Assembly: GCA_963765575.1 (NCBI GenBank)
Contig: CAVXWZ010000005.1
Span: 32,001-96,000 of the forward strand
Length of the DNA: 64,000 nucleotides
Reading direction: 5' to 3'
Origin: an uncultured cyanobacterium
Lineage (GTDB): Bacteria; Cyanobacteriota; Cyanobacteriia; PCC-6307; Cyanobiaceae
Of the stretch, positions 1-64,000 are shown one piece after another. A program made the translations under genes and the position numbers. The number at the start of each line of letters is the position of its first letter. The stretch's first letter is position 1. The notes below the pieces were generated by a model, which did not search any database, was not told the origin of the DNA, and saw nothing but the letters and a program-made list of their open reading frames with translations.

Positions 1-377
1 TCCACGGGGCGACCGGTGGCCTCGGCGGTGATCAGAAAGCGGGTGAGCTGCAGCGGGTCGGGTTGCGGTTCCGCCAGGGCCACCACCACCACCACCCGTG
101 ACACATTGGCCACGGCCGGTCGCCGCAACAGCCCGGCGCGCGGCTCCACCCCCGCCACGGCGCCGCGGCCGGCGGCCCAGTCGATCCCGTCCAGGCGCAC
201 CTGATCCCCCACGCAGATCGTCTGGCCGGCCTTGGCCAGGCGGGTGCGACGGGTGCAGAGCAACCGGTTCGGCTCGCCCGGGCCCGAGCGCTCCAGCTCC
301 ACCCAGCAGTAGTTGGCCTGCAGGGCCACCACCAGGCCGCTGCGCCAAAGCGCAGCCGGCTTGCGATCAGGGGCCAT
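1..377 (-). CDS. rsgA: Ribosome small subunit-dependent GTPase A (N-terminal part, runs off window)
   Basis: Manual translation gives MAPDRK...GLVVALQANY...LLCTRRTRL...VGDQV...RPAVANVSRVVVVVALAEPQPDPLQLTRFLITAE, an RsgA OB-fold plus start of the GTPase domain. Not in the ORF track. Confidence 0.85.
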   Translation of the reverse strand, partial: MAPDRKPAALWRSGLVVALQANYCWVELERSGPGEPNRLLCTRRTRLAKAGQTICVGDQVRLDGIDWAAGRGAVAGVEPRAGLLRRPAVANVSRVVVVVALAEPQPDPLQLTRFLITAEATGRPV

Positions 378-630
378 GGCGTTGCACCAGCAGGCGCACG
401 CCCGGGAATGGCTCCTCGTGGGGCGGTAAGGGCTGCGGTGGCTGCACCCGCTCCACCCGGTGGCCGGCCTGGCGCAGACCCTCGGCCACCATCACCTCCG
501 GCTCACCGGCATCCAGATCCACCTGCAGCCAGGCGCCGGGGTCGAGGGCCTCCAGGGCCAGCCGGGAGCGGATGAAGTTGAGCGGACAGGGGGTGCCGCG
601 CAGATCGATGCAGGTGCTGGGACTGGCCAC
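367..630 (-). CDS. Sulfurtransferase TusA/SirA family protein
   Basis: IDLRGTPCPLNFIRSRLALE: CP motif of the TusA family; usual position downstream of dnaJ. Confidence 0.85.
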   Translation of the reverse strand: MASPSTCIDLRGTPCPLNFIRSRLALEALDPGAWLQVDLDAGEPEVMVAEGLRQAGHRVERVQPPQPLPPHEEPFPGVRLLVQRHGP

Positions 631-638
631 AGGGCGCC

Positions 639-1763
639 TCAGTCGCGGTGGCCGAACAGGCCGCCGAACAGGCCACTCTTGTGGGGATGCTTCTGCCCCT
701 TGCTGGTGTGATGGCCGGCCAGCTCCTCCAGCAGCCCGCGCTCGTGGTCGTTGATCCGGGTGGGCAACTGCACCTTGACGCTGAACTGGTGATGGCCCCG
801 GGCCACGGGGTTGCCGAGCCTGGGTACCCCCTTGCCCTGCAGGCTGAGCACCGCGCCGGGCTGGGTGCCGGCCGGGATCGTCAGGGGCTCGTGGCCGTCC
901 ACCGTCTCCACCTCGATCGTGTCGCCGAGAATCGCCTGCAGGTAGTTGAGGGTCACCTCGGACTGAATGGTGATGCCATCCCGGCGCAGCTGGGGATGGG
1001 GCTGCACGCTCAGGAAAACGTAGAGGTCGCCGGCGGGGCCGCCGCGCTGGCCGGCGTTGCCCTCGTTGGCCACGCGCAGGCGCGTGCCCGAATCGACGCC
1101 GGCGGGAATGTTGATGCGCAGTTTCTTGCGCACCTGCTGCAGGCCCTGGCCACCGCAGGCGGTGCAGGGATCGGCGATCACCTCGCCGCTGCCCTCACAG
1201 GTGGGGCAGGCGGCGACCTGGCTGAAGCTGCCGAAGGGTGTGCGGGTGGCCCGCCGCACCTGCCCGGCCCCGGCGCAGGTGGGGCAGCCGGTGGGACCGC
1301 TGCCGGCCTTGGCGCCGCTGCCGTTGCAGGTGCCGCAGGTTTCCAGGTGCCGGATCTGCACCTCCTTCTCGATCCCGAACACAGCCTCCTGAAAGCTGAT
1401 GGTGAGATCGAGGCGCAGGTCATCGCCCTGGCGCGGACCACGGCGGCGGGGGCCGCCCGCGGCGGCGCCACCGAAGCCGCTGAAGAAGGTCTCGAACAGG
1501 TCGGCGAAACCGCCCATGTCGCCCATGTCGGGGGCGCCGGCAGCGCCGCCCAGGCCCGCCTCTCCGAACTGGTCGTAGCGGGCGCGGGTCTGGGGATCAC
1601 TGAGCACCTCGTAGGCGCGGCCGATCTCCTTGAAACGCTCCTCAGCTCCCGGATCCCTGTTGATGTCGGGGTGGTACTGGCGAGCCAGGCGCCGATAGGC
1701 CCGCTTGAGGCTGTCGGCATCGGCATCCCGGCTGACCCCGAGCAGGTCGTAGTAATCGGCCAT
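639..1763 (-). CDS. dnaJ: Molecular chaperone DnaJ
   Basis: J-domain with HPD, G/F region and four CxxCxGxG zinc-finger repeats. Confidence 0.97.
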
Positions 1764-1766
1764 GGA

Positions 1767-2519
1767 TCAGCTGTCGGAGGTGGGGGCCCAGGCCTCGCCA
1801 GCGCTCGCTGACCCGGCAGCGGGCGTGGCGGCAGCGGAACCGGGAGCGGGTCCCGGTCCCATGGAGACCTTCACCAGGGCGTGGCGCAGCACGCGGCCCT
1901 GAAGTTGGTAGCCGCGCTGCAGTTCGGCAATCACCACGTCCTCGGGGTACTCGTGGCTCTCCTCGCGCAGCACCGCCTCGTGGAGATTGGGATCGAAGGG
2001 CTCGCCCTCCACCCGCATCGGCGCCACGCCCAGCTGCTTGAACACATCCACCAGCTGCTTGTAGAGGCCCTGGTAGCTGCGGTGGAGGCCCTGGGCCTCC
2101 TCCTCCTGGGGATTCAGCTGCTGGCGTGCCCGCTCAAAGTTGTCCACCACCGGCAGGATCTCGCCCAAGGTGCTGCAGGTGATCTGCAGGCGCAGGTCGT
2201 CCTGGTCGCGGCTCTGGCGCTTGCGGAAATTGTCGAAGTCCGCCGCCAGGCGCATGTACTGGCCGTTGAGGCTCTCGTGCTGAAGCTGCAGGGCCGCCAA
2301 CTGGGCCGCCAGATCCGGGCCCGCGTCGGCAGCAGCTGGGGAGGGGTCCTGGGCAGCAGCTACCTCCGGCCCCACCCCGGTGGCGTCCACCGCCGCGGGC
2401 TCGGGGACAGCGTTCTGGTCGGACAGCCGGTTCTCGGCCTCCCCAGCCACCTGCGCGAGTGGCTGCTGCAGATCAGCGCCGGCATTGGACTCGGGCCCGA
2501 CCGCAGATTCTCCACTCAT
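1767..2519 (-). CDS. grpE: Nucleotide exchange factor GrpE
   Basis: [46 protein letters not shown]. Confidence 0.95.
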
Positions 2520-2605
2520 GGCTGACAGGCCCACAATTTGGTCTTAGACATGTTGGAACTTGATGGGCTGCTCCCACAAGCGGGGGAAGCCCGCACCTTT
2601 GGCCC

Positions 2606-4394
2606 ATGACGCTCAGCCCCGCCAGGCCCGTACCCGAAGCCGTCAGCGCCGCCCAACAACGTCTGGAGATCGAGCTGCTGCGTGGCGAGTCGGTGCTCAG
2701 CGCCGAGCAGCTGCAACCGGAACAGCTCCAGAACACCGTGCTGCCCCTGGAGCGCTGGTTGCAGCTCGGTGCCTGCCCGGCGGGTGAGCCCGAGGCGGGA
2801 CAGCTGCCGGTGGCGGTGCCCAGCCACTGGGACCAGGAGCAGCGCCAGCAGCTGGCGGGCGAGCTCAATCGCAAGGGCTACCTGCCCCGCTTCCGGCTCG
2901 CCCTCAGCCCGGACATCCAGGAGGCCCTGGGCCGCACCCTCGAGATCCCCGCAGCGGCCATCCCCCTGCACTCGCTCACCGACGAGCTGGGGCTGCGGGC
3001 TGACAACGGCGAGGAACTGCAGGAGATCTCCGATCTGGAGGATCTGGAGGCCAATCCGGCCAAGTCGAATGCCGATGCCAACGCCTCGCCGATCATCAAT
3101 CTGGTGAACAGGCTGCTGGTGGAGGCGCTCAACAGCGAGGCCAGCGATATCCATATCGAACCTCAGGAGCACTCCCTTGATGTGCGCTTCCGGCTGGACG
3201 GGGTGCTGCAGAAGCGTTTCGAGGATCTGCCCCGCAGCCTGACCCCGGCGGTCACCTCCCGGATCAAGATCATGGCCGACCTGGACATCGCCGAACGGCG
3301 CATGCCCCAGGACGGCCGCATCCGGCGCCGTTTCCGCGGTCGCCGCATGGACTTCCGGGTGAGCACCCTGCCCAGCCGCACCGGCGAGAAGGTGGTGCTA
3401 CGGCTGCTGGACAGCGGCGCCACCGAACTGGGCCTCGACACCCTGATCACCGACCCGGAGGCCCGGCAGACCCTGCGCGACCTCGGCTCCAAGCCCTACG
3501 GCATGGTGCTGGTGACCGGCCCCACGGGTTCCGGGAAATCCACCACCCTCTACGCCCTGCTGGCGGAACGCAACGACCCGGGCATCAACATCTCCACGGT
3601 GGAGGATCCGATCGAGTACACCCTGCCCGGCATCACCCAGACCCAGGTGAACCGGGACAAGGGACTGGACTTCGCCACGGCCCTGCGGGCCTTCATGCGC
3701 CAGGACCCGGACGTGCTGCTGGTGGGCGAGACGCGCGACCTGGAAACCGCCAAGACCGCCATGGAGGCAGCCCTCACTGGTCACCTGGTGATGACCACCC
3801 TGCACTGCAACGACGCACCCAGCGCCATTGCCCGACTCGATGAAATGGGCGTCGAGCCCTTTCTGGTGAGCGCTTCGTTGCTGGGGGTGATCTCCCAGCG
3901 CCTGGTGCGGCGGGCGTGCCCTGCCTGCCGAATTCCCTATCACCCCGAGCCAGAGGAACTCAGTCGCTTCGGCCTGATGGGCAGCCAGGAGTCGGAGGTC
4001 ACCTTTTACCGGGCCAATGCAACCCATGTCGGCATGGAGGGCTGCTGCCCGGTGTGCAACGGCACGGGCTACAAGGGCCGCATCGGCGTGTTCGAGATCC
4101 TGCGCATGAATGACGAGCTCTCGGCGGCGATCGCCAAACGCCAGAGCACCGACGTGCTGCGCCGCATGGCCCTGGAAACGGGCATGAAGACGCTGCTGGG
4201 CTACGGCCTGCAGCTGGTGCGCGAGGGTCACACGACCCTGGCGGAGGTGGAGCGGATTCTGCTCACCGATTCCAGCCTGGAGAGCGAGCGCCGCGCCCGC
4301 TCCCATGCATCAGCTCAGCTGCGGGACCTGCGGTGCAGGGCTGCGGGAGGAGTGGCTTGAATGTCCCTACTGCCTCACCAGCACCCCGCTCTGA
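2606..4394 (+). CDS. pilB: Type IV pilus assembly ATPase PilB (frameshift near 4302; Cys-rich C-terminus in another frame)
   Basis: ASDIHIEP, GPTGSGKST, LRAFMRQDPDV, AALTGHLV. The alternative frame after ~4302 reads QLSCGTCGAGLREEWLECPYCLTSTPL*. Confidence 0.9.
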
Positions 4395-4416
4395 ACGTCC
4401 CCGTGTCAGGTTCCCC

Positions 4417-5496
4417 ATGGCCGTGATGATTGAAGACCTGATGAGTCAGCTCGTTGCCGACGGCGGCAGCGACCTGCACATCAGCGCCGGTTTACCCCCC
4501 TACGGACGCTTCAACGGCCAGCTGCGGCCGATCCAGGACGACCGGCTCGACAGCGATGTCTGCAACAAGCTGATCTTCTCCCTGCTGAACAATTCCCAGC
4601 GCAAACAACTGGAGCAGAACTGGGAGCTGGACTGCTCCTACGGCCTGCGCGGCGTGGCCCGCTTCCGGGTGAACGTGTTCCGGCAGCGCGGCACCTACGC
4701 CGCCAGCCTGCGCGCCCTGGGCAACGACATCCCCAGCATGAAGGCCCTGGGTCTGCCTCCGATCGTGGAGGAGACCAGCCGCCTGCCCAAGGGCCTGGTG
4801 CTGGTGACGGGCCCCACCGGTTCAGGCAAGACCACCACCCTGGCGGCGATCCTGGACCACATCAACAAGACCCGCGCCGAGCACATCATCACGATCGAGG
4901 ACCCGATCGAGTTCACCTACCGGTCCGACAAGAGCGTCGTGCATCAGCGTCAGGTGCATGACGACACCCGCAGTTTCGCCAACGCCCTGCGGGCGTCACT
5001 CAGGGAAGACCCCGACGTGATCCTGGTGGGAGAACTGCGCGACCTGGAGACGATCCAGCTGGCGATCACCGCCGCCGAAACCGGTCACCTGGTGTTCGGC
5101 ACCCTGCACACCAGCTCCGCCGCCCAGACGGTGGACCGCATGGTTGATGTGTTCCCATCCGGCCAGCAGACCCAGATCCGGGTGCAGCTCAGCACCAGCC
5201 TGGCCGCGGTCTTCGCCCAGACCCTCTGCGTGCGCCACAACCCTGCGCCGGGAGAGCTGGGTCGGGTCATGGCCCAGGAGATCATGATCAACACACCCGC
5301 CGTCGCCAACCTGATCCGTGAGGGCAAGACGGCCCAGCTCTATTCCCAGATCCAGACGGGAGGTCAGATGGCGATGCAGACCCTGGAGAAGGCACTGGCC
5401 GACCTGGTGGTTGCCAACCAGGTGACCATGGATGAGGCCCTGTCCAAGACCACCAAGCGCGAGGAGCTCAAGCGTGTGATCAACCAGCTGAGCTGA
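4417..5496 (+). CDS. pilT: Type IV pilus retraction ATPase PilT
   Basis: GSDLHISAG, GPTGSGKTTT, LREDPDVILVGE, AETGHLVFGTLHT, NLIRE motif. Confidence 0.95.
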   Translation: MAVMIEDLMSQLVADGGSDLHISAGLPPYGRFNGQLRPIQDDRLDSDVCNKLIFSLLNNSQRKQLEQNWELDCSYGLRGVARFRVNVFRQRGTYAASLRALGNDIPSMKALGLPPIVEETSRLPKGLVLVTGPTGSGKTTTLAAILDHINKTRAEHIITIEDPIEFTYRSDKSVVHQRQVHDDTRSFANALRASLREDPDVILVGELRDLETIQLAITAAETGHLVFGTLHTSSAAQTVDRMVDVFPSGQQTQIRVQLSTSLAAVFAQTLCVRHNPAPGELGRVMAQEIMINTPAVANLIREGKTAQLYSQIQTGGQMAMQTLEKALADLVVANQVTMDEALSKTTKREELKRVINQLS

Positions 5497-5538
5497 TCCC
5501 CCACCGCCCCCCTGCGTCGATCACCGCACAGGCCTGCC

Positions 5539-6798
5539 ATGCCCACCTTTACCGCCAGCTACACGAACAGCCGAGGCAGAACGCAGGCCATCGAGGTCGA
5601 CGCCGGTGATGCCCTGCAAGCCAAACGCCGCCTGCGTCAGCGCGGCATCCGGGTCACCGACATCAAGGTCAAACGGCGAAGCTCGGCCAGCAGCCAGCGG
5701 GCCGAGCGGGAACTGCAGCAGAAACTGCGCTTCTCCGGTCTGAAGAGCGCTTTCGAATGGCGGCCGGGCATCAAACAGCGGGCCGTGTTCGCCAGCAAGA
5801 TGGGCGCGCTGGTGAGCACCGGTGTGCCGATCATCCGCAGCATCGATTTGATGGCATCGCAGCAGAAGCTGCCGTTGTTCAAGCGAGCTCTGGAATCGGT
5901 GAGCCTGGAACTGAACCAGGGGAACAGCCTCGGCGCGGCGATGCGGGCCTGGCCAACTGTCTTCGACCGGCTCACCATCGCCATGGTGGAAGCGGGTGAA
6001 GCCGGGGGTGTTCTTGATGAAGCCCTGCGCCGCCTGGGGCAGCTGCTGGAGCAGACCGCCAGGCTGCAGAACAAGATCAAGGGGGCGCTGGCTTATCCGA
6101 TCGCCGTTCTCGTGATCGCCATTGCGGTGTTTCTGGGGATGATGCTGTTCATCATTCCGATCTTCGCCGACCTCTATTCCCAGTTGGGCGGCGAGTTGCC
6201 TGCCTTCACACTGTTTTTCGTCAACATCAGCAATCTGCTGCGCTCCAGCGCCGCTCTGTTCGTGGCGGCCGGTATCGCGCTGGCGATCTTTCTCTTCGTG
6301 CGGTTCTACAAAACCCACTACGGGCGACGGCGCGTCGACGCCCTGATGCTGAAATTGCCGCTGTTCGGTGACCTGATCCAGAAAACAGCCACTGCCCGAT
6401 TCTGTCGCACGTTCAGTTCACTCACCCGGGCCGGCGTGCCGATCCTGCTGTCGCTGGATGTGGTGCGGGAGATCACCGGCAATTCCATCATCGCCGACAC
6501 CATTGCCAACAGCCGCGAGGAGGTGATGCAAGGCATCCCGCTGAGTGTGGCCCTGGGGCGCACCAAGGCCTTCCCCGAACTGGCCCTCAGCATGCTCTCG
6601 ATCGGGGAGGAAACCGGCGAGATGGATACCATGCTCTCCAAGGTGGCTGACTTCTATGAAGACGAGGTCGAAAATGCCACCAAGGCGCTGACGTCCCTTC
6701 TTGAGCCGCTGATGATCATCGTGGTGGGTGGAATCGTGGGCGTGATTCTGGTGGCCATGTACCTGCCGATGTTCAACATCTTCGATCAGATTCGCTGA
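5539..6798 (+). CDS. pilC: Type IV pilus inner-membrane platform protein PilC (GspF family)
   Basis: Two GspF domains ([17 protein letters not shown]), ends YLPMFNIF; third gene of pilBTC. Confidence 0.95.
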
Positions 6799-8062
6799 GC
6801 TTGGCCTGGCCCTCGTCGAGGACCGGCCTCGGCGAGGCCATGTCCAGCAAGCCAGCCTGAGGTCCAGCAGTGCTGGAAGTTGAAGCCTCCGGTGACGCCA
6901 TCGACATCCAGCAGCTCCCCCACGAGCTGCAGACCGGGCTGGAGTCGGCTCTCCATCGTGGCCAGATTCACCTCTCCCAGGGGCACCCCACCAGCGGTGA
7001 CGAACTCCTCGCCGAAGGGCCCACGGCCGCTGACCGCATAGGACGGAATCCCGCAGCGCGGCGATCAACCGGCGCTGCTGGTCGCGCGGCGAGTTCGGCC
7101 CAGCGCCGGAGCGGCTCCACCCCCGCCCGGCCCAGCAGGTGCTGCCAGAGCCTCCGGCTGAGCTCCGGCCAGGGGCGGGCACTGGCGAGCTGGCGCCGGG
7201 CCTGGCTGACGCGGGCCTGCTGGAACAGCTGCTCGAGATCCCCCTGGGAGCGGCCACCGCTCCAGTCAACGCGCAGCCTGGCCCGGTAGCGGCAGGCCTG
7301 CAGCCGACGGGCGGCGAAGGCGGTGAGCCGCAGGATGGCCGGGCCGCTGAGGCCCCAGTGGGTGATCAGCACTGTCCCGCGCTGCCGCAGGGGGCCTCCG
7401 GCGGGCAACTCCAGAGTGAGGCCCACCGGATCCATCGCCACGCCGGCCAGGGCCAGCAGGGGGTCATCCGCCAGGGCCAGGCTGAACAGGGAGGGCACCG
7501 GCGGCACCTGGCCATGGCCGAGGGAGGCGGCCAGGCGACGGCCGCTGGGATGGCTGCCGGTGGCCAGCACCAGCCGCTGGGCCGTGACTGGGTGGGGCTG
7601 CCCGCGCAGCTGCAGGGCAAAGCCCCCCGGAGCGGGGGCCGCGGCCTGCAGGGCGACACCGGTGTGCAGCCGCACACCAGCGGCGGCGGCCGCGCGCCGC
7701 AGGGTGTTCACCACCGAACTGGAGCGGTTGGAGCGGGGAAACAGGCGACCGTCGGGCTCCTCCACCAGCTCCAGGCCATGGTCGTTGAACCAGGCCAGCG
7801 CATCCCCGGCGGCAAAGCGCGAAAATGGGCCCCGCAGCGCCCGGCTGCCCCGCGGGTAGTGACCCACCAGCTCGCCGGGATCCCAGCAGGCATGGGTGAC
7901 ATTGCAGCGGCCACCGCCGCTGATGCGCACCTTGGTGAGGGGCTCGGGGGTGGCCTCCAGCAGGTGCACACCGCGCACGCCGGCCTCGGCGGCGGTGATG
8001 GCCACCATGAACCCGGCCGGACCGCCGCCAGCCACCACCACGGGCCAGCGCTCAGAATCCAT
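6786..8062 (-). CDS. HI0933/BaiN family flavoprotein (frameshift near 7080)
   Basis: [32 protein letters not shown]. The C-terminus [16 protein letters not shown] lies in ORF 6786..6986. Confidence 0.85.
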
Positions 8063-8099
8063 CGCTGGGCAGCATGGGGGCACTGGGCAGCATGGCGGG

Positions 8100-9152
8100 A
8101 TGGAGCAGCACGTGAATCCGGGCCGGGCGGGCGCCAGCTATCGCTTCAGTGTGGCGCCGATGATGGACTGCACCGATCGGCACTTCCGCGTGCTGATGCG
8201 CCAGATCACCCGCCACAGCCTGCTCTACACCGAGATGGTGGTGGCCCGGGCCCTGCACCATGCCCGTCGCGCTGACGCGACGGCGGCCCCCGGCGGGCGG
8301 CTGGAGCGTTTGATCGGCTTCGATCCCTGTGAGAAGCCCCTGGCGTTGCAGCTGGGGGGCGACGAACCGGCCCTGCTGGCCGAGGCCGCCCGCCTGGCGG
8401 CCGACTGGGGCTACGACGAAATCAACCTCAACGTGGGCTGCCCGAGCGAGAAGGTGCAGCAGGGCCGCTTCGGGGCCTGCCTGATGGCCGCACCGACGCA
8501 GGTGGCGCGCTGCGTGGAGGCGATGGCAGCCGCCAGCCCCCTGCCCGTGACCGTCAAGCACCGCATCGGCATCGATGCCCGCGACTCCTATCCGGAACTG
8601 CTGGCCTTCGTGGACACCGTGGCGGCGGCGGGGGCGCGGCGCTTCAGCGTGCACGCGCGCAAGGCCTGGCTGCAGGGCCTGGATCCGAAGCAGAACCGCA
8701 CCATCCCACCGTTGCGTCCGGACTGGGTGCACCGGCTCAAGGCGGAGCGGCCCCAGCTCACCATCGAGATCAATGGCGGCTTGCAGAGTTTGGAGGACTG
8801 CCTGGGCCAGCTGGAGCACGTGGATGGGGCCATGGTGGGACGGGCCGCCTACGACCATCCCCTGCGCTGGACCGAGGTGGACCGGCGCATCCATGGCGAT
8901 CCAGCGGCGAAGCCGGCGACGGCCGCCGCGGTGCTGCGCGGCCTCATCCCCCACGCCGAGCGCTGGTGCGGCCGCGGCGAGCGACTCTGGCCGATTGGCC
9001 GCCATCTCGTGAAGCTGGTTCAAGGGGTGCCGGGAGCTCGCCCCTGGCGCCACCAGCTCAGCCAGGCCGCCGGCGAGCGCCAGGCCGGCCCGGAGGTGCT
9101 GGAGCAGGCCGCACTGGCCCTGGAGGCCGCTCAGCCCTCGGCGCCGGGATAA
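8100..9152 (+). CDS. dusA: tRNA-dihydrouridine synthase DusA
   Basis: FSVAPMMDCTDRHFR, INLNVGCPS, VTVKHRIG, VHARKAWLQGL. Confidence 0.93.
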   Translation: MEQHVNPGRAGASYRFSVAPMMDCTDRHFRVLMRQITRHSLLYTEMVVARALHHARRADATAAPGGRLERLIGFDPCEKPLALQLGGDEPALLAEAARLAADWGYDEINLNVGCPSEKVQQGRFGACLMAAPTQVARCVEAMAAASPLPVTVKHRIGIDARDSYPELLAFVDTVAAAGARRFSVHARKAWLQGLDPKQNRTIPPLRPDWVHRLKAERPQLTIEINGGLQSLEDCLGQLEHVDGAMVGRAAYDHPLRWTEVDRRIHGDPAAKPATAAAVLRGLIPHAERWCGRGERLWPIGRHLVKLVQGVPGARPWRHQLSQAAGERQAGPEVLEQAALALEAAQPSAPG

Positions 9153-9680
9153 CCGCCGTCACCATCCTGGAAGCCCCCCTCACCACCACCGCCGGCACCA
9201 CTGCGGCGGCGGCGGGTGCGCCCGGCCTCGAAGCCGCCCTCGGCGGCGCCACTGCCATAGCTGCGGTCTTCCCAGCCGCGGGCCCCTGAATCCCTGGGGC
9301 CGGAGGGGGCCTCCGGAGCAGCGCCAGAGCCGCCGCCATAGCCACCTCCAGAGCCACCTCCGTAGCCGCCACCGGCACCCTGGCCACCACCGCCGCCGTA
9401 GCCGCCAGCCGCCGCCACCGGTGCGGCGCGGGGCACTGCCGCGGGGCTCAGCCTTGTTGATGCGCAGCGGACGACCCATCAGCTCGGCACCCTGGAGGGC
9501 CTCGATGGCACGGCTCTCGCTGTCGGGATCGGCCATCTCCACGAAGGCGAAGCCACGCTTGCGGCCGGTGTCGCGCTCCAGGGGGAGGGAGCAGTTCACC
9601 ACCTCCCCGTAGGTGGAGAAGAGCTCCATTACATCCTCCTGCTCAGCGCGGAAGGGCAGATTGCCGACGAAGATGCTCAC
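9131..9680 (-). CDS. RRM RNA-binding protein with Gly-rich tail (frameshift near 9410)
   Basis: MSIFVGNL (RNP2) and RGFAFVEM (RNP1); the GGYGG tail and GARGWEDRSYG continue in ORF 9131..9436. Confidence 0.9.
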
Positions 9681-9743
9681 ATCAAGGGGGCAGGCGGGGG
9701 AAAAGAAACCCAGCCCTAGAACTGTGTCAGCCTAGAACCGCAT

Positions 9744-11156
9744 TCAAGCCTGGTTCAGCGGCTCGGGCCCGAGGCGTTGGCGCGCCCCCTCCAGCTGGGT
9801 TCGCACGCGCTCGAAGCCGGTGCCGCCCTCGCTGCGGCGAGCGGCCACCACCTGGCGCGGAGCAATGGCGGCGAAGATGTCGGCCTCAAAGGCAGGATGC
9901 AGCTGCTGCCAGCGCTCCAAGGCCAGCTCCCGCAGCAGCAGCCCCTCCTCCAGGCAGGTCTTCACCAGGCCGCCCACCAGCTGGTACGCCTCACGGAAAG
10001 GCACGCCCCGGACCACCAGGTAGTCGGCCACATCGGTGGCGTTGGAGAAGTCGGCCGCCACCGCCGCCTCCAGGCGCTGGGGCCGGAACGCCAGCCCCTC
10101 TTCGAACAGGATCGCCATCGCCTCCAGGCACTCGCGCACGGTGCGCACGCCGTCGAAGAGGGCCTCCTTGTCCTCCTGGAAGTCTTTGTTGTAGGCCAGG
10201 GGCAGGCCCTTGATCATGGTCAGCAGGCCCATCAGATGCCCGAACACCCGACCGCTCTTGCCGCGCACCAGCTCGGGCACGTCGGGGTTTTTCTTCTGGG
10301 GCATGAGGCTGCTGCCGGTGGCACAGCGGTCGCTGAGGGTCACGAATCCGAACTCCTCGCTGGCCCAGAGGATGACCTCCTCGGCCAGGCGGCTGAGGTG
10401 GGCCAGCACCAGGCTGGCCGCCGCCATGAACTCCACGGCGAAGTCACGGTCGCTGACAGCGTCGAGGCTGTTGGCGTAGATCGCCTCGAAGCCCAGTTCG
10501 GCCGCGGTCTGGCGCCGGTCGATCGGCACCGGTGTACCCGCGAGGGCGGCCGCCCCCAGGGGACAGATGTTCACCCGCCGGCGCACGTCGGCCAGCCGGG
10601 AGCGGTCGCGCTCCGCCATCTCCACGTAGGCCAGCAGGTGGTGGGCCAGGCAGAGGGGCTGGGCCCGCTGCAGATGGGTGTAGCCGGGGATCAGGGTGTC
10701 GGCATGGCGCTCGGCCTGGGCCAGCAGGGCCCGCTCGAAGCGCAGCAGATCCGTGTCAATGGCATCGAGCTGGCGCCGCAACCAGAGCCGCAGGTCGGTG
10801 CCCACCTGGTCGTTGCGGGAGCGGCCGGTGTGCAAGGTCTTGCCCAGCGGACCGAGCAGCTCGATCAGCCGCCGCTCCACGGCAAAATGCACATCCTCGG
10901 CCTCCAGACCGGGGTTGAAACGGCCTTCGGCCGCCTCGCGGCGCACCATCTCCAGCCCCTCGATCAGCCGGGCCGCGTCCGACTCACTGATCACCCCGCA
11001 GCGGCCGAGCATGCGGGCATGGGCCACCGACCCGTCCAGGTCCTCCTGCAGCAGGGCGATGTCGAAGCCGATCGAGGCGTTGAAACGCTCGATGGCGGGA
11101 TGGAGGCCCTGGTCGAAGCGCTGGCTCCAGGTGGACGCGGAGGAATCGACGGCCAT
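9744..11156 (-). CDS. argH: Argininosuccinate lyase
   Basis: [34 protein letters not shown]. Confidence 0.97.
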
Positions 11157-11189
11157 GGAGGGGCGCGCAGGGGCTGGGCGGGCTGGGGC

Positions 11190-12608
11190 TCAGCTTGCCA
11201 CTCGGCTCCCGGCACCGGCCTGGGGCAGGGGCGGGAGCATCAACTCCTCGCGCACCTTGAACACCACCATCGAGGCGTCGTCCTGGGGCTGGCGGCCCGC
11301 CCCCACAAAACGGTCCAGGCGGGCAAACAACTGATCGAGGATGCCCTGGGCCCCCAGGCCCGCGCGACTGGCCAGCTGCAGGCTGCGGCGCAGGCGCTCC
11401 TCCTCGTAGCGCTCGCCGCTGAGGCTGCTGGCCTCAGTGACCCCATCGGTGTAAAAGAGCACCACATCGCCGCTATCAAGCACGATCGACTCGCTGCCGT
11501 AGTCGGCCTCAATCTGCAGACCGATCAGCAGACCCGGTGCATCGAGGCGTTCGACGCGGTTGAGGCGTCGCCGCCACAGCAACGGTGGATTGTGGGCGGC
11601 GTTGCTGTAGCGCATCAGCCGCGTCAGCGGGTCGAAGTCGGCGTAGAAGAGCGTCACGAACCGGTGCGACTGCGACAGGTCCTCCTGGGCCAGCTGGTTG
11701 AGGTCGTACAGGATGCGGTCGGGGGGATGGCCGCTCAGGACCCCGGCCCGCAACATGCCGCGCAGCAGGGTCATCAGCAGGCCCGCCGGCACCCCCTTGC
11801 CCATCACGTCGCCCACCACCACCGCCCAGCGGCCGCGCTCGCGACGGCGGCCCAGCAGGCGGGGCCGGGCGGGGATGAAGTCGAGGTAGTCACCCCCCAC
11901 CTCGAAGGCGGGGCGGCTGCGGGCCGCCAGGTCCACCCCCTCGATCACAGGGCAGCGGTCGGGCACCAGCTGGGCCTGGATCTCGGCGCCGATGCTGAGC
12001 TGGCGGTCCACCCGTTCGTGGCGGCGCATGTCCTGCTGCAGCACTTCGTTCTCCAGGGCCACGGCGGTGAGATCGGCCACCAGCTGCACCTGGCGCCGGT
12101 GGACCTCGCTCCAGCTGAACCCCTCCCGGCGGCTGAACACATAGAGCCGCCCGCGCTGGCGGCCGCGGGCCACCAGCGACGTGGAAAACACCTCGGCGCG
12201 GCCCAGCAGCAGCCCGACCCGCTGATCCAGGCGCATGGCCGCCTCAATCTCGGCCTCGGCACCGTCGTGGTCGACGGCCTCCAGCTCGCTGTCCGGCAGG
12301 GCGGCCAGGCGGCGCACAAGGTCGGCGCGGGGCTGCAGCGGCGCCGCGTGCATCTGTTCTCGCCACAGGCGCCCGTCCTCGCGGAAGGGCACCAGCAGGG
12401 CCCCATCGGCCTCCACCAGGCGAGCGGCCACCAGCGGCACGAGCTCCAGCAAACGGCTGAGATTGGTGAAGCTGCGCAGCACGAAACCCAGGGACGCCAG
12501 CAGCTCCTGGTTGCGGCGCTGCTCACGGTTGAGGCTGTCGAGCAGGTCCCGCACCGAGGCGGCGGGCGAGGGCGGCGGCTGGGACACAGCTGGCGGCGTC
12601 TGGCTCAC
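11190..12608 (-). CDS. GAF-domain PP2C/SpoIIE (RsbU-like) serine phosphatase
   Basis: VGGDYLDF, GDVMGKGVPAG, YTDGVTEA, DDASMVV. Start codon uncertain. Confidence 0.9.
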   Translation of the reverse strand: MSQTPPAVSQPPPSPAASVRDLLDSLNREQRRNQELLASLGFVLRSFTNLSRLLELVPLVAARLVEADGALLVPFREDGRLWREQMHAAPLQPRADLVRRLAALPDSELEAVDHDGAEAEIEAAMRLDQRVGLLLGRAEVFSTSLVARGRQRGRLYVFSRREGFSWSEVHRRQVQLVADLTAVALENEVLQQDMRRHERVDRQLSIGAEIQAQLVPDRCPVIEGVDLAARSRPAFEVGGDYLDFIPARPRLLGRRRERGRWAVVVGDVMGKGVPAGLLMTLLRGMLRAGVLSGHPPDRILYDLNQLAQEDLSQSHRFVTLFYADFDPLTRLMRYSNAAHNPPLLWRRRLNRVERLDAPGLLIGLQIEADYGSESIVLDSGDVVLFYTDGVTEASSLSGERYEEERLRRSLQLASRAGLGAQGILDQLFARLDRFVGAGRQPQDDASMVVFKVREELMLPPLPQAGAGSRVAS

Positions 12609-12668
12609 CGAGCTGACGCGAAGGAGTCGCAAGATAGCCGCGTTCGCCGACCCGGGCTCAGGGCGAGC

Positions 12669-14214
12669 TCAGCCGGCGAGCAGCGCCTCCACGAATTCGA
12701 AGCTGTTGAAAGGCCGCAGGTCGCGGATGCCTTCACCGGCGCCGATGAAGCGGATCGGCAGGCCCGCCTCCGACGCCACCGCCAGGGCCACTCCGCCGCG
12801 GGCGCTGCCATCGAGCTTGGTGATCACCACCCCGGTGAGGCCTGCGGCACTGGCGAAGGCCAGGGCCTGCCGCAGGCCGTTCTGGCCCTGGCTGGCATCG
12901 AGCACCAGCAGGGATTCCACAGCGGCATCAGCAGCCAGCCGGTCGATGATGCGGCGCACCTTGGAGAGCTCCTCCATGAGGTTGTGCTTGGTCTGCAGCC
13001 GGCCGGCGGTGTCCACCAGCACCAGCTCGGTGCCCTTGGCCTGGGCCGCGCCGATGGCGTCGTAAACGACGGCGGCAGGATCGGCGTTGGCGCTGGGGTT
13101 GGCGATCACCGGCACGGAGCTGCGGTCGCCCCAGGCCTGCACCTGCTGCACGGCCGCGGCGCGGAAGGTGTCGGCGGCGGCGATCAGGCAGCTGTAGCCG
13201 CTGCGCACGGCCAGGTTGGCCAGCTTGCCCAGGGTGGTGGTCTTCCCCACCCCGTTGACGCCCACCAGCAGCCACACATTCAGGCGCTCGCGCTCAGGCG
13301 CCAGCAGCGGCACACCGCTGGCTTTGATGGGGTCATCGAGGATCGTGCGCAGCTGGTCCTTGAGGAAGCGCAGGCCCTCGGCCGGATCCACCACCTCCTC
13401 GTTGAGCCGTTGGCGCAGGGCCTCGAGCACCCGGTCGGTGGCACTCACCCCCACATCGGCGCGGAGCAGGGCAGTCTCGAGGTCATCGAGCAGCTCAGGG
13501 GTGAGCGGGTCGTCGCCGAGGCTGTCGAGCAGCTGGGTGACGAAGCCGCGGCGGGTCTTCTCCAGACCCTGGCGCAGCCGGCCCAGCCAGTCGATCTCCT
13601 CCAGCGACACCTGGTCGATCGCTCGGCCCTGGGCGGCGAGCACCTCGGCCGACCAGGTGAAGGTGTCATCAAACGCCCCCAGGCGGGGCTCAACGCTGTC
13701 GGCCCTGACGGGCTCGGCGGCCGCCCGGGTGGGGGTCGGCGCTGGCGGTGGGGCGGGCTCGGGCGCCCCGGGAGCGGTGAGGGCCTGCTGGCGCTCGGCG
13801 CGGCGGGCGGCCGCCTGCTCGAGCAGGGACGGGCCGGACGAGCGGCGCTGGGGGGGCGGGGCGAACTTCGGCCTCTGCGACCGCGACCGGGGCAACGGCT
13901 GGCTCGGGAGGACGGCGGGCAGCCTCCTGCTCGGCCTTGAGGCGGGCGTAGGCCTGGCGGGCCCACTCCAGGGCGTCCTGGGATGGGGATGGGAGGGCGG
14001 CGGCGGCGCTGGGATCAAGGGCCGGCGCCGCTGGGTCATGGCTGGTCTGGCCGGGTTCGGGGGTGGCCGCACCGGCCGCGCCCGGCTCGGGAGACGCCGG
14101 CTCTGCTGGCGCTGGCTCTGCTGGGACCGGCCCTGTGGGCACCGGCTCGGCAGCAGCCGGCTCGGGGGTGGCCGCCGGGGGTTGGAGGGTGCGTTTGAAC
14201 CAGTCGAAGACCAT
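12669..14214 (-). CDS. ftsY: SRP receptor FtsY (frameshift near the G run at 13850-13856)
   Basis: GVNGVGKTTT, DTFRAAA, DTAGR, TKLDGSARGG. The N-terminus MVFDWFKR is in ORF 13690..14214. Confidence 0.92.
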
Positions 14215-14864
14215 CAGGCTTCGTTCCGTGCAGCGGTGGTGTAACGGCGCAGCACGCCATTGATCATGCGTCGGCCCTGCTCATCGCTGTAGCGGTTGGC
14301 CAGTTCCACGGCCTCATTGCAGGCCACGGCGGCGGGGGTGCCGAACTCGGCCAGATCCACGGCCGCCAGGCGCAGGATGTCGCGGTCGATGCGGGGCAGC
14401 CGGCCCAGGCGCCAGCCCTCCATCACGGCGTCGAGGCGGCGGTCGATGGCGGCGCGGTCGCGCAGCACCGCCCGGGTGCGCTGGATGGCGCCGCTGCGCA
14501 CCTCGTCTTGGTCGGCGAGCAGCAGCAGGCGGGGCAGCTCCAGGCTTGCCGAGAGGCGATTGAGGGCCAGCTCGGCCGCCGCCAGACCCTGCTGGAGGTG
14601 CTGACGCACCCGCGGCAGGCGGGGAGCACCCTGCTCCTGGAGTTCACTGTCCAGCAGCTCCTGCTGGGCGGTCTGCAGGTCGGCGGCGGACCGGTCCAGC
14701 GACTCGCGCACGTGCTGGCTGAGGCTGGCCATGGCCTGGTGCAACAAACCCTCCAGGCCAGGCTCCGTGTCTGCGGGAGGGCGAGCGGCGGCCGGCTCGG
14801 CACGGTCATTGGTCTGGCCCAGCATCAGCAGGGCCAGTTCGCGGGAGAGGCTGCGACTGGACAT
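14214..14864 (-). CDS. nusB: Transcription antitermination factor NusB
   Basis: SRELAL, WRLGRLPRIDRDILRLA, NEAVELANRYS, MINGVLR. Confidence 0.93.
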   Translation of the reverse strand: MSSRSLSRELALLMLGQTNDRAEPAAARPPADTEPGLEGLLHQAMASLSQHVRESLDRSAADLQTAQQELLDSELQEQGAPRLPRVRQHLQQGLAAAELALNRLSASLELPRLLLLADQDEVRSGAIQRTRAVLRDRAAIDRRLDAVMEGWRLGRLPRIDRDILRLAAVDLAEFGTPAAVACNEAVELANRYSDEQGRRMINGVLRRYTTAARNEA

Positions 14865-15592
14865 CAGGACATCTGGGGGGCCCGCAGCTGGGCCAGCAGG
14901 CTGGAGAAACTGCGATTGGAGGGGGCTTGGCGCTCGTCGGGGCTGACGATGCCGGCGGAGATGATCGTGCGGAAGGCGTCTTCCACCGAGAGCTCGAGAT
15001 CCTTCACCGAGCTCTCAGGTACCACGGTGTACCAGCCGGTGGTGGGGTTCGGCGCTGTGGGGATGAACACGCTCAGCATCGGCTCGCTGAAGCGGCCCTG
15101 AAGGGCGGTGCCGAGGGGGCCGGTCACGAAGCCGAGGGCATAGAGACCCTCGCGGGGATATTCGAGCAGCACCACGCGGCGGAAGCGGCTGGAGTTCCCC
15201 TGCAGGAAGGTTTCCAGCAACTGCTTGAGCGTCTTGTACACCGAGCCGGCCAGGGGGATGCGCAGCAGCGTGCCCTCACCGAACTCCAGCAGCCAGCGGC
15301 CCACGATGTTGCGCGCCATCAGGCCGATCAGCAGGATGCCGAGCAGGGGCACCAGCAGACCCACACCAAGATTGATCAGCTCCTGCAGGAGCGGATTGAG
15401 GGTGTTGAAGGGGTTGAACTGCTTGGGAATGGTGGTGAGAAACGCCAGCACAAAGCGGCTGACGGTGGTGGCCAGCCAAATGGTGGTAGCCAGCGGGATC
15501 ACCACCAGCAGGCCGGCGATCAGGTCGTTCTTGAGGTCCTGCTGGAGGCGGTTTCCAAGCGGGAGGTCTGGTCTGGGATTGGACTGAACCAA
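14864..15592 (-). CDS. DUF502 membrane protein
   Basis: LIAGLLVVIPLATT, IPLAGSVYKTLKQ, VFIPTAPNPTTG. Confidence 0.88.
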   Translation of the reverse strand: MVQSNPRPDLPLGNRLQQDLKNDLIAGLLVVIPLATTIWLATTVSRFVLAFLTTIPKQFNPFNTLNPLLQELINLGVGLLVPLLGILLIGLMARNIVGRWLLEFGEGTLLRIPLAGSVYKTLKQLLETFLQGNSSRFRRVVLLEYPREGLYALGFVTGPLGTALQGRFSEPMLSVFIPTAPNPTTGWYTVVPESSVKDLELSVEDAFRTIISAGIVSPDERQAPSNRSFSSLLAQLRAPQMS

Positions 15593-15671
15593 GGCAAACC
15601 CCGCGTTCCGGCCGTCGGCTGAGAGCGCAACTTAGCCAGCCGGCCCCCCGCAGCGCCCGCCGCAGCATGCG

Positions 15672-16346
15672 TCAGACCAGGGCCACCACCGCCACGAGCA
15701 CGAAGGCGATCGCCAGGGCCACGGCGCGACCGGTGACGCCGAAGCGGCGCTGCTGCAGCGCCAGGTTGCGGGCGAAGCGGGCCTGGGACAGCTGCTGCTC
15801 AGCCTGCTCAAGCTGGGGCCTGATCTGGCTGTCGATGAATTCCCGGGCCCGCTGCTGCTTCACCTCGGCGGTGGCCCCAGCCGGAATACGGCCCTCCTTC
15901 TCAGCCTCGGCGATCAGCTGGTCGACGAAACCGGGATCCTCCACCTGCTGCTTCTGCATCTCCAACTGCATCGCCTGCTGGGCGATCGCGGCATCCTGCT
16001 GCTGGGCCTCCTCGGCAAGGGCCGACTCGCTGGCCAGGGACAAGGGCACGGCCACCAGCATGGCAATCGCCAGCACGCCAGCCAGCACGCCCACCAGCCA
16101 GCGCAGCGGCGTGCGGCCCGGCAGCCCCTCCAGGCGCTGGGCGATCAACATCAGCAGCAGACCCACCAGCGCCATCGGCCCCTCACCCACGAGGCGGTCG
16201 AGGAACACCTGGCGGAAGGGCTCCAGATCCCAGTTCCAGTTCACCAACAGGGCGGTGAGCTGCAGCGCCGTCAGCACCACCAGGGTGAGGCCCAGCCAGC
16301 GGAGCAGCACGGAAATGCGGCTGGAGGACGCAGATGTCGATGTCAA
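15672..16346 (-). CDS. HpsJ-like membrane protein
   Basis: Three N-terminal TM segments, a Gln-rich coiled coil and a C-terminal TM; conserved position beside DUF502 and queG. Confidence 0.6.
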   Translation of the reverse strand: MTSTSASSSRISVLLRWLGLTLVVLTALQLTALLVNWNWDLEPFRQVFLDRLVGEGPMALVGLLLMLIAQRLEGLPGRTPLRWLVGVLAGVLAIAMLVAVPLSLASESALAEEAQQQDAAIAQQAMQLEMQKQQVEDPGFVDQLIAEAEKEGRIPAGATAEVKQQRAREFIDSQIRPQLEQAEQQLSQARFARNLALQQRRFGVTGRAVALAIAFVLVAVVALV

Positions 16347-16381
16347 GCGCTGCAGAGTGGAAAGGTGGCGCAACTGTACGG

Positions 16382-17341
16382 GTGACGACCGGCTCTGCCA
16401 GCACCCTGGCGGCGAGGCTCCGGGAGGAGGCCCGCCGACTGGGTTTTGATCCGGTAGGGATCGCCGCCGTGCCGGGCAGCGGGCGGATGGCGCTGCGCAC
16501 GGCCTCCCTGGAGCGCTGGTTGCAGCGGGGCCACCAGGCCGACATGGCCTGGATGAACGATCCCCGCCGCCGGGCGGTGGAGAACCTGTTACCCGGTGTG
16601 CGCAGCCTGCTGGCAGTGGGGCTCCCTCACCACGTGGCGGCGCAGCGCGTCCCGGGCACGCTGAAGGTGGCGCGCTACGGCTGGGGCCGCGACTACCACC
16701 GCGTGATCGAGGGCCGCCTGCGGCAGCTGGGGCGCTGGCTGGAGCAGCAGGTGGGCGCTGTGGGCTGGCGGGCCTGTGTCGACAGCGCCCCGCTGATGGA
16801 CAAGGCCTGGGCCGAGGAGGCAGGCCTGGGCTGGATCGGCAAGCACGGCAACCTCATCCACCGCCGGCGGGGGTCGTGGCTGCTGCTCGGCCATCTGCTC
16901 ACCACCCTCGACCTGCCGGCGGATGCCCCCGCCGAGCCCCTGTGCGGCAGCTGCAGCCGCTGCATGCCCGCCTGCCCCACCGGCGCCATCGTCGAGCCCT
17001 TCGTGGTGGACAGCCGCCGCTGCATCGCCTTCCACACGATCGAGAACCGTGACCCGGCCCTGCCGCAGCCGATCGCCGAGCAGTTACAGGGCTGGGTGGC
17101 GGGCTGTGACCTCTGCCAGGAGGCCTGTCCCTGGAACCAGCAACCCCTGCTGCCCAGCGATGAAGCCGATCTGCAGCCGCGCCCCTGGTGGTTGGAGCTG
17201 CGGGGGGAGGAAGCCCTGGCCTGGAGCGAGCAGGAGTGGGACCAGCGGCTGCGGGCCTCGGCCCTGCGGCGCATCCGGCCCTGGATGTGGCGGCGCAACA
17301 TCCGCGCGGCCCTGGCGGGTGGACCGCAAGCAGCTCCCTAG
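16382..17341 (+). CDS. queG: Epoxyqueuosine reductase
   Basis: ARYGWGRDYH, VDSAPLMDK, CGSCSRCMPACPT, GCDLCQEACPWN. Confidence 0.93.
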   Translation: MTTGSASTLAARLREEARRLGFDPVGIAAVPGSGRMALRTASLERWLQRGHQADMAWMNDPRRRAVENLLPGVRSLLAVGLPHHVAAQRVPGTLKVARYGWGRDYHRVIEGRLRQLGRWLEQQVGAVGWRACVDSAPLMDKAWAEEAGLGWIGKHGNLIHRRRGSWLLLGHLLTTLDLPADAPAEPLCGSCSRCMPACPTGAIVEPFVVDSRRCIAFHTIENRDPALPQPIAEQLQGWVAGCDLCQEACPWNQQPLLPSDEADLQPRPWWLELRGEEALAWSEQEWDQRLRASALRRIRPWMWRRNIRAALAGGPQAAP

Positions 17342-17347
17342 GCTGGA

Positions 17348-18247
17348 GTGAATTGCCCGCTTTCGATGCCGTCGCGCTGGCGGCGCACTCTGCTGCGCAC
17401 CTTTCCGCTCCTGGCACTCGGCGTGGGCCTCGGGGGCCTGCCCCCAGCCCAGGCCCTGGTGCCCTACATCTACGTGCCCCAGCGCCAGGAGCTGGAGGCC
17501 ACGGGGCTGGGCATCGCCCAGGCCGCGGCACGACTGCTGCAGCTGGGCCAGGCGGACGATGCGGCCCGGCTGGCGGCGCTGACGGTGCAACTGCTGCCGG
17601 CCGATCCCCGCGGCTGGGTGCTGCTTGCGGAGGCCCAGCTGCGCAGCAACCAGACGGATGCGGCGGCAACGTCGCTCGCCCGGGCCAAACAGCTCGATCC
17701 CGACAACGCCAGCATCTGGTTCGCCCAGGGGTCCCTGGCCCTGCGCGATGGCCGTCCCAACGAGGGTCTCGACCTGCTGCGCGAGGGGCTCCGCCGGGAC
17801 CCCCGCAATGCCAACGCCTACTTCGATGTGGGCAACGCATCCATCCTGCTGAACCAGCCCCGGCAGGCCCTCGAGGCCTTCGAGCGGGCTGCCGAACTGC
17901 GCGGCGATTTCTGGGAGGCGATCAACAACCAGGCCCTGGTGCTCTACGAAATGGGCCAGGTGGAGCAGGCGATCCAGCGCTGGCGCCGGGTGCTGGAGAT
18001 CCGTCCAGAGGCCGCCGAGCCCAACCTGGCGATCGCCGCCGCCATGTTCGAGCGCGGTGCCAAGGATCGCCAGGAGGCCCTCGACCGGGCCAGCAAGGCC
18101 CTCGCCACCGAGCCCGAGTACGTGCTCCCCAGCCATCAGGAGGAGCAGCTGTGGGGTCCAAAGCTGCGCGTGACCACCAAGCGGCTGTTCGAGCTGCAGG
18201 AGCTGCGCACTGATGTGGAGCGGGCCGAGGCCAACGCCGGCCCCTGA
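17348..18247 (+). CDS. TPR-repeat protein with signal peptide
   Basis: Signal peptide (AQA|LVPY) followed by multiple TPR-like repeats; ends EQLWG. Confidence 0.85.
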   Translation: MNCPLSMPSRWRRTLLRTFPLLALGVGLGGLPPAQALVPYIYVPQRQELEATGLGIAQAAARLLQLGQADDAARLAALTVQLLPADPRGWVLLAEAQLRSNQTDAAATSLARAKQLDPDNASIWFAQGSLALRDGRPNEGLDLLREGLRRDPRNANAYFDVGNASILLNQPRQALEAFERAAELRGDFWEAINNQALVLYEMGQVEQAIQRWRRVLEIRPEAAEPNLAIAAAMFERGAKDRQEALDRASKALATEPEYVLPSHQEEQLWGPKLRVTTKRLFELQELRTDVERAEANAGP

Positions 18248-18318
18248 CGCCGGTCGGGGCGGTCGGGACGGCATCGGTAGGCTGAGCGCCACAATTCGCC
18301 CTCACACCGCAGCACGGG

Positions 18319-20811
18319 ATGGCCGAGGCGCGATCAGGAGACCGACCGGAAGACCCCCGGATTCAGCCGATCGCGCTGCATCAGGAGATGCAGCGCTCCT
18401 ACCTCGAATACGCCATGAGCGTGATCGTGGGGCGGGCCCTGCCGGACGTGCGCGATGGCCTCAAGCCGGTGCAGCGGCGCATCCTGTTCGCCATGCACGA
18501 GCTGGGGCTCACCCCGGATCGTCCCTACCGCAAGTGCGCCCGCGTGGTGGGGGACGTGCTGGGCAAGTACCACCCCCATGGCGACCAGGCGGTCTACGAC
18601 GCCCTGGTGCGGCTGGTGCAGACCTTCGCCAGCCGCCACCCCCTGCTCGACGGCCACGGCAACTTCGGCTCGGTGGACGACGACCCGCCGGCGGCAATGC
18701 GGTACACCGAAACCCGGCTGGCGCCGATCGCCAACGAGGCCCTGCTCGATGAGATCGGCGATGACACGGTGGACTTCGCCGCCAACTTCGACGGCTCCCA
18801 GCAGGAGCCCACCGTGCTGCCCGCCCAGCTGCCCTTCCTGCTGCTCAACGGTTGCAACGGCATCGCCGTGGGCATGGCCACCAGCATTCCGCCCCACAAC
18901 CTGGGGGAGATCGTCGATGCCCTGATCGCCCTGGTGCGCAAGCCGGAGCTCTCCGACGACAAGCTGCTCGAGCTGGTGCCCGGCCCCGACTTTCCCACCG
19001 GCGGGGAGGTGCTGATCGGCAGCGGCGTTCGCGACACCTACCTCGGCGGCCGCGGCAGCATCCCCATGCGCGGCGTGGCCCATTTCGAGGAAGTCCAGCC
19101 GGGCAAGGGCCGGCACCGCCGCAGCGCTGTGGTTGTCACGGAACTCCCCTACCAGCTGAGCAAGGCGGGCTGGATCGAGAAGTTGGCGGAGCTCGTGAAC
19201 GAGGGGCGCATCGGCGGCATCGCCGACATCCGTGATGAGAGCGATCGCGATGGCATGCGCGTGGTGGTGGAGCTGCGCCGCGATGCCGACCCGGAGCAGG
19301 TGCTGACCGATCTGCAGCGGCGCACCGCCCTGCAGAGCAACTTCGGCGCCATCATGCTGGCCCTCGTCAACGGTCAGCCGCAGCAGCTGAGCCTGCGCCA
19401 GCTGCTGCTGCAGTTCCTGGAGTACCGGGAACACACCCTGATCCGCCGCACCCGCCATGCCCTGCGCAAATGCGAGGACCGGCTGGAGGTGGTGGAGGGG
19501 TTGATCAGGGCCCTCGACGACCTGCGCCGGGTGATCGAGATGATCCAGGAAGCGCGGGATGCGGCCAGCGCCCGGGCCAGCCTGCAGGTGCATCTGGATC
19601 TGAGCGAGCGCCAGGCCGATGCCGTGCTGGCCATGCCGCTGCGGCGCCTCACCGCCCTGGAGCAGGACAGCCTGCGCCAGGAAGCGGAAGAGCGGCGCCA
19701 GGAACGCACCCGCCTGCGCCACCTGCTGAACGACCGCAGCACCCTGCTGGACACGCTGGTGAGTGAGTTCCGGGGGCTGAAGAAGCGCTACTCCACACCG
19801 CGCCGCACCCGGCTGGTGGAGGGCGGCGACGAACTGGCGGCCCAGCGCAGCGCCGCCCAGCGCCCCAACGCCGAACTGCAGCGCCGCCAGGCCCTCAACG
19901 CCCTGGCGGGCGATGCGCGGCTGCTGATCCAGGCCGATGGCGCCGTGAAGATCCTGGCGCCCCAGACCCTGGGCCGCCTGCACCTGGAGGCGGCGGCGGA
20001 AAGCGGTGAGCACCCGGCACCGGCTCGGCTGATCCTGACGGTGCAGCACCAGCCCCAGGTGCTGGCCTTCACCGCCGATGGCCGCGTGGCCCTGCTGCGC
20101 TGGGAATTCGCCGGGCAACAGCCTGGCCCCCTGGAGCGCTTCCTGCCCGACAGCCTGGAGGGCAGCCGCGTGCAGCAGGTACTCGCCCTCCCCACCGACC
20201 CCGGCAGCTGCTCCAGCCTGGGGCTGCTGAGCAGCGATGGTCGCTGCAAGCGCCTGCCGCTGGAAGCCTTCCAGGAACTCTCCGGCCGTGCCGCCACGGT
20301 GCTGAAGCTGCGCGATGGGGTGACCCTCAGCCGGGTGGTGCCCTGCCGCGAGGGCGGGGAGCTGGTGGTGGCCAGCAGCACCGGTCGCCTGCTGCGCCTG
20401 GCGGTGAACGAAACAGATCTGCCGCTGATGGGCCGCAGCGCCCAGGGACCGGTGCTGCTGCGGCTGCTGCCGGGCGAAGCAGTGGTGGGCGCGGCCGGGG
20501 TGGTGGGGCCCCAGGGTGCGGTGCTGCTGGCCAGCCGTCGGGGTTGGATCAAGCGGTTACCCGTGGCTGAGCTGCGCCTCTGCCAGCGCGGCGATCTGGG
20601 CCAGATCGGCCTGCACTTCAGCGAGCGCCAAGACAGCCTCGCCGACCTCTGCGACGCCGCTGCACCGCTGGTGGCGGCCCTGCTCGGCAACGGCCGCAGC
20701 ACCCGGCTCGAGCCCGCCAGCCTGGAACCGCAGACTGCCAGCGAAGCGGGCACAAGCCTGGGGTTGGCGGAGCGGGAGGAGCTGCAGGCCCTGGTGCCGC
20801 TGGAGCGCTAG
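18319..20811 (+). CDS. Type II topoisomerase subunit A (GyrA/ParC-like paralogue)
   Basis: [22 protein letters not shown], active-site AAMRYTE; degenerate C-terminal pinwheel. Confidence 0.92.
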
Positions 20812-22277
20812 CGGGCGGCAACCACCTGCCGGGAGGCCGCCAGGCCGGCCGGCTCAAGCATCAGCTTGCTGGAGCTCACCTCCTCGTCCATCTCGATCGG
20901 ATAGGCGCCGTCGAAGCAAGCGGTGCAGAAATGGCCGGAGTGGGCCTGGGCGGCCTCCACCATGCCCTCCTTGCTGAGGTAGGAGAGGGAATCAACGCCC
21001 AGGTGGGCGGTGATCTCCTCGAGGGTGAGGCGGGCGGCGATCAACTGGTCCTGGGTGTCGGTATCGATGCCGTAGAAGCAGGGATGGGTAACCGGCGGCG
21101 AGCTGATGCGCATGTGCACCTCGGTGGCACCGGCATCACGCAGGGCCGCCACCAGCTTGCGGCTGGTGGTGCCACGCACGATCGAGTCGTCGATCACCAC
21201 CACGCGCTTGCCGGCCAGCACATCGGGGAGGGGGTTGAGCTTCACGCGGATGCCGGCTTCGCGCATCGCCTGGGTGGGCTGGATGAAGGTGCGGCCCACG
21301 TAGCGGTTCTTGATCAAGCCGTCAGCGAAGGGGATGCCGCTGACCTGGGAGTAGCCGATGGCGGCGGGGATACCGGAATCGGGCACGCCGATGACGATAT
21401 CCGCCGCCACGGGGGTTTCACGGGCCAGCACCTCGCCGATGCGCACCCGGTAGCTGTAAAGCGACTCGCCGAAGAAGCGGCTGTCGGGCCGGGCGAAATA
21501 AATCATCTCGAACACGCACAACTTGGTGGGTTCCTCGGACCAGCGCAGGCGGCGGGGTTCGGGATCATGCAGGCGGAAGTGAATCAACTCGCCGGGCAGC
21601 ACGTCGCCGCAGAAGCTGGCACCGATGATGTCCAGCCCACAGGTCTCGCTGCTCACCACCCAGCGAGCCTCGTCCTGCTCGCCGATGTGGCCGAACACCA
21701 GCGGCCGGATGCCGTGGCCGTCGCGCAGGGCGAACAGACCATCCGGGGTGCCGATCGCCAGGCTGAAGGCCCCGCGGCAGAGACCGGCCGCGGCACGGAT
21801 GGCGGCCTCCCAGTCCTGACCGCCGTTGACCGCGCGTTGCACGGCGAAGGCGATCAGCTCGGAGTCGGTGGTGGAGGTGAGCTCACTGGCGAGGTCGGCG
21901 AGTTCCTCACGCAGCTCAGCAGCGTTGACCAGGTTGCCGTTGTGGGCGAGGGCAAACGGCCCCAGGCGGGTGTTCAGCAACACCGGCTGGGCATTGCAGA
22001 CCTTGCTGCTGCCGGTCGTGGAATAGCGGTTGTGGCCGATGGCCAGAGACCCCGGCAGCCGCTGCAGCACGTCCTGATCGAAGACCTGGCTGACCAGGCC
22101 CATGTCCTTGTGCATGCGCACCTGGCCGTCATCGTCGAAGACGGCGATGCCCGCCGACTCCTGGCCACGGTGCTGGAGGGCGTAGAGGCCGAAGTAGGCC
22201 AGGTTGGCAACCGGCTGATCGGCGGCCATCACGCCATAGACGCCGCAGGCCTCCTCGGGCTTGTCGGGACGCTCCAT
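20808..22277 (-). CDS. purF: Amidophosphoribosyltransferase
   Basis: Propeptide then [36 protein letters not shown]. Confidence 0.96.
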
Positions 22278-22354
22278 GGACCCGGAACGCTCGGAGGAAA
22301 CCATCAGCACAGGCCTCTCGATGCGCAAGCCGAGGTCGCATTCTGCACGAGCCG

Positions 22355-24764
22355 TCAGGCGGCTGGGGGTGGAAGATCGGCGCCGAGGCGGCGGGGAATC
22401 GCCTGCTCGAAGCTCGCACGCAGCTCGGCGATGGTCAGATCCACCAGGTCCTGGTCGCCCCAGCGCAGGCTCAGGCGCCGGTTGGAGCCCACGCTCCCCA
22501 GCCGGGCGGCGGGAAACGGGGAGGCCGTGGCAGCGGCGTCGAGGGCGGCCTCAAAGGCCGGCGCCCGCTCGCTCGGCACGCTCGCCAGGATGCGGGCGCC
22601 CCCTTCGGCGAACAGCAGCCGGTCGGGGCGCAGGGCCGCTGCCGGCAGGGTCAGCTCCACCCCCAGATCAGCCGCGATGCAGGCCTCGGCCACCGCCACC
22701 GCCAGGCCGCCATCACTGAGATCGTGGGCGGAAACCACCAGACCATGGGCGATCGCCTGGCGCAGGAAGGCCTGCACCCGCCGCTCCAGGGCCAGGTCGG
22801 TCACGGGGGGGCGGCCGCTGACCAGACCATGGATCACCGCCAGGTAACTGCTGCCGGCAAGGCTGACCCGGCCATCGCCGGCAGCGGCATCAGCTCCGGC
22901 ATCAGCGGGCTCCGCCAGGGGCACGCCCAGCAGCCAGATGGCGTCGCCGGGCCGCCGCCAGGCCGCACCGCGCACGTGCTTGAGGTCGTGCACCAGACCC
23001 ACCATCCCCACCACCGGGGTGGGATGGATGGGCTGCATGCTGCCGTCGGGCCGGCGGGTCTCGTTGTAGAGCGACACGTTGCCACCGGTCACTGGGGTAT
23101 CCAGCTCCCGGCAGGCCACCGCCAGCCCCCGGCAGGCCATGGCCAGCTGCCAGTAGCCGCTGGCTGTTTCGGGAGAGGGGAAGTTGAGGTTGTCGGTGAC
23201 GGCCAGGGGCTCGGCACCGACGCAACTGAGGTTGCGGGCCGCCTCGGCCACAGCCGCCATGGCGCCGCGCTCGGGATCGAGGGCCACCCAGCGGTTGGGG
23301 CAGTCGACCACCGCCGCTACGCCGCGGCTCGCCGCGGCCATGGCCCCGTCGCCCCGCTGGGGCCGCAGCCGCACCACGGCCGCATCGCCACCGCCGGGGG
23401 GCAGCACCGTGTTGGCCTGCACCTGCTGGTCGTACTGGCGGTACACCCAGCGCTTGGAAGCGATGGTGGGGTCATCGAGCAGGGCCAGCAGCACCGCGTT
23501 CCAGCTCAGGCGGGCGGCAGCGTTGGGGCCGGCGGCAGGCGTGATGCCGGCGGCGCTGGCCTCGGGCAGCTGGTCTTCGCGCCAGCGCCAGTGCGCCTGG
23601 ATCTCGGCCGGGGGGTTCGGCGAGCAGGTTGTGGTGGTTGATCGGGGTGTCATCAGCCAGGGCGCTGGCCGGCACCTCGGCGGCCACCTGGCCGTGGTGC
23701 AGCACCCGCACCACGTTGTCCTGCAGCACCCGGCCCACCACCGCCGCCTGCAGCCCCCAGCGGGTGAAGCGGGCCATCAGCGCCTGCTCGCGCCCGGGCT
23801 TGACCACGAACAGCATCCGCTCCTGCGACTCGCTGAGCAGAAACTCGTAGGCGCTCATGCCGCTCTCGCGGGCCGGCACGCGGTCGAGGTCGAGCTCGAT
23901 GCCCAGGCCCCCCTTGGCCGCCATCTCCGAGCAGCTGCAGGTGAGGCCGGCGGCGCCCATGTCCTGGGCGGCCACCACATCACCACTCTGAAAGGCCTCC
24001 AGGCAGGCCTCGATCAACCCCTTCTCCAGGAAGGGATCGCCCACCTGCACGGCGGGGCGGTCGTCGAGGGAGGCCGCGGTGAGCTCGGCGCAGGCGAAGC
24101 TGGCGCCGCCCATGCCGTCGCGGCCGGTGGTGCTGCCCACGTAGACCACCGGGTAGCCCACCCCCTCAGCGCCGGAGCAGACGATCTCGTCGGTTTCCAT
24201 CAGCCCCAGGGCCATGGCGTTCACCAGCGGGTTGCCGGAGTAGCTGGGGTCGAAGGCCACCTCGCCGCCCACGGTGGGCACGCCCACGCAGTTGCCGTAG
24301 TGGGCGATGCCGGCCACCACGCCCTCCATCAGGCCCACGTTGCGCTCGTCCTCGAGGGGCCCGAAGCGCAGGGCGTTGAGCAGGGCGATCGGCCGGGCGC
24401 CCATGGTGAAGATGTCGCGCAGGATGCCGCCCACGCCGGTGGCGGCCCCCTGGAACGGCTCCACGGCCGAGGGGTGGTTGTGGCTCTCGATCTTGAAGGC
24501 CAGGCGCTGACCCTCGCCCAGGTCCACCACGCCGGCGTTCTCACCCGGGCCCACCAGGATGCGGGGGCCGCTGGTGGGGAAGCCCTGCAGCAGCGGCCGC
24601 GAGTTGCGGTAGCAGCAGTGCTCCGACCACATCACGCCGAACATGCCCAGCTCGGCGCGGTTGGGGGCGCGGCCGAGGCGGCGGCAGATCTCCTCGTAGT
24701 CGGCCTGGCTGAGGTTCTCCTTGCGCAGGGCCTCGGCGAGGGGGAAGTCGGGGGCAGCCACCAC
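22355..24764 (-). CDS. purL: Phosphoribosylformylglycinamidine synthase PurL (frameshift at the G run 23610-23615)
   Basis: [37 protein letters not shown]; then [19 protein letters not shown] and HDLSDGGL in ORF 22355..23653. Confidence 0.93.
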
Positions 24765-24829
24765 AGCCAGCGGGTCGGGTGACTCCAGTGTGGCCGAGCA
24801 GGTCGCGGCGGCCGCGGCACGGCGGCGCT

Positions 24830-25706
24830 TCAGATCCAGGGGTCGGACTCGTCCTCCGGGTCGTCGCGGTGCTGGCGGTCGGCGCGGCGCCGGCGCGGGT
24901 CGGCGTCCTGCTCCCCGGGGCGGGGCCGGCCGGTCCCCGTCGTCCTGGTCCCAATCGTCGCTGTCCCAGGGTTCGGGACCCGGGTCGCCCTGGGGCTGCT
25001 CGTGCGGCTCCGCTGCAGCCTCGGGGTAGCCGCCCCCCCAGGCCTCCGCCTCGCTGTCCTCTGGGCTCCAGATGCGGCGCAGCGGCTCGGCGCCCTCCCA
25101 GGGGGGTTCCTCCAGCCAGCCCTCCACCCGCGACTCCAGCTGCTCACCCGCCTGCTGCATCTGCTCACGCCAGCGCCGGGAGCGCCGCAGCAGGTCCTGG
25201 CGGACGCTGGAGCGGGCCAGGGGCAGGTCGTCGAGACCCGCCAGTGCCGTGGCCACCAGGCCCGGCTGCTGATCCACGATGCGCTCGGGGCTGAGACGCC
25301 AGCGGCTGCTACCGGGCAGGCGCGGATCGCTGCGGCTGACCAGATAGTGGCGAATGGCACCGCTGCGCAGGTCGATGGCGGCATCGGCCACGGTGCCGAT
25401 CGGCTGCTGGTCCCGATCGAGCAGGGCGGCATCGATGAGGGTGGGCAGGCGATCGAGGGTGGCCTGGTCGCTCTCGGCCGGCTCCCCCCGCACCAGGGCC
25501 TCCAGCTCCAGCAGGCCGGCCAGCTGGTTGAGCCGCCATACCAGCCGGCGGTTGCCGAACATCGAGGGGCGGCTGGCCCAGCCGAGCACGCGATGCACGG
25601 GGGGATGCATCCACACGACCAATCCAGGGCCCCGCTCGAGGCCATCGGGATCGCGCACCCGGCGCTTCAGCAGATCGCTGAGCAGCAGCTGCTCGGGAAG
25701 CGCCAA
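24830..25706 (-). CDS. PRC-barrel-like conserved cyanobacterial protein (frameshift near 24915)
   Basis: [37 protein letters not shown]; natural C-terminus ...EDESDPWI* at 24830; usual neighbour of dnaN. Confidence 0.75.
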
Positions 25707-25710
25707 GGGT

Positions 25711-26865
25711 TCAGGTGCGGATCTGCACCGGCATCACCAGGTAGGTGAAGTCGGACTCATCGAGGGGCCGCAGCACGGCCGGGGTGGTGGGGGCATTGCA
25801 GTGCAGCAGCACCTGCTCACAGCCCATGGCCTTGAGGCCATCGAGCAGGTAGCGCACGTTGAAGGCGATCTGGATCGGCTCACCGTTGATGTCAGCGGCC
25901 ACCGCCTCCGATCCGCGCCCCACGTCCTGGGCATCGGCCTGCACCTGCAACTGGCCGCCGCCGGCCTCGGTGCTGAGCTTGACGACGTTGTTGTGCTGGT
26001 CGGCGAGCACAGCCACCCGCTCCAGGGCGGCCACCAGGGCCCGGCGATCGACGCTGATGCTGCGGTTGAAGCTGTCGGGGATCAACTGGCCGTAGTTGGG
26101 ATAGGTGCCATCGAGACTGCGGCTGGTGAGCACCTGATCCGCCCACAGAAACACCACCTGGCCGCGATCACAGAACAGGCTCAGGGGCTCCGTCGACTGG
26201 CGGCTGGAGAGCAACCGTTCCAGTTCCCGCAGGGAGCGGGCCGGCACGGTGAACGCGAACGGCTCGTGCTCCGACTCCGCCGCCGGATGTGGAGTCTCGC
26301 CCCCCTGGGCCAGCCGCAGCACGGCCAGGCGGTGGCCGTCGGTGGCCGCGCACTCCAGGCCTTCGCCCTCCAGGCGCAAATGAACGCCGGTGAGCAACTG
26401 CTTGGACTCGTCTCCACTGCTGGCGAACAGGGTGGCGCGCAGCCCCTTCACCAGTGCGTCGGCCTGCAGGCGGATCGGTTGGCCGGTCTGCACCAGCGGC
26501 AGGTCGGGGAAGTCCTCAGCGGGCATGCCCCGCATTTGGTAGGAGCCCGAGCGGGAGGTGAGCTCCAGCTGCTCGCTGCCATCGGGGCAATCCAGGCCGA
26601 TGGGGCTGTCCGCCGGCAGACGAGCCACGATCTCACCGAACAGGCGGGCAGGCAGGGTGATGGCGCCACTGGCCTCCACTTCGGCCGGCAGGCTGGTCTG
26701 GATGCCGAGGTTGAGATCGAAGCCGGTGAGGCTGAGGCGACCGGTGCCGGCATCGGCGGTGATCAGCACGTTGGCCAGCACCGGGTGGGTGGGGCGAGTG
26801 GCGACGGCACGGCTCACCAGCTGCAGGCTGGCACTGAGTTCCGACTGGGAGCAGACCAGCTTCAT
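25711..26865 (-). CDS. dnaN: DNA polymerase III beta clamp
   Basis: [49 protein letters not shown]. Confidence 0.97.
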
Positions 26866-27277
26866 GGGGGAGTCGTGGGGACCGGATGGGGGCCGCTGAG
26901 CTGGAAGGGTCCCCACGCTTCCACAGGCCGGCTGATTGCGCAACGTCGGGAATCCGGTGTTGCTGGGCGCTCTACGGATTAAGAAGTCTTGAATCAGAAA
27001 AGATCAGAACAGCAGCCGTAGGGGCTGGGGAAAGGGTGGAAAAGCTCCATGACCGCCTGGCCCGCCCCGGGTCTGCCCGGCCCTGGGCTGCGGAATCCAG
27101 GCACCGTGATGGGGAGACGTTGACCTTGTCCCCCGATTCCCGTCCCTGGGGAAACACAGCCGCCGCCGCCGTCGCCGGCCAGACCCTGGATTTCCGCCGT
27201 CTCAGCGGCCTTTGTCCCTGTCTTTCAGCAGGCACCTTGGCGACTGGCACCCGGGGCCGGCTGCCACCGCTGAGCGC
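26866..27277. other. Putative chromosomal replication origin (oriC)
   Basis: dnaN-thrC intergenic region with an AT-rich patch (~26978-27010) and degenerate DnaA boxes, e.g. TTTTCCACC (rc 27035-27043), CTTTCCCCA (rc 27026-27034), GCTTCCACA (26917-26925), GTTTCCCCA (rc 27147-27155). Confidence 0.75.
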
Positions 27278-28396
27278 TCAGAAGCCCATCACTGCCGCCA
27301 CCTTGGCGGTGTCGGCCTCCAGGCCGGTGTGGAAGTGGGCGTCGTTGTGTTCGATGGCGGTGGCGGGGTCCTTGAGGCCATTGCCGGTGAGCACGCAGAC
27401 CACGGTGGCCCCCGCCGGCACCTCCTCCCGACGCTTGAGCAGGCCCGCCACCGAGGCGGCGCTGGCCGGTTCGCAGAACACCCCCTCCTGGCTGCCGAGC
27501 AGCTTGTAGGCCTCGATGATCTCGGCGTCGGTGACGGCGGTGAAATCACCGCCGCTCTCCCTGCGCACCGCCAGGGCCTTCTCCCGGTTCACCGGGTTGC
27601 CGATGCGGATGGCGGTGGCGATGGTGTCGGGCTGCTCCACGGTGTGGCCCAGCACCAGCGGCGCCGATCCGGCCGCCTGGAAGCCGAGCATGCGGGGCAG
27701 CGTGCGGCAATGGCCGGCATCGCGGTACTCGTTGAAGCCCATCCAGTAGGCGCTGATGTTGCCGGCGTTGCCCACCGGAATGCAGAGCCAGTCCGGGGCT
27801 TTGCCGAGGGCGTCCACCACCTCGAAGGCGGCTGTCTTCTGGCCCTGCAGCCGGTAGGGATTGACCGAATTGACCAGGGTCACCGGATACTGCTGCGCCA
27901 CCTCCTGCACGATCGCCAGGGCGCGGTCGAAGTTGCCCTGAACGGCGATCACCTCGGCGCCGTAGAGCAGGGCCTGGGCCAGCTTGCCCTGGGCCACGTA
28001 GCCATCGGGGATGAGCACGAAGGCGCGCATGCCGCCGCGGCGGGCGTAGGCGGCGGCGGCGGCCGAGGTGTTGCCGGTGCTGGCACAGATCACCGCCTCC
28101 GAGCCCGCCTCCAGGGCCTTGGAGATGGCCATGGTCATGCCCCGGTCCTTGAAGGAGCCGGTGGGGTTGAGGCCGTCGTACTTCAACAACACCTGCACCC
28201 CCTTGCCCACCCGCTCAGCGATCGCTGGGGCGGGGATGAGCGGGGTTGCTCCCTCCCGCAGGGTGATCACGGGCGTGCGCTCACTCACCGGCAGCCAGCG
28301 GCGATAGGCCTCGATCAACCCCGGCCAGTCGTGCAGGGTGGGGAGCGCCGTGGAGGGTCCCAAGCCCAGACGCCGCAGGGATTGGAGCAGGGGCAA
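27278..28396 (-). CDS. thrC: Threonine synthase
   Basis: NPTGSFKDRG (PLP lysine), CASTGNTS, PVGNAGN, EPASAAS, LTGNGLKD. Confidence 0.96.
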   Translation of the reverse strand: MPLLQSLRRLGLGPSTALPTLHDWPGLIEAYRRWLPVSERTPVITLREGATPLIPAPAIAERVGKGVQVLLKYDGLNPTGSFKDRGMTMAISKALEAGSEAVICASTGNTSAAAAAYARRGGMRAFVLIPDGYVAQGKLAQALLYGAEVIAVQGNFDRALAIVQEVAQQYPVTLVNSVNPYRLQGQKTAAFEVVDALGKAPDWLCIPVGNAGNISAYWMGFNEYRDAGHCRTLPRMLGFQAAGSAPLVLGHTVEQPDTIATAIRIGNPVNREKALAVRRESGGDFTAVTDAEIIEAYKLLGSQEGVFCEPASAASVAGLLKRREEVPAGATVVCVLTGNGLKDPATAIEHNDAHFHTGLEADTAKVAAVMGF

Positions 28397-28423
28397 GGGA
28401 TGGTGATGGCCGCTGAGATGAAT

Positions 28424-29035
28424 CTAGTTCTCGGTTCCGTCCGTTTCGGTTCCGTCCGTCCCGGAGGATCCCTCAGTCCCGCGGAGGCCGTCCAGGGGGG
28501 ATTCGGAGAAGAAGCGCACCAGTTCCGCCACCGAGCTGGTGCGCTCGGCCACCGCCAGCAGGTTGGGGATGTTCACCTCCAGATCATGGGAGGGATAGGC
28601 GCGCAGAAAGGACATGGCGGAGAGCTCACCATCGCCGTCGACCAGGCCCAGGACGATCGCCGAGCGCAGCGCCGGCACGCCCACGCCCGGGGCCTTGAGG
28701 GGATGGACGATCTGGGCAAGCCGGTCCAGCAGCGCTTCACCGATGCGGGTGTTGAGCAGGCGGCTCACCAGGGTCACCGGCAGGCTGATCGACTGGTTGA
28801 GCAGCTTTGAGACCTCGGCCGGGTCCTGGTTGCTGAAGCGGATCACATCACCCAACAGCCCCGGGGCCTGGCCGGTTTCAGCGAGCACTTCCAGGTCGCT
28901 GACCGGGATCGAGCGCCGGAAGGCGCCACTCACGAACACCAGGTTGTCTGCAGCCAGAGCGGCCGGGCCAGCGAGGCCCAGGCCCAGGCCCAGCAAGCAG
29001 GCCAGCAGGCGCTGGCGCAGGGCAAGGGAGGTCAT
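28424..29035 (-). CDS. DUF1400-type exported protein
   Basis: Signal peptide; FVSGAFRRSIPVSDL and ALRSAIVLG..FLRAYP. Confidence 0.75.
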   Translation of the reverse strand: MTSLALRQRLLACLLGLGLGLAGPAALAADNLVFVSGAFRRSIPVSDLEVLAETGQAPGLLGDVIRFSNQDPAEVSKLLNQSISLPVTLVSRLLNTRIGEALLDRLAQIVHPLKAPGVGVPALRSAIVLGLVDGDGELSAMSFLRAYPSHDLEVNIPNLLAVAERTSSVAELVRFFSESPLDGLRGTEGSSGTDGTETDGTEN

Positions 29036-29055
29036 CGCGCAACCCTAGGGGCTTT

Positions 29056-31104
29056 TCAGGCGCTGGCCACCCCCTCAATGGGCCGCAGCGACGGATCCAC
29101 AAGCACGTCGCGCAGCAGGCGCACCACACTCCGCTCGGCCAGGCCGCGGGCCACATCCACGCCCATGCGCCGCAGTTCCCGCTCGCCGATCAGCCGCGGC
29201 AGACGCTTGACCAGCAGCTGCGGTTCGAAGCCCGGCAGCGCCCGCAGGATCGTCACCAGTTGGCGGATCGGCTCCAGACTCAGCAGCGTGGCGCCGTCGT
29301 CCTGGGCCTGGCGCCGGCGCAGGCCCGGCGGCTGCAGCCGCTGGGGCAGGCGCTGGCCCAGGCGCAGGGTGGTGGACCAGGCCAGCGCATCCACCCGCGT
29401 GACCACCGAATCCACCAGTTGCCGGCGCAGCAGACCGCCGTTGGCGGAGAAGAGGAAATCGAGCACCTGGTCGAGCAGGCCGTCAAGGTCGAGCTGGGAG
29501 CCCTGGGCGGCGCTGGCGACCAGGTTGTCGAGCCGCTGCCAGCGGAACACCTCACCGTCAAACAGCATCTCCTTGAGGCTCTGGCGCAGGCTGGGGTCGG
29601 GATCCTCCATCAGCCGGCGGGCGAAGTAGGGGTAGGCGGCACCGAGGATCTTGAAGTTGGAATCCACGCTCAGGGCGATGCCCTCCAGGGTCACCAGGGA
29701 GCGGATAATCAGGGCGTAATACGGCGGCACCTGGAAGGGGAACCGGTACATCACCCCGGAAAGATCGTCGGTGACGGCCTTGAAATCCATGCGGCTGACG
29801 CCCATCTCCAGGGCCTGGCCGAACACCTGCTCGAAGGCCGGCACGATCGGCTCCAGGTTCACGTCCTGGGCCAGGAAACCCAGGCTCACGAAATCCTTGC
29901 TGAGCTTGCCGAAGTTGCGGTTCACCAGGTGAACCACCGCCTGGATCAGGCCGGTGCGCGCCTGCCGGCTGACCGTGCTCATCATGCCGAAATCGAGGTA
30001 GGCCAGACGGCCGTCGCCCAGGGCCAGCAGGTTGCCGGGGTGGGGATCGGCATGGAAGAAGCCGTGCTCCAGCAGCTGCTGCAGGCTGCAGTTCACGCCC
30101 ACCCGCACCAGCTCGTCGGGGTCGATTCCCAGCTCCCGCACGGCCTCGAGGTTGGTGAGCTTGACGCCCTCGATCCACTCCATCGTCAGCACCCGCCGGC
30201 TGGTCGCCTGGTGGTAGATGAGCGGCACGGCGATGCGTGGGTTGTGGGCGTGGAGACGGGCGAAGCGCTCGGCGTTGCTGGCCTCGTTGAGGTAGTCCAT
30301 CTCCTCGAACACCCGGGTGCCGAGCTCATCGATCAGCGCCACCAGGTCGCTGCGGATCAGGCCCACGTTGCGGTTCAGCCAGGAGGCGAGGTTGCGCACG
30401 ATGTAGAGATCGAGCGTGATCTGCTCGCGCAGGCCCGGTCGCTGGACCTTCACCGCCACCCGCTCGCCGCTGTGCAGCACGCCGCGGTGCACCTGGCCGA
30501 GGGAGGCAGCCGAGATCGGCTCCCGTTCCAGCTCCGCATAGATCTCCGCCACCGGGGCGCCGAGGTCGTCCTCGATGCAGGCCATGGCCAGCGTCGGATC
30601 GAAGCCGGGAAGCTGGTCCTGGAGCTGGGCGAGTTCCTCCAGCAGCACCGGCGGCACGATGTCGGGCCGGGTGGAGAGCGCCTGGCCGGCCTTGATGAAG
30701 GCCGGCCCCAGGGAGGCCACCAGATCGGCCGCCTCCCGGGCCCGGGCCCGGGAGCACGAGGGGTCGCGGAGCCGCCCGGTAAGCCTGTCGAAACCCACTC
30801 CCAGCAGGTAAAGGCCGATCGGCACCAGGGTTTGCCACAGCCGCCGCACCAGGCGCTCGGGGTGGCCGGCGTAGATGCGCTTGATCGCCGCCGGGTCGTA
30901 GGCCAGCAGTCCCGAGGCCTCGATGAAGTCGGCGAGCTCGCCGCCATCGGCGGCGCCCTGCAGGCCCGCGTGAGTTGCCGCGCTCTGGTCAGCGCCCTCG
31001 TGGACCGCGGCCTGCATGGCGGCCGCGGCGCTCTCCAGCGCCGTCAGTTCGGCCGCTGGTGGGGGCCCGGAGCTGGGCTGGGCTGCGGCTGGACTGCTCG
31101 CCAT
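29056..31104 (-). CDS. ABC1/AarF/UbiB family kinase
   Basis: LGPAFIKAGQALSTRPD, AASLGQVH, VAVKVQRP, FFHADPHPGN, YLDFGMM. Confidence 0.93.
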   Translation of the reverse strand: MASSPAAAQPSSGPPPAAELTALESAAAAMQAAVHEGADQSAATHAGLQGAADGGELADFIEASGLLAYDPAAIKRIYAGHPERLVRRLWQTLVPIGLYLLGVGFDRLTGRLRDPSCSRARAREAADLVASLGPAFIKAGQALSTRPDIVPPVLLEELAQLQDQLPGFDPTLAMACIEDDLGAPVAEIYAELEREPISAASLGQVHRGVLHSGERVAVKVQRPGLREQITLDLYIVRNLASWLNRNVGLIRSDLVALIDELGTRVFEEMDYLNEASNAERFARLHAHNPRIAVPLIYHQATSRRVLTMEWIEGVKLTNLEAVRELGIDPDELVRVGVNCSLQQLLEHGFFHADPHPGNLLALGDGRLAYLDFGMMSTVSRQARTGLIQAVVHLVNRNFGKLSKDFVSLGFLAQDVNLEPIVPAFEQVFGQALEMGVSRMDFKAVTDDLSGVMYRFPFQVPPYYALIIRSLVTLEGIALSVDSNFKILGAAYPYFARRLMEDPDPSLRQSLKEMLFDGEVFRWQRLDNLVASAAQGSQLDLDGLLDQVLDFLFSANGGLLRRQLVDSVVTRVDALAWSTTLRLGQRLPQRLQPPGLRRRQAQDDGATLLSLEPIRQLVTILRALPGFEPQLLVKRLPRLIGERELRRMGVDVARGLAERSVVRLLRDVLVDPSLRPIEGVASA

Positions 31105-31174
31105 GGCGTGGGCGGACCCTGGGGCTGCGCTGGTCTCCTCTTCTAAACGACTGAAACTGCCGCTACGGTCCCTG

Positions 31175-31188
31175 CGAACACCTGTTCT
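31175..31188. promoter_or_regulatory. Putative LexA (SOS) box upstream of recN
   Basis: CGAACACCTGTTCT contains GAAC-N4-GTTC and ends 14 nt before the recN start. Confidence 0.6.
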
Positions 31189-31202
31189 ATTGAGCGGCGG
31201 CC

Positions 31203-32891
31203 GTGCTCACCGGACTGCGCCTGGAGAACATCGCCCTGATCGAGCGGCTCGAGCTCGACTTTCAGGCTGGCTTCACGGTGCTCACCGGTGAAACCGGCGC
31301 CGGCAAGTCGATTCTCCTCGATGCCCTCGATGCCCTGTTGGCTGGCGCCCAGTCCGCCACCGGAGCGCGCCTGCTGCGCCCCGGCTGCAGCCAGGCCCGC
31401 ATCGAGGCCAGCTTCGCGATCACACCGCCGCTGCTCGCCTGGCTGGCGGAGCAGCAGCTCGACGGCGATGGGGGGGAGATCCTGCTCAGCCGCGAGTGGC
31501 GGTTCGGGGATGGCCGACCCAGCAGTCGCCATCGTCTTAATGGCGTGGTCATCAACCGCGCCCAGGTCCAGGAGCTGCGGCCGCTGCTGCTCGACCTCAC
31601 CGTGCAGGGCCAGACCCAGCAGTTGGCCCGCCCCGGGCAGCAGCGGCGCTGGCTCGACCGTTTCGGTGGTGAGGCCGTGCAGCGCGCCCTGGAGCCGGCG
31701 GTCGCCGCCTGGCGCACCTGGAGCGCTGCCCGCGCTGCCCTCGAGCAGGCCCGTTCCCGCTGGCAGCAGCAGCAGCAGCAGCGCGCGCACCAGGACCAGG
31801 TGCTGGCTGAGCTGGAGGCCGCTGCTCTGGAGGATCCGCAGGAGCAGCTGCGGCTGCAGCAGGACCAGGACCGTCTCGCCCATGGCGTGCGTCTGCAGGA
31901 GGGGGTGATGACCCTGCTGGCCCGCCTGCAGGAGGGGGCCGAGCAGGCCCCGTCGGCGCTGGATCACCTGGCGGCCTGTGATCAGGAATTGCAGCTGATG
32001 GGCGGGCTGGATGGATCCCTTCAGCCCCTGCGTGAGCGGCTCGGCGCTGCGCTGGCCGAACTCCAGGACCTGGCCCGTGATCTCGATCGCTACGGCGGTG
32101 GCCTGGAGAGCGACCCCGAGAGCCTCGATCAGCTGCAGCAGCGCATCGCCGATCTGCGTGCCCTGGAGCGGCGCCAAGGCCTGGAGCTGCCGCAGCTGAT
32201 CGCCCTGCGCGATCGCCTGCGGGAGCAGCTGGCCCCGGGCGGCCCCGCCGCCGAGCTGGAGCAGCTGCAGGCCGAGGAGGTCCGCTGCCGCACCCGCCTG
32301 GACCAGCTCCAGGCCTCCCTCAGCGCGGCCCGGACAGCGGCCGCCGCCGTCCTCCAGGGCCAGTTGATGGCGGCCCTGCGGCCCATGGGCCTGGCCCAGG
32401 TGCGCTTCGCGGTGGCGATCGAGCCCTGCGACCCCGGCCCGGAGGGGGCTGATGCCGTGCAGTTTCTGTTCTCCGCCAACCCCGGTCAGCCGCTGGCGCC
32501 GCTGGTGGAGGTGGCCTCGGGGGGGGAGATGAGCCGCTTTCTGCTGGCGCTGAAAACCTGCCTGGCCGAGGCGGACCCGCACGTCACCCTGCTGTTCGAC
32601 GAGATCGATGCCGGCGTCAGTGGCCGGGTGAGTGGGGCAATGGCGGCCCTGTTGCAGCGCCTGGCCCAGCGTCGCCAGGTGTTCTGCGTCACCCACCAGC
32701 CCCTGGTGGCCGCGGCGGCCGACCACCATTTCCAGGTGTCCAAGCAGGTGCTGGATGGCGTCACCCACATGCGGGTGTCCCACCTGCGGGACACCCGCGC
32801 CCGCCAGGCGGAGCTGGCGGAGCTGGCCGGTGGCGATGCCGACGCCGTGCACTCCTATGCCGCCAGCCTGCTGGCGCGTCAGCCGAGCTGA
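31203..32891 (+). CDS. recN: DNA repair protein RecN
   Basis: LTGETGAGKS, FSANPG, ASGGEMSR, LLFDEIDAGVSG, CVTHQP. Confidence 0.96.
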   Translation: MLTGLRLENIALIERLELDFQAGFTVLTGETGAGKSILLDALDALLAGAQSATGARLLRPGCSQARIEASFAITPPLLAWLAEQQLDGDGGEILLSREWRFGDGRPSSRHRLNGVVINRAQVQELRPLLLDLTVQGQTQQLARPGQQRRWLDRFGGEAVQRALEPAVAAWRTWSAARAALEQARSRWQQQQQQRAHQDQVLAELEAAALEDPQEQLRLQQDQDRLAHGVRLQEGVMTLLARLQEGAEQAPSALDHLAACDQELQLMGGLDGSLQPLRERLGAALAELQDLARDLDRYGGGLESDPESLDQLQQRIADLRALERRQGLELPQLIALRDRLREQLAPGGPAAELEQLQAEEVRCRTRLDQLQASLSAARTAAAAVLQGQLMAALRPMGLAQVRFAVAIEPCDPGPEGADAVQFLFSANPGQPLAPLVEVASGGEMSRFLLALKTCLAEADPHVTLLFDEIDAGVSGRVSGAMAALLQRLAQRRQVFCVTHQPLVAAAADHHFQVSKQVLDGVTHMRVSHLRDTRARQAELAELAGGDADAVHSYAASLLARQPS

Positions 32892-33619
32892 TCGAGGTCC
32901 ACGAACCGGTAGCCGCGCCGGCGCAGCTCAGGGATCAGCTCGCGCAGGGTGAGCAGGGTGGCCGCGATCGTGTCGGGCCGGTCGTGCAGCACCAGGATCG
33001 CTCCGGGGTGCACGTTGGCGAGCAGGAAGCGGCGCACAAACCACAGCGGCGGCTGGTTGGTGTCAAAGGGAAACACCGACCCCAGCACCAGCCGGTAGCC
33101 GGCGGCGCTGAGGCTCTCGAGCATCGCCCTGTGGAACCAACCGCCACCAGGCCGGAACCAGCGCAGCGGCAGCTGGCGGGGAGCGGCGGCTGCCCGCAGG
33201 GCGGCCTCGGTGCGCTGCAGCTGAGCAGCGAACGCCTCTGGCGGCAGCCGGGCCGAGACGCTGTCGGTGGCCATGTGGTTGCCGATCTGGTGGCCCTCGG
33301 CCAGGGCCCGGGCCACGAAGCCCTCGCCGGCCCGCGGCAGGTGCTCGCCGATCAGAAACAGGGTGGCCGGCACCTCCAGCTCCCGCAGCAGGTCGAGCAG
33401 CGCCAGGCTGCCGGGCCCGCTGGGACCGTCATCGAGGGTGAGGGCCAGCCGCCGGCATCCCGGCTCCCCTGCGTCGCCGGCGCAGAACAGCACCTGCGGG
33501 GCGAGCGGCACCAGCAGCCGACGGATCAGCCAGGAGAGTCGCAACGTGAGCAGCAGCGCCAGCCCCCAGCCAGCCCAGTGCAGCAGCCGCAGTGGCGAGG
33601 GGGGTGCGGGGCGGGCCAT
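32879..33619 (-). CDS. Polysaccharide deacetylase (NodB domain), membrane anchored
   Basis: LALTLDDGP, GHQIGNH, WFRPGGG, GAILVLHD. Confidence 0.85.
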   Translation of the reverse strand: MARPAPPSPLRLLHWAGWGLALLLTLRLSWLIRRLLVPLAPQVLFCAGDAGEPGCRRLALTLDDGPSGPGSLALLDLLRELEVPATLFLIGEHLPRAGEGFVARALAEGHQIGNHMATDSVSARLPPEAFAAQLQRTEAALRAAAAPRQLPLRWFRPGGGWFHRAMLESLSAAGYRLVLGSVFPFDTNQPPLWFVRRFLLANVHPGAILVLHDRPDTIAATLLTLRELIPELRRRGYRFVDLDQLG

Positions 33620-33696
33620 GGGGCGATCCTGGCGCCGCCAGCCCCAACCGCCCTTCATACACCGTTACATTTGGCGACCTTGCGCTCGCGGCCGTT

Positions 33697-34657
33697 ATGC
33701 CCTGGTCCGCTGCCGACATCCCCGACCAGTCCGGTCGCCTGGTGCTGATCACCGGCGCCAGCAGTGGTCTGGGCCTGGAGAGCGCCCGCGCCCTGCTGGC
33801 CAGGGGTGCCACGGTGATTCTCGGCTGCCGCTCCGCCGCCAAGGGCGAGCGGGCCCGCCAGGAGCTGCTCCCCGCCGCCGCCGCTGGTGGCGCGGTGGAT
33901 CTGCTCGACCTCGACCTCGCTGACCTCGGCTCGGTGCTCAGGGCCAGCAACGAACTGGGTGAGCGCTACGGACGGCTCGATCTGCTGATCAACAACGCCG
34001 GTGTGATGGGGTTGCCCCGGACCCTCAGCCGCGACGGTTTCGAGCTCCAGTTCGGCACCAACCACCTGGGCCATTTCGCCCTCACCTGCTGCCCTCCTGC
34101 CGCTGTTGCGCGGCCGGCCCGACGCCCGGGTGGTCACCGTGACCTCCGGAGCCCAGTATTTCGGCCGCATCGACTACGACGACCTCCAGGGGGAGCACGG
34201 CTATGACCGCTGGAAGGCCTATGGCCAGAGCAAGCTCGCCAACGTGATGTTCGCCCTCGAGCTCCAGCGGCGCCTGGATGCCGACGATGCCGGTGTGCGC
34301 TCGCTGGCGGCCCATCCGGGGGTGGCGCGCACCAACCTGCAGCCGGCCTCGGTGGCCGCCAGCGGCTCCTGGGTCGAGCCCCTCGCCTATCGGCTGATGG
34401 CGCCGCTGTTCCAGAGCGCCGCCATGGGCGCCCTGCCCCAGCTCTACGCGGCCACGGCGCCCCAGGCCCAACCCGGCGGTCACTACGGTCCCGACCAGTG
34501 GGGTGGCATGCGCGGCTGGCCCACAGACGTCCGTGTGGCCCCGGCCGCCCTCGATCCGGCGGAGCGGGGGCGACTGTGGCAGCTGAGTGAGGAGCTCTGC
34601 GCTGCGGCCAGCGAGCGGCGGGCGGCAGAACGGGGGGATGCCACCGTGGCGGCCTGA
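33697..34657 (+). CDS. Short-chain dehydrogenase/reductase (frameshift near 34087)
   Basis: TGASSGLG, LINNAGVM, NHLGHFAL; then YGQSKLAN and AHPG in the second frame. Confidence 0.88.
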
Positions 34658-34696
34658 GGAGCCCAGTCAGACAGCCCCATCAGCGCAGTAGCAGCG

Positions 34697-35198
34697 CTGC
34701 GCGGCTCCGCGCTCGAGAGCGGGGACGGCAGCCACAGTTTTGTCGCTCAGGTGACGCTCTACGCCCGTGCCCTCGGCGTTGCCCTGGCCCAGAAGGCCTA
34801 CGACACAGGTGAATCGAGCGAGCGTGCAGCCCTCAAGGAGCTGCTCAGCACCCTTGAGCTGGAGGGTGTGCTGATCCAGGCGGATGCGCTGCACACCACC
34901 CAGGCGTTTTTCACTGGTGCCTCTCCCAGGGGGCCGACCTCCTCCTGACCGTCAAGGGCAACCAACGCACCCTCCATCGCCAGATCCGCAGCCTGTTTCA
35001 GGGTAAGCGCAGGATCCCTTTCACCGCAATGGATCACGAGAAACGGCATGGGCGCGACACCACCTGGATCCTGCGGGCCAGGGAAGCACCGGCGCACATC
35101 AAGGAGAACTGGCCCGGCTGCAGCTGGATCGTCGAGGTGGTCACCACCGTGATCAGCAAGGGCAAGCGGACCGAGCGTGCCCACCACTTCCTCACCAG
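34697..35198 (+). mobile_element. ISAs1-family transposase internal remnant
   Basis: LRGSALE..FVAQVTLY..QADALHT; -1 frame GADLLLTVKGNQ..DHEKRHGRD..HFLTS. Both ends missing. Confidence 0.8.
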
Positions 35199-35440
35199 TG
35201 GCAGCAGTGGCGATTGGCCTGACACCGAATCCCCATTCATCCTGGATCAGCATTCAATTTATTGGATGATTATTCAACTGCTCTGATCATTATCAGTGAG
35301 CTGCTGTAAGGATAATTTCATCTGATCAAACAGCATCAAATACATGGGCGTTGGCCAGGGTCGAGATGAACTTCCCTGGTAACACCTACCAGCTCCCTCC
35401 GGGCCCGTATACTTCAGTATTACCAATTTTCACGAATTCA

Positions 35441-35962
35441 GTGATTCGCCAGATTCTGATCTCAGCTGTATTGCTGGGCACCGGTTTGTTCGATGCGGCG
35501 CTTTCCCAGGACCTTTTCATTTATCCCTCCAAGGGGCAGAGTGCTGAACAGCTGCGCCAGGATCGGCTCCAGTGCCAGCTGTGGGCGATCGATCAGACCG
35601 GCTTCGATCCCACCGATCCATCCCAGGGATCCCAGGCCAGTAGGCCTCCGGCGCCCCAGGTGCAGCGCCAGGGGCCGGGAACGGCCCGCTCCACCGCCCG
35701 TGGTGCGCTGATCGGCACGGCCGGTGGAGCCATCGCCGGCAACACCGGCCGGGGTGCCTTGGTGGGAGCGACCAGCGGCAGCCTCATTGGAGCGGGCCGC
35801 CAGGTTGATCAACGCCGGGCCCAGCAGCAGGCGAGTGAGGATTGGCTCCGGCAGCAACAGGCCGAGGACGCCGAACGACAGCTGCTGCAGCACTACCGGC
35901 GCCAGGGCTTCAACCGCGCCGTGACGGCCTGCATGGAGGGCCGGGGTTACGCCGTGAGCTGA
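35441..35962 (+). CDS. Glycine-zipper exported protein
   Basis: Signal peptide, IYPSKGQSAEQ..D..QC..WA, GALIGTAGGAIAG zipper, ACMEGRGY. Confidence 0.8.
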   Translation: MIRQILISAVLLGTGLFDAALSQDLFIYPSKGQSAEQLRQDRLQCQLWAIDQTGFDPTDPSQGSQASRPPAPQVQRQGPGTARSTARGALIGTAGGAIAGNTGRGALVGATSGSLIGAGRQVDQRRAQQQASEDWLRQQQAEDAERQLLQHYRRQGFNRAVTACMEGRGYAVS

Positions 35963-36002
35963 GCTCAGCTCGCCAGCAGGACGCGCCGCAGCTCCAGGCC
36001 GA

Positions 36003-36848
36003 TCATCCCAGCTGCAGCCGGGGATGGCGCAGCCGGTAGCCGAGGCGGTGCAGACGCCGGTTGGCGATGCGGCGATTGGCGCGGGAGCCGGCGGATTCAG
36101 CTTCAGGATCCCAGCGCACCGGCTCCAGGCCGGCGGCTGTGAGCACCCGATCGAAGAGATCGCGCACCCGCAGGGGCTCATCGTCCACCAGGTTCACGAT
36201 CCCCTCCACGCTCTGCTCCACGGCCCAGGCCAGGGCGGCCACCACGTCGTCGCGGTGGATCCAGCTGCAGTAGCTGGCCCCATCCCCCGGCCGCGTGCTC
36301 CCCGCCAGGGGCCCCAGGCGGGCCGCGAGCTCCCGGCCCGGCCCGTAGATCGCCCCCAGCCGCAGGATGGCCACGCGGCGCTGAGCATCGGCGCAGGCCA
36401 GCAGCCGCTGCTCGCTGGCCTGCAGGATCTCGCCGTGGCGATCGCTTGGCTGGACCGGCGTGGTCTCATCCACCCAGCCACCGCCGGCGTCGCCATACAC
36501 CGAGCAGCTGCCGGTGTAGAGCACTTGGCGCAGCTGCGGCAGCCGCGGCAGCACCCGCTCCAGGGCCTCAAAGGTGCGTAGGTAGGTGGCCTCATAACCC
36601 TCCGTGCCCACCTGCCGGTTGCCTGTGGGGGCGAGGGTGAACACCGCCACCTCACTGCCGCCCAGGGCCGCCTCCAGTCCCTGGTCATCGGCGCCCTCGA
36701 GCACATGCACCGCGTCGGCCCAGGGCGCCAGCTCGGCCCGTCGTGACGCCCTGGTGGTGGTGACGCCTACGTGGTGATCACGGCCCGCCCGCCAGTGCCG
36801 GGCCAGGGCTGAGCCCACGTAGCCACAGCCGAGAATGGTGATTCGCAT
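36003..36848 (-). CDS. NAD-dependent epimerase/dehydratase-like SDR
   Basis: ILGCGYVG, SCSVYGDAGG.WVDE, LRLGAIYGPGR, IHRDD. Confidence 0.85.
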   Translation of the reverse strand: MRITILGCGYVGSALARHWRAGRDHHVGVTTTRASRRAELAPWADAVHVLEGADDQGLEAALGGSEVAVFTLAPTGNRQVGTEGYEATYLRTFEALERVLPRLPQLRQVLYTGSCSVYGDAGGGWVDETTPVQPSDRHGEILQASEQRLLACADAQRRVAILRLGAIYGPGRELAARLGPLAGSTRPGDGASYCSWIHRDDVVAALAWAVEQSVEGIVNLVDDEPLRVRDLFDRVLTAAGLEPVRWDPEAESAGSRANRRIANRRLHRLGYRLRHPRLQLG

Positions 36849-36974
36849 CGACGCCCGGCGCCGCAGGGACGACCCTAGGAATTCTGTCAGCGTGACGCGC
36901 CTGGCTGGCTGGCCTGTCGGCTCGCATTCCTACACTCCACGCCAGCACTACGGCTGAGCGGGTTGGGAAACTCC

Positions 36975-38528
36975 ATGAGACTGTGGCTTGTTGCTCTGCT
37001 GATGGCGGTCAGTGTGCTTCTGATCGGTCCGGTTGCTGCTGTGCCGTCTGGTGCGCCAGTGATTCTGGGGGATGAAACCCTGTTTCGGATCGAGGCCCAG
37101 GTGGCCTCGTTTGCTCCGGATTTTCGGGCTCAGGTGATTTCCGATCGCATCACAAAACTGGCAAAGAATACAGATATCAGCGTCGATACAATCACGGTTG
37201 TTGACAATCCAAAAGTTGGTTCAACCGATCTGCGAGCTGGGGACCTGACGCTCATCACGATCGTGGATGCGGATGCATTGGCGGCCACGAGAGAACGCGA
37301 TGAATTGGCACGTGACTATGCCGAAAAAATCAAGAATGCGATCAATCAATTTCGCAAATCCTATAGCTTCAATAGCATTATCATCGGCATTGTCAGCACT
37401 CTCGGCCTGACGGTGGCGTTTGTTGCCAGTTTGATTGGCATTTCCAGGTCCACACCATTGATTTCGGGGCGTCTGAGGCGCTGGTGTGGCGTGCGTATTG
37501 GTGGCTTGCGCCTGTTCAACACCCAGATCCTCTCGGCTGATCGTGTTGCTGATCTGATCACCGAGATTCTGCGGATCGTGCGCTTTACTCTCTATCTGAT
37601 TCTTGTTTATATCTATATAAATCTGGTGCTTAGTTTCTTTCCCTGGACCATGGGATTGGCACGGCTTCTAATTGGCTACTTGAAAACTGCTGTGACGACA
37701 GTGGGAGCTGGAGTTGTTGACTATCTTCCCAGCTTCTCTTTTCTGATTGTGATCATTGTGATCACCACGTATTTTTTGAAGCTGATCCGCTTCTTTTTTG
37801 CCGAAATTGAATCTGGCGATATCGTGATCGAATGGTTTTATCAGGAATGGGCCAAGCCCACCTATAAGCTCATCCAGTTTCTTGTGCTGGCATTTGCTGT
37901 CACAGTTTCTTTCCCCTATCTGCCAGGCTCCAGCACCCCAGCTTTCCAGGGGGTTTCGATCTTTCTTGGGGTTTTGGTTTCACTGGGTTCTTCCTCGGCG
38001 ATCTCCAACATCTTTGCGGGCATCATTCTCACGTACACCCGCGGCTTTCTAGTTGGAGACCGGGTGCAGATCGCCGACACAGTGGGTGATGTGGTCGACA
38101 AAACCCTCTTTGTCACGCGTGTGAGGACGATCAAGAATGTGGTGATTACTATTCCAAATTCGGCTGTTCTCAGCAGTCACATCATCAACTTCAGTGCCGC
38201 TGGTGCTGCCCCGCACGCGGCCCCCCTGCTGCTGCACACCACCGTCACCCTGGGCTACGACATTCCCTGGCGAACCGTGTATGACGTGCTCATCCGGGCT
38301 GCCGAGGGCACCTCGGCGATCCTGGGCCAGCCCGCCCCGTTCGTGCTGCAAACGTCCCTGGACGACTTCTATGTGCACTACGAACTGAATGCCTACACCG
38401 AGGATCCCGGTGTGATGGCGCGCACCTATTCCGAGCTTTTCGAACGCATCCAGGATCTCTGCCAGGAGGCTGGGATTGAGATCCTCTCCCCCCATTTCCG
38501 CGCCCTGCGCGATGGCAGCCCACCATGA
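36975..38528 (+). CDS. MscS family mechanosensitive channel
   Basis: SLGSSSAISNIFAG, VGDRVQI, ITIPNS, VTLGYD, AGIEILSPH. Confidence 0.92.
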   Translation: MRLWLVALLMAVSVLLIGPVAAVPSGAPVILGDETLFRIEAQVASFAPDFRAQVISDRITKLAKNTDISVDTITVVDNPKVGSTDLRAGDLTLITIVDADALAATRERDELARDYAEKIKNAINQFRKSYSFNSIIIGIVSTLGLTVAFVASLIGISRSTPLISGRLRRWCGVRIGGLRLFNTQILSADRVADLITEILRIVRFTLYLILVYIYINLVLSFFPWTMGLARLLIGYLKTAVTTVGAGVVDYLPSFSFLIVIIVITTYFLKLIRFFFAEIESGDIVIEWFYQEWAKPTYKLIQFLVLAFAVTVSFPYLPGSSTPAFQGVSIFLGVLVSLGSSSAISNIFAGIILTYTRGFLVGDRVQIADTVGDVVDKTLFVTRVRTIKNVVITIPNSAVLSSHIINFSAAGAAPHAAPLLLHTTVTLGYDIPWRTVYDVLIRAAEGTSAILGQPAPFVLQTSLDDFYVHYELNAYTEDPGVMARTYSELFERIQDLCQEAGIEILSPHFRALRDGSPP

Positions 38529-39370
38529 GCAACGTTGTCCGTGGTGATGGCAGTGACCGGCAGTGGCGCCTTAATCGGCGCAACTTCGAGGGTCGCTGGT
38601 GCGGTGTCAGTCACTGGTATCTGCGCCCGCAGCAGGACGCCGGCGCGCCGCATCGCCTCGATCTCAGCCAGCCCAGCCGGACCATCGCTGACACCTGCTA
38701 TGCCATCAGCTTCGACGATGGCGACCACGGCCTCTGGGATGGCAGCGGCCTGCTGATGGCCCCGGGCGGGCGACGCCAGTTGCCCCTCAGCCGGCACACC
38801 TACAACCGCGGCGGCTCCTGCTGGCAGTTCGCCGGTGCCGGTGGCCAGTCGAGCCTGGCCGTGGACCCCTCCCAGCCCCGGTTCGGCCATGAGGTGAACC
38901 TGTTCTGGCGGCGTTCGCGCTCCATGCTCGTGCTGCTGTACGCGCCGTTGCCCACGGCCCAGGGACCTCGCTGGCAGCTCGATGCGGTGGCGGCCGTGCC
39001 GTTCCGCTGTCAGCTGGCGGGCCCGCTGGATCCCCCGCGCCCCGCCGCCACTGACTGGCGGCGCCTGCTGGCGGAGCAGCAGGGCTGGGAGGGTTCGCTG
39101 CAGCGGCTGGAGCCGGGCGCCTGGCCTGGCGAGGATCGAGAGTCCCTGGGCTGTGCCCCCTTCCGCAGCGCAGACTTCGCCCGCCATCAGCTCACGGCCG
39201 GCTTCGCCGATGGCCTGGTCTGTTCGCTGCCGGAGGTGCTGCCAGCTGGGGAGTTTGTGCTGGAGGTGGGCTGCCGCCTCGACGCCGGCCGTTTTCACCA
39301 GCTGAGCCTGCGGTTCAACGCCGCCCAGCGGCTCACGGCCTGGGAGCTGCGCCGCTTTCTGCGCCCCTAG
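38525..39370 (+). CDS. Hypothetical protein (possibly DUF3598-like beta-barrel)
   Basis: ATGA overlap with the mscS stop, host-like codon usage, QW..N..G.W.G N-terminal pattern. Family assignment is tentative. Confidence 0.55.
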   Translation: MSNVVRGDGSDRQWRLNRRNFEGRWCGVSHWYLRPQQDAGAPHRLDLSQPSRTIADTCYAISFDDGDHGLWDGSGLLMAPGGRRQLPLSRHTYNRGGSCWQFAGAGGQSSLAVDPSQPRFGHEVNLFWRRSRSMLVLLYAPLPTAQGPRWQLDAVAAVPFRCQLAGPLDPPRPAATDWRRLLAEQQGWEGSLQRLEPGAWPGEDRESLGCAPFRSADFARHQLTAGFADGLVCSLPEVLPAGEFVLEVGCRLDAGRFHQLSLRFNAAQRLTAWELRRFLRP

Positions 39371-39427
39371 GCCCTCCCCGGCCTCCCTGCTCCGCACCCG
39401 TCCTCTGTCCCGTTCTCCCCTGCCGCC

Positions 39428-40231
39428 ATGGCCGCCAGCAGCGCTCCCAGTGCCTACGCCGAGCTCCAGGCGGTGGAGGCCTGGCTGGGCCCGCGGCCGG
39501 TGTTCCGCGAGCTCAGCCTGGCCCTGCAGCGGGGGGAGCACACGGTGATCCTGGGTCCCAACGGCTCCGGCAAGAGTGCCCTGGTGAAGCTGCTCAGCCG
39601 TGAGCTCTACCCGGTGGTGAAGCCGGGCTCCTGGCTGCGGCTCTTCGGCAGCACCACGGTCAACCTCTGGGAGCTGCGCGGGCGCATCGGGCTGGTGTCG
39701 CAGGACCTGCAGGCGGGCTACCGCCCCCAGGTGCGGGCCGCCGATGTGGTGCTGTCGGGCTGTTTCGGATCGGTGGGCATCGGCCGCAGCCAGCAGCCCA
39801 GCGCCGCCATGGTCGAGCGGGTCACGGCCCTGATGGCGCAGCTGGGGCTGGCGGATCTGGCCGAGCGGCCCTTCGGCCAGCTCTCCGATGGCCAGCGCCG
39901 CCGGCTGCTGCTGGCGCGGGCCCTGGTGCACGGGCCCGAGGTGCTGGTGCTCGATGAACCCACCAATGGCCTCGACCTGCAGGCCCGGCACCAGCTGCTG
40001 GCGATCCTGCGGGAGCTGGCCCGCTCCGGCACCACCCTGCTGGTGGTGACCCACCAGATCGAGTCGATCATTCCGGAGATCAGCCGCGCCGTGCTCTTGC
40101 GCCAGGGTCAGGTGGTGGGCGATGGGCCGGTGGCGGAGCTGCTGCAGGACGGACCCCTGAGCGACCTCTTTGCCACACCGCTGCGGGTGTGCAGCGCCAA
40201 CGGCTACCGCCAGGTGCTGCCGGCGGACTGA
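39428..40231 (+). CDS. ABC transporter ATP-binding protein (ModF-like)
   Basis: GPNGSGKS, LSDGQRRR, LVLDEPT, VTH. No permease adjacent. Confidence 0.88.
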   Translation: MAASSAPSAYAELQAVEAWLGPRPVFRELSLALQRGEHTVILGPNGSGKSALVKLLSRELYPVVKPGSWLRLFGSTTVNLWELRGRIGLVSQDLQAGYRPQVRAADVVLSGCFGSVGIGRSQQPSAAMVERVTALMAQLGLADLAERPFGQLSDGQRRRLLLARALVHGPEVLVLDEPTNGLDLQARHQLLAILRELARSGTTLLVVTHQIESIIPEISRAVLLRQGQVVGDGPVAELLQDGPLSDLFATPLRVCSANGYRQVLPAD

Positions 40232-40366
40232 GGGCCAGGGGCAATGAGCACAAGTGCGCACCACCGCGGTACGCGCTTATCGCTATTCAACGCTACCGTT
40301 ATGAACGAACGCGCCAGGGCCCACCAGGCTCTCGCCCGTTCCCTGTCCTCCGTCCCCTTTCCTGTC

Positions 40367-41449
40367 ATGGCGTCAACGTCCCTGGCTCCCACCCGGAGCC
40401 ACCCCTGGGAGTCCTTCAAGGACTGGATCACCAGCACCGACAACCGCCTCTACATCGGCTGGTTCGGGGTGCTGATGATCCCCACCCTGCTGGCGGCGGC
40501 CAGCTGCTTCATGATCGCTTTCATCGCCGCTCCCCCCGTCGACATCGACGGCATCCGCGAACCGGTGACCGGCAGCCTGCTCTACGGCAACAACATCATC
40601 ACCGCCGCGGTGGTGCCCAGCTCCAACGCCATCGGCCTGCACTTCTATCCGATCTGGGAGGCCAGCAGCCTCGATGAGTGGCTCTACAACGGCGGCCCCT
40701 ACCAGCTGATCATCTTCCACTTCCTGATCGGTATCTATGCCTATCTGGGCCGCGAGTGGGAGCTGAGCTACCGCCTGGGCATGCGTCCCTGGATCGCCGT
40801 GGCCTACAGCGCTCCGGTGGGCGCCGCCACCGCCGTGCTGCTGGTGTACGCCATCGGCCAGGGCAGCTTCTCCGACCCCATGCCCCTGGGTATTTCCGGC
40901 ACCTTCAACTTCATGCTTGTGCTCCAGGCTGAGCACAACGTGCTCATGCACCCCTTCCACATGCTCGGTGTGGCCGGTGTTTTCGGCGGCAGCCTGTTCT
41001 CGGCCATGCACGGTTCTTTGGTGACCAGCTCGCTGGTGCGGGAGACCACCGAAGCCGAGAGCCAGAACCGCGGCTACAAGTTTGGTCAGGAGGAGGAGAC
41101 TTACAACATCGTGGCCGCCCATGGCTATTTCGGCCGGCTGATCTTTCAGTACGCCTCCTTCAACAACAGCCGCAGCCTGCACTTCTTCCTGGCCGCCTGG
41201 CCGGTGGTGGGGATCTGGTTCGCCACCCTGGCGGTGATCAGCTTCTCCTTCAATGTCAACGGCTTCAACTTCAACCACTCGGTGCTCGATCACCAGGGCC
41301 GGGTGATCAACACCTGGGCCGACGTGCTCAACCGCGGTGGTCTGGGCATTGAGGCCATGCACGAGCGCAACACCCACAACTTCCCCCTCGATCTGGCGGC
41401 CGTGCCGTCGGAGCTCATGCCCCTCAGCGCCCCCTCGATCCCTGCGTGA
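40367..41449 (+). CDS. psbA: Photosystem II D1 protein, divergent D1' (microaerobic) type
   Basis: 360 aa. Keeps D61, Y161, D170, E189, H190, H215, H272, H332, E333, H337, D342, A344; has A80, L158, L186, A286 and E130. Confidence 0.95.
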
Positions 41450-41471
41450 GGCTTTGAACCTCGCCCAGGCG

Positions 41472-41494
41472 GGGCCCGGTTCCACACCGGGCCC
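41472..41494 (+). other. 9-bp GC hairpin without U-tract between psbA and the DUF3365 gene
   Basis: GGGCCCGGT-TCCAC-ACCGGGCCC. Confidence 0.6.
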
Positions 41495-41533
41495 ATGTCC
41501 CCTGTCCATCGTCAACCCATTGCCGGCCGCGTC

Positions 41534-42202
41534 ATGACCCAGCTCTTGTTCACGCTCAGGGCCAGCAACTGGCCGCCGGCAGCACGGCTGGCGCTTGCCG
41601 CGCTGGGCGCCCTGCTCGCTGGGGCGCTGCTGAGCCTGCAGCCCGCAGCCGCCCTGGCTGCCACCACACCAGCACCCGCCACAGCGCCGGTGGATCCAGC
41701 CAGCCTGGCCCGGGCGGTGGACCAGATGGAGCAGCTCGACCGCATGCGCATCTCCCTGGCCTCCAGCCTGGAGGGCAGCAGCGAGGAGCCCACCATGGAC
41801 ACCATGCGTGAGGTGTGCATGCCCGTGGGCAAGCGGGCGATGGCCATCGGCAAGCAGAACGGCTGGAGCGTGCGCCAGGTGGCCAGCAAGGCCCGCAACC
41901 CCGACCATGTCCCCGCCGGCGCCCAGGAGAGCCAGGTGATCGATCTCTTCGCCAGACACCCCGAGATCACCGGCCTGTGGGAGCCTGCCAGCGCCGACCA
42001 GGCAGCCGGTGTGACCTACTACCGCCGCATCGACGTGCAGCCCAGCTGCCTGGCCTGCCATGGCAGCAAGGACAGCCGACCCGCCTTCGTCAAGGACAAG
42101 TACCCCGCGGACAAGGCCTTCGACTTCAAACCCGGTGACCTGCGCGGCATGTACGCCGTGTTCATCCCCGAGGTGCAGGAGGTTCTGCGGCAGGCCGGCT
42201 GA
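41534..42202 (+). CDS. DUF3365/Tll0287-like exported c-type haem protein
   Basis: Signal peptide (AALA|A), VCMPVG, QVASKARNP, SCLACHG (CxxCH), GDLRGMYAV. Confidence 0.88.
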   Translation: MTQLLFTLRASNWPPAARLALAALGALLAGALLSLQPAAALAATTPAPATAPVDPASLARAVDQMEQLDRMRISLASSLEGSSEEPTMDTMREVCMPVGKRAMAIGKQNGWSVRQVASKARNPDHVPAGAQESQVIDLFARHPEITGLWEPASADQAAGVTYYRRIDVQPSCLACHGSKDSRPAFVKDKYPADKAFDFKPGDLRGMYAVFIPEVQEVLRQAG

Positions 42203-42276
42203 CGCCCCGCGGCCAGGATCGGCTCAGGCCGCCGTCCAGCCGCAGGGCTGCAGCCCTGGGTTCAGGTGGTTCAGCA

Positions 42277-42969
42277 TCAGGCGTGCCCTCGCTGGCGGGA
42301 TGGGTGGGCCGGGCCAGGCCGGCGCCAGAGGCCCAGCCACTCATCGCGGCGCTGGGCGATCGAGCCCCTGGCTGGCTCCCAGATCTCCACCACCAGTCCG
42401 GCCTGCTGCGCCAGGTCGATGAGTTCGTGGGGATCGCTGCCCCAGGGCGGGCCACCGGCCCGGCCGTGGCACCAGAACAGGCCCAGCAGCCAGCCGCCGG
42501 GCTGCAACAGCGCCGCCACCGTGGCCATGTAGGCCGCCCGCAGGTGGGGATCGATGGCGCAGAAGCAGGTGTGCTCCACCACCCCCTGCAGACTCCCGGG
42601 CCCGAGCCCCGCGGCCTCCAGTGCCGCCGGATCGAACAGGTCGGCCTGCAGCCAGCGCAGCCCGGGGTGCTCGCGGCCGTGCAGCCGCTGGGCCTCCCCC
42701 ACGGCTTCGCCGCTGAAATCCAGGCCTACCGCGGCGAAGCCCAGCTCCGCCAGCAGGGCGGCTTCATGGCCGCGGCCGCAGCCGGGCACCAGCACCGGGC
42801 CGCCCGGTGCCGGGGAGCGGCCGTCGTGGCGCAGGAACTCCGCCAGGGGCGGTGTCGGCTGGCCCAGTTCCCAGCCATCGCCGCCCTCGCGGTAGCGCCG
42901 GTCCCAGCGCTCCGGTTCCGCTTGCGGCCCCGCAGCGGGCGCACCAGGGGGAAGCGGACGGGGCGACAT
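42277..42969 (-). CDS. TPMT/HOL-like SAM-dependent thiol/halide methyltransferase
   Basis: WDRRY..GWELG..TPPL, VLVPGCGRGHE, GLDFS, EHTCFCAIDP, GGPPWG. Confidence 0.85.
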   Translation of the reverse strand: MSPRPLPPGAPAAGPQAEPERWDRRYREGGDGWELGQPTPPLAEFLRHDGRSPAPGGPVLVPGCGRGHEAALLAELGFAAVGLDFSGEAVGEAQRLHGREHPGLRWLQADLFDPAALEAAGLGPGSLQGVVEHTCFCAIDPHLRAAYMATVAALLQPGGWLLGLFWCHGRAGGPPWGSDPHELIDLAQQAGLVVEIWEPARGSIAQRRDEWLGLWRRPGPAHPSRQRGHA

Positions 42970-43082
42970 CGCAGCTAGTGTGTAATGACGCAACCATTCT
43001 ATGCCGAAACACTCATGACCATGAGATCCCGGCCCCCTGCCCGCGTCCGTCTCGGCGGCTCCCGCCCCCCCAGGTGCTGGCC

Positions 43083-44393
43083 ATGACCCTCCCTTCCCGG
43101 GGCCACCTGCCGGTGCTGATCGCCGGCGGTGGCACCGCTGGCATCACCCTGGCCAGCTGGCTGCGCAAGCTCGACCCCGAGCTCGAGATCGCCATCATCG
43201 AGCCCTCACCCTTCCACGACTACCAGTCGGGCTGGGTTCTGGTGGCCGGTGGATTCATGGCCGCCGACGCCACCCGGCGCCGCGAACGGGATGTGCTGCC
43301 CGCCGGCGTGGACCTGATCCACAGCAAGGTGGTGGGGTTCGATCCCGAGCACAACGCCGTCGAGCTGATCGGCGGCCAGCGCCTCAGCTACGGGGTGCTG
43401 GTGGTGGCCCTGGGCATCGAGCTCAACTGGACCGCCGTCGAGGGTCTGGCCCAGACCCTGGGCCATCACCATGTCACCAGCATCTACAGCCGCCGCACGG
43501 CCCGTTACAGCCGCCGCTGTTTCGAGGAGTTCCAGGGCGGCACGGCCGTGTTCACCCAGCCGGCCACGGCGATCAAGTGCGGCGGGGCGCCCCAGAAGAT
43601 CATGCACCTGGCCCACCAGCAGTTCCAGGCCCGCAGCGGCGTGGGGGTCAACAGCCGCACCCTGTTCTGCACCGCCCAGGCCAGCCTGTTCCCGGTGCAG
43701 GCCTACAGCGACAAGATGGTGGAGATCGCCCAGCGCCACCATTCCGAGGTGCGCTACCACCACGACCTGGTGGCCGTGGACGGCGAGGCCGGCCTGGCCA
43801 CGTTTTGCGTCCAGGAGCCGGGGCAGCGCCAGCGCCTGGAGACGCTTCACTTCGACCTGCTGCATGTGGTGCCGCCGATGTCGGCGCCGCCGGTGGTGGC
43901 CGCCAGCTCCCTGGCCGTTCAGCCCAGCGGCGACCAGCCGGCGGCCGCCACTGGTGGTTGGGTGGAGGTGGACCCCCGCACGGCCCGCCACGTGCGCTAC
44001 GGCAATGTGTTCGCCATCGGTGATGTGGGCTCCTTCCCCACCGCCAAGACGGCGGCGGCGGTGCGCAAGCAGGCGCCCGTGGTGGCGGCCAACGTGCTGG
44101 CGGCACTCCGGGGTCGGGCCCCCGATTGCGCTTACGACGGCTATAGCGCCTGCCCGCTGATCACCAGCGACCACACGGTGATGATGATGGAGTTCGACTA
44201 CAGCAAGCAGCCGGTCAGCAGTTTTCTGGTCAATCCGGTCAAGGAGCGCTGGTTTGCCTGGCTGCTCGAGCGCTTTGGCTTCCCCTGGATCTACTGGCAC
44301 CGCATGCTCAAGGCCAAACCCCATGAGGCGATCTATCTCCAGCCGTTCCAGGGTCTGGCCCGGCGCCTGGGCCTGATGCGTTGGCAGGCCTGA
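43083..44393 (+). CDS. sqr: Sulfide:quinone oxidoreductase, type II-like
   Basis: GGGTAG FAD motif, IKCGGAPQKI and YDGYSACPL (two redox cysteines), NVFAIGD, KTAAAV, amphipathic C-terminus. Confidence 0.88.
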   Translation: MTLPSRGHLPVLIAGGGTAGITLASWLRKLDPELEIAIIEPSPFHDYQSGWVLVAGGFMAADATRRRERDVLPAGVDLIHSKVVGFDPEHNAVELIGGQRLSYGVLVVALGIELNWTAVEGLAQTLGHHHVTSIYSRRTARYSRRCFEEFQGGTAVFTQPATAIKCGGAPQKIMHLAHQQFQARSGVGVNSRTLFCTAQASLFPVQAYSDKMVEIAQRHHSEVRYHHDLVAVDGEAGLATFCVQEPGQRQRLETLHFDLLHVVPPMSAPPVVAASSLAVQPSGDQPAAATGGWVEVDPRTARHVRYGNVFAIGDVGSFPTAKTAAAVRKQAPVVAANVLAALRGRAPDCAYDGYSACPLITSDHTVMMMEFDYSKQPVSSFLVNPVKERWFAWLLERFGFPWIYWHRMLKAKPHEAIYLQPFQGLARRLGLMRWQA

Positions 44394-44935
44394 GATCCCC
44401 GCTGCGATCGTTGGCCGTCGCCGGGGCCCTGCTGGCGGTGGTGGGCTGCGGCCCCCGCCTGCCCCGGGCGGCCTCCGATCAACAGCTGGCCGCCGAGGTG
44501 GAGCGCCGCTATGCCGGCTTCCGCCAGCGCCTGTTCCCCGCCGTGCCCGACATCAGCGTGGCCGCATGGGACGCCGCCGCAGCACCAGCAGGGCCTGGTC
44601 AGCCGCTCCTGCTGGTGGATGTGCGCGCTGCCCACGAGCAGGCGGTGTCGATGCTGCCGGGGGCGATCGGCCGCCAGGCCTTCGAGCGCGAGCGCGAGCG
44701 CTACCGCGAGCACCTGATCGTGCCTTACTGCACCATCGGCCTGCGCAGCGGTCTCTATGCCCGGCAGTTGATCGAGGAGGGCTTTGCGGCTCGCAATCTG
44801 GCCGGCAGCGCCCTGGCCTGGGCCCACGCCGGCTTGGCCTTCGAGGCTGACGGCAAGCCCACCCGGCGGGTGCATGTCTACGGAGCCGACTGGAATCTGC
44901 TGCCGGCTGGCTACGAGCCCGTGCTGGGCCGTTGA
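44381..44935 (+). CDS. Single-domain rhodanese with lipoprotein signal
   Basis: LLAVVG|C lipobox, LLVDVR..EQAVSMLPGA, active loop YCTIGLRS, NLAGSALAW; overlaps the sqr stop. Confidence 0.85.
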   Translation: MAGLRSPLRSLAVAGALLAVVGCGPRLPRAASDQQLAAEVERRYAGFRQRLFPAVPDISVAAWDAAAAPAGPGQPLLLVDVRAAHEQAVSMLPGAIGRQAFERERERYREHLIVPYCTIGLRSGLYARQLIEEGFAARNLAGSALAWAHAGLAFEADGKPTRRVHVYGADWNLLPAGYEPVLGR

Positions 44936-45343
44936 TCAGGCCTGCCCCGGCAGCCAGCGGCGCAGCAACTGCTCCTGCTGCACCAGCCGCAGCCGGTTGG
45001 CCTCGCTGGGATCGCTGGCGTAGCGCTGCTGCAGGTCGTTGAGCAGGTGACGCATGCTCCTCTGTTCCAGGGGGTGGTGGGGCAGGGGTACCGGTTCGAG
45101 GCGCAGCTCCTCCAGGGGCACCGTCTCCAGCAACTCCATCCCTCCCGCGCCCGGCCCGTGGATGCGCACGTCCGCTGTCGGGGGTGCCAGGAAGGAGAGC
45201 AGTTCGAAGGGGAACACCACCCGTTCGAGGAAGAACTGATCGGGTCCGCAGCAGCGGAGCACGACCATCACATCCCTGGCGTTGCGGTAGCCATAGGCCG
45301 TGTACGGGTCGCTGGGGGGCTCGGGGCTGGTCCGGCGCGTCAT
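44936..45343 (-). CDS. DUF1830-like protein with C-terminal extension
   Basis: YRN....MVVLRC.G...FFLERVVFPFE..F.AP. Confidence 0.7.
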   Translation of the reverse strand: MTRRTSPEPPSDPYTAYGYRNARDVMVVLRCCGPDQFFLERVVFPFELLSFLAPPTADVRIHGPGAGGMELLETVPLEELRLEPVPLPHHPLEQRSMRHLLNDLQQRYASDPSEANRLRLVQQEQLLRRWLPGQA

Positions 45344-45443
45344 GGCGGATTCTGGCGAGGGGCCCGGACCCCTGATCCTGTGGCTGCCCGCTGGAGAGAA
45401 CGGTGTCGCCGGCCACCGCTGCGGTCGAATGAGTGTTCTTACC

Positions 45444-46313
45444 TCAGCCCAGCTCCAGGCAGGCCAGTCCGTAGACGTCGCGGAGGGGCGCCGTCGGTGG
45501 CCGGCCGCGGTACATGCGCTGGGTGCGGGCGACGGGCTGGAAGCCCAGCCCCTCAAACAGCGCCGCCGCCGCCGGGTTGGCCCCTGGGGCATCGATCAGC
45601 ACCACCCCCGGATGGCGGTGGATCAGTCCGCTCAGCAGCTGGGTCGCCAGGGCCGGGCTGTCGGCCAGCAGCGGGCCGATGCGCCAGCCCTCCCCCCGGC
45701 GCAGCAGGCAGGGGCGGATCCGTCCGAAGCCCTGGCACTGCCCGCCGCCGTCCACCAGGGTCAGCACCGTGCCGGCCGGGTGCTGGAGCCAGTCGGCCAG
45801 GAAGTGGGGCCGGGGACTGGCTGCGCGCTGGGCGTCGTAGGCCTGCACCGCCGCCGTGGGGGTCGCCGCTCCCTGCAACAGCCGCGCCGGCCCGTGCGCT
45901 GACGGGGGGCCGAGGCCGTGGCCATCGCTGAGCAGCTGCCAGCGGCTGGTGGTGGAGGCCGGTTCGAACCCCCACTCGGCGTAGTCGTCCACCCGGTCCA
46001 GGGCCGCCTCCAGGCCGATGCAGGGGAGGTCGGCCAGGTGCTCAAGGGCGTGCCGCCAGAGCGCCACGCCATAGCCCCGGCCGCGCTGCTCTGGCCGCAC
46101 CAGAAACAGGCCGACGAAGCCGTAGGCGGCGTTGTAGCGAACGCCGGCGATGCAGCCCACGGGCTCCTGGTCCAGCCAGCCCAGCCACAGCCCCTGGCGG
46201 TCGGTGTGGCGGTAGATGGCCACGTCGCCCGCCCCAGGGGTGAAGCCCTCGGCCCGGGCCCAGGCGGTCACCAGCGGGATGTGACGTCGCTGCAGCGCTC
46301 GGATGGTCAGCAC
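45444..46313 (-). CDS. GNAT acetyltransferase (YitH-like, two-domain)
   Basis: FVGLFLVRPEQRGRGYG, WRIGPLLAD, TQRMYRG, GLACLELG. Confidence 0.85.
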   Translation of the reverse strand: MLTIRALQRRHIPLVTAWARAEGFTPGAGDVAIYRHTDRQGLWLGWLDQEPVGCIAGVRYNAAYGFVGLFLVRPEQRGRGYGVALWRHALEHLADLPCIGLEAALDRVDDYAEWGFEPASTTSRWQLLSDGHGLGPPSAHGPARLLQGAATPTAAVQAYDAQRAASPRPHFLADWLQHPAGTVLTLVDGGGQCQGFGRIRPCLLRRGEGWRIGPLLADSPALATQLLSGLIHRHPGVVLIDAPGANPAAAALFEGLGFQPVARTQRMYRGRPPTAPLRDVYGLACLELG

Positions 46314-46437
46314 CGAGCCCAGCCGCCAGCGCCTCGCCCCTGCCCCATGGCCTTTGCCCCCACGGCCGCTCCCGGTCTAGCGCTGCTCCCGGGCCCTGAG
46401 GACCACTCCTAGAATTCATCGTTCCTCAGGCAGCCGC

Positions 46438-49485
<3,048 letters not shown>

Positions 49486-49598
49486 GGCCGTTGGGCCAGG
49501 GCTGGTGTGATGCTCAAGGTGAGCACTCCACCACTGGTGGCGGCGCTTAACGTTTGCCGTAGACGGGTCCACCGTGCGCCCCCGACACCACCCTGCCG

Positions 49599-50135
49599 AT
49601 GCCTGCCGGTTCTTCAGCCCATCCAACGGCCCATCCAACGGTGCGCCTACCGGCCCACACCCAGAGCTCCCGGCCTGCCGCGGCGCCGCTCGCACCCCCC
49701 CCGCTCCGGCCCAGTGCCCCAGGCCCCCAGGCCCCCAGGCCCGCGTCCCCGGCGGCGACTCCGGGGCCCGACTCCCTGCTCGGCAGGCTGCGTCGGCTGG
49801 CCGACCTGCTGGTGTTTGAGCCGGTGGCGGCCCCGGACCCCGGCCCCTACGTGCACACCGCCGCTCTGCACACCAAGGCTGATCTGACCGCCTCCCTGGC
49901 CGGCATCACCCAGCTCACCCGCGAGCAGGGCTTCTGCCGTGACCCCGAAACCCACTACGGCGATGGTGGCCGCAGTGCTGTGTACCACGTCGATCACCGC
50001 GACCTGCCGGTGTCCCTGAGCGTCAGCTGCAACCCCCTGCGCCAGACAGTGTCCATTGCCGTCAGCGGTCTGGAATGCGATGACGCCTACCGCTGCTTCC
50101 AGGCCCTGGAGGCCGCCCTGTTCGGCAACTGCTGA
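49599..50135 (+). CDS. Hypothetical protein
   Basis: Pro-rich N-terminus followed by a globular-looking C-terminal domain with GC-biased third positions. Start uncertain. Confidence 0.55.
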   Translation: MPAGSSAHPTAHPTVRLPAHTQSSRPAAAPLAPPPLRPSAPGPQAPRPASPAATPGPDSLLGRLRRLADLLVFEPVAAPDPGPYVHTAALHTKADLTASLAGITQLTREQGFCRDPETHYGDGGRSAVYHVDHRDLPVSLSVSCNPLRQTVSIAVSGLECDDAYRCFQALEAALFGNC

Positions 50136-50373
50136 GCGCTGCCACCGGTGGCGGTGATGTGGGGAAATGTCAACACGGGGCTGCGCAGCTCCGGAGCTGT
50201 CGGGTTGTCTCAAACCCCTTGACAACAGGCCTGTTGGCCGCTGCCACTGACGGCGCAGTTCGGTGATCCCGTGGCTCGGGAGGGGACGCAGGGCCCTTTC
50301 CGGGCTAAGACCAACCCAGTTCGTGTTGATCCAGCGGCCCCGGCCCCCAGCCCCTGCTCCCCGCCCCCTGCCT

Positions 50374-52575
50374 ATGGACAGCACCGCTAAGGCCGGCCTC
50401 TACGTTCTCCATCTGCATCTGCACGGCCTGTTCCGGTCGCGAAATCTGGAGCTCGGCCACGACCCCGACACCGGCGGCCAGACGACCTACGTTTTGGAGC
50501 TGGCGCGGGCTCTGGCGGCACGGCCGGAGGTGGAGCGGGTGGAGGTGGTCACCCGTTTGATCCGCGACCGGCGGCTGTCCGGCGACTACGGCCGCTCCGA
50601 GGAGCTGATCGTTCCCGGGGCCAGCATCTGCCGCTTGCCCTTCGGGCCCAACCGCTACCTGCGCAAGGAGCTGCTCTGGCCCCACCTCGACGAACTGGCC
50701 GATGCCCTGGCCCAGCGGCTGCTGGCCCAGCCGCGCCGGCCGGACTGGATCCATGCCCACTACGCCGACGCCGGCTATGTGGGGGCGCTGCTGCAGCGCC
50801 GGCTGGGGATTCCGCTGGTCTTCACCGGCCATTCCCTGGGCCGGGAGAAGCGCCGCCGGCTGCTGGCCGCCGGCCTGGATGTCGCCAGGATCGAGGCCCA
50901 GTTCTCCATGGTCCAGCGCATCGACGCCGAGGAACTGGCCCTGGCCCACGCCCAGCTGGTGGTGACCAGCACGCCCCAGGAGTGTGAGCGGCAGTACGCC
51001 CGCTATGGCCGTTTTCTGGCCGATCGGGCCCGGGTGATCCCCCCCGGCGTGGACAGCCTGCAGTTCTTTCCGGCCCAGCCCGGCGAACGGCAGGCGGCCG
51101 TGGAGGAGCTGATGGCACCGTTTCTGCGCGAGCCTGCCAAGCCGCCGGTGCTGGCCATCTGCCGCGCCGACCACCGCAAGAACATCCCCGCCCTGGTGGA
51201 GGTCTTCGGTCGCTCCGAGCACCTGCGCCGCCACCACAACCTGGTGTTGGTGCTGGGCTGCCGCGACGACCCCCGCCAGCTGGACCGGCAGCAGCGGGAG
51301 GTGTTCCAGCAGGTGTTCGAGCGGGTGGATCGCTTCGATCTCTACGGCCAGATTGCCTACCCCAAGCAGCACCAGCGCGACCAGATCCCGGAGATCTACC
51401 GCTGGGCGGCGCGGCTCGGCGGCGTGTTCGTGAACCCGGCGCTCACCGAGCCCTTCGGCCTCACCCTGCTGGAGGCGGCCGCCTGCGGCCTGCCGGTGGT
51501 GGCCACCGATGACGGCGGCCCTCGCGACATCCTCGGCCGCTGTCGCAACGGCCTGCTGGTTGACGTGTCCGATCTCGACGCCCTCCAGACCGGCCTGGAG
51601 GACGCCCTGGCCCAACCCGAGCGCTGGCGCCGCTGGCGCGACAACGGCATCGAGGCCGTGAGCCGCTTCTTCAGCTGGGACGCCCATGCCACCCACTACC
51701 TGGGCGTGGCCCTGGCCTCCACCCGCGAGGCCCCAGGGCAGGGACCGCCGTTCTGGTTCCAGCAGGCAGTGGGCAGCCCCGGCCCCGCAAGTCCGGCCGA
51801 GCCCGGCGCGGAACCGGAATTTCCCAGGGCGCCGCAGCGGCTGCTGGTGCTCGATCTCGACGCCAGCCTGGCGTCGGCCGACGACCACAGCCTGGCGGAA
51901 CTGCGCCGGCGCCTGGGCGCCGATCCCGAGCTGGCCATCGGCGTGGTTTCCGGGCGGGGGTTCGCCGCGGCCCGGCTGGCCTACGACGCCCTGCACCTGC
52001 CCAGGCCCAGCGTGTGGATCAGCGAAGCGGGCACGGACATCCACTACAGCAGCGAGCGTGCCCACTGGCCAGATCGCCACTGGCAGAGCCACATCGCCCG
52101 GGAGTGGGACCGCCAAGGGGTGGAATCGGCCATGGCGGCGCTCGAGCCGCGTCTGCGCCGTCAGGACGATCGCGACCAGGGCCCCTTCAAGGTGAGCTAC
52201 CTGCTCGACGAACCCGATGCCGGCATCCTCACCCTGGTGCGTCAGGTGCTGCGCAGCCACGGGCTGATGGCCCGCCCCCACCTGTTCCACCACTGGTTCC
52301 TCGATGTGCTGCCGCTGACGGCTTCCAAGACCGAAGCCCTGCGCTATCTGGCGCTGCGCTGGCAGCTGCCGCTCCATGCCCTGCTGGTGGAGGCCAGCCA
52401 GCAGGGGGATGGCGATCTGCTGCGGGGCCTGTCCCTGGGGGTGGTCCCCCAGGACCACGACCCCTCACTGGATCGGCTGCGCAGTCACCGGCGGGTGTTC
52501 TTCTCCAGCCGCCCCCAGGCCTGGGGACTGCTGGAGGGCCTCGATCACCACCGCTTCCTGCGGCGTCCTCAGTAG
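50374..52575 (+). CDS. sps: Sucrose-phosphate synthase with C-terminal SPP-like HAD domain
   Basis: HLHGLFR, DTGGQTTYVLEL, HAHYADAG, FVNPALTEPFGLTLLEA; HAD-like LVLDLD. Confidence 0.92.
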   Translation: MDSTAKAGLYVLHLHLHGLFRSRNLELGHDPDTGGQTTYVLELARALAARPEVERVEVVTRLIRDRRLSGDYGRSEELIVPGASICRLPFGPNRYLRKELLWPHLDELADALAQRLLAQPRRPDWIHAHYADAGYVGALLQRRLGIPLVFTGHSLGREKRRRLLAAGLDVARIEAQFSMVQRIDAEELALAHAQLVVTSTPQECERQYARYGRFLADRARVIPPGVDSLQFFPAQPGERQAAVEELMAPFLREPAKPPVLAICRADHRKNIPALVEVFGRSEHLRRHHNLVLVLGCRDDPRQLDRQQREVFQQVFERVDRFDLYGQIAYPKQHQRDQIPEIYRWAARLGGVFVNPALTEPFGLTLLEAAACGLPVVATDDGGPRDILGRCRNGLLVDVSDLDALQTGLEDALAQPERWRRWRDNGIEAVSRFFSWDAHATHYLGVALASTREAPGQGPPFWFQQAVGSPGPASPAEPGAEPEFPRAPQRLLVLDLDASLASADDHSLAELRRRLGADPELAIGVVSGRGFAAARLAYDALHLPRPSVWISEAGTDIHYSSERAHWPDRHWQSHIAREWDRQGVESAMAALEPRLRRQDDRDQGPFKVSYLLDEPDAGILTLVRQVLRSHGLMARPHLFHHWFLDVLPLTASKTEALRYLALRWQLPLHALLVEASQQGDGDLLRGLSLGVVPQDHDPSLDRLRSHRRVFFSSRPQAWGLLEGLDHHRFLRRPQ

Positions 52576-53736
52576 AGGCGGTAGGCCGGCTGGCTCTGGG
52601 CTTCGAGACCACCCTCCTCACCGCTGCCGGAGTCTTCATCACTCCAGGAGTTGCCGGTCAACCCCTCGTTTCTCCAGGATTCATCGCTCAAGGAGTCGTC
52701 ACGCCAGCGCTCGTCGCTCCACTGACGGCCCGGAAGCGACTCCGCCTCCCACGGTTCGCCGGCCTCCTCGGCGGCGATCTGGTCCGGGTCGCGGCCGTAG
52801 TCGGGGTTGCTGTCGGGCATCCAGAAACTGAGGTCGTTGTACCAATACAGACGCCCCGGTACCTGGTCGGCGATCAGCTGGGTCTTGGCCATGGCCGAGA
52901 TCAGCTGACCGAACTCCAGCGCCGTGAGGTCGGTCTGGATGTCTTCTCCGGCGATCCTCAGCAGCTCCGGCAAGCGGGTGACCATGCTGGGCTGCGACAG
53001 CTTCCTGAACACCTGATCGAGCACCAGCCGCTGGCGCTGCATCCGGCCCAGATCGCCCTCGGGGTCGTGACGGAAGCGCAGGAAGCCCTCCAGCTCCTCA
53101 CCCTTCAGCAGCTGGGGCCCGGGGTAGAGGTCGATGTAGAGATCCTGGGCGGTGTCGACGTAGTAGAGGCGCTTGGGCACATCCACCTGCACCCCGCCCA
53201 GGGCGTCAGCCACGCGCTGCACCGCCCGCAGATTCACCAGCAGATAGCGCTGGATCGGATCTCCCAGCAGGCCGCTCAATTCACGGCGGGCACCATCCAT
53301 GCCGCCGAAGGCATAGAGGGCGTTGGCCTTGAGCACCCCGAAATGCTCGGATTCCACATAGGTGTCGCGGGGCACCTGGACCATGCGGGTGTCACCGTCC
53401 TGGATCTCCAGCGTGAAGATCACATCGGTGTTGTCCCCCACCTTGTCGATCCCCATCACCAGGATCGACTTCTCGCTGAGGGGGCTGATGGACTTCGGAG
53501 AGATAGCTCGAACCGCCCTTCAGGCCGGCCACCGCCCCGTTCACAAGGCCCGGCAGCGGGCCCGACAGTCCGTAACCGAGTGCCAGACCGAGGGCGAAGG
53601 TCACGAGGGTGAGGCCGCGCGGCCTGCCTGGGCCCTGCTCCTGCCCCGGCTGCTGCGCACCACGCCCGCCAAGACAGCCGACCAGACGCCGTGCACCGGA
53701 GCCTGGGGTTGGCTGTGGTGGCTGTCGCTGGCCCAT
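52569..53736 (-). CDS. LytR-CpsA-Psr (LCP) family protein (frameshift near 53497)
   Basis: ILVMGID..NTD, QVPRDT, KANALY, FLRFRHD..GDLGRMQRQ; the TM anchor lies in ORF 53392..53760. Confidence 0.85.
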
Positions 53737-53788
53737 GCCGTCTCCTGGTCGGCGAACCATAACGGGCTGAGGGCCTTGGTACCAGGGG

Positions 53789-54958
53789 TCAGGTGGCCAG
53801 CACGCGGACCTGACCAGCGGCGGCGTCGGCGCGTCGGCGCGCCTCAGCCTCGCTGGCGCCCCGGGCCAGGGCCACCCCCAGACGCCGACGCGGCCGGGCG
53901 TCCGGCTTGCCGAACAGCAGCACCTGGGTGTCGGCTTCGCGCAGCGCTGCCGCCAGCCCCTCGAACGCCACCCGCTCGGCGGCCCGCTCGGCCAGGATCA
54001 CGCGGCTGGCGGCGGGTCCCAGGCTGTCGATGCGGGGAATCGGTAGCCCCAGCACCGCCCGCAGGTGCAGCTCGAACTGGTGCAGGTTCTGGCCCAGCAG
54101 GGTCACCAGGCCGGTGTCGTGGGGGCGGGGCGAGAGCTCGGAGAACACCACCTCCTGGCCGCAGACGAAGAATTCCACCCCGAACAGGCCGGCGCCGCCC
54201 AGGTTGTCGGTGACCGTGCGCGCCATCGCCTGGGCCGCCGCCAGCTGGGCGGCGCCGAGGGCGGCCGGCTGCCAGCTGCACTGGTAGTCGCCCCGCTCCT
54301 GAATGTGGCCGATGGGCGGACAGAACAGCGTGGGCCCATGCCACTGCCTCACCGTGAGCAGGGTGATCTCCAGATCGAAGTGCAGGAAGCCCTCCACGAT
54401 CACCCGCGCTCCCTCGCCGCGGGCCCCGGCCAGCGCCGTCTCCCAGGCCGCGGCGATGCCCTCGGGCCCCCGCACCACGCTCTGACCCTTGCCCGAGGAG
54501 CTCATCACCGGCTTGACCACCACGGGCCAGCCCAGGGGGGCGGCGACCGCGGCCAGTTCCTCGGCGCTGCTGGCGTAGGCGAAGCGGGCGGTGCGCAGGC
54601 CCAGCTGCGTGGCGGCCAGATCGCGGATGCGATCGCGATTCATGGTCACGGCCGTGGCCCGGGCCGTGGGGATCACCGTGATGCCCTCGGCCTCCAGCTC
54701 CGCCAGGGCGTCCACCGCCAGGGCCTCGATCTCCGGAATCACCAGATCGGGCCGATGCCGCCGCACCACCGCCTTGAGGGCGTGAGCATCGGTCATGGCG
54801 ATCACCTCCGAGGCGTCGGCCACCTGCATTGCCGGCGCTCCGGCGTAGCGGTCCACGGCGATCACCCGGCAGCCCAGGCGCTGGGCCGCGATCGCCACCT
54901 CCTTGCCCAGCTCGCCGCTGCCCAGCAGCATCAGGGTGCGGGGGAAGACGGTGTCCAT
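53789..54958 (-). CDS. purT: Formate-dependent GAR transformylase
   Basis: LLGSGELGKE, PEIEA, KPVMSSSGKGQS, ELSPRPHDTG, RRLGVALA. Confidence 0.96.
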   Translation of the reverse strand: MDTVFPRTLMLLGSGELGKEVAIAAQRLGCRVIAVDRYAGAPAMQVADASEVIAMTDAHALKAVVRRHRPDLVIPEIEALAVDALAELEAEGITVIPTARATAVTMNRDRIRDLAATQLGLRTARFAYASSAEELAAVAAPLGWPVVVKPVMSSSGKGQSVVRGPEGIAAAWETALAGARGEGARVIVEGFLHFDLEITLLTVRQWHGPTLFCPPIGHIQERGDYQCSWQPAALGAAQLAAAQAMARTVTDNLGGAGLFGVEFFVCGQEVVFSELSPRPHDTGLVTLLGQNLHQFELHLRAVLGLPIPRIDSLGPAASRVILAERAAERVAFEGLAAALREADTQVLLFGKPDARPRRRLGVALARGASEAEARRRADAAAGQVRVLAT

Positions 54959-55068
54959 GGCGGGCGGCGAGGCGGCAGCGGCGATCCTCCCGCAGTCCCT
55001 TGCGCCCCGCCGCCGCACCAACCTGCTAAACCAGGCCCGATCGCAGCGGAGCGCAGATGCCAGGGCTG

Positions 55069-55251
55069 ATGGATCGGTGCCTGCCGGCGGCGGGCCGGCT
55101 GCTGGCCCTGAGCACCGCCGGCGATGCGGCCGAGGGCCTGCCCTTCGGGCTGGACATCGCCAGCCTGCAGACCTACGTGCTGCTCTATCTCGGCCTCTCG
55201 TCGCTGGCCTTCGTGCTGGTGTGGGTGGTGGGCTATCTGCGCAGCCGCTGA
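55069..55251 (+). CDS. Small single-TM hypothetical protein
   Basis: C-terminal hydrophobic helix YVLLYLGLSSLAFVLVWVVG; fills the gap between purT and the next gene. Confidence 0.55.
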   Translation: MDRCLPAAGRLLALSTAGDAAEGLPFGLDIASLQTYVLLYLGLSSLAFVLVWVVGYLRSR

Positions 55252-55253
55252 CC

Positions 55254-55511
55254 TCAGGTTGAGGCGTCGCCGGCTTCGCTGAGCAGGGTGAGCTGACGCA
55301 CGGGCGCCTCCTCGCTCACAAACCCGTAGGCCTCAAACACCGCCGGGTCGGGGTGGGTGATGCGTTGGCCACCGCTGCCGCGCTCGACGCGAAAGCCCTC
55401 GTCGGCCATGCGCCGCATCAGCGCCGCCGCCTCCTCAAAGCGGGCCGCCATCGCCTCCAGGCTGGCGCAGTCGGAGGTGAGGCCGGTTTCCCTCCAGGTG
55501 AAGTGGGCCAT
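55254..55511 (-). CDS. Conserved hypothetical protein
   Basis: FTWRETGLTSDCASLEAMAARFEE, a picocyanobacterial-type small protein downstream of mraY. Confidence 0.7.
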   Translation of the reverse strand: MAHFTWRETGLTSDCASLEAMAARFEEAAALMRRMADEGFRVERGSGGQRITHPDPAVFEAYGFVSEEAPVRQLTLLSEAGDAST

Positions 55512-55560
55512 GGGGCGGGGGATGGGGTGATTCGGGTGCCGGGGCAGCCGGGAGGAGGGA

Positions 55561-56670
55561 TCAGGGCAGCAGCACCAGACCCAGCACTACCAGTATCAGG
55601 CTGGCGATCCAGAAGCGGTTCACCACCTGACCCTCCTGCAGCCCGCCCAGTTCCAGGTGGTGGTGCAGCGGTGCCATGCGGAACACCCGCCGGCCCACGC
55701 CGTCGGCTCCCTTGGTGGCCTTGAACACCCACACCTGCACGATCACCGAGAGGGATTCGGCCAGAAACACCCCGCCCATCACCAGCAGCGGCCAGAGGCT
55801 GTTGGAGAGCAGGGCCACCGCGCTCAGCGCTGCCCCCATCGCCAGCGAGCCGGTGTCGCCCATGAACAGCCGAGCGGGGTTGCGGTTGTGGGCCAGAAAC
55901 CCCAGCCAGCAGCCGGCCATGGCGGCGCAGAAGGCGGCCAGGGCCGGGTCGCCGCTGTGGCCCCGCAGCATCAGCTGCAGCCCCATGCCGGTGAACACCA
56001 CGGCGCCGCAGCCGGCCGCCAGGCCGTCGAGGCCATCGGTGAGGTTGGTGGCGTTGCTCTCAGCCAGGAACACGAACAGTCCCAGGGGCCAGATCAGCAG
56101 GCCCAGGGGCAGCAGCCAGCCCAGGGGCAGGGCCACAGCACCCGGGGTTGCGCCACCGAGCCACTGGCCCTGGGCCGCCCAGACCAGGAACAGCAGGGCG
56201 GCACCGGCCTGCAGCAGCAGCTTGCCCCGGGGGGTCAGGCCGGTGTTGGTGCGGCGGGTGAGGCTGCGCCAGTCATCCACCGCCCCCACGGCCATGTAGG
56301 CCAGGGTCACGGCCGCCACCGCCAGCAGGCGCGGATCGGAGGGACTGATCAGCCCTCCCACGATCACCCCCACCGGCACCACCAGCAGGCCGCCCATGGT
56401 GGGGGTACCGGCCTTGCTGTGGTGGCCCTGGGGGCCGTCCTCGCGGATCACCTGGCCCAGCTTCAGCTGCCGCAGCCTGGGCACTCCCCAGGCCGTCACC
56501 ACAGCACTCACCAGGGCCGCCACCAGCAGTGGCAGGGTGAGCATCGAGTTGGCCACCAGCCAGTCGCTCAGCAGACACACCGCCAGCAGCGCCACGGCCA
56601 GCAGCCCAGCCGCCACACGGGCATTCCGGGGCTGCTCCTTGGCGTCCGTCGGCATCGCGGCCCGCACCAC
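55561..56670 (-). CDS. mraY: Phospho-N-acetylmuramoyl-pentapeptide transferase
   Basis: [41 protein letters not shown]. Confidence 0.96.
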
Positions 56671-56673
56671 CGC

Positions 56674-56949
56674 TCAGTCTTCCCAGGCTTCGTCCTGCTG
56701 CTCGTCGTCCTTGTTGTAGTCCTCCTTCTCACCCATCAGCGCCGAGAGTTCCTCCTCTTCCACGGTGCTGACATCGGTGCTGGCGCTCTCCTCATCGGCC
56801 ACCAGACGGCCGCTGCTCTCCAGCCAGCTGAGCAGGTCGGGCTCATCGCGCAGGGGCAGCACCGGCGCCGGCTCGTTGCGGTCGTAGCGGGTGAGGGAGG
56901 GATTGATGCTCTCCAGGCGGCTGAGGCTGGAGGAGGAGAGCTTGCTCAT
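56674..56949 (-). CDS. DUF3134 family protein
   Basis: NPSLTRY.R.EPAPVLPL..E.DLL.WLE.SGRL plus acidic tail. Confidence 0.8.
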   Translation of the reverse strand: MSKLSSSSLSRLESINPSLTRYDRNEPAPVLPLRDEPDLLSWLESSGRLVADEESASTDVSTVEEEELSALMGEKEDYNKDDEQQDEAWED

Positions 56950-57134
56950 GGGGTCGGGCGGTTCGTCAGGCTGGTCGGGGCTGTGGTCTTGGCTGGGGCT
57001 GGGGGCGCCGGCTTGTGGCTCAGGGCGCGCCCCGCTGGGATCGAATCGCCATGATTCGGCATCGCCGGGTTGATCGGTGAGCAGATCCAGGCCGACCCCA
57101 CACTCTACCGGCCAGCAGTCCTTCCCCTCCACCC

Positions 57135-57409
57135 ATGTCCGAGCAGCCCCCCGTCCCCGTTCCCGTAGCCGGCCTGGTGCGCGGGGTGCTGGGCCTGTGG
57201 GCCCTGGCCCTGGCCCTCAGTGCCGCGCTGGCGGCTGCCGGTGAGCGCTGGCCCGCCCCCCTCGCCCTTGACGGCGGGCTGGTGTGGGCCCTGGTGCTCG
57301 GTCCGCCGCTGCTGATGGCCCTCTGGCTGCTGGCCAACTGGCGCCTGGAACCTGCCGCCGGCACCGCTGACAGGGGAGAATCGGGCGATCGAGCACAAGG
57401 ACTGCGTTG

Positions 57410-57410
<1 letters not shown>
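57135..57410 (+). CDS. Small two-TM hypothetical protein
   Basis: Two hydrophobic segments; its stop overlaps the argG start. Confidence 0.55.
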
Positions 57411-58612
<1,202 letters not shown>

Positions 58613-58613
58613 C

Positions 58614-59024
58614 TCAGTCGCGGCGCCTGGCCGCCAGGCCGAAGGCATGGCGCAGGCTGCGGGTCCAGCGCCCCCGCCCGTCTGATCGCTCTGGGTTGGC
58701 AGGGTTGTCCGAGCTCTCCGGGTCCGCCGCCGCCATCAGGCGGCCCGCTGGAGCCAGGGCAGCGGCCTGGAGGCTGCTGAGTTGCTCACGCAGGCCCTGA
58801 TTGCCTGCCATCAGCCGTTGTTTCTGCTCCAGCAGCGGCTGCATCCTGGCGGCGAACTTGCCCTCAAAGATGTCGGGCAGGTCGTTGATCAGGGCCTGCA
58901 TCGAGGCCAGCTCCTGGCGGCAGGCGGTGAGCTCCTGCTGCAGCGAATCCCGTTTCCAGCTCTGCTGGTGGGAGGCGAACAGCGACGCTGCTGTCTCCGG
59001 CGCGGGGGGCTGATCCGGTGCCAT
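58614..59024 (-). CDS. Coiled-coil hypothetical protein
   Basis: Heptad-rich LQQELTACRQELASMQALINDLPDIFE.KF; TAGGGT -10-like hexamer just upstream. Confidence 0.65.
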   Translation of the reverse strand: MAPDQPPAPETAASLFASHQQSWKRDSLQQELTACRQELASMQALINDLPDIFEGKFAARMQPLLEQKQRLMAGNQGLREQLSSLQAAALAPAGRLMAAADPESSDNPANPERSDGRGRWTRSLRHAFGLAARRRD

Positions 59025-59079
59025 GGAAACGACCCTAGAGCCGGATGGCGGTTCCAGGTGGTGGGCCGCCAGGGCCGTT

Positions 59080-59436
59080 TCAGGCCGGCTGGCCCTGGGC
59101 TGCGGCGGTGGCGCTGGCGGGCACGCTGCGGGGAGGGGGCATCGGTCCGTCCTGCTTGACGGTGAGATAGCGGATCACGTCCTCCGACAGCCGCATCGCC
59201 CGCTCCAGGGGATCGACCTGCTGGCCGTCGCCGTCGTGGTTGAGCTGCACGTAGATGCCTTCGCGGTGCTTGGCGATCGAATAGGCCAGGCGGCGCTTGC
59301 CCCGCATCTGGCAGTCGAGCACCTCACCACCGGCTTCGATCACCAGGTCGCGGTAGCGGTTGATGTGGGTCTCCACCTCCTCCTCCGGGATGTCCGGTCG
59401 AAGGATGTACATCGTTTCGTAGTAGGGCTGCGTCAT
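59080..59436 (-). CDS. rpsF: 30S ribosomal protein S6
   Basis: [28 protein letters not shown]. Confidence 0.96.
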
Positions 59437-59552
59437 GGTCGCCTGTGTGAAGGGCCGCCCTGGGATGCCGCGCGGCGGCGACAGGGGGCGGGGGCCGATG
59501 GGCGAAGCCCACCAGCGACGGATCGATCAACTTATCCCAGCGCCGGAAGGCT

Positions 59553-60020
59553 TCAGTAGAGCTGCATGCGCACCGCCTGGGAGAGGCTGGGGATGTCGGC
59601 CTCCTGGCCGCGCAGGCTCTGCACCACGCCGAAGCTCACCAGCAGCAGGGCACCGAGGAAGACGGTGTTGCTGAGGGTGCGCAGGGCGAAACCGCCGGCC
59701 AGCGGCGCCAGCAGCACGCTGAAGGCCAGGGTCAGCAGGATCAGCAGGATGTCGATCAGGATCGCCTGGAGCACGTTGAAGCGGATCAGGTAGGGCACCC
59801 GGGCGTTGCGCACCACGGCCAGGAACAGCACCAGGAACAGCACGAAGCCGCCGAAGGGCACCGCCTGCTGCAGCAGCACCAGGGGCAGGGCCGGCAGGGT
59901 CAGCCACTGCAGGGCGGGGAACAGCCCGAAGAGGCTGCGGCCGAAGCCGATCGCATCGCTCCAGGGCAGCATGTAGGCGAGGGCGGCGAGCAGCCGCTGC
60001 CAGATCGGAGGTCCCTGCAT
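59553..60020 (-). CDS. Tic20/Ycf60 family protein
   Basis: RLLAALAYMLPW, VVRN..VPY.IRFNVLQAIL, ADIP.LS.AV.MQ. Confidence 0.88.
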   Translation of the reverse strand: MQGPPIWQRLLAALAYMLPWSDAIGFGRSLFGLFPALQWLTLPALPLVLLQQAVPFGGFVLFLVLFLAVVRNARVPYLIRFNVLQAILIDILLILLTLAFSVLLAPLAGGFALRTLSNTVFLGALLLVSFGVVQSLRGQEADIPSLSQAVRMQLY

Positions 60021-60069
60021 CGCTGCCGGCGTCGTGGAGGTCAAGGGTAGGCAGCCCGGGGGGCCGCCC

Positions 60070-60957
60070 TCAGGCGGCCAGCGCCGTTTCGGCGGCGGCG
60101 CGCATCGCCGCCACCGGCACCGCCGCCGCGCCGCTCCACAGGCGCAGGGCGGCGGCCCCCTGCTGCACCAGCATCTCCAGCCCGTCCAGGCCGCGGCAGC
60201 CGCGCTCAGCCGCGGCCCGCAGCAGCGCCGTGGGCCGCGGCGTGTAGATGAGGTCGTAGACGCAGGCGGCGACCGGCAGGGCGTCGAGCTGGGCCGGGCT
60301 CAGCGGGCAGCGCCCGGCGGCGGCGGGATCGCCGGCGGCGGCCATGCCCAGCGGGGTGGTGTTCACCACCAGGGCGGCGCTGGCCAGGGCCCCTTCGAGG
60401 TGCTCCCAGGCCAGGCCGCGCAGCTGCGGCGCCCAGCCGTGGCAGGCGGCCACGAACTCAGCCACCGCCTCGGCCCGCCGGCCGGCCACGGCGATCCTCC
60501 CCAGGCCCAGCTCCACCAGCCCGGCCACCACGGCCCGGGCGCTGCCGCCGCAGCCCAGCACCACGGCCCGGCGCTCGCTCCAGGGCGCCCCGCCGGCGCT
60601 GCGCAGGGGGGCCAGGAAGCCCTCCACGTCGGTGTTGCTGCCCAACCAGCCGCCGTCGGCATGGGGCACCAGGGTGTTCACGGCCCCGAGGCGTTGGGCC
60701 AGGGGGCTGAGTTGCCGGCAGAGCGGCACCACCGCCTGCTTGTGGGGGATGGTCACGTTGAGGCCCCGGCAGCCCAGCGCCGCCAGTGCCTCAAGCGCCG
60801 CCGCCAGCCGGGCGGCCGGAACCGGCAGGGCCAGGTACACCCAGTCGAGCCCCAGGGCGGCGAGGGCGGCGTTGTGCATCACCGGCGAGAGGGAATGGCG
60901 CACCGGATCCCCCAGCACCCCCACCAGGGCCGTGGTGGCGGTGATCGGCGGGGCCAT
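60070..60957 (-). CDS. aroE: Shikimate dehydrogenase
   Basis: GDPVRHSLSP.MHN, NVTIPHK, GAVNT, NTDVEGF, DLIYTP, MLVQQG. Confidence 0.95.
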   Translation of the reverse strand: MAPPITATTALVGVLGDPVRHSLSPVMHNAALAALGLDWVYLALPVPAARLAAALEALAALGCRGLNVTIPHKQAVVPLCRQLSPLAQRLGAVNTLVPHADGGWLGSNTDVEGFLAPLRSAGGAPWSERRAVVLGCGGSARAVVAGLVELGLGRIAVAGRRAEAVAEFVAACHGWAPQLRGLAWEHLEGALASAALVVNTTPLGMAAAGDPAAAGRCPLSPAQLDALPVAACVYDLIYTPRPTALLRAAAERGCRGLDGLEMLVQQGAAALRLWSGAAAVPVAAMRAAAETALAA

Positions 60958-61092
60958 GGCGGCACGGCTGCGGAGAGCCGAACCGTAGGCCGTGGTTCGG
61001 CAGCTGTTCGGGAACCACACCTCGCCCGGCAAGGGCCCCACTGCTGAGGATGCAGCAATCAAATCTCAGTGACCACAAGGAGGACGTAACCC

Positions 61093-63018
<1,926 letters not shown>

Positions 63019-63042
63019 GACCCAGCCCCCGGTCAGGGGGCC

Positions 63043-63065
63043 AGCCCCCAGCCGGGGGCTTTTTT
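63043..63065 (+). terminator. Rho-independent terminator of dnaK
   Basis: AGCCCCC-AGCC-GGGGGCT followed by a T-tract. Confidence 0.85.
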
Positions 63066-64000
63066 CATGGGCCAGGAGCGGCTTCGATCTGCGCCACCAC
63101 CCACTCGGCACTGGCCGGGGCCAGCAGCACCCCGTTGCGGTAATGGCCGCTGGCCACCACCAGCCCCGGTTCGACGACCTCCAGCACCGGTGCCGGCCGC
63201 CCGCAGGGCCTGCAAGCGTTCGCCCTGCCAGCGGCGTACCTCGCGGGCAGCCGCCAGCCAGCCGAGCCCCGCATTCCCCCAGGTCCTCAGCTCCGCCAGG
63301 GCGGCTGGATCTGCCCGCTGGCCGGGCTCCAGGGTGGCCCCCAGCCAGAGTCGCCGGCGGCCGGGCAGGTCCGGCCGGGGCACCAGGTTGATGCCGCGCC
63401 AGGCCACCACCCCGGGCCAGCCCCTGCCGGGGCCACCGCCGTCGGGCTGGCTCCAGCCGGGCTCGATGTCCAGTTCCAGCTCCAGCGCCTGACCCAGCAC
63501 CGGTTCCATGGGGATGGCGTGGCCCAGGCCCTGCAGCAGCGCCGGCGTGGCCACACCGGCGCAGACCACCAGCCAGGGAGCCTCCAGGACGGTGCCGGCG
63601 CTGCCGATCAGCCGCCAGTGCTGGCCCCGGCCCGCTCCCTGCCCGCGGCGTTCGAGCCGCTCGGCCGCCTCGCCGAGGCAGCGCAGCCCCCCTTGGCGGG
63701 CGCTGGCCAGCAGGGCTGCCATGGTCTGGCCGGGATCCAGCTGGCCATCGCCCTCGGCGTGCAGGCCGCCGAGGGCGGCGGCCGGAACCCGGGGCTGCAG
63801 CTCCTGCAGCTGCTGCGGTGTCCACAGGCTCAGGGCCAGCCCGCGCCGCTGGCGTTCGGCGGCGAGCCGCTGCTGGTGGGCCAGCTGGGCCTCGTCCGAG
63901 GCGAGCAGCAGCAACCCCTGGCGTCGGGCGACACCATGGCCCTCGGCCTCCAGTGCGGCGATCCACTGCGGCCAGAGGACGTGGCTGCGTTGGCGCAGCC
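63065..64000 (-). CDS. FAD-dependent oxidoreductase (DAO/glycine oxidase-like), 5' end outside window, frameshift near 63213
   Basis: DGQLDP, PVLGQAL, LGATLE; then RPAPVL..ASGHYRNGVLLAPASA in ORF 63065..63274. Confidence 0.8.

Follow-up and report, generated by a model that had tools for sequence, protein, structure and literature searches.

Do a gene for a low-oxygen form of the photosystem II (PSII) D1 protein and the sulfide genes beside it belong together, and do they form one unit? The question is raised by a 64,000-nt stretch of DNA (hereafter the window) from an uncultured cyanobacterium of the Cyanobiaceae (GCA_963765575.1, contig CAVXWZ010000005.1, positions 32,001-96,000). Five adjacent genes, all intact, occupy positions 40367-44935 in the order psbA(+), Tll0287-like(+), methyltransferase(-), sqr(+), and rhodanese(+). 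An initial annotation had listed the same genes with this order, orientation, and extent, and the identities that it assigned are right as assessed by profile and structure matches. The locus is an intact, compact version of a known and conserved cyanobacterial low-oxygen/sulfide island. The grouping exceeds chance, because it recurs in relatives.

Sequence features of the five genes

The product of psbA (40367..41449, + strand), a D1 protein of 360 aa, matches TIGR01151 with 708 bits (cut-off 596 bits) and shares 80-82% identity with the other three psbA copies of the genome. Its designation as D1' (group 3, low-oxygen type) is borne out by Gly80Ala, Phe158Leu, and Thr286Ala, the D1' signature according to the definition in Mulo 2009 (PMC2776144). 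Residues D170, E189, H332, E333, H337, D342, A344, Y161, and H190 are retained. Because every ligand of the water-splitting Mn cluster is thus kept, the window D1' appears to be a working oxygenic D1 rather than a dead one. All 35 Tll0287-linked D1 copies carry the D1' signature, with Mn ligands complete. Directly 3' of the psbA stop are two stem-loops (41446..41495, + strand), the second being GGGCCCGG-ttccaca-CCGGGCCC. The stems reappear in relatives with other loops, and the folding energy is no better than that of shuffles (z -0.71); the element may be an RNA stabiliser, an attenuator, or a terminator.

The second gene (41495..42202, + strand) encodes an exported c-type haem protein orthologous to Tll0287 (PF11845, sCache_haem, 90.8 bits; cut-off 24.1 bits). 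Residues 46-232 match Thermosynechococcus elongatus Tll0287 (PDB 5b82) at E 8.6e-58; the two proteins belong to the same family and have the CXXCH motif and an aligned cysteine in common. CLACH and the Cys of EVCMPVG are invariant in seven orthologues. The N terminus is hydrophobic and ends with ALAA. Translation probably begins at ATG 41534, since the first ATG is covered by a GC hairpin (41471-41495) and orthologues have later starts. Tll0287 accumulates when psbA2, encoding D1', is the sole psbA, and it has been proposed to be a micro-aerobic redox sensor or the cytochrome subunit of an H2S-oxidising system, as quoted in bioRxiv 10.1101/2023.02.13.528314; the latter is the sulfide role that the initial annotation had named. 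The fold of Tll0287 is Cache/PAS-like, not that of a cytochrome c (bioRxiv 10.64898/2026.02.01.703092).

On the opposite strand, 42277..42993 encodes a HOL/TPMT-family SAM methyltransferase of the halide/thiol type (PF05724, 73.3 bits; cut-off 26 bits). Its best solved structure is 9h04 (1.9e-23), and it also matches 9h0d ("thiol methyltransferase 1," 3.6e-18), 3lcc (methyl chloride transferase, 1.5e-17), and 8ajp (halide methyl transferase). Halides are also methylated by this family, and HS- or a thiol is a candidate substrate here. Compared with MddA and the plant-type halide/thiol methyltransferases, the window enzyme is of the HOL/HTMT type. In relatives, the corresponding gene overlaps one for an ICMT/PEMT-family membrane methyltransferase of the MddA kind (we take MddA to be an ICMT family member), which is assigned as MddA-like by weak Pfam (28 bits) and NCBIfam (39.6 bits) matches only. 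The window contains no MddA-like gene. MddA methylates both H2S and MeSH and can detoxify both (PMC11445057).

The fourth gene (43083..44393, + strand) encodes a 436-aa sulfide:quinone oxidoreductase (SQR) of type II without a signal peptide, which matches human SQOR (6mp5) at E 3.7e-84 and 286 bits, versus 41.6 bits for the Aquifex type I SQR (3hyv). The motif IAGGGTAG starts at residue 12, and both human SQOR cysteines are aligned (IKCGGAPQK and YSACPLITS). The fifth gene (44381..44935, + strand) shares its first 13 nt with the end of sqr. Its product, a single-domain rhodanese, has a lipoprotein signal (LAVVGC) and scores 22.2 bits with PF00581, exactly at the cut-off. Its AlphaFold model (pLDDT 89.7) confirms a rhodanese fold at the level of structure prediction: the top Foldseek matches are all rhodanese domains, including those of the PDO-rhodanese fusions 3tp9 and 5ve3 and of Npsr (3nta). 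Forty-one homologues share an invariant CTIG-RSG loop, and nine orthologues an invariant lipobox. Since the lipobox is conserved and the SQR has no signal peptide, the two proteins may occupy opposite sides of the membrane, and a direct hand-over of sulfur from SQR to rhodanese is topologically doubtful. The proximity of SQR to a c-type haem protein recalls FccAB, in which a sulfide-oxidising flavoprotein of the SQR superfamily is found beside a c-type cytochrome, and the FccAB flavin subunits 3vrd and 1fcd match the window SQR at 1.9e-23 and 5.6e-21. However, the window SQR lacks an export signal, whereas Tll0287 is an exported protein and differs from the FccAB cytochrome in fold.

Conservation of the psbA-Tll0287-SQR linkage

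We assembled 50 Tll0287-anchored loci of the Cyanobium type and restricted the psbA, SQR, and PDO counts to those with room (43 or 36). Tll0287 has a D1' psbA no more than 2 kb upstream in 32/43 loci, an SQR within 10 kb in 22/36 (21/36 credible), and an SQR or PDO within 10 kb in 30/36 (29/36 credible). Conversely, 11 of the 13 window-type SQR orthologues have Tll0287 upstream on the same strand, with psbA directly before Tll0287 in eight of the 13. In five genus members, sqr follows psbA-tll0287 by 24-75 bp; the methyltransferase and the window rhodanese are absent from these tight loci. Synteny among Cyanobium-type genomes, one of the checks suggested with the initial annotation, shows the core to be linked, whereas the methyltransferase (near Tll0287 in 18/50 loci) and the rhodanese (6/50) are variable accessories.

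Among the loci mapped, the uninterrupted five-gene order occurs in the window only. Its nearest variants have an MddA-like gene in addition (L044/L065) or keep the rhodanese without sqr (L062 and L077). Islands of relatives add PDO-rhodanese, YgaP-rhodanese, TauE, cytochrome bd, 1-Cys peroxiredoxin, and a PetC paralogue, and their content varies, with cytochrome bd, phytochelatin synthase, and MddA-like inserts and with loss of sqr or psbA. In the window, the island contains no PDO and no PetC gene is present. Siting of the island at ABC/UvrA is confined to a sub-clade, in which psbA follows the ABC gene in 7/10 genomes.

In other cyanobacterial families, 11/20 sampled loci have a same-strand SQR-like gene at most ~1 kb from Tll0287, directly adjoining it in 10. 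A psbA is nearby in 1/20 of these loci, whereas the window Tll0287 has a D1' psbA directly upstream. SQR type was checked in one of these cases (G111) and is type I (3hyv, 2.7e-92); the Tll0287 there is full-length, near-identical to 5b82 (379 bits), and 39 bp downstream of the SQR gene, whereas the window partner is a type II SQR encoded downstream of Tll0287. The persistence of the pairing across SQR types speaks against a specific complex.

Candidate control sites of psbA and sqr

A palindrome-like site, ATGAGCA-N4-TGCGCAC, is found at 40244..40261, 123 bp 5' of the psbA start, and is a candidate control site of the D1' promoter. With up to three mismatches, TGAGCA-N4-TGCTCA is present in 26/35 D1' upstream regions, at -104 to -151, with a mean mismatch of 2.46 versus 4.53 in shuffles (n = 200). 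A looser palindrome pattern has 31 matches in 825 kb of related loci, 23 of them upstream of psbA. This conservation reflects in part shared descent, because the promoters are orthologous.

The divergent methyltransferase/sqr promoter region contains a different candidate, the operator-like site ATGCCGAAACACTCAT (ATGC-N8-KCAT; 43001..43016), which is kept in L070 and degenerate in L065. This pattern, which was partly defined on sites later counted with it, has 89 matches genome-wide, with seven in the 4.5 kb upstream of sulfur-island genes versus 0.15 expected. Four of the seven are independent of the definition and lie at PDO (C8:319101), a second TPMT (C8:16354), an MddA-like gene (C3:51633), and ArsR (C1:166604). 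In 54 related loci, the pattern precedes PDO, SQR, ArsR, and PetC paralogue genes; upstream of relatives' TPMT genes it occurs only as variants, in ~8/17 regions shown. Only 3/35 D1' promoters have it, and its right half, ATGCTCATA, is common to many D1' and PDO sites. In the 20 other-family loci, none of its five matches in 244 kb is near Tll0287. Because psbA and sqr have unlike conserved cis elements and the methyltransferase is transcribed divergently, the single unit of the initial annotation is doubtful and co-induction of psbA and sqr is not implied. Two control units rather than one are probably present in the window.

Relatives' islands and a second island of the same genome resemble the sqr-pdo-rhodanese operons controlled by ArsR proteins of the SqrR/BigR/YgaV type: in them, an ArsR-family gene and PDO-rhodanese are transcribed divergently from either side of a palindrome. 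The regulator gene is outside the window. The ArsR protein has YgaV, BigR, and SqrR among its structural matches (3.3e-08 to 7.5e-06), but the best are Rv0081 and NmtR, and it reaches no equivalog model (38.8 bits for the BigR model; cut-off 155). That neither PDO nor a regulator is visible, as noted initially, is right for the window; genes for both are present elsewhere in the genome. PetC paralogues are found at C8:1324-1833 and on contig C11. The second island is decayed, with SQR, PDO, and TauE frameshifted, which may reflect relaxed selection on sulfide genes or assembly errors. A further SQR paralogue, on contig C1, is near-universal in the genus, with at least one SQR match in 29/31 members. 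The window-type SQR is patchy (13/31), as expected for a niche gene.

Comparison with published systems

Proximity of group 2/3 psbA and sqr in cyanobacteria was reported by Grim & Dick 2016 (PMC5061849), who called the link "intriguing but currently untested." Their Table S2 lists a type II sqr and a group 3 psbA with gene ids two apart, flagged "near a sqr," in Cyanobium sp. PCC 7001, so the spacing of a few genes in the window has a precedent. The text of that paper, in the part available, does not name the intervening Tll0287, the methyltransferase, or the rhodanese and gives no cis element; relative to its loci, the window adds the divergent HOL-type methyltransferase and the lipoprotein rhodanese. 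The view that the arrangement was undescribed in picocyanobacteria hence fails in part, with respect to psbA-sqr proximity. D1' psbA is also clustered with a rhodanese-domain gene in Synechocystis slr1181-slr1185 and Acaryochloris AM1_0448-0451, where D1', petC, and rhodanese genes are co-induced under micro-oxic conditions (PMC5295598). These clusters contain an alternative PetC, and the available part of that report mentions neither sqr nor Tll0287; the window lacks PetC, and its lipoprotein rhodanese is of a different subfamily. In Synechococcus PCC 7002, polysulfide induces a psbA and petC (PMC12466478).

Possible functions of the island

The island likely helps the cell to cope with sulfide and low oxygen. 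It seems reasonably probable to us that psbA(D1')-tll0287 and the divergent methyltransferase/sqr-rhodanese genes are two adjoining control units, through which the cell oxidises or methylates sulfide while PSII runs with the low-oxygen D1. An ArsR-type repressor sensing sulfane sulfur would free the sqr and methyltransferase promoters, SQR would hand electrons from sulfide to plastoquinone at the cytoplasmic face, and the sulfane sulfur would be finished by PDO-rhodanese, YgaP, and TauE encoded elsewhere (contig C8 near 319 kb, and C2). The methyltransferase would convert HS- or thiols to volatile methylated products. Low oxygen or a reduced state would turn on D1' and Tll0287. The latter and the lipoprotein rhodanese would operate outside the cytoplasm, in the lumen or periplasm, the Tll0287 haem perhaps being a sulfide/redox sensor or carrier rather than a bound SQR subunit.

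A stronger version of the reading in the initial annotation is a module for anoxygenic photosynthesis, in which sulfide would trigger a swap to D1' that changes or quietens PSII, and SQR would then feed photosystem I through plastoquinone, driving CO2 fixation. Both catalytic cysteines of the SQR, the operon-like spacing in the five tight loci, an alternative Rieske protein in relatives' islands, and SQR-dependent growth of PCC 7002 with DCMU and sulfide (PMC12466478) would fit. We nevertheless think it unlikely, given that the D1' with all its water-splitting ligands should be oxygenic, that sqr in the window is served by a separate promoter region bearing another site, and that type II SQRs also act in detoxification and sulfane-sulfur signaling (PMC7042703). 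Somewhat less probable again is that psbA and tll0287, as a PSII pair for low oxygen, and the sqr, rhodanese, and methyltransferase genes, as a set for sulfide detoxification, are separate stress modules merely collected, uncoupled, in a flexible mosaic region. Their different cis elements, the wide variation in content among relatives, and the sub-clade-specific ABC/UvrA siting point that way, but Tll0287 lies near SQR whatever the SQR type or family, both outside and inside the genus, psbA-tll0287-sqr is tight in five genomes, three D1' promoters have the sulfur-type site, and many D1' and PDO sites have its right half in common.

We give the lowest probability to a housekeeping role, with SQR mainly turning endogenous sulfide into sulfane sulfur that tunes photosynthesis genes, so that the psbA neighborhood would reflect signaling and not a sulfidic habitat. 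This has been proposed for PCC 7002, whose SQR oxidises self-made sulfide and whose psbA genes are up 1.5- to 2-fold in an sqr mutant (PMC7042703). The presence of a further SQR paralogue in nearly all genus members is in keeping with such a role, but makes that contig C1 paralogue, rather than the patchy window-type SQR, the better housekeeping candidate. In addition, relatives' islands encode a sulfite exporter and cytochrome bd oxidase, a sulfide-tolerant enzyme, which fits an external sulfide load.

Gene content of the locus

The genome to which the window (contig C5:32001-96000) belongs (2.71 Mb in 11 contigs, ~70% G+C, 99.97% complete) carries five intact genes at window positions 40367-44935. 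Gene calls and profile matches place them in the order stated by the initial annotation: psbA (40367-41449, + strand; TIGR01151, 708 bits), a Tll0287-like haem c gene (41495-42202, + strand; PF11845, 90.8 bits against a cut-off of 24.1), a TPMT-family methyltransferase gene (42277-42993, - strand; PF05724, 73.3 bits against a cut-off of 26), a gene for a sulfide:quinone oxidoreductase (SQR; 43083-44393, + strand), and a rhodanese gene (44381-44935, + strand; PF00581, 22.2 bits, which equals the cut-off) that has a 13-nt overlap with the sqr stop. The upstream flank encodes a mechanosensitive channel, an unnamed 281-aa protein, and an ABC ATPase, and the downstream flank DUF1830, a GNAT acetyltransferase, and uvrA. 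Between the five genes, a scan for sigma-70 promoters gave no match and a scan for terminators gave no convincing candidate; two hairpins separate psbA and tll0287. Among sequencing runs searched for the stretch, none of RNA was listed as containing it, and the best DNA runs had fewer than half of its words. The mechanosensitive-channel gene (36963-38528) is embedded in a stretch with a G+C content of 0.57-0.60, compared with 0.70 around it, which may be acquired DNA. Other G+C dips in the window are at 61001-63000 (0.625) and 4001-7000 (0.63-0.65).

That the window holds neither a persulfide dioxygenase (PDO) nor a regulator, as had been remarked, is correct, and both are encoded elsewhere in the genome. 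Intact genes for a PDO-rhodanese, YgaP, and TauE lie at C8:319161-322157, a further PDO-rhodanese at C2:603099-604208, and an SQR paralogue (45% identical) at C1:195585-196787. A second, larger island occupies the first bases of contig C8 (21 to ~16300), with genes for DUF4079, a Tll0287 paralogue (73%), petC, sqr, arsR, PDO-rhodanese, YgaP, and TauE, as well as a 148-aa gene, cytochrome bd, a rhodanese, an MddA-like gene, and a second methyltransferase. Frameshifts, which may represent either real decay or assembly error, break its sqr, PDO, and TauE genes; arsR is whole. Contig C8 starts exactly where psbA would be expected.

Properties of the five encoded proteins

The five gene identities proposed initially are borne out by profiles, structure matches, and a predicted rhodanese fold. 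There are four psbA copies in the genome, and the window copy is 80-82% identical to the remaining three, of which two are identical (E130) and the third has Q130. A passage in Mulo et al. 2009 (PMC2776144) gives Gly80Ala, Phe158Leu, and Thr286Ala as the only three changes that distinguish D1′ from traditional D1. All three are found in the window D1 when compared with the other three copies of the genome, which upholds its assignment as a D1′ (group 3, low-oxygen D1), and in 35/35 Tll0287-linked D1 copies. The window D1′ is predicted to be able to bind Mn4CaO5, unlike the "rogue" D1 of groups 1 and 2. Because every ligand of the water-splitting cluster is retained (D170, E189, H332, E333, H337, D342, and A344, together with Y161 and H190), the gene probably encodes a working low-oxygen D1 rather than a rogue form. 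Scores against PDB D1 chains give no discrimination between PsbA2 (670.1 bits) and PsbA3 (672.5) of T. elongatus. Residue 171 (window 40877-40879), which adjoins the Mn ligand D170, is Pro here and Gly in standard D1; the 35 linked D1′ copies divide into 15 with Pro, 10 with Gly, and 10 with Ala at this position.

The haem protein matches crystallised Tll0287 (5b82) with an E-value of 8.6e-58; NCBIfam has no Tll0287 model. Its CXXCH motif reads CLACH and is invariant across seven orthologues. A second Cys, in EVCMPVG, pairs in the alignment with that of AVCAPVG in 5b82, and the orthologues keep it without exception. This residue is the putative haem axial ligand outside CXXCH, which would give Cys/His ligation. 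The hydrophobic N terminus marks the protein as a predicted exported one.

The window SQR scores 286.5 bits with human mitochondrial SQOR versus 41.6 bits with the type I SQR of Aquifex, and since it is far closer to the former we assign it to type II. Both cysteines of human SQOR are aligned in it, and it carries Pyr_redox_2 with the N-terminal glycine motif; the protein begins right at the FAD motif, without a signal peptide. No NCBIfam equivalog model was reached by the SQR, the methyltransferase, or the rhodanese. The solved structures nearest to the methyltransferase are the thiol/halide methyltransferases 9h04, 9h0d, 3lcc, and 8ajp, and it is predicted to be of the HOL/HTMT type within the PF05724 TPMT family. 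It stays below the equivalog models for thiopurine methyltransferase (26.8 bits versus 223). For HS- or a thiol as the predicted substrate, the one hint is an operator-like site that the gene has in common with sulfur genes.

A structural model of the rhodanese built from 41 homologues has a pLDDT of 89.7 and supersedes one built from nine close orthologues only (pLDDT 42.9). Its top Foldseek matches in the PDB are all rhodanese domains, including PDO-rhodanese fusions and persulfide reductases. The active-site Cys loop, CTIG-RSG, is invariant in the 41 homologues and aligned with the loop of Npsr (3nta), so that the modelled fold and the loop together predict a rhodanese of the catalytic type. 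It has a lipobox, LAVVGC, that does not vary among nine orthologues. A direct hand-over from SQR to rhodanese is doubtful, since of the two only the rhodanese, as a lipoprotein, carries an export signal.

Conservation of the locus within the genus

Some SQR match is present in 29 of the 31 other genomes of the genus, a window-type orthologue (69-87% identity) in 13 of the 31, and a 52% type in five; these 18 SQR loci were retrieved and mapped. In 11 of the 13 window-type loci, Tll0287 is encoded 5′ of sqr on the same strand; of the other two, one sits on a contig that is cut and one has no Tll0287 within the retrieved stretch. psbA is directly 5′ of Tll0287 in 8 of the 13, the rhodanese follows sqr in seven, and the methyltransferase precedes sqr in six. 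A tight psbA-tll0287-sqr arrangement, with gaps of 24-75 bp, occurs in five genomes, which have neither the methyltransferase nor the rhodanese and show a different neighbourhood.

A separate scan for relatives of Tll0287 covered 54 public loci, almost all of which bear the label Cyanobium, Synechococcus, or Prochlorococcaceae; 50 have a Tll0287 anchor, and some contigs are shared with the set of SQR loci. psbA is found ≤2 kb upstream of Tll0287 in 32 of the 43 loci with room for it, being truly absent or a mere remnant in some others. An SQR lies ≤10 kb from Tll0287 in 22/36 loci (21 without a doubtful match of 22% identity), and an SQR or a PDO in 30/36, 29 of them credible. Among the 50 anchored loci, Tll0287 has nearby a PetC paralogue in 22, a methyltransferase in 18, an MddA-like gene in 14, cytochrome bd in nine, and the window-type lipoprotein rhodanese in six. 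The synteny check in Cyanobium-type loci thus shows that the grouping is real and conserved: psbA, tll0287, and sqr are not unlinked in relatives, the outcome that would have told against the original proposal, as their linkage recurs there.

The commonest layout is psbA-DUF4079-tll0287-petC paralogue-sqr-arsR (on the opposite strand)-PDO-rhodanese-YgaP-type rhodanese-TauE-148-aa gene, often with cytochrome bd and a methyltransferase/MddA-like pair close by. The window is a compact variant of this island, and its exact five-gene order is found in it alone among the mapped loci; L044/L065, among the related public loci, has the same order with an MddA-like insert. The island follows the ABC gene in a sub-clade only, where psbA comes after it in 7/10 genomes. 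In two other public loci (L062 and L077), the methyltransferase adjoins the lipoprotein rhodanese with no sqr between them; either sqr was lost while the rhodanese stayed, or it was never inserted. In L050, tll0287 and the MddA-like gene are separated by an inserted gene for phytochelatin synthase (3381-4103; PF05023, 2e-66).

Tll0287 and SQR in other families

Of the 151 genomes sampled across the class, 104 contain PF11845. It occurs in 0/11 sampled genomes from the other genera of the window's family (G061, G064, and G084 among them). From more than 180 PF11845 matches we chose 20 small, stand-alone examples, one per genome, with no prior view of their neighbours. In 11 of these 20 other-family loci, Tll0287 has an SQR-like gene on its own strand no more than about 1 kb away. 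Ten of the 11 have the two genes side by side, and in the remaining one (L125) a PetC paralogue lies between. These SQR-like genes show 24-26% identity to the type II query. PetC paralogues are present in five of the 20 loci, and psbA in one.

SQR type outside the genus was checked in one locus, that of sampled genome G111. G111 encodes a full-length Tll0287 that is almost identical to 5b82 (379 bits), and a type I SQR (3hyv, E 2.7e-92) is encoded 39 bp upstream. An SQR-like gene near Tll0287 is therefore a feature of several other families as well as of the window's genus, the SQR being type II in the window and type I in G111; the link to D1′ is strongest in the Cyanobium clade. Because Tll0287 lies near two types of SQR with ~25% identity, a metabolite or regulatory link fits better than a fixed complex. 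A flavocytochrome-type complex would require SQR and Tll0287 to meet in one compartment; Tll0287 has a signal peptide and the SQR none.

Candidate control sites

Conservation extends upstream of the D1′ psbA, where 26/35 loci have a TGAGCA-N4-TGCTCA-type palindrome with ≤3 mismatches at -104 to -151. The mean mismatch is 2.46, versus 4.53 in shuffles; as the D1′ promoters are orthologous, this conservation partly reflects shared descent. The window copy, at 40244-40261, is ATGAGCACAAGTGCGCAC, and no other convincing copy was found in the window's genome. The pattern's 31 matches across the 54 related loci (825 kb) include 23 that precede psbA.

A second, different palindrome, ATGC-N8-GCAT, whose last half is often TCAT, is found in relatives in the arsR/PDO gap, before the 52%-type sqr, and before the petC paralogue. 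The window has an operator-like site of this kind, ATGCCGAAACACTCAT, in the methyltransferase/sqr gap at 43001-43016. A stricter first pattern, ATGCSG-N4-RCTCAT, matched the genome exactly at three places, including a GC-rich stretch with no relation to sulfur genes, and was then generalised. The general form, ATGC-N8-KCAT, has 89 matches in the window's genome. Seven of these fall in the DNA upstream of 22 sulfur-island genes, 4.5 kb in all, against an expectation of 0.15. Three of the seven belong to the kinds from which the pattern was drawn. The four outside those kinds precede a PDO (C8:319101), the second methyltransferase (C8:16354), an MddA-like gene (C3:51633), and arsR (C1:166604). 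The same 54 loci hold 84 matches, mostly at PDO (21), SQR (18), arsR (18), and petC (12). Of the 17 regions shown upstream of the relatives' methyltransferases, ~8 have the site, in variant form only. In the methyltransferase/sqr gap of locus L063, about four tandem ~20-bp units (GACGGACTTTCGTCAAGAC-like) replace the operator-like site. No ATGC-N8-KCAT site was found near Tll0287 in the 20 other-family loci, and the pattern is a clade feature.

The sulfur-type site is present in only 3/35 D1′ promoters. Since the right half, ATGCTCATA, is common to both types of site in many loci, the two may be related. The earlier description of the genes as one unit does not stand as written, because the two candidate control sites differ and the methyltransferase is divergent.

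Relation to known islands and proposed working

Part of this arrangement is in print. A passage of Grim & Dick 2016 (PMC5061849) reports 15 genomes with a group 2/3 psbA a few genes from an sqr of type I, II, or VI, and terms the psbA-sqr link untested. In the window two genes separate psbA from sqr, within the ≤5 genes that define such an island, and the same proximity also recurs in the window's relatives. The core is published for a picocyanobacterium too, because Table S2 of that article pairs a type II sqr with a group 3 psbA, their ids two apart, in Cyanobium sp. PCC 7001. The original statement that the arrangement was undescribed in a picocyanobacterium must be amended on this account: a search of open-access main texts found no such description, and the supplement of PMC5061849 lists the PCC 7001 case. 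Low-oxygen clusters of Synechocystis and Acaryochloris, as described in part of PMC5295598, contain D1′, petC, and a rhodanese, and so have D1′ and a rhodanese in common with the window. For PCC 7002, a section of PMC12466478 reports that SQR sustains growth with DCMU and sulfide and that polysulfide raises a psbA and petC.

We conclude that the locus is a variant of a known island, real and conserved as a grouping, and not a new system. The search of open-access main texts found no account of Tll0287 between psbA and sqr, of the methyltransferase, or of the control sites. New here are the SQR-like gene near Tll0287 in 11/20 other-family loci (type I where checked, as against type II in the window), the two candidate control sites, and two methyltransferases that the shared site would tie to the sulfur regulon.

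We propose that the window works as two adjoining units. Unit 1 would comprise psbA (D1′) and, behind the two hairpins, tll0287, with induction at low oxygen by analogy with systems described in parts of PMC2776144 and PMC5295598. Unit 2, for which each step is deduced from homology and the shared site, would consist of the divergent methyltransferase and sqr-rhodanese genes around the operator-like site, repressed by an ArsR-type protein and released by sulfane sulfur. SQR would then pass sulfide electrons to plastoquinone, the PDO-rhodanese and TauE encoded elsewhere would take over its sulfane product, and the methyltransferase would allow HS- or thiols to be vented as a methylated gas.

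That Tll0287 forms part of an H2S-oxidising system is an idea quoted in a passage of bioRxiv 10.1101/2023.02.13.528314. A broader joint reading, which we put forward as an unlikely speculation, is that cyanobacterial sulfide oxidation by SQR has Tll0287 as its extracytoplasmic partner. The His/Cys haem of Tll0287 would sense or react with sulfide or polysulfide in the lumen or periplasm and couple that signal to D1′-PSII; the partnership would have outlived the replacement of type I by type II SQR; and a Cyanobium-type sulfane-sensing ArsR regulon would also drive methylation of sulfide to volatiles through the HOL-type and MddA-like methyltransferases.

How cyanobacterial photosynthesis is kept or switched under sulfide, in chemoclines, mats, and the Proterozoic ocean, is an old question. 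It is sharpened by the identification of a true Tll0287 orthologue between psbA and sqr. The two candidate control sites predict separable responses to oxygen and to sulfide, and the sulfur-gene site at two methyltransferases would make volatile sulfur release by picocyanobacteria testable. According to public records, the island is also present in cultured Cyanobium strains.
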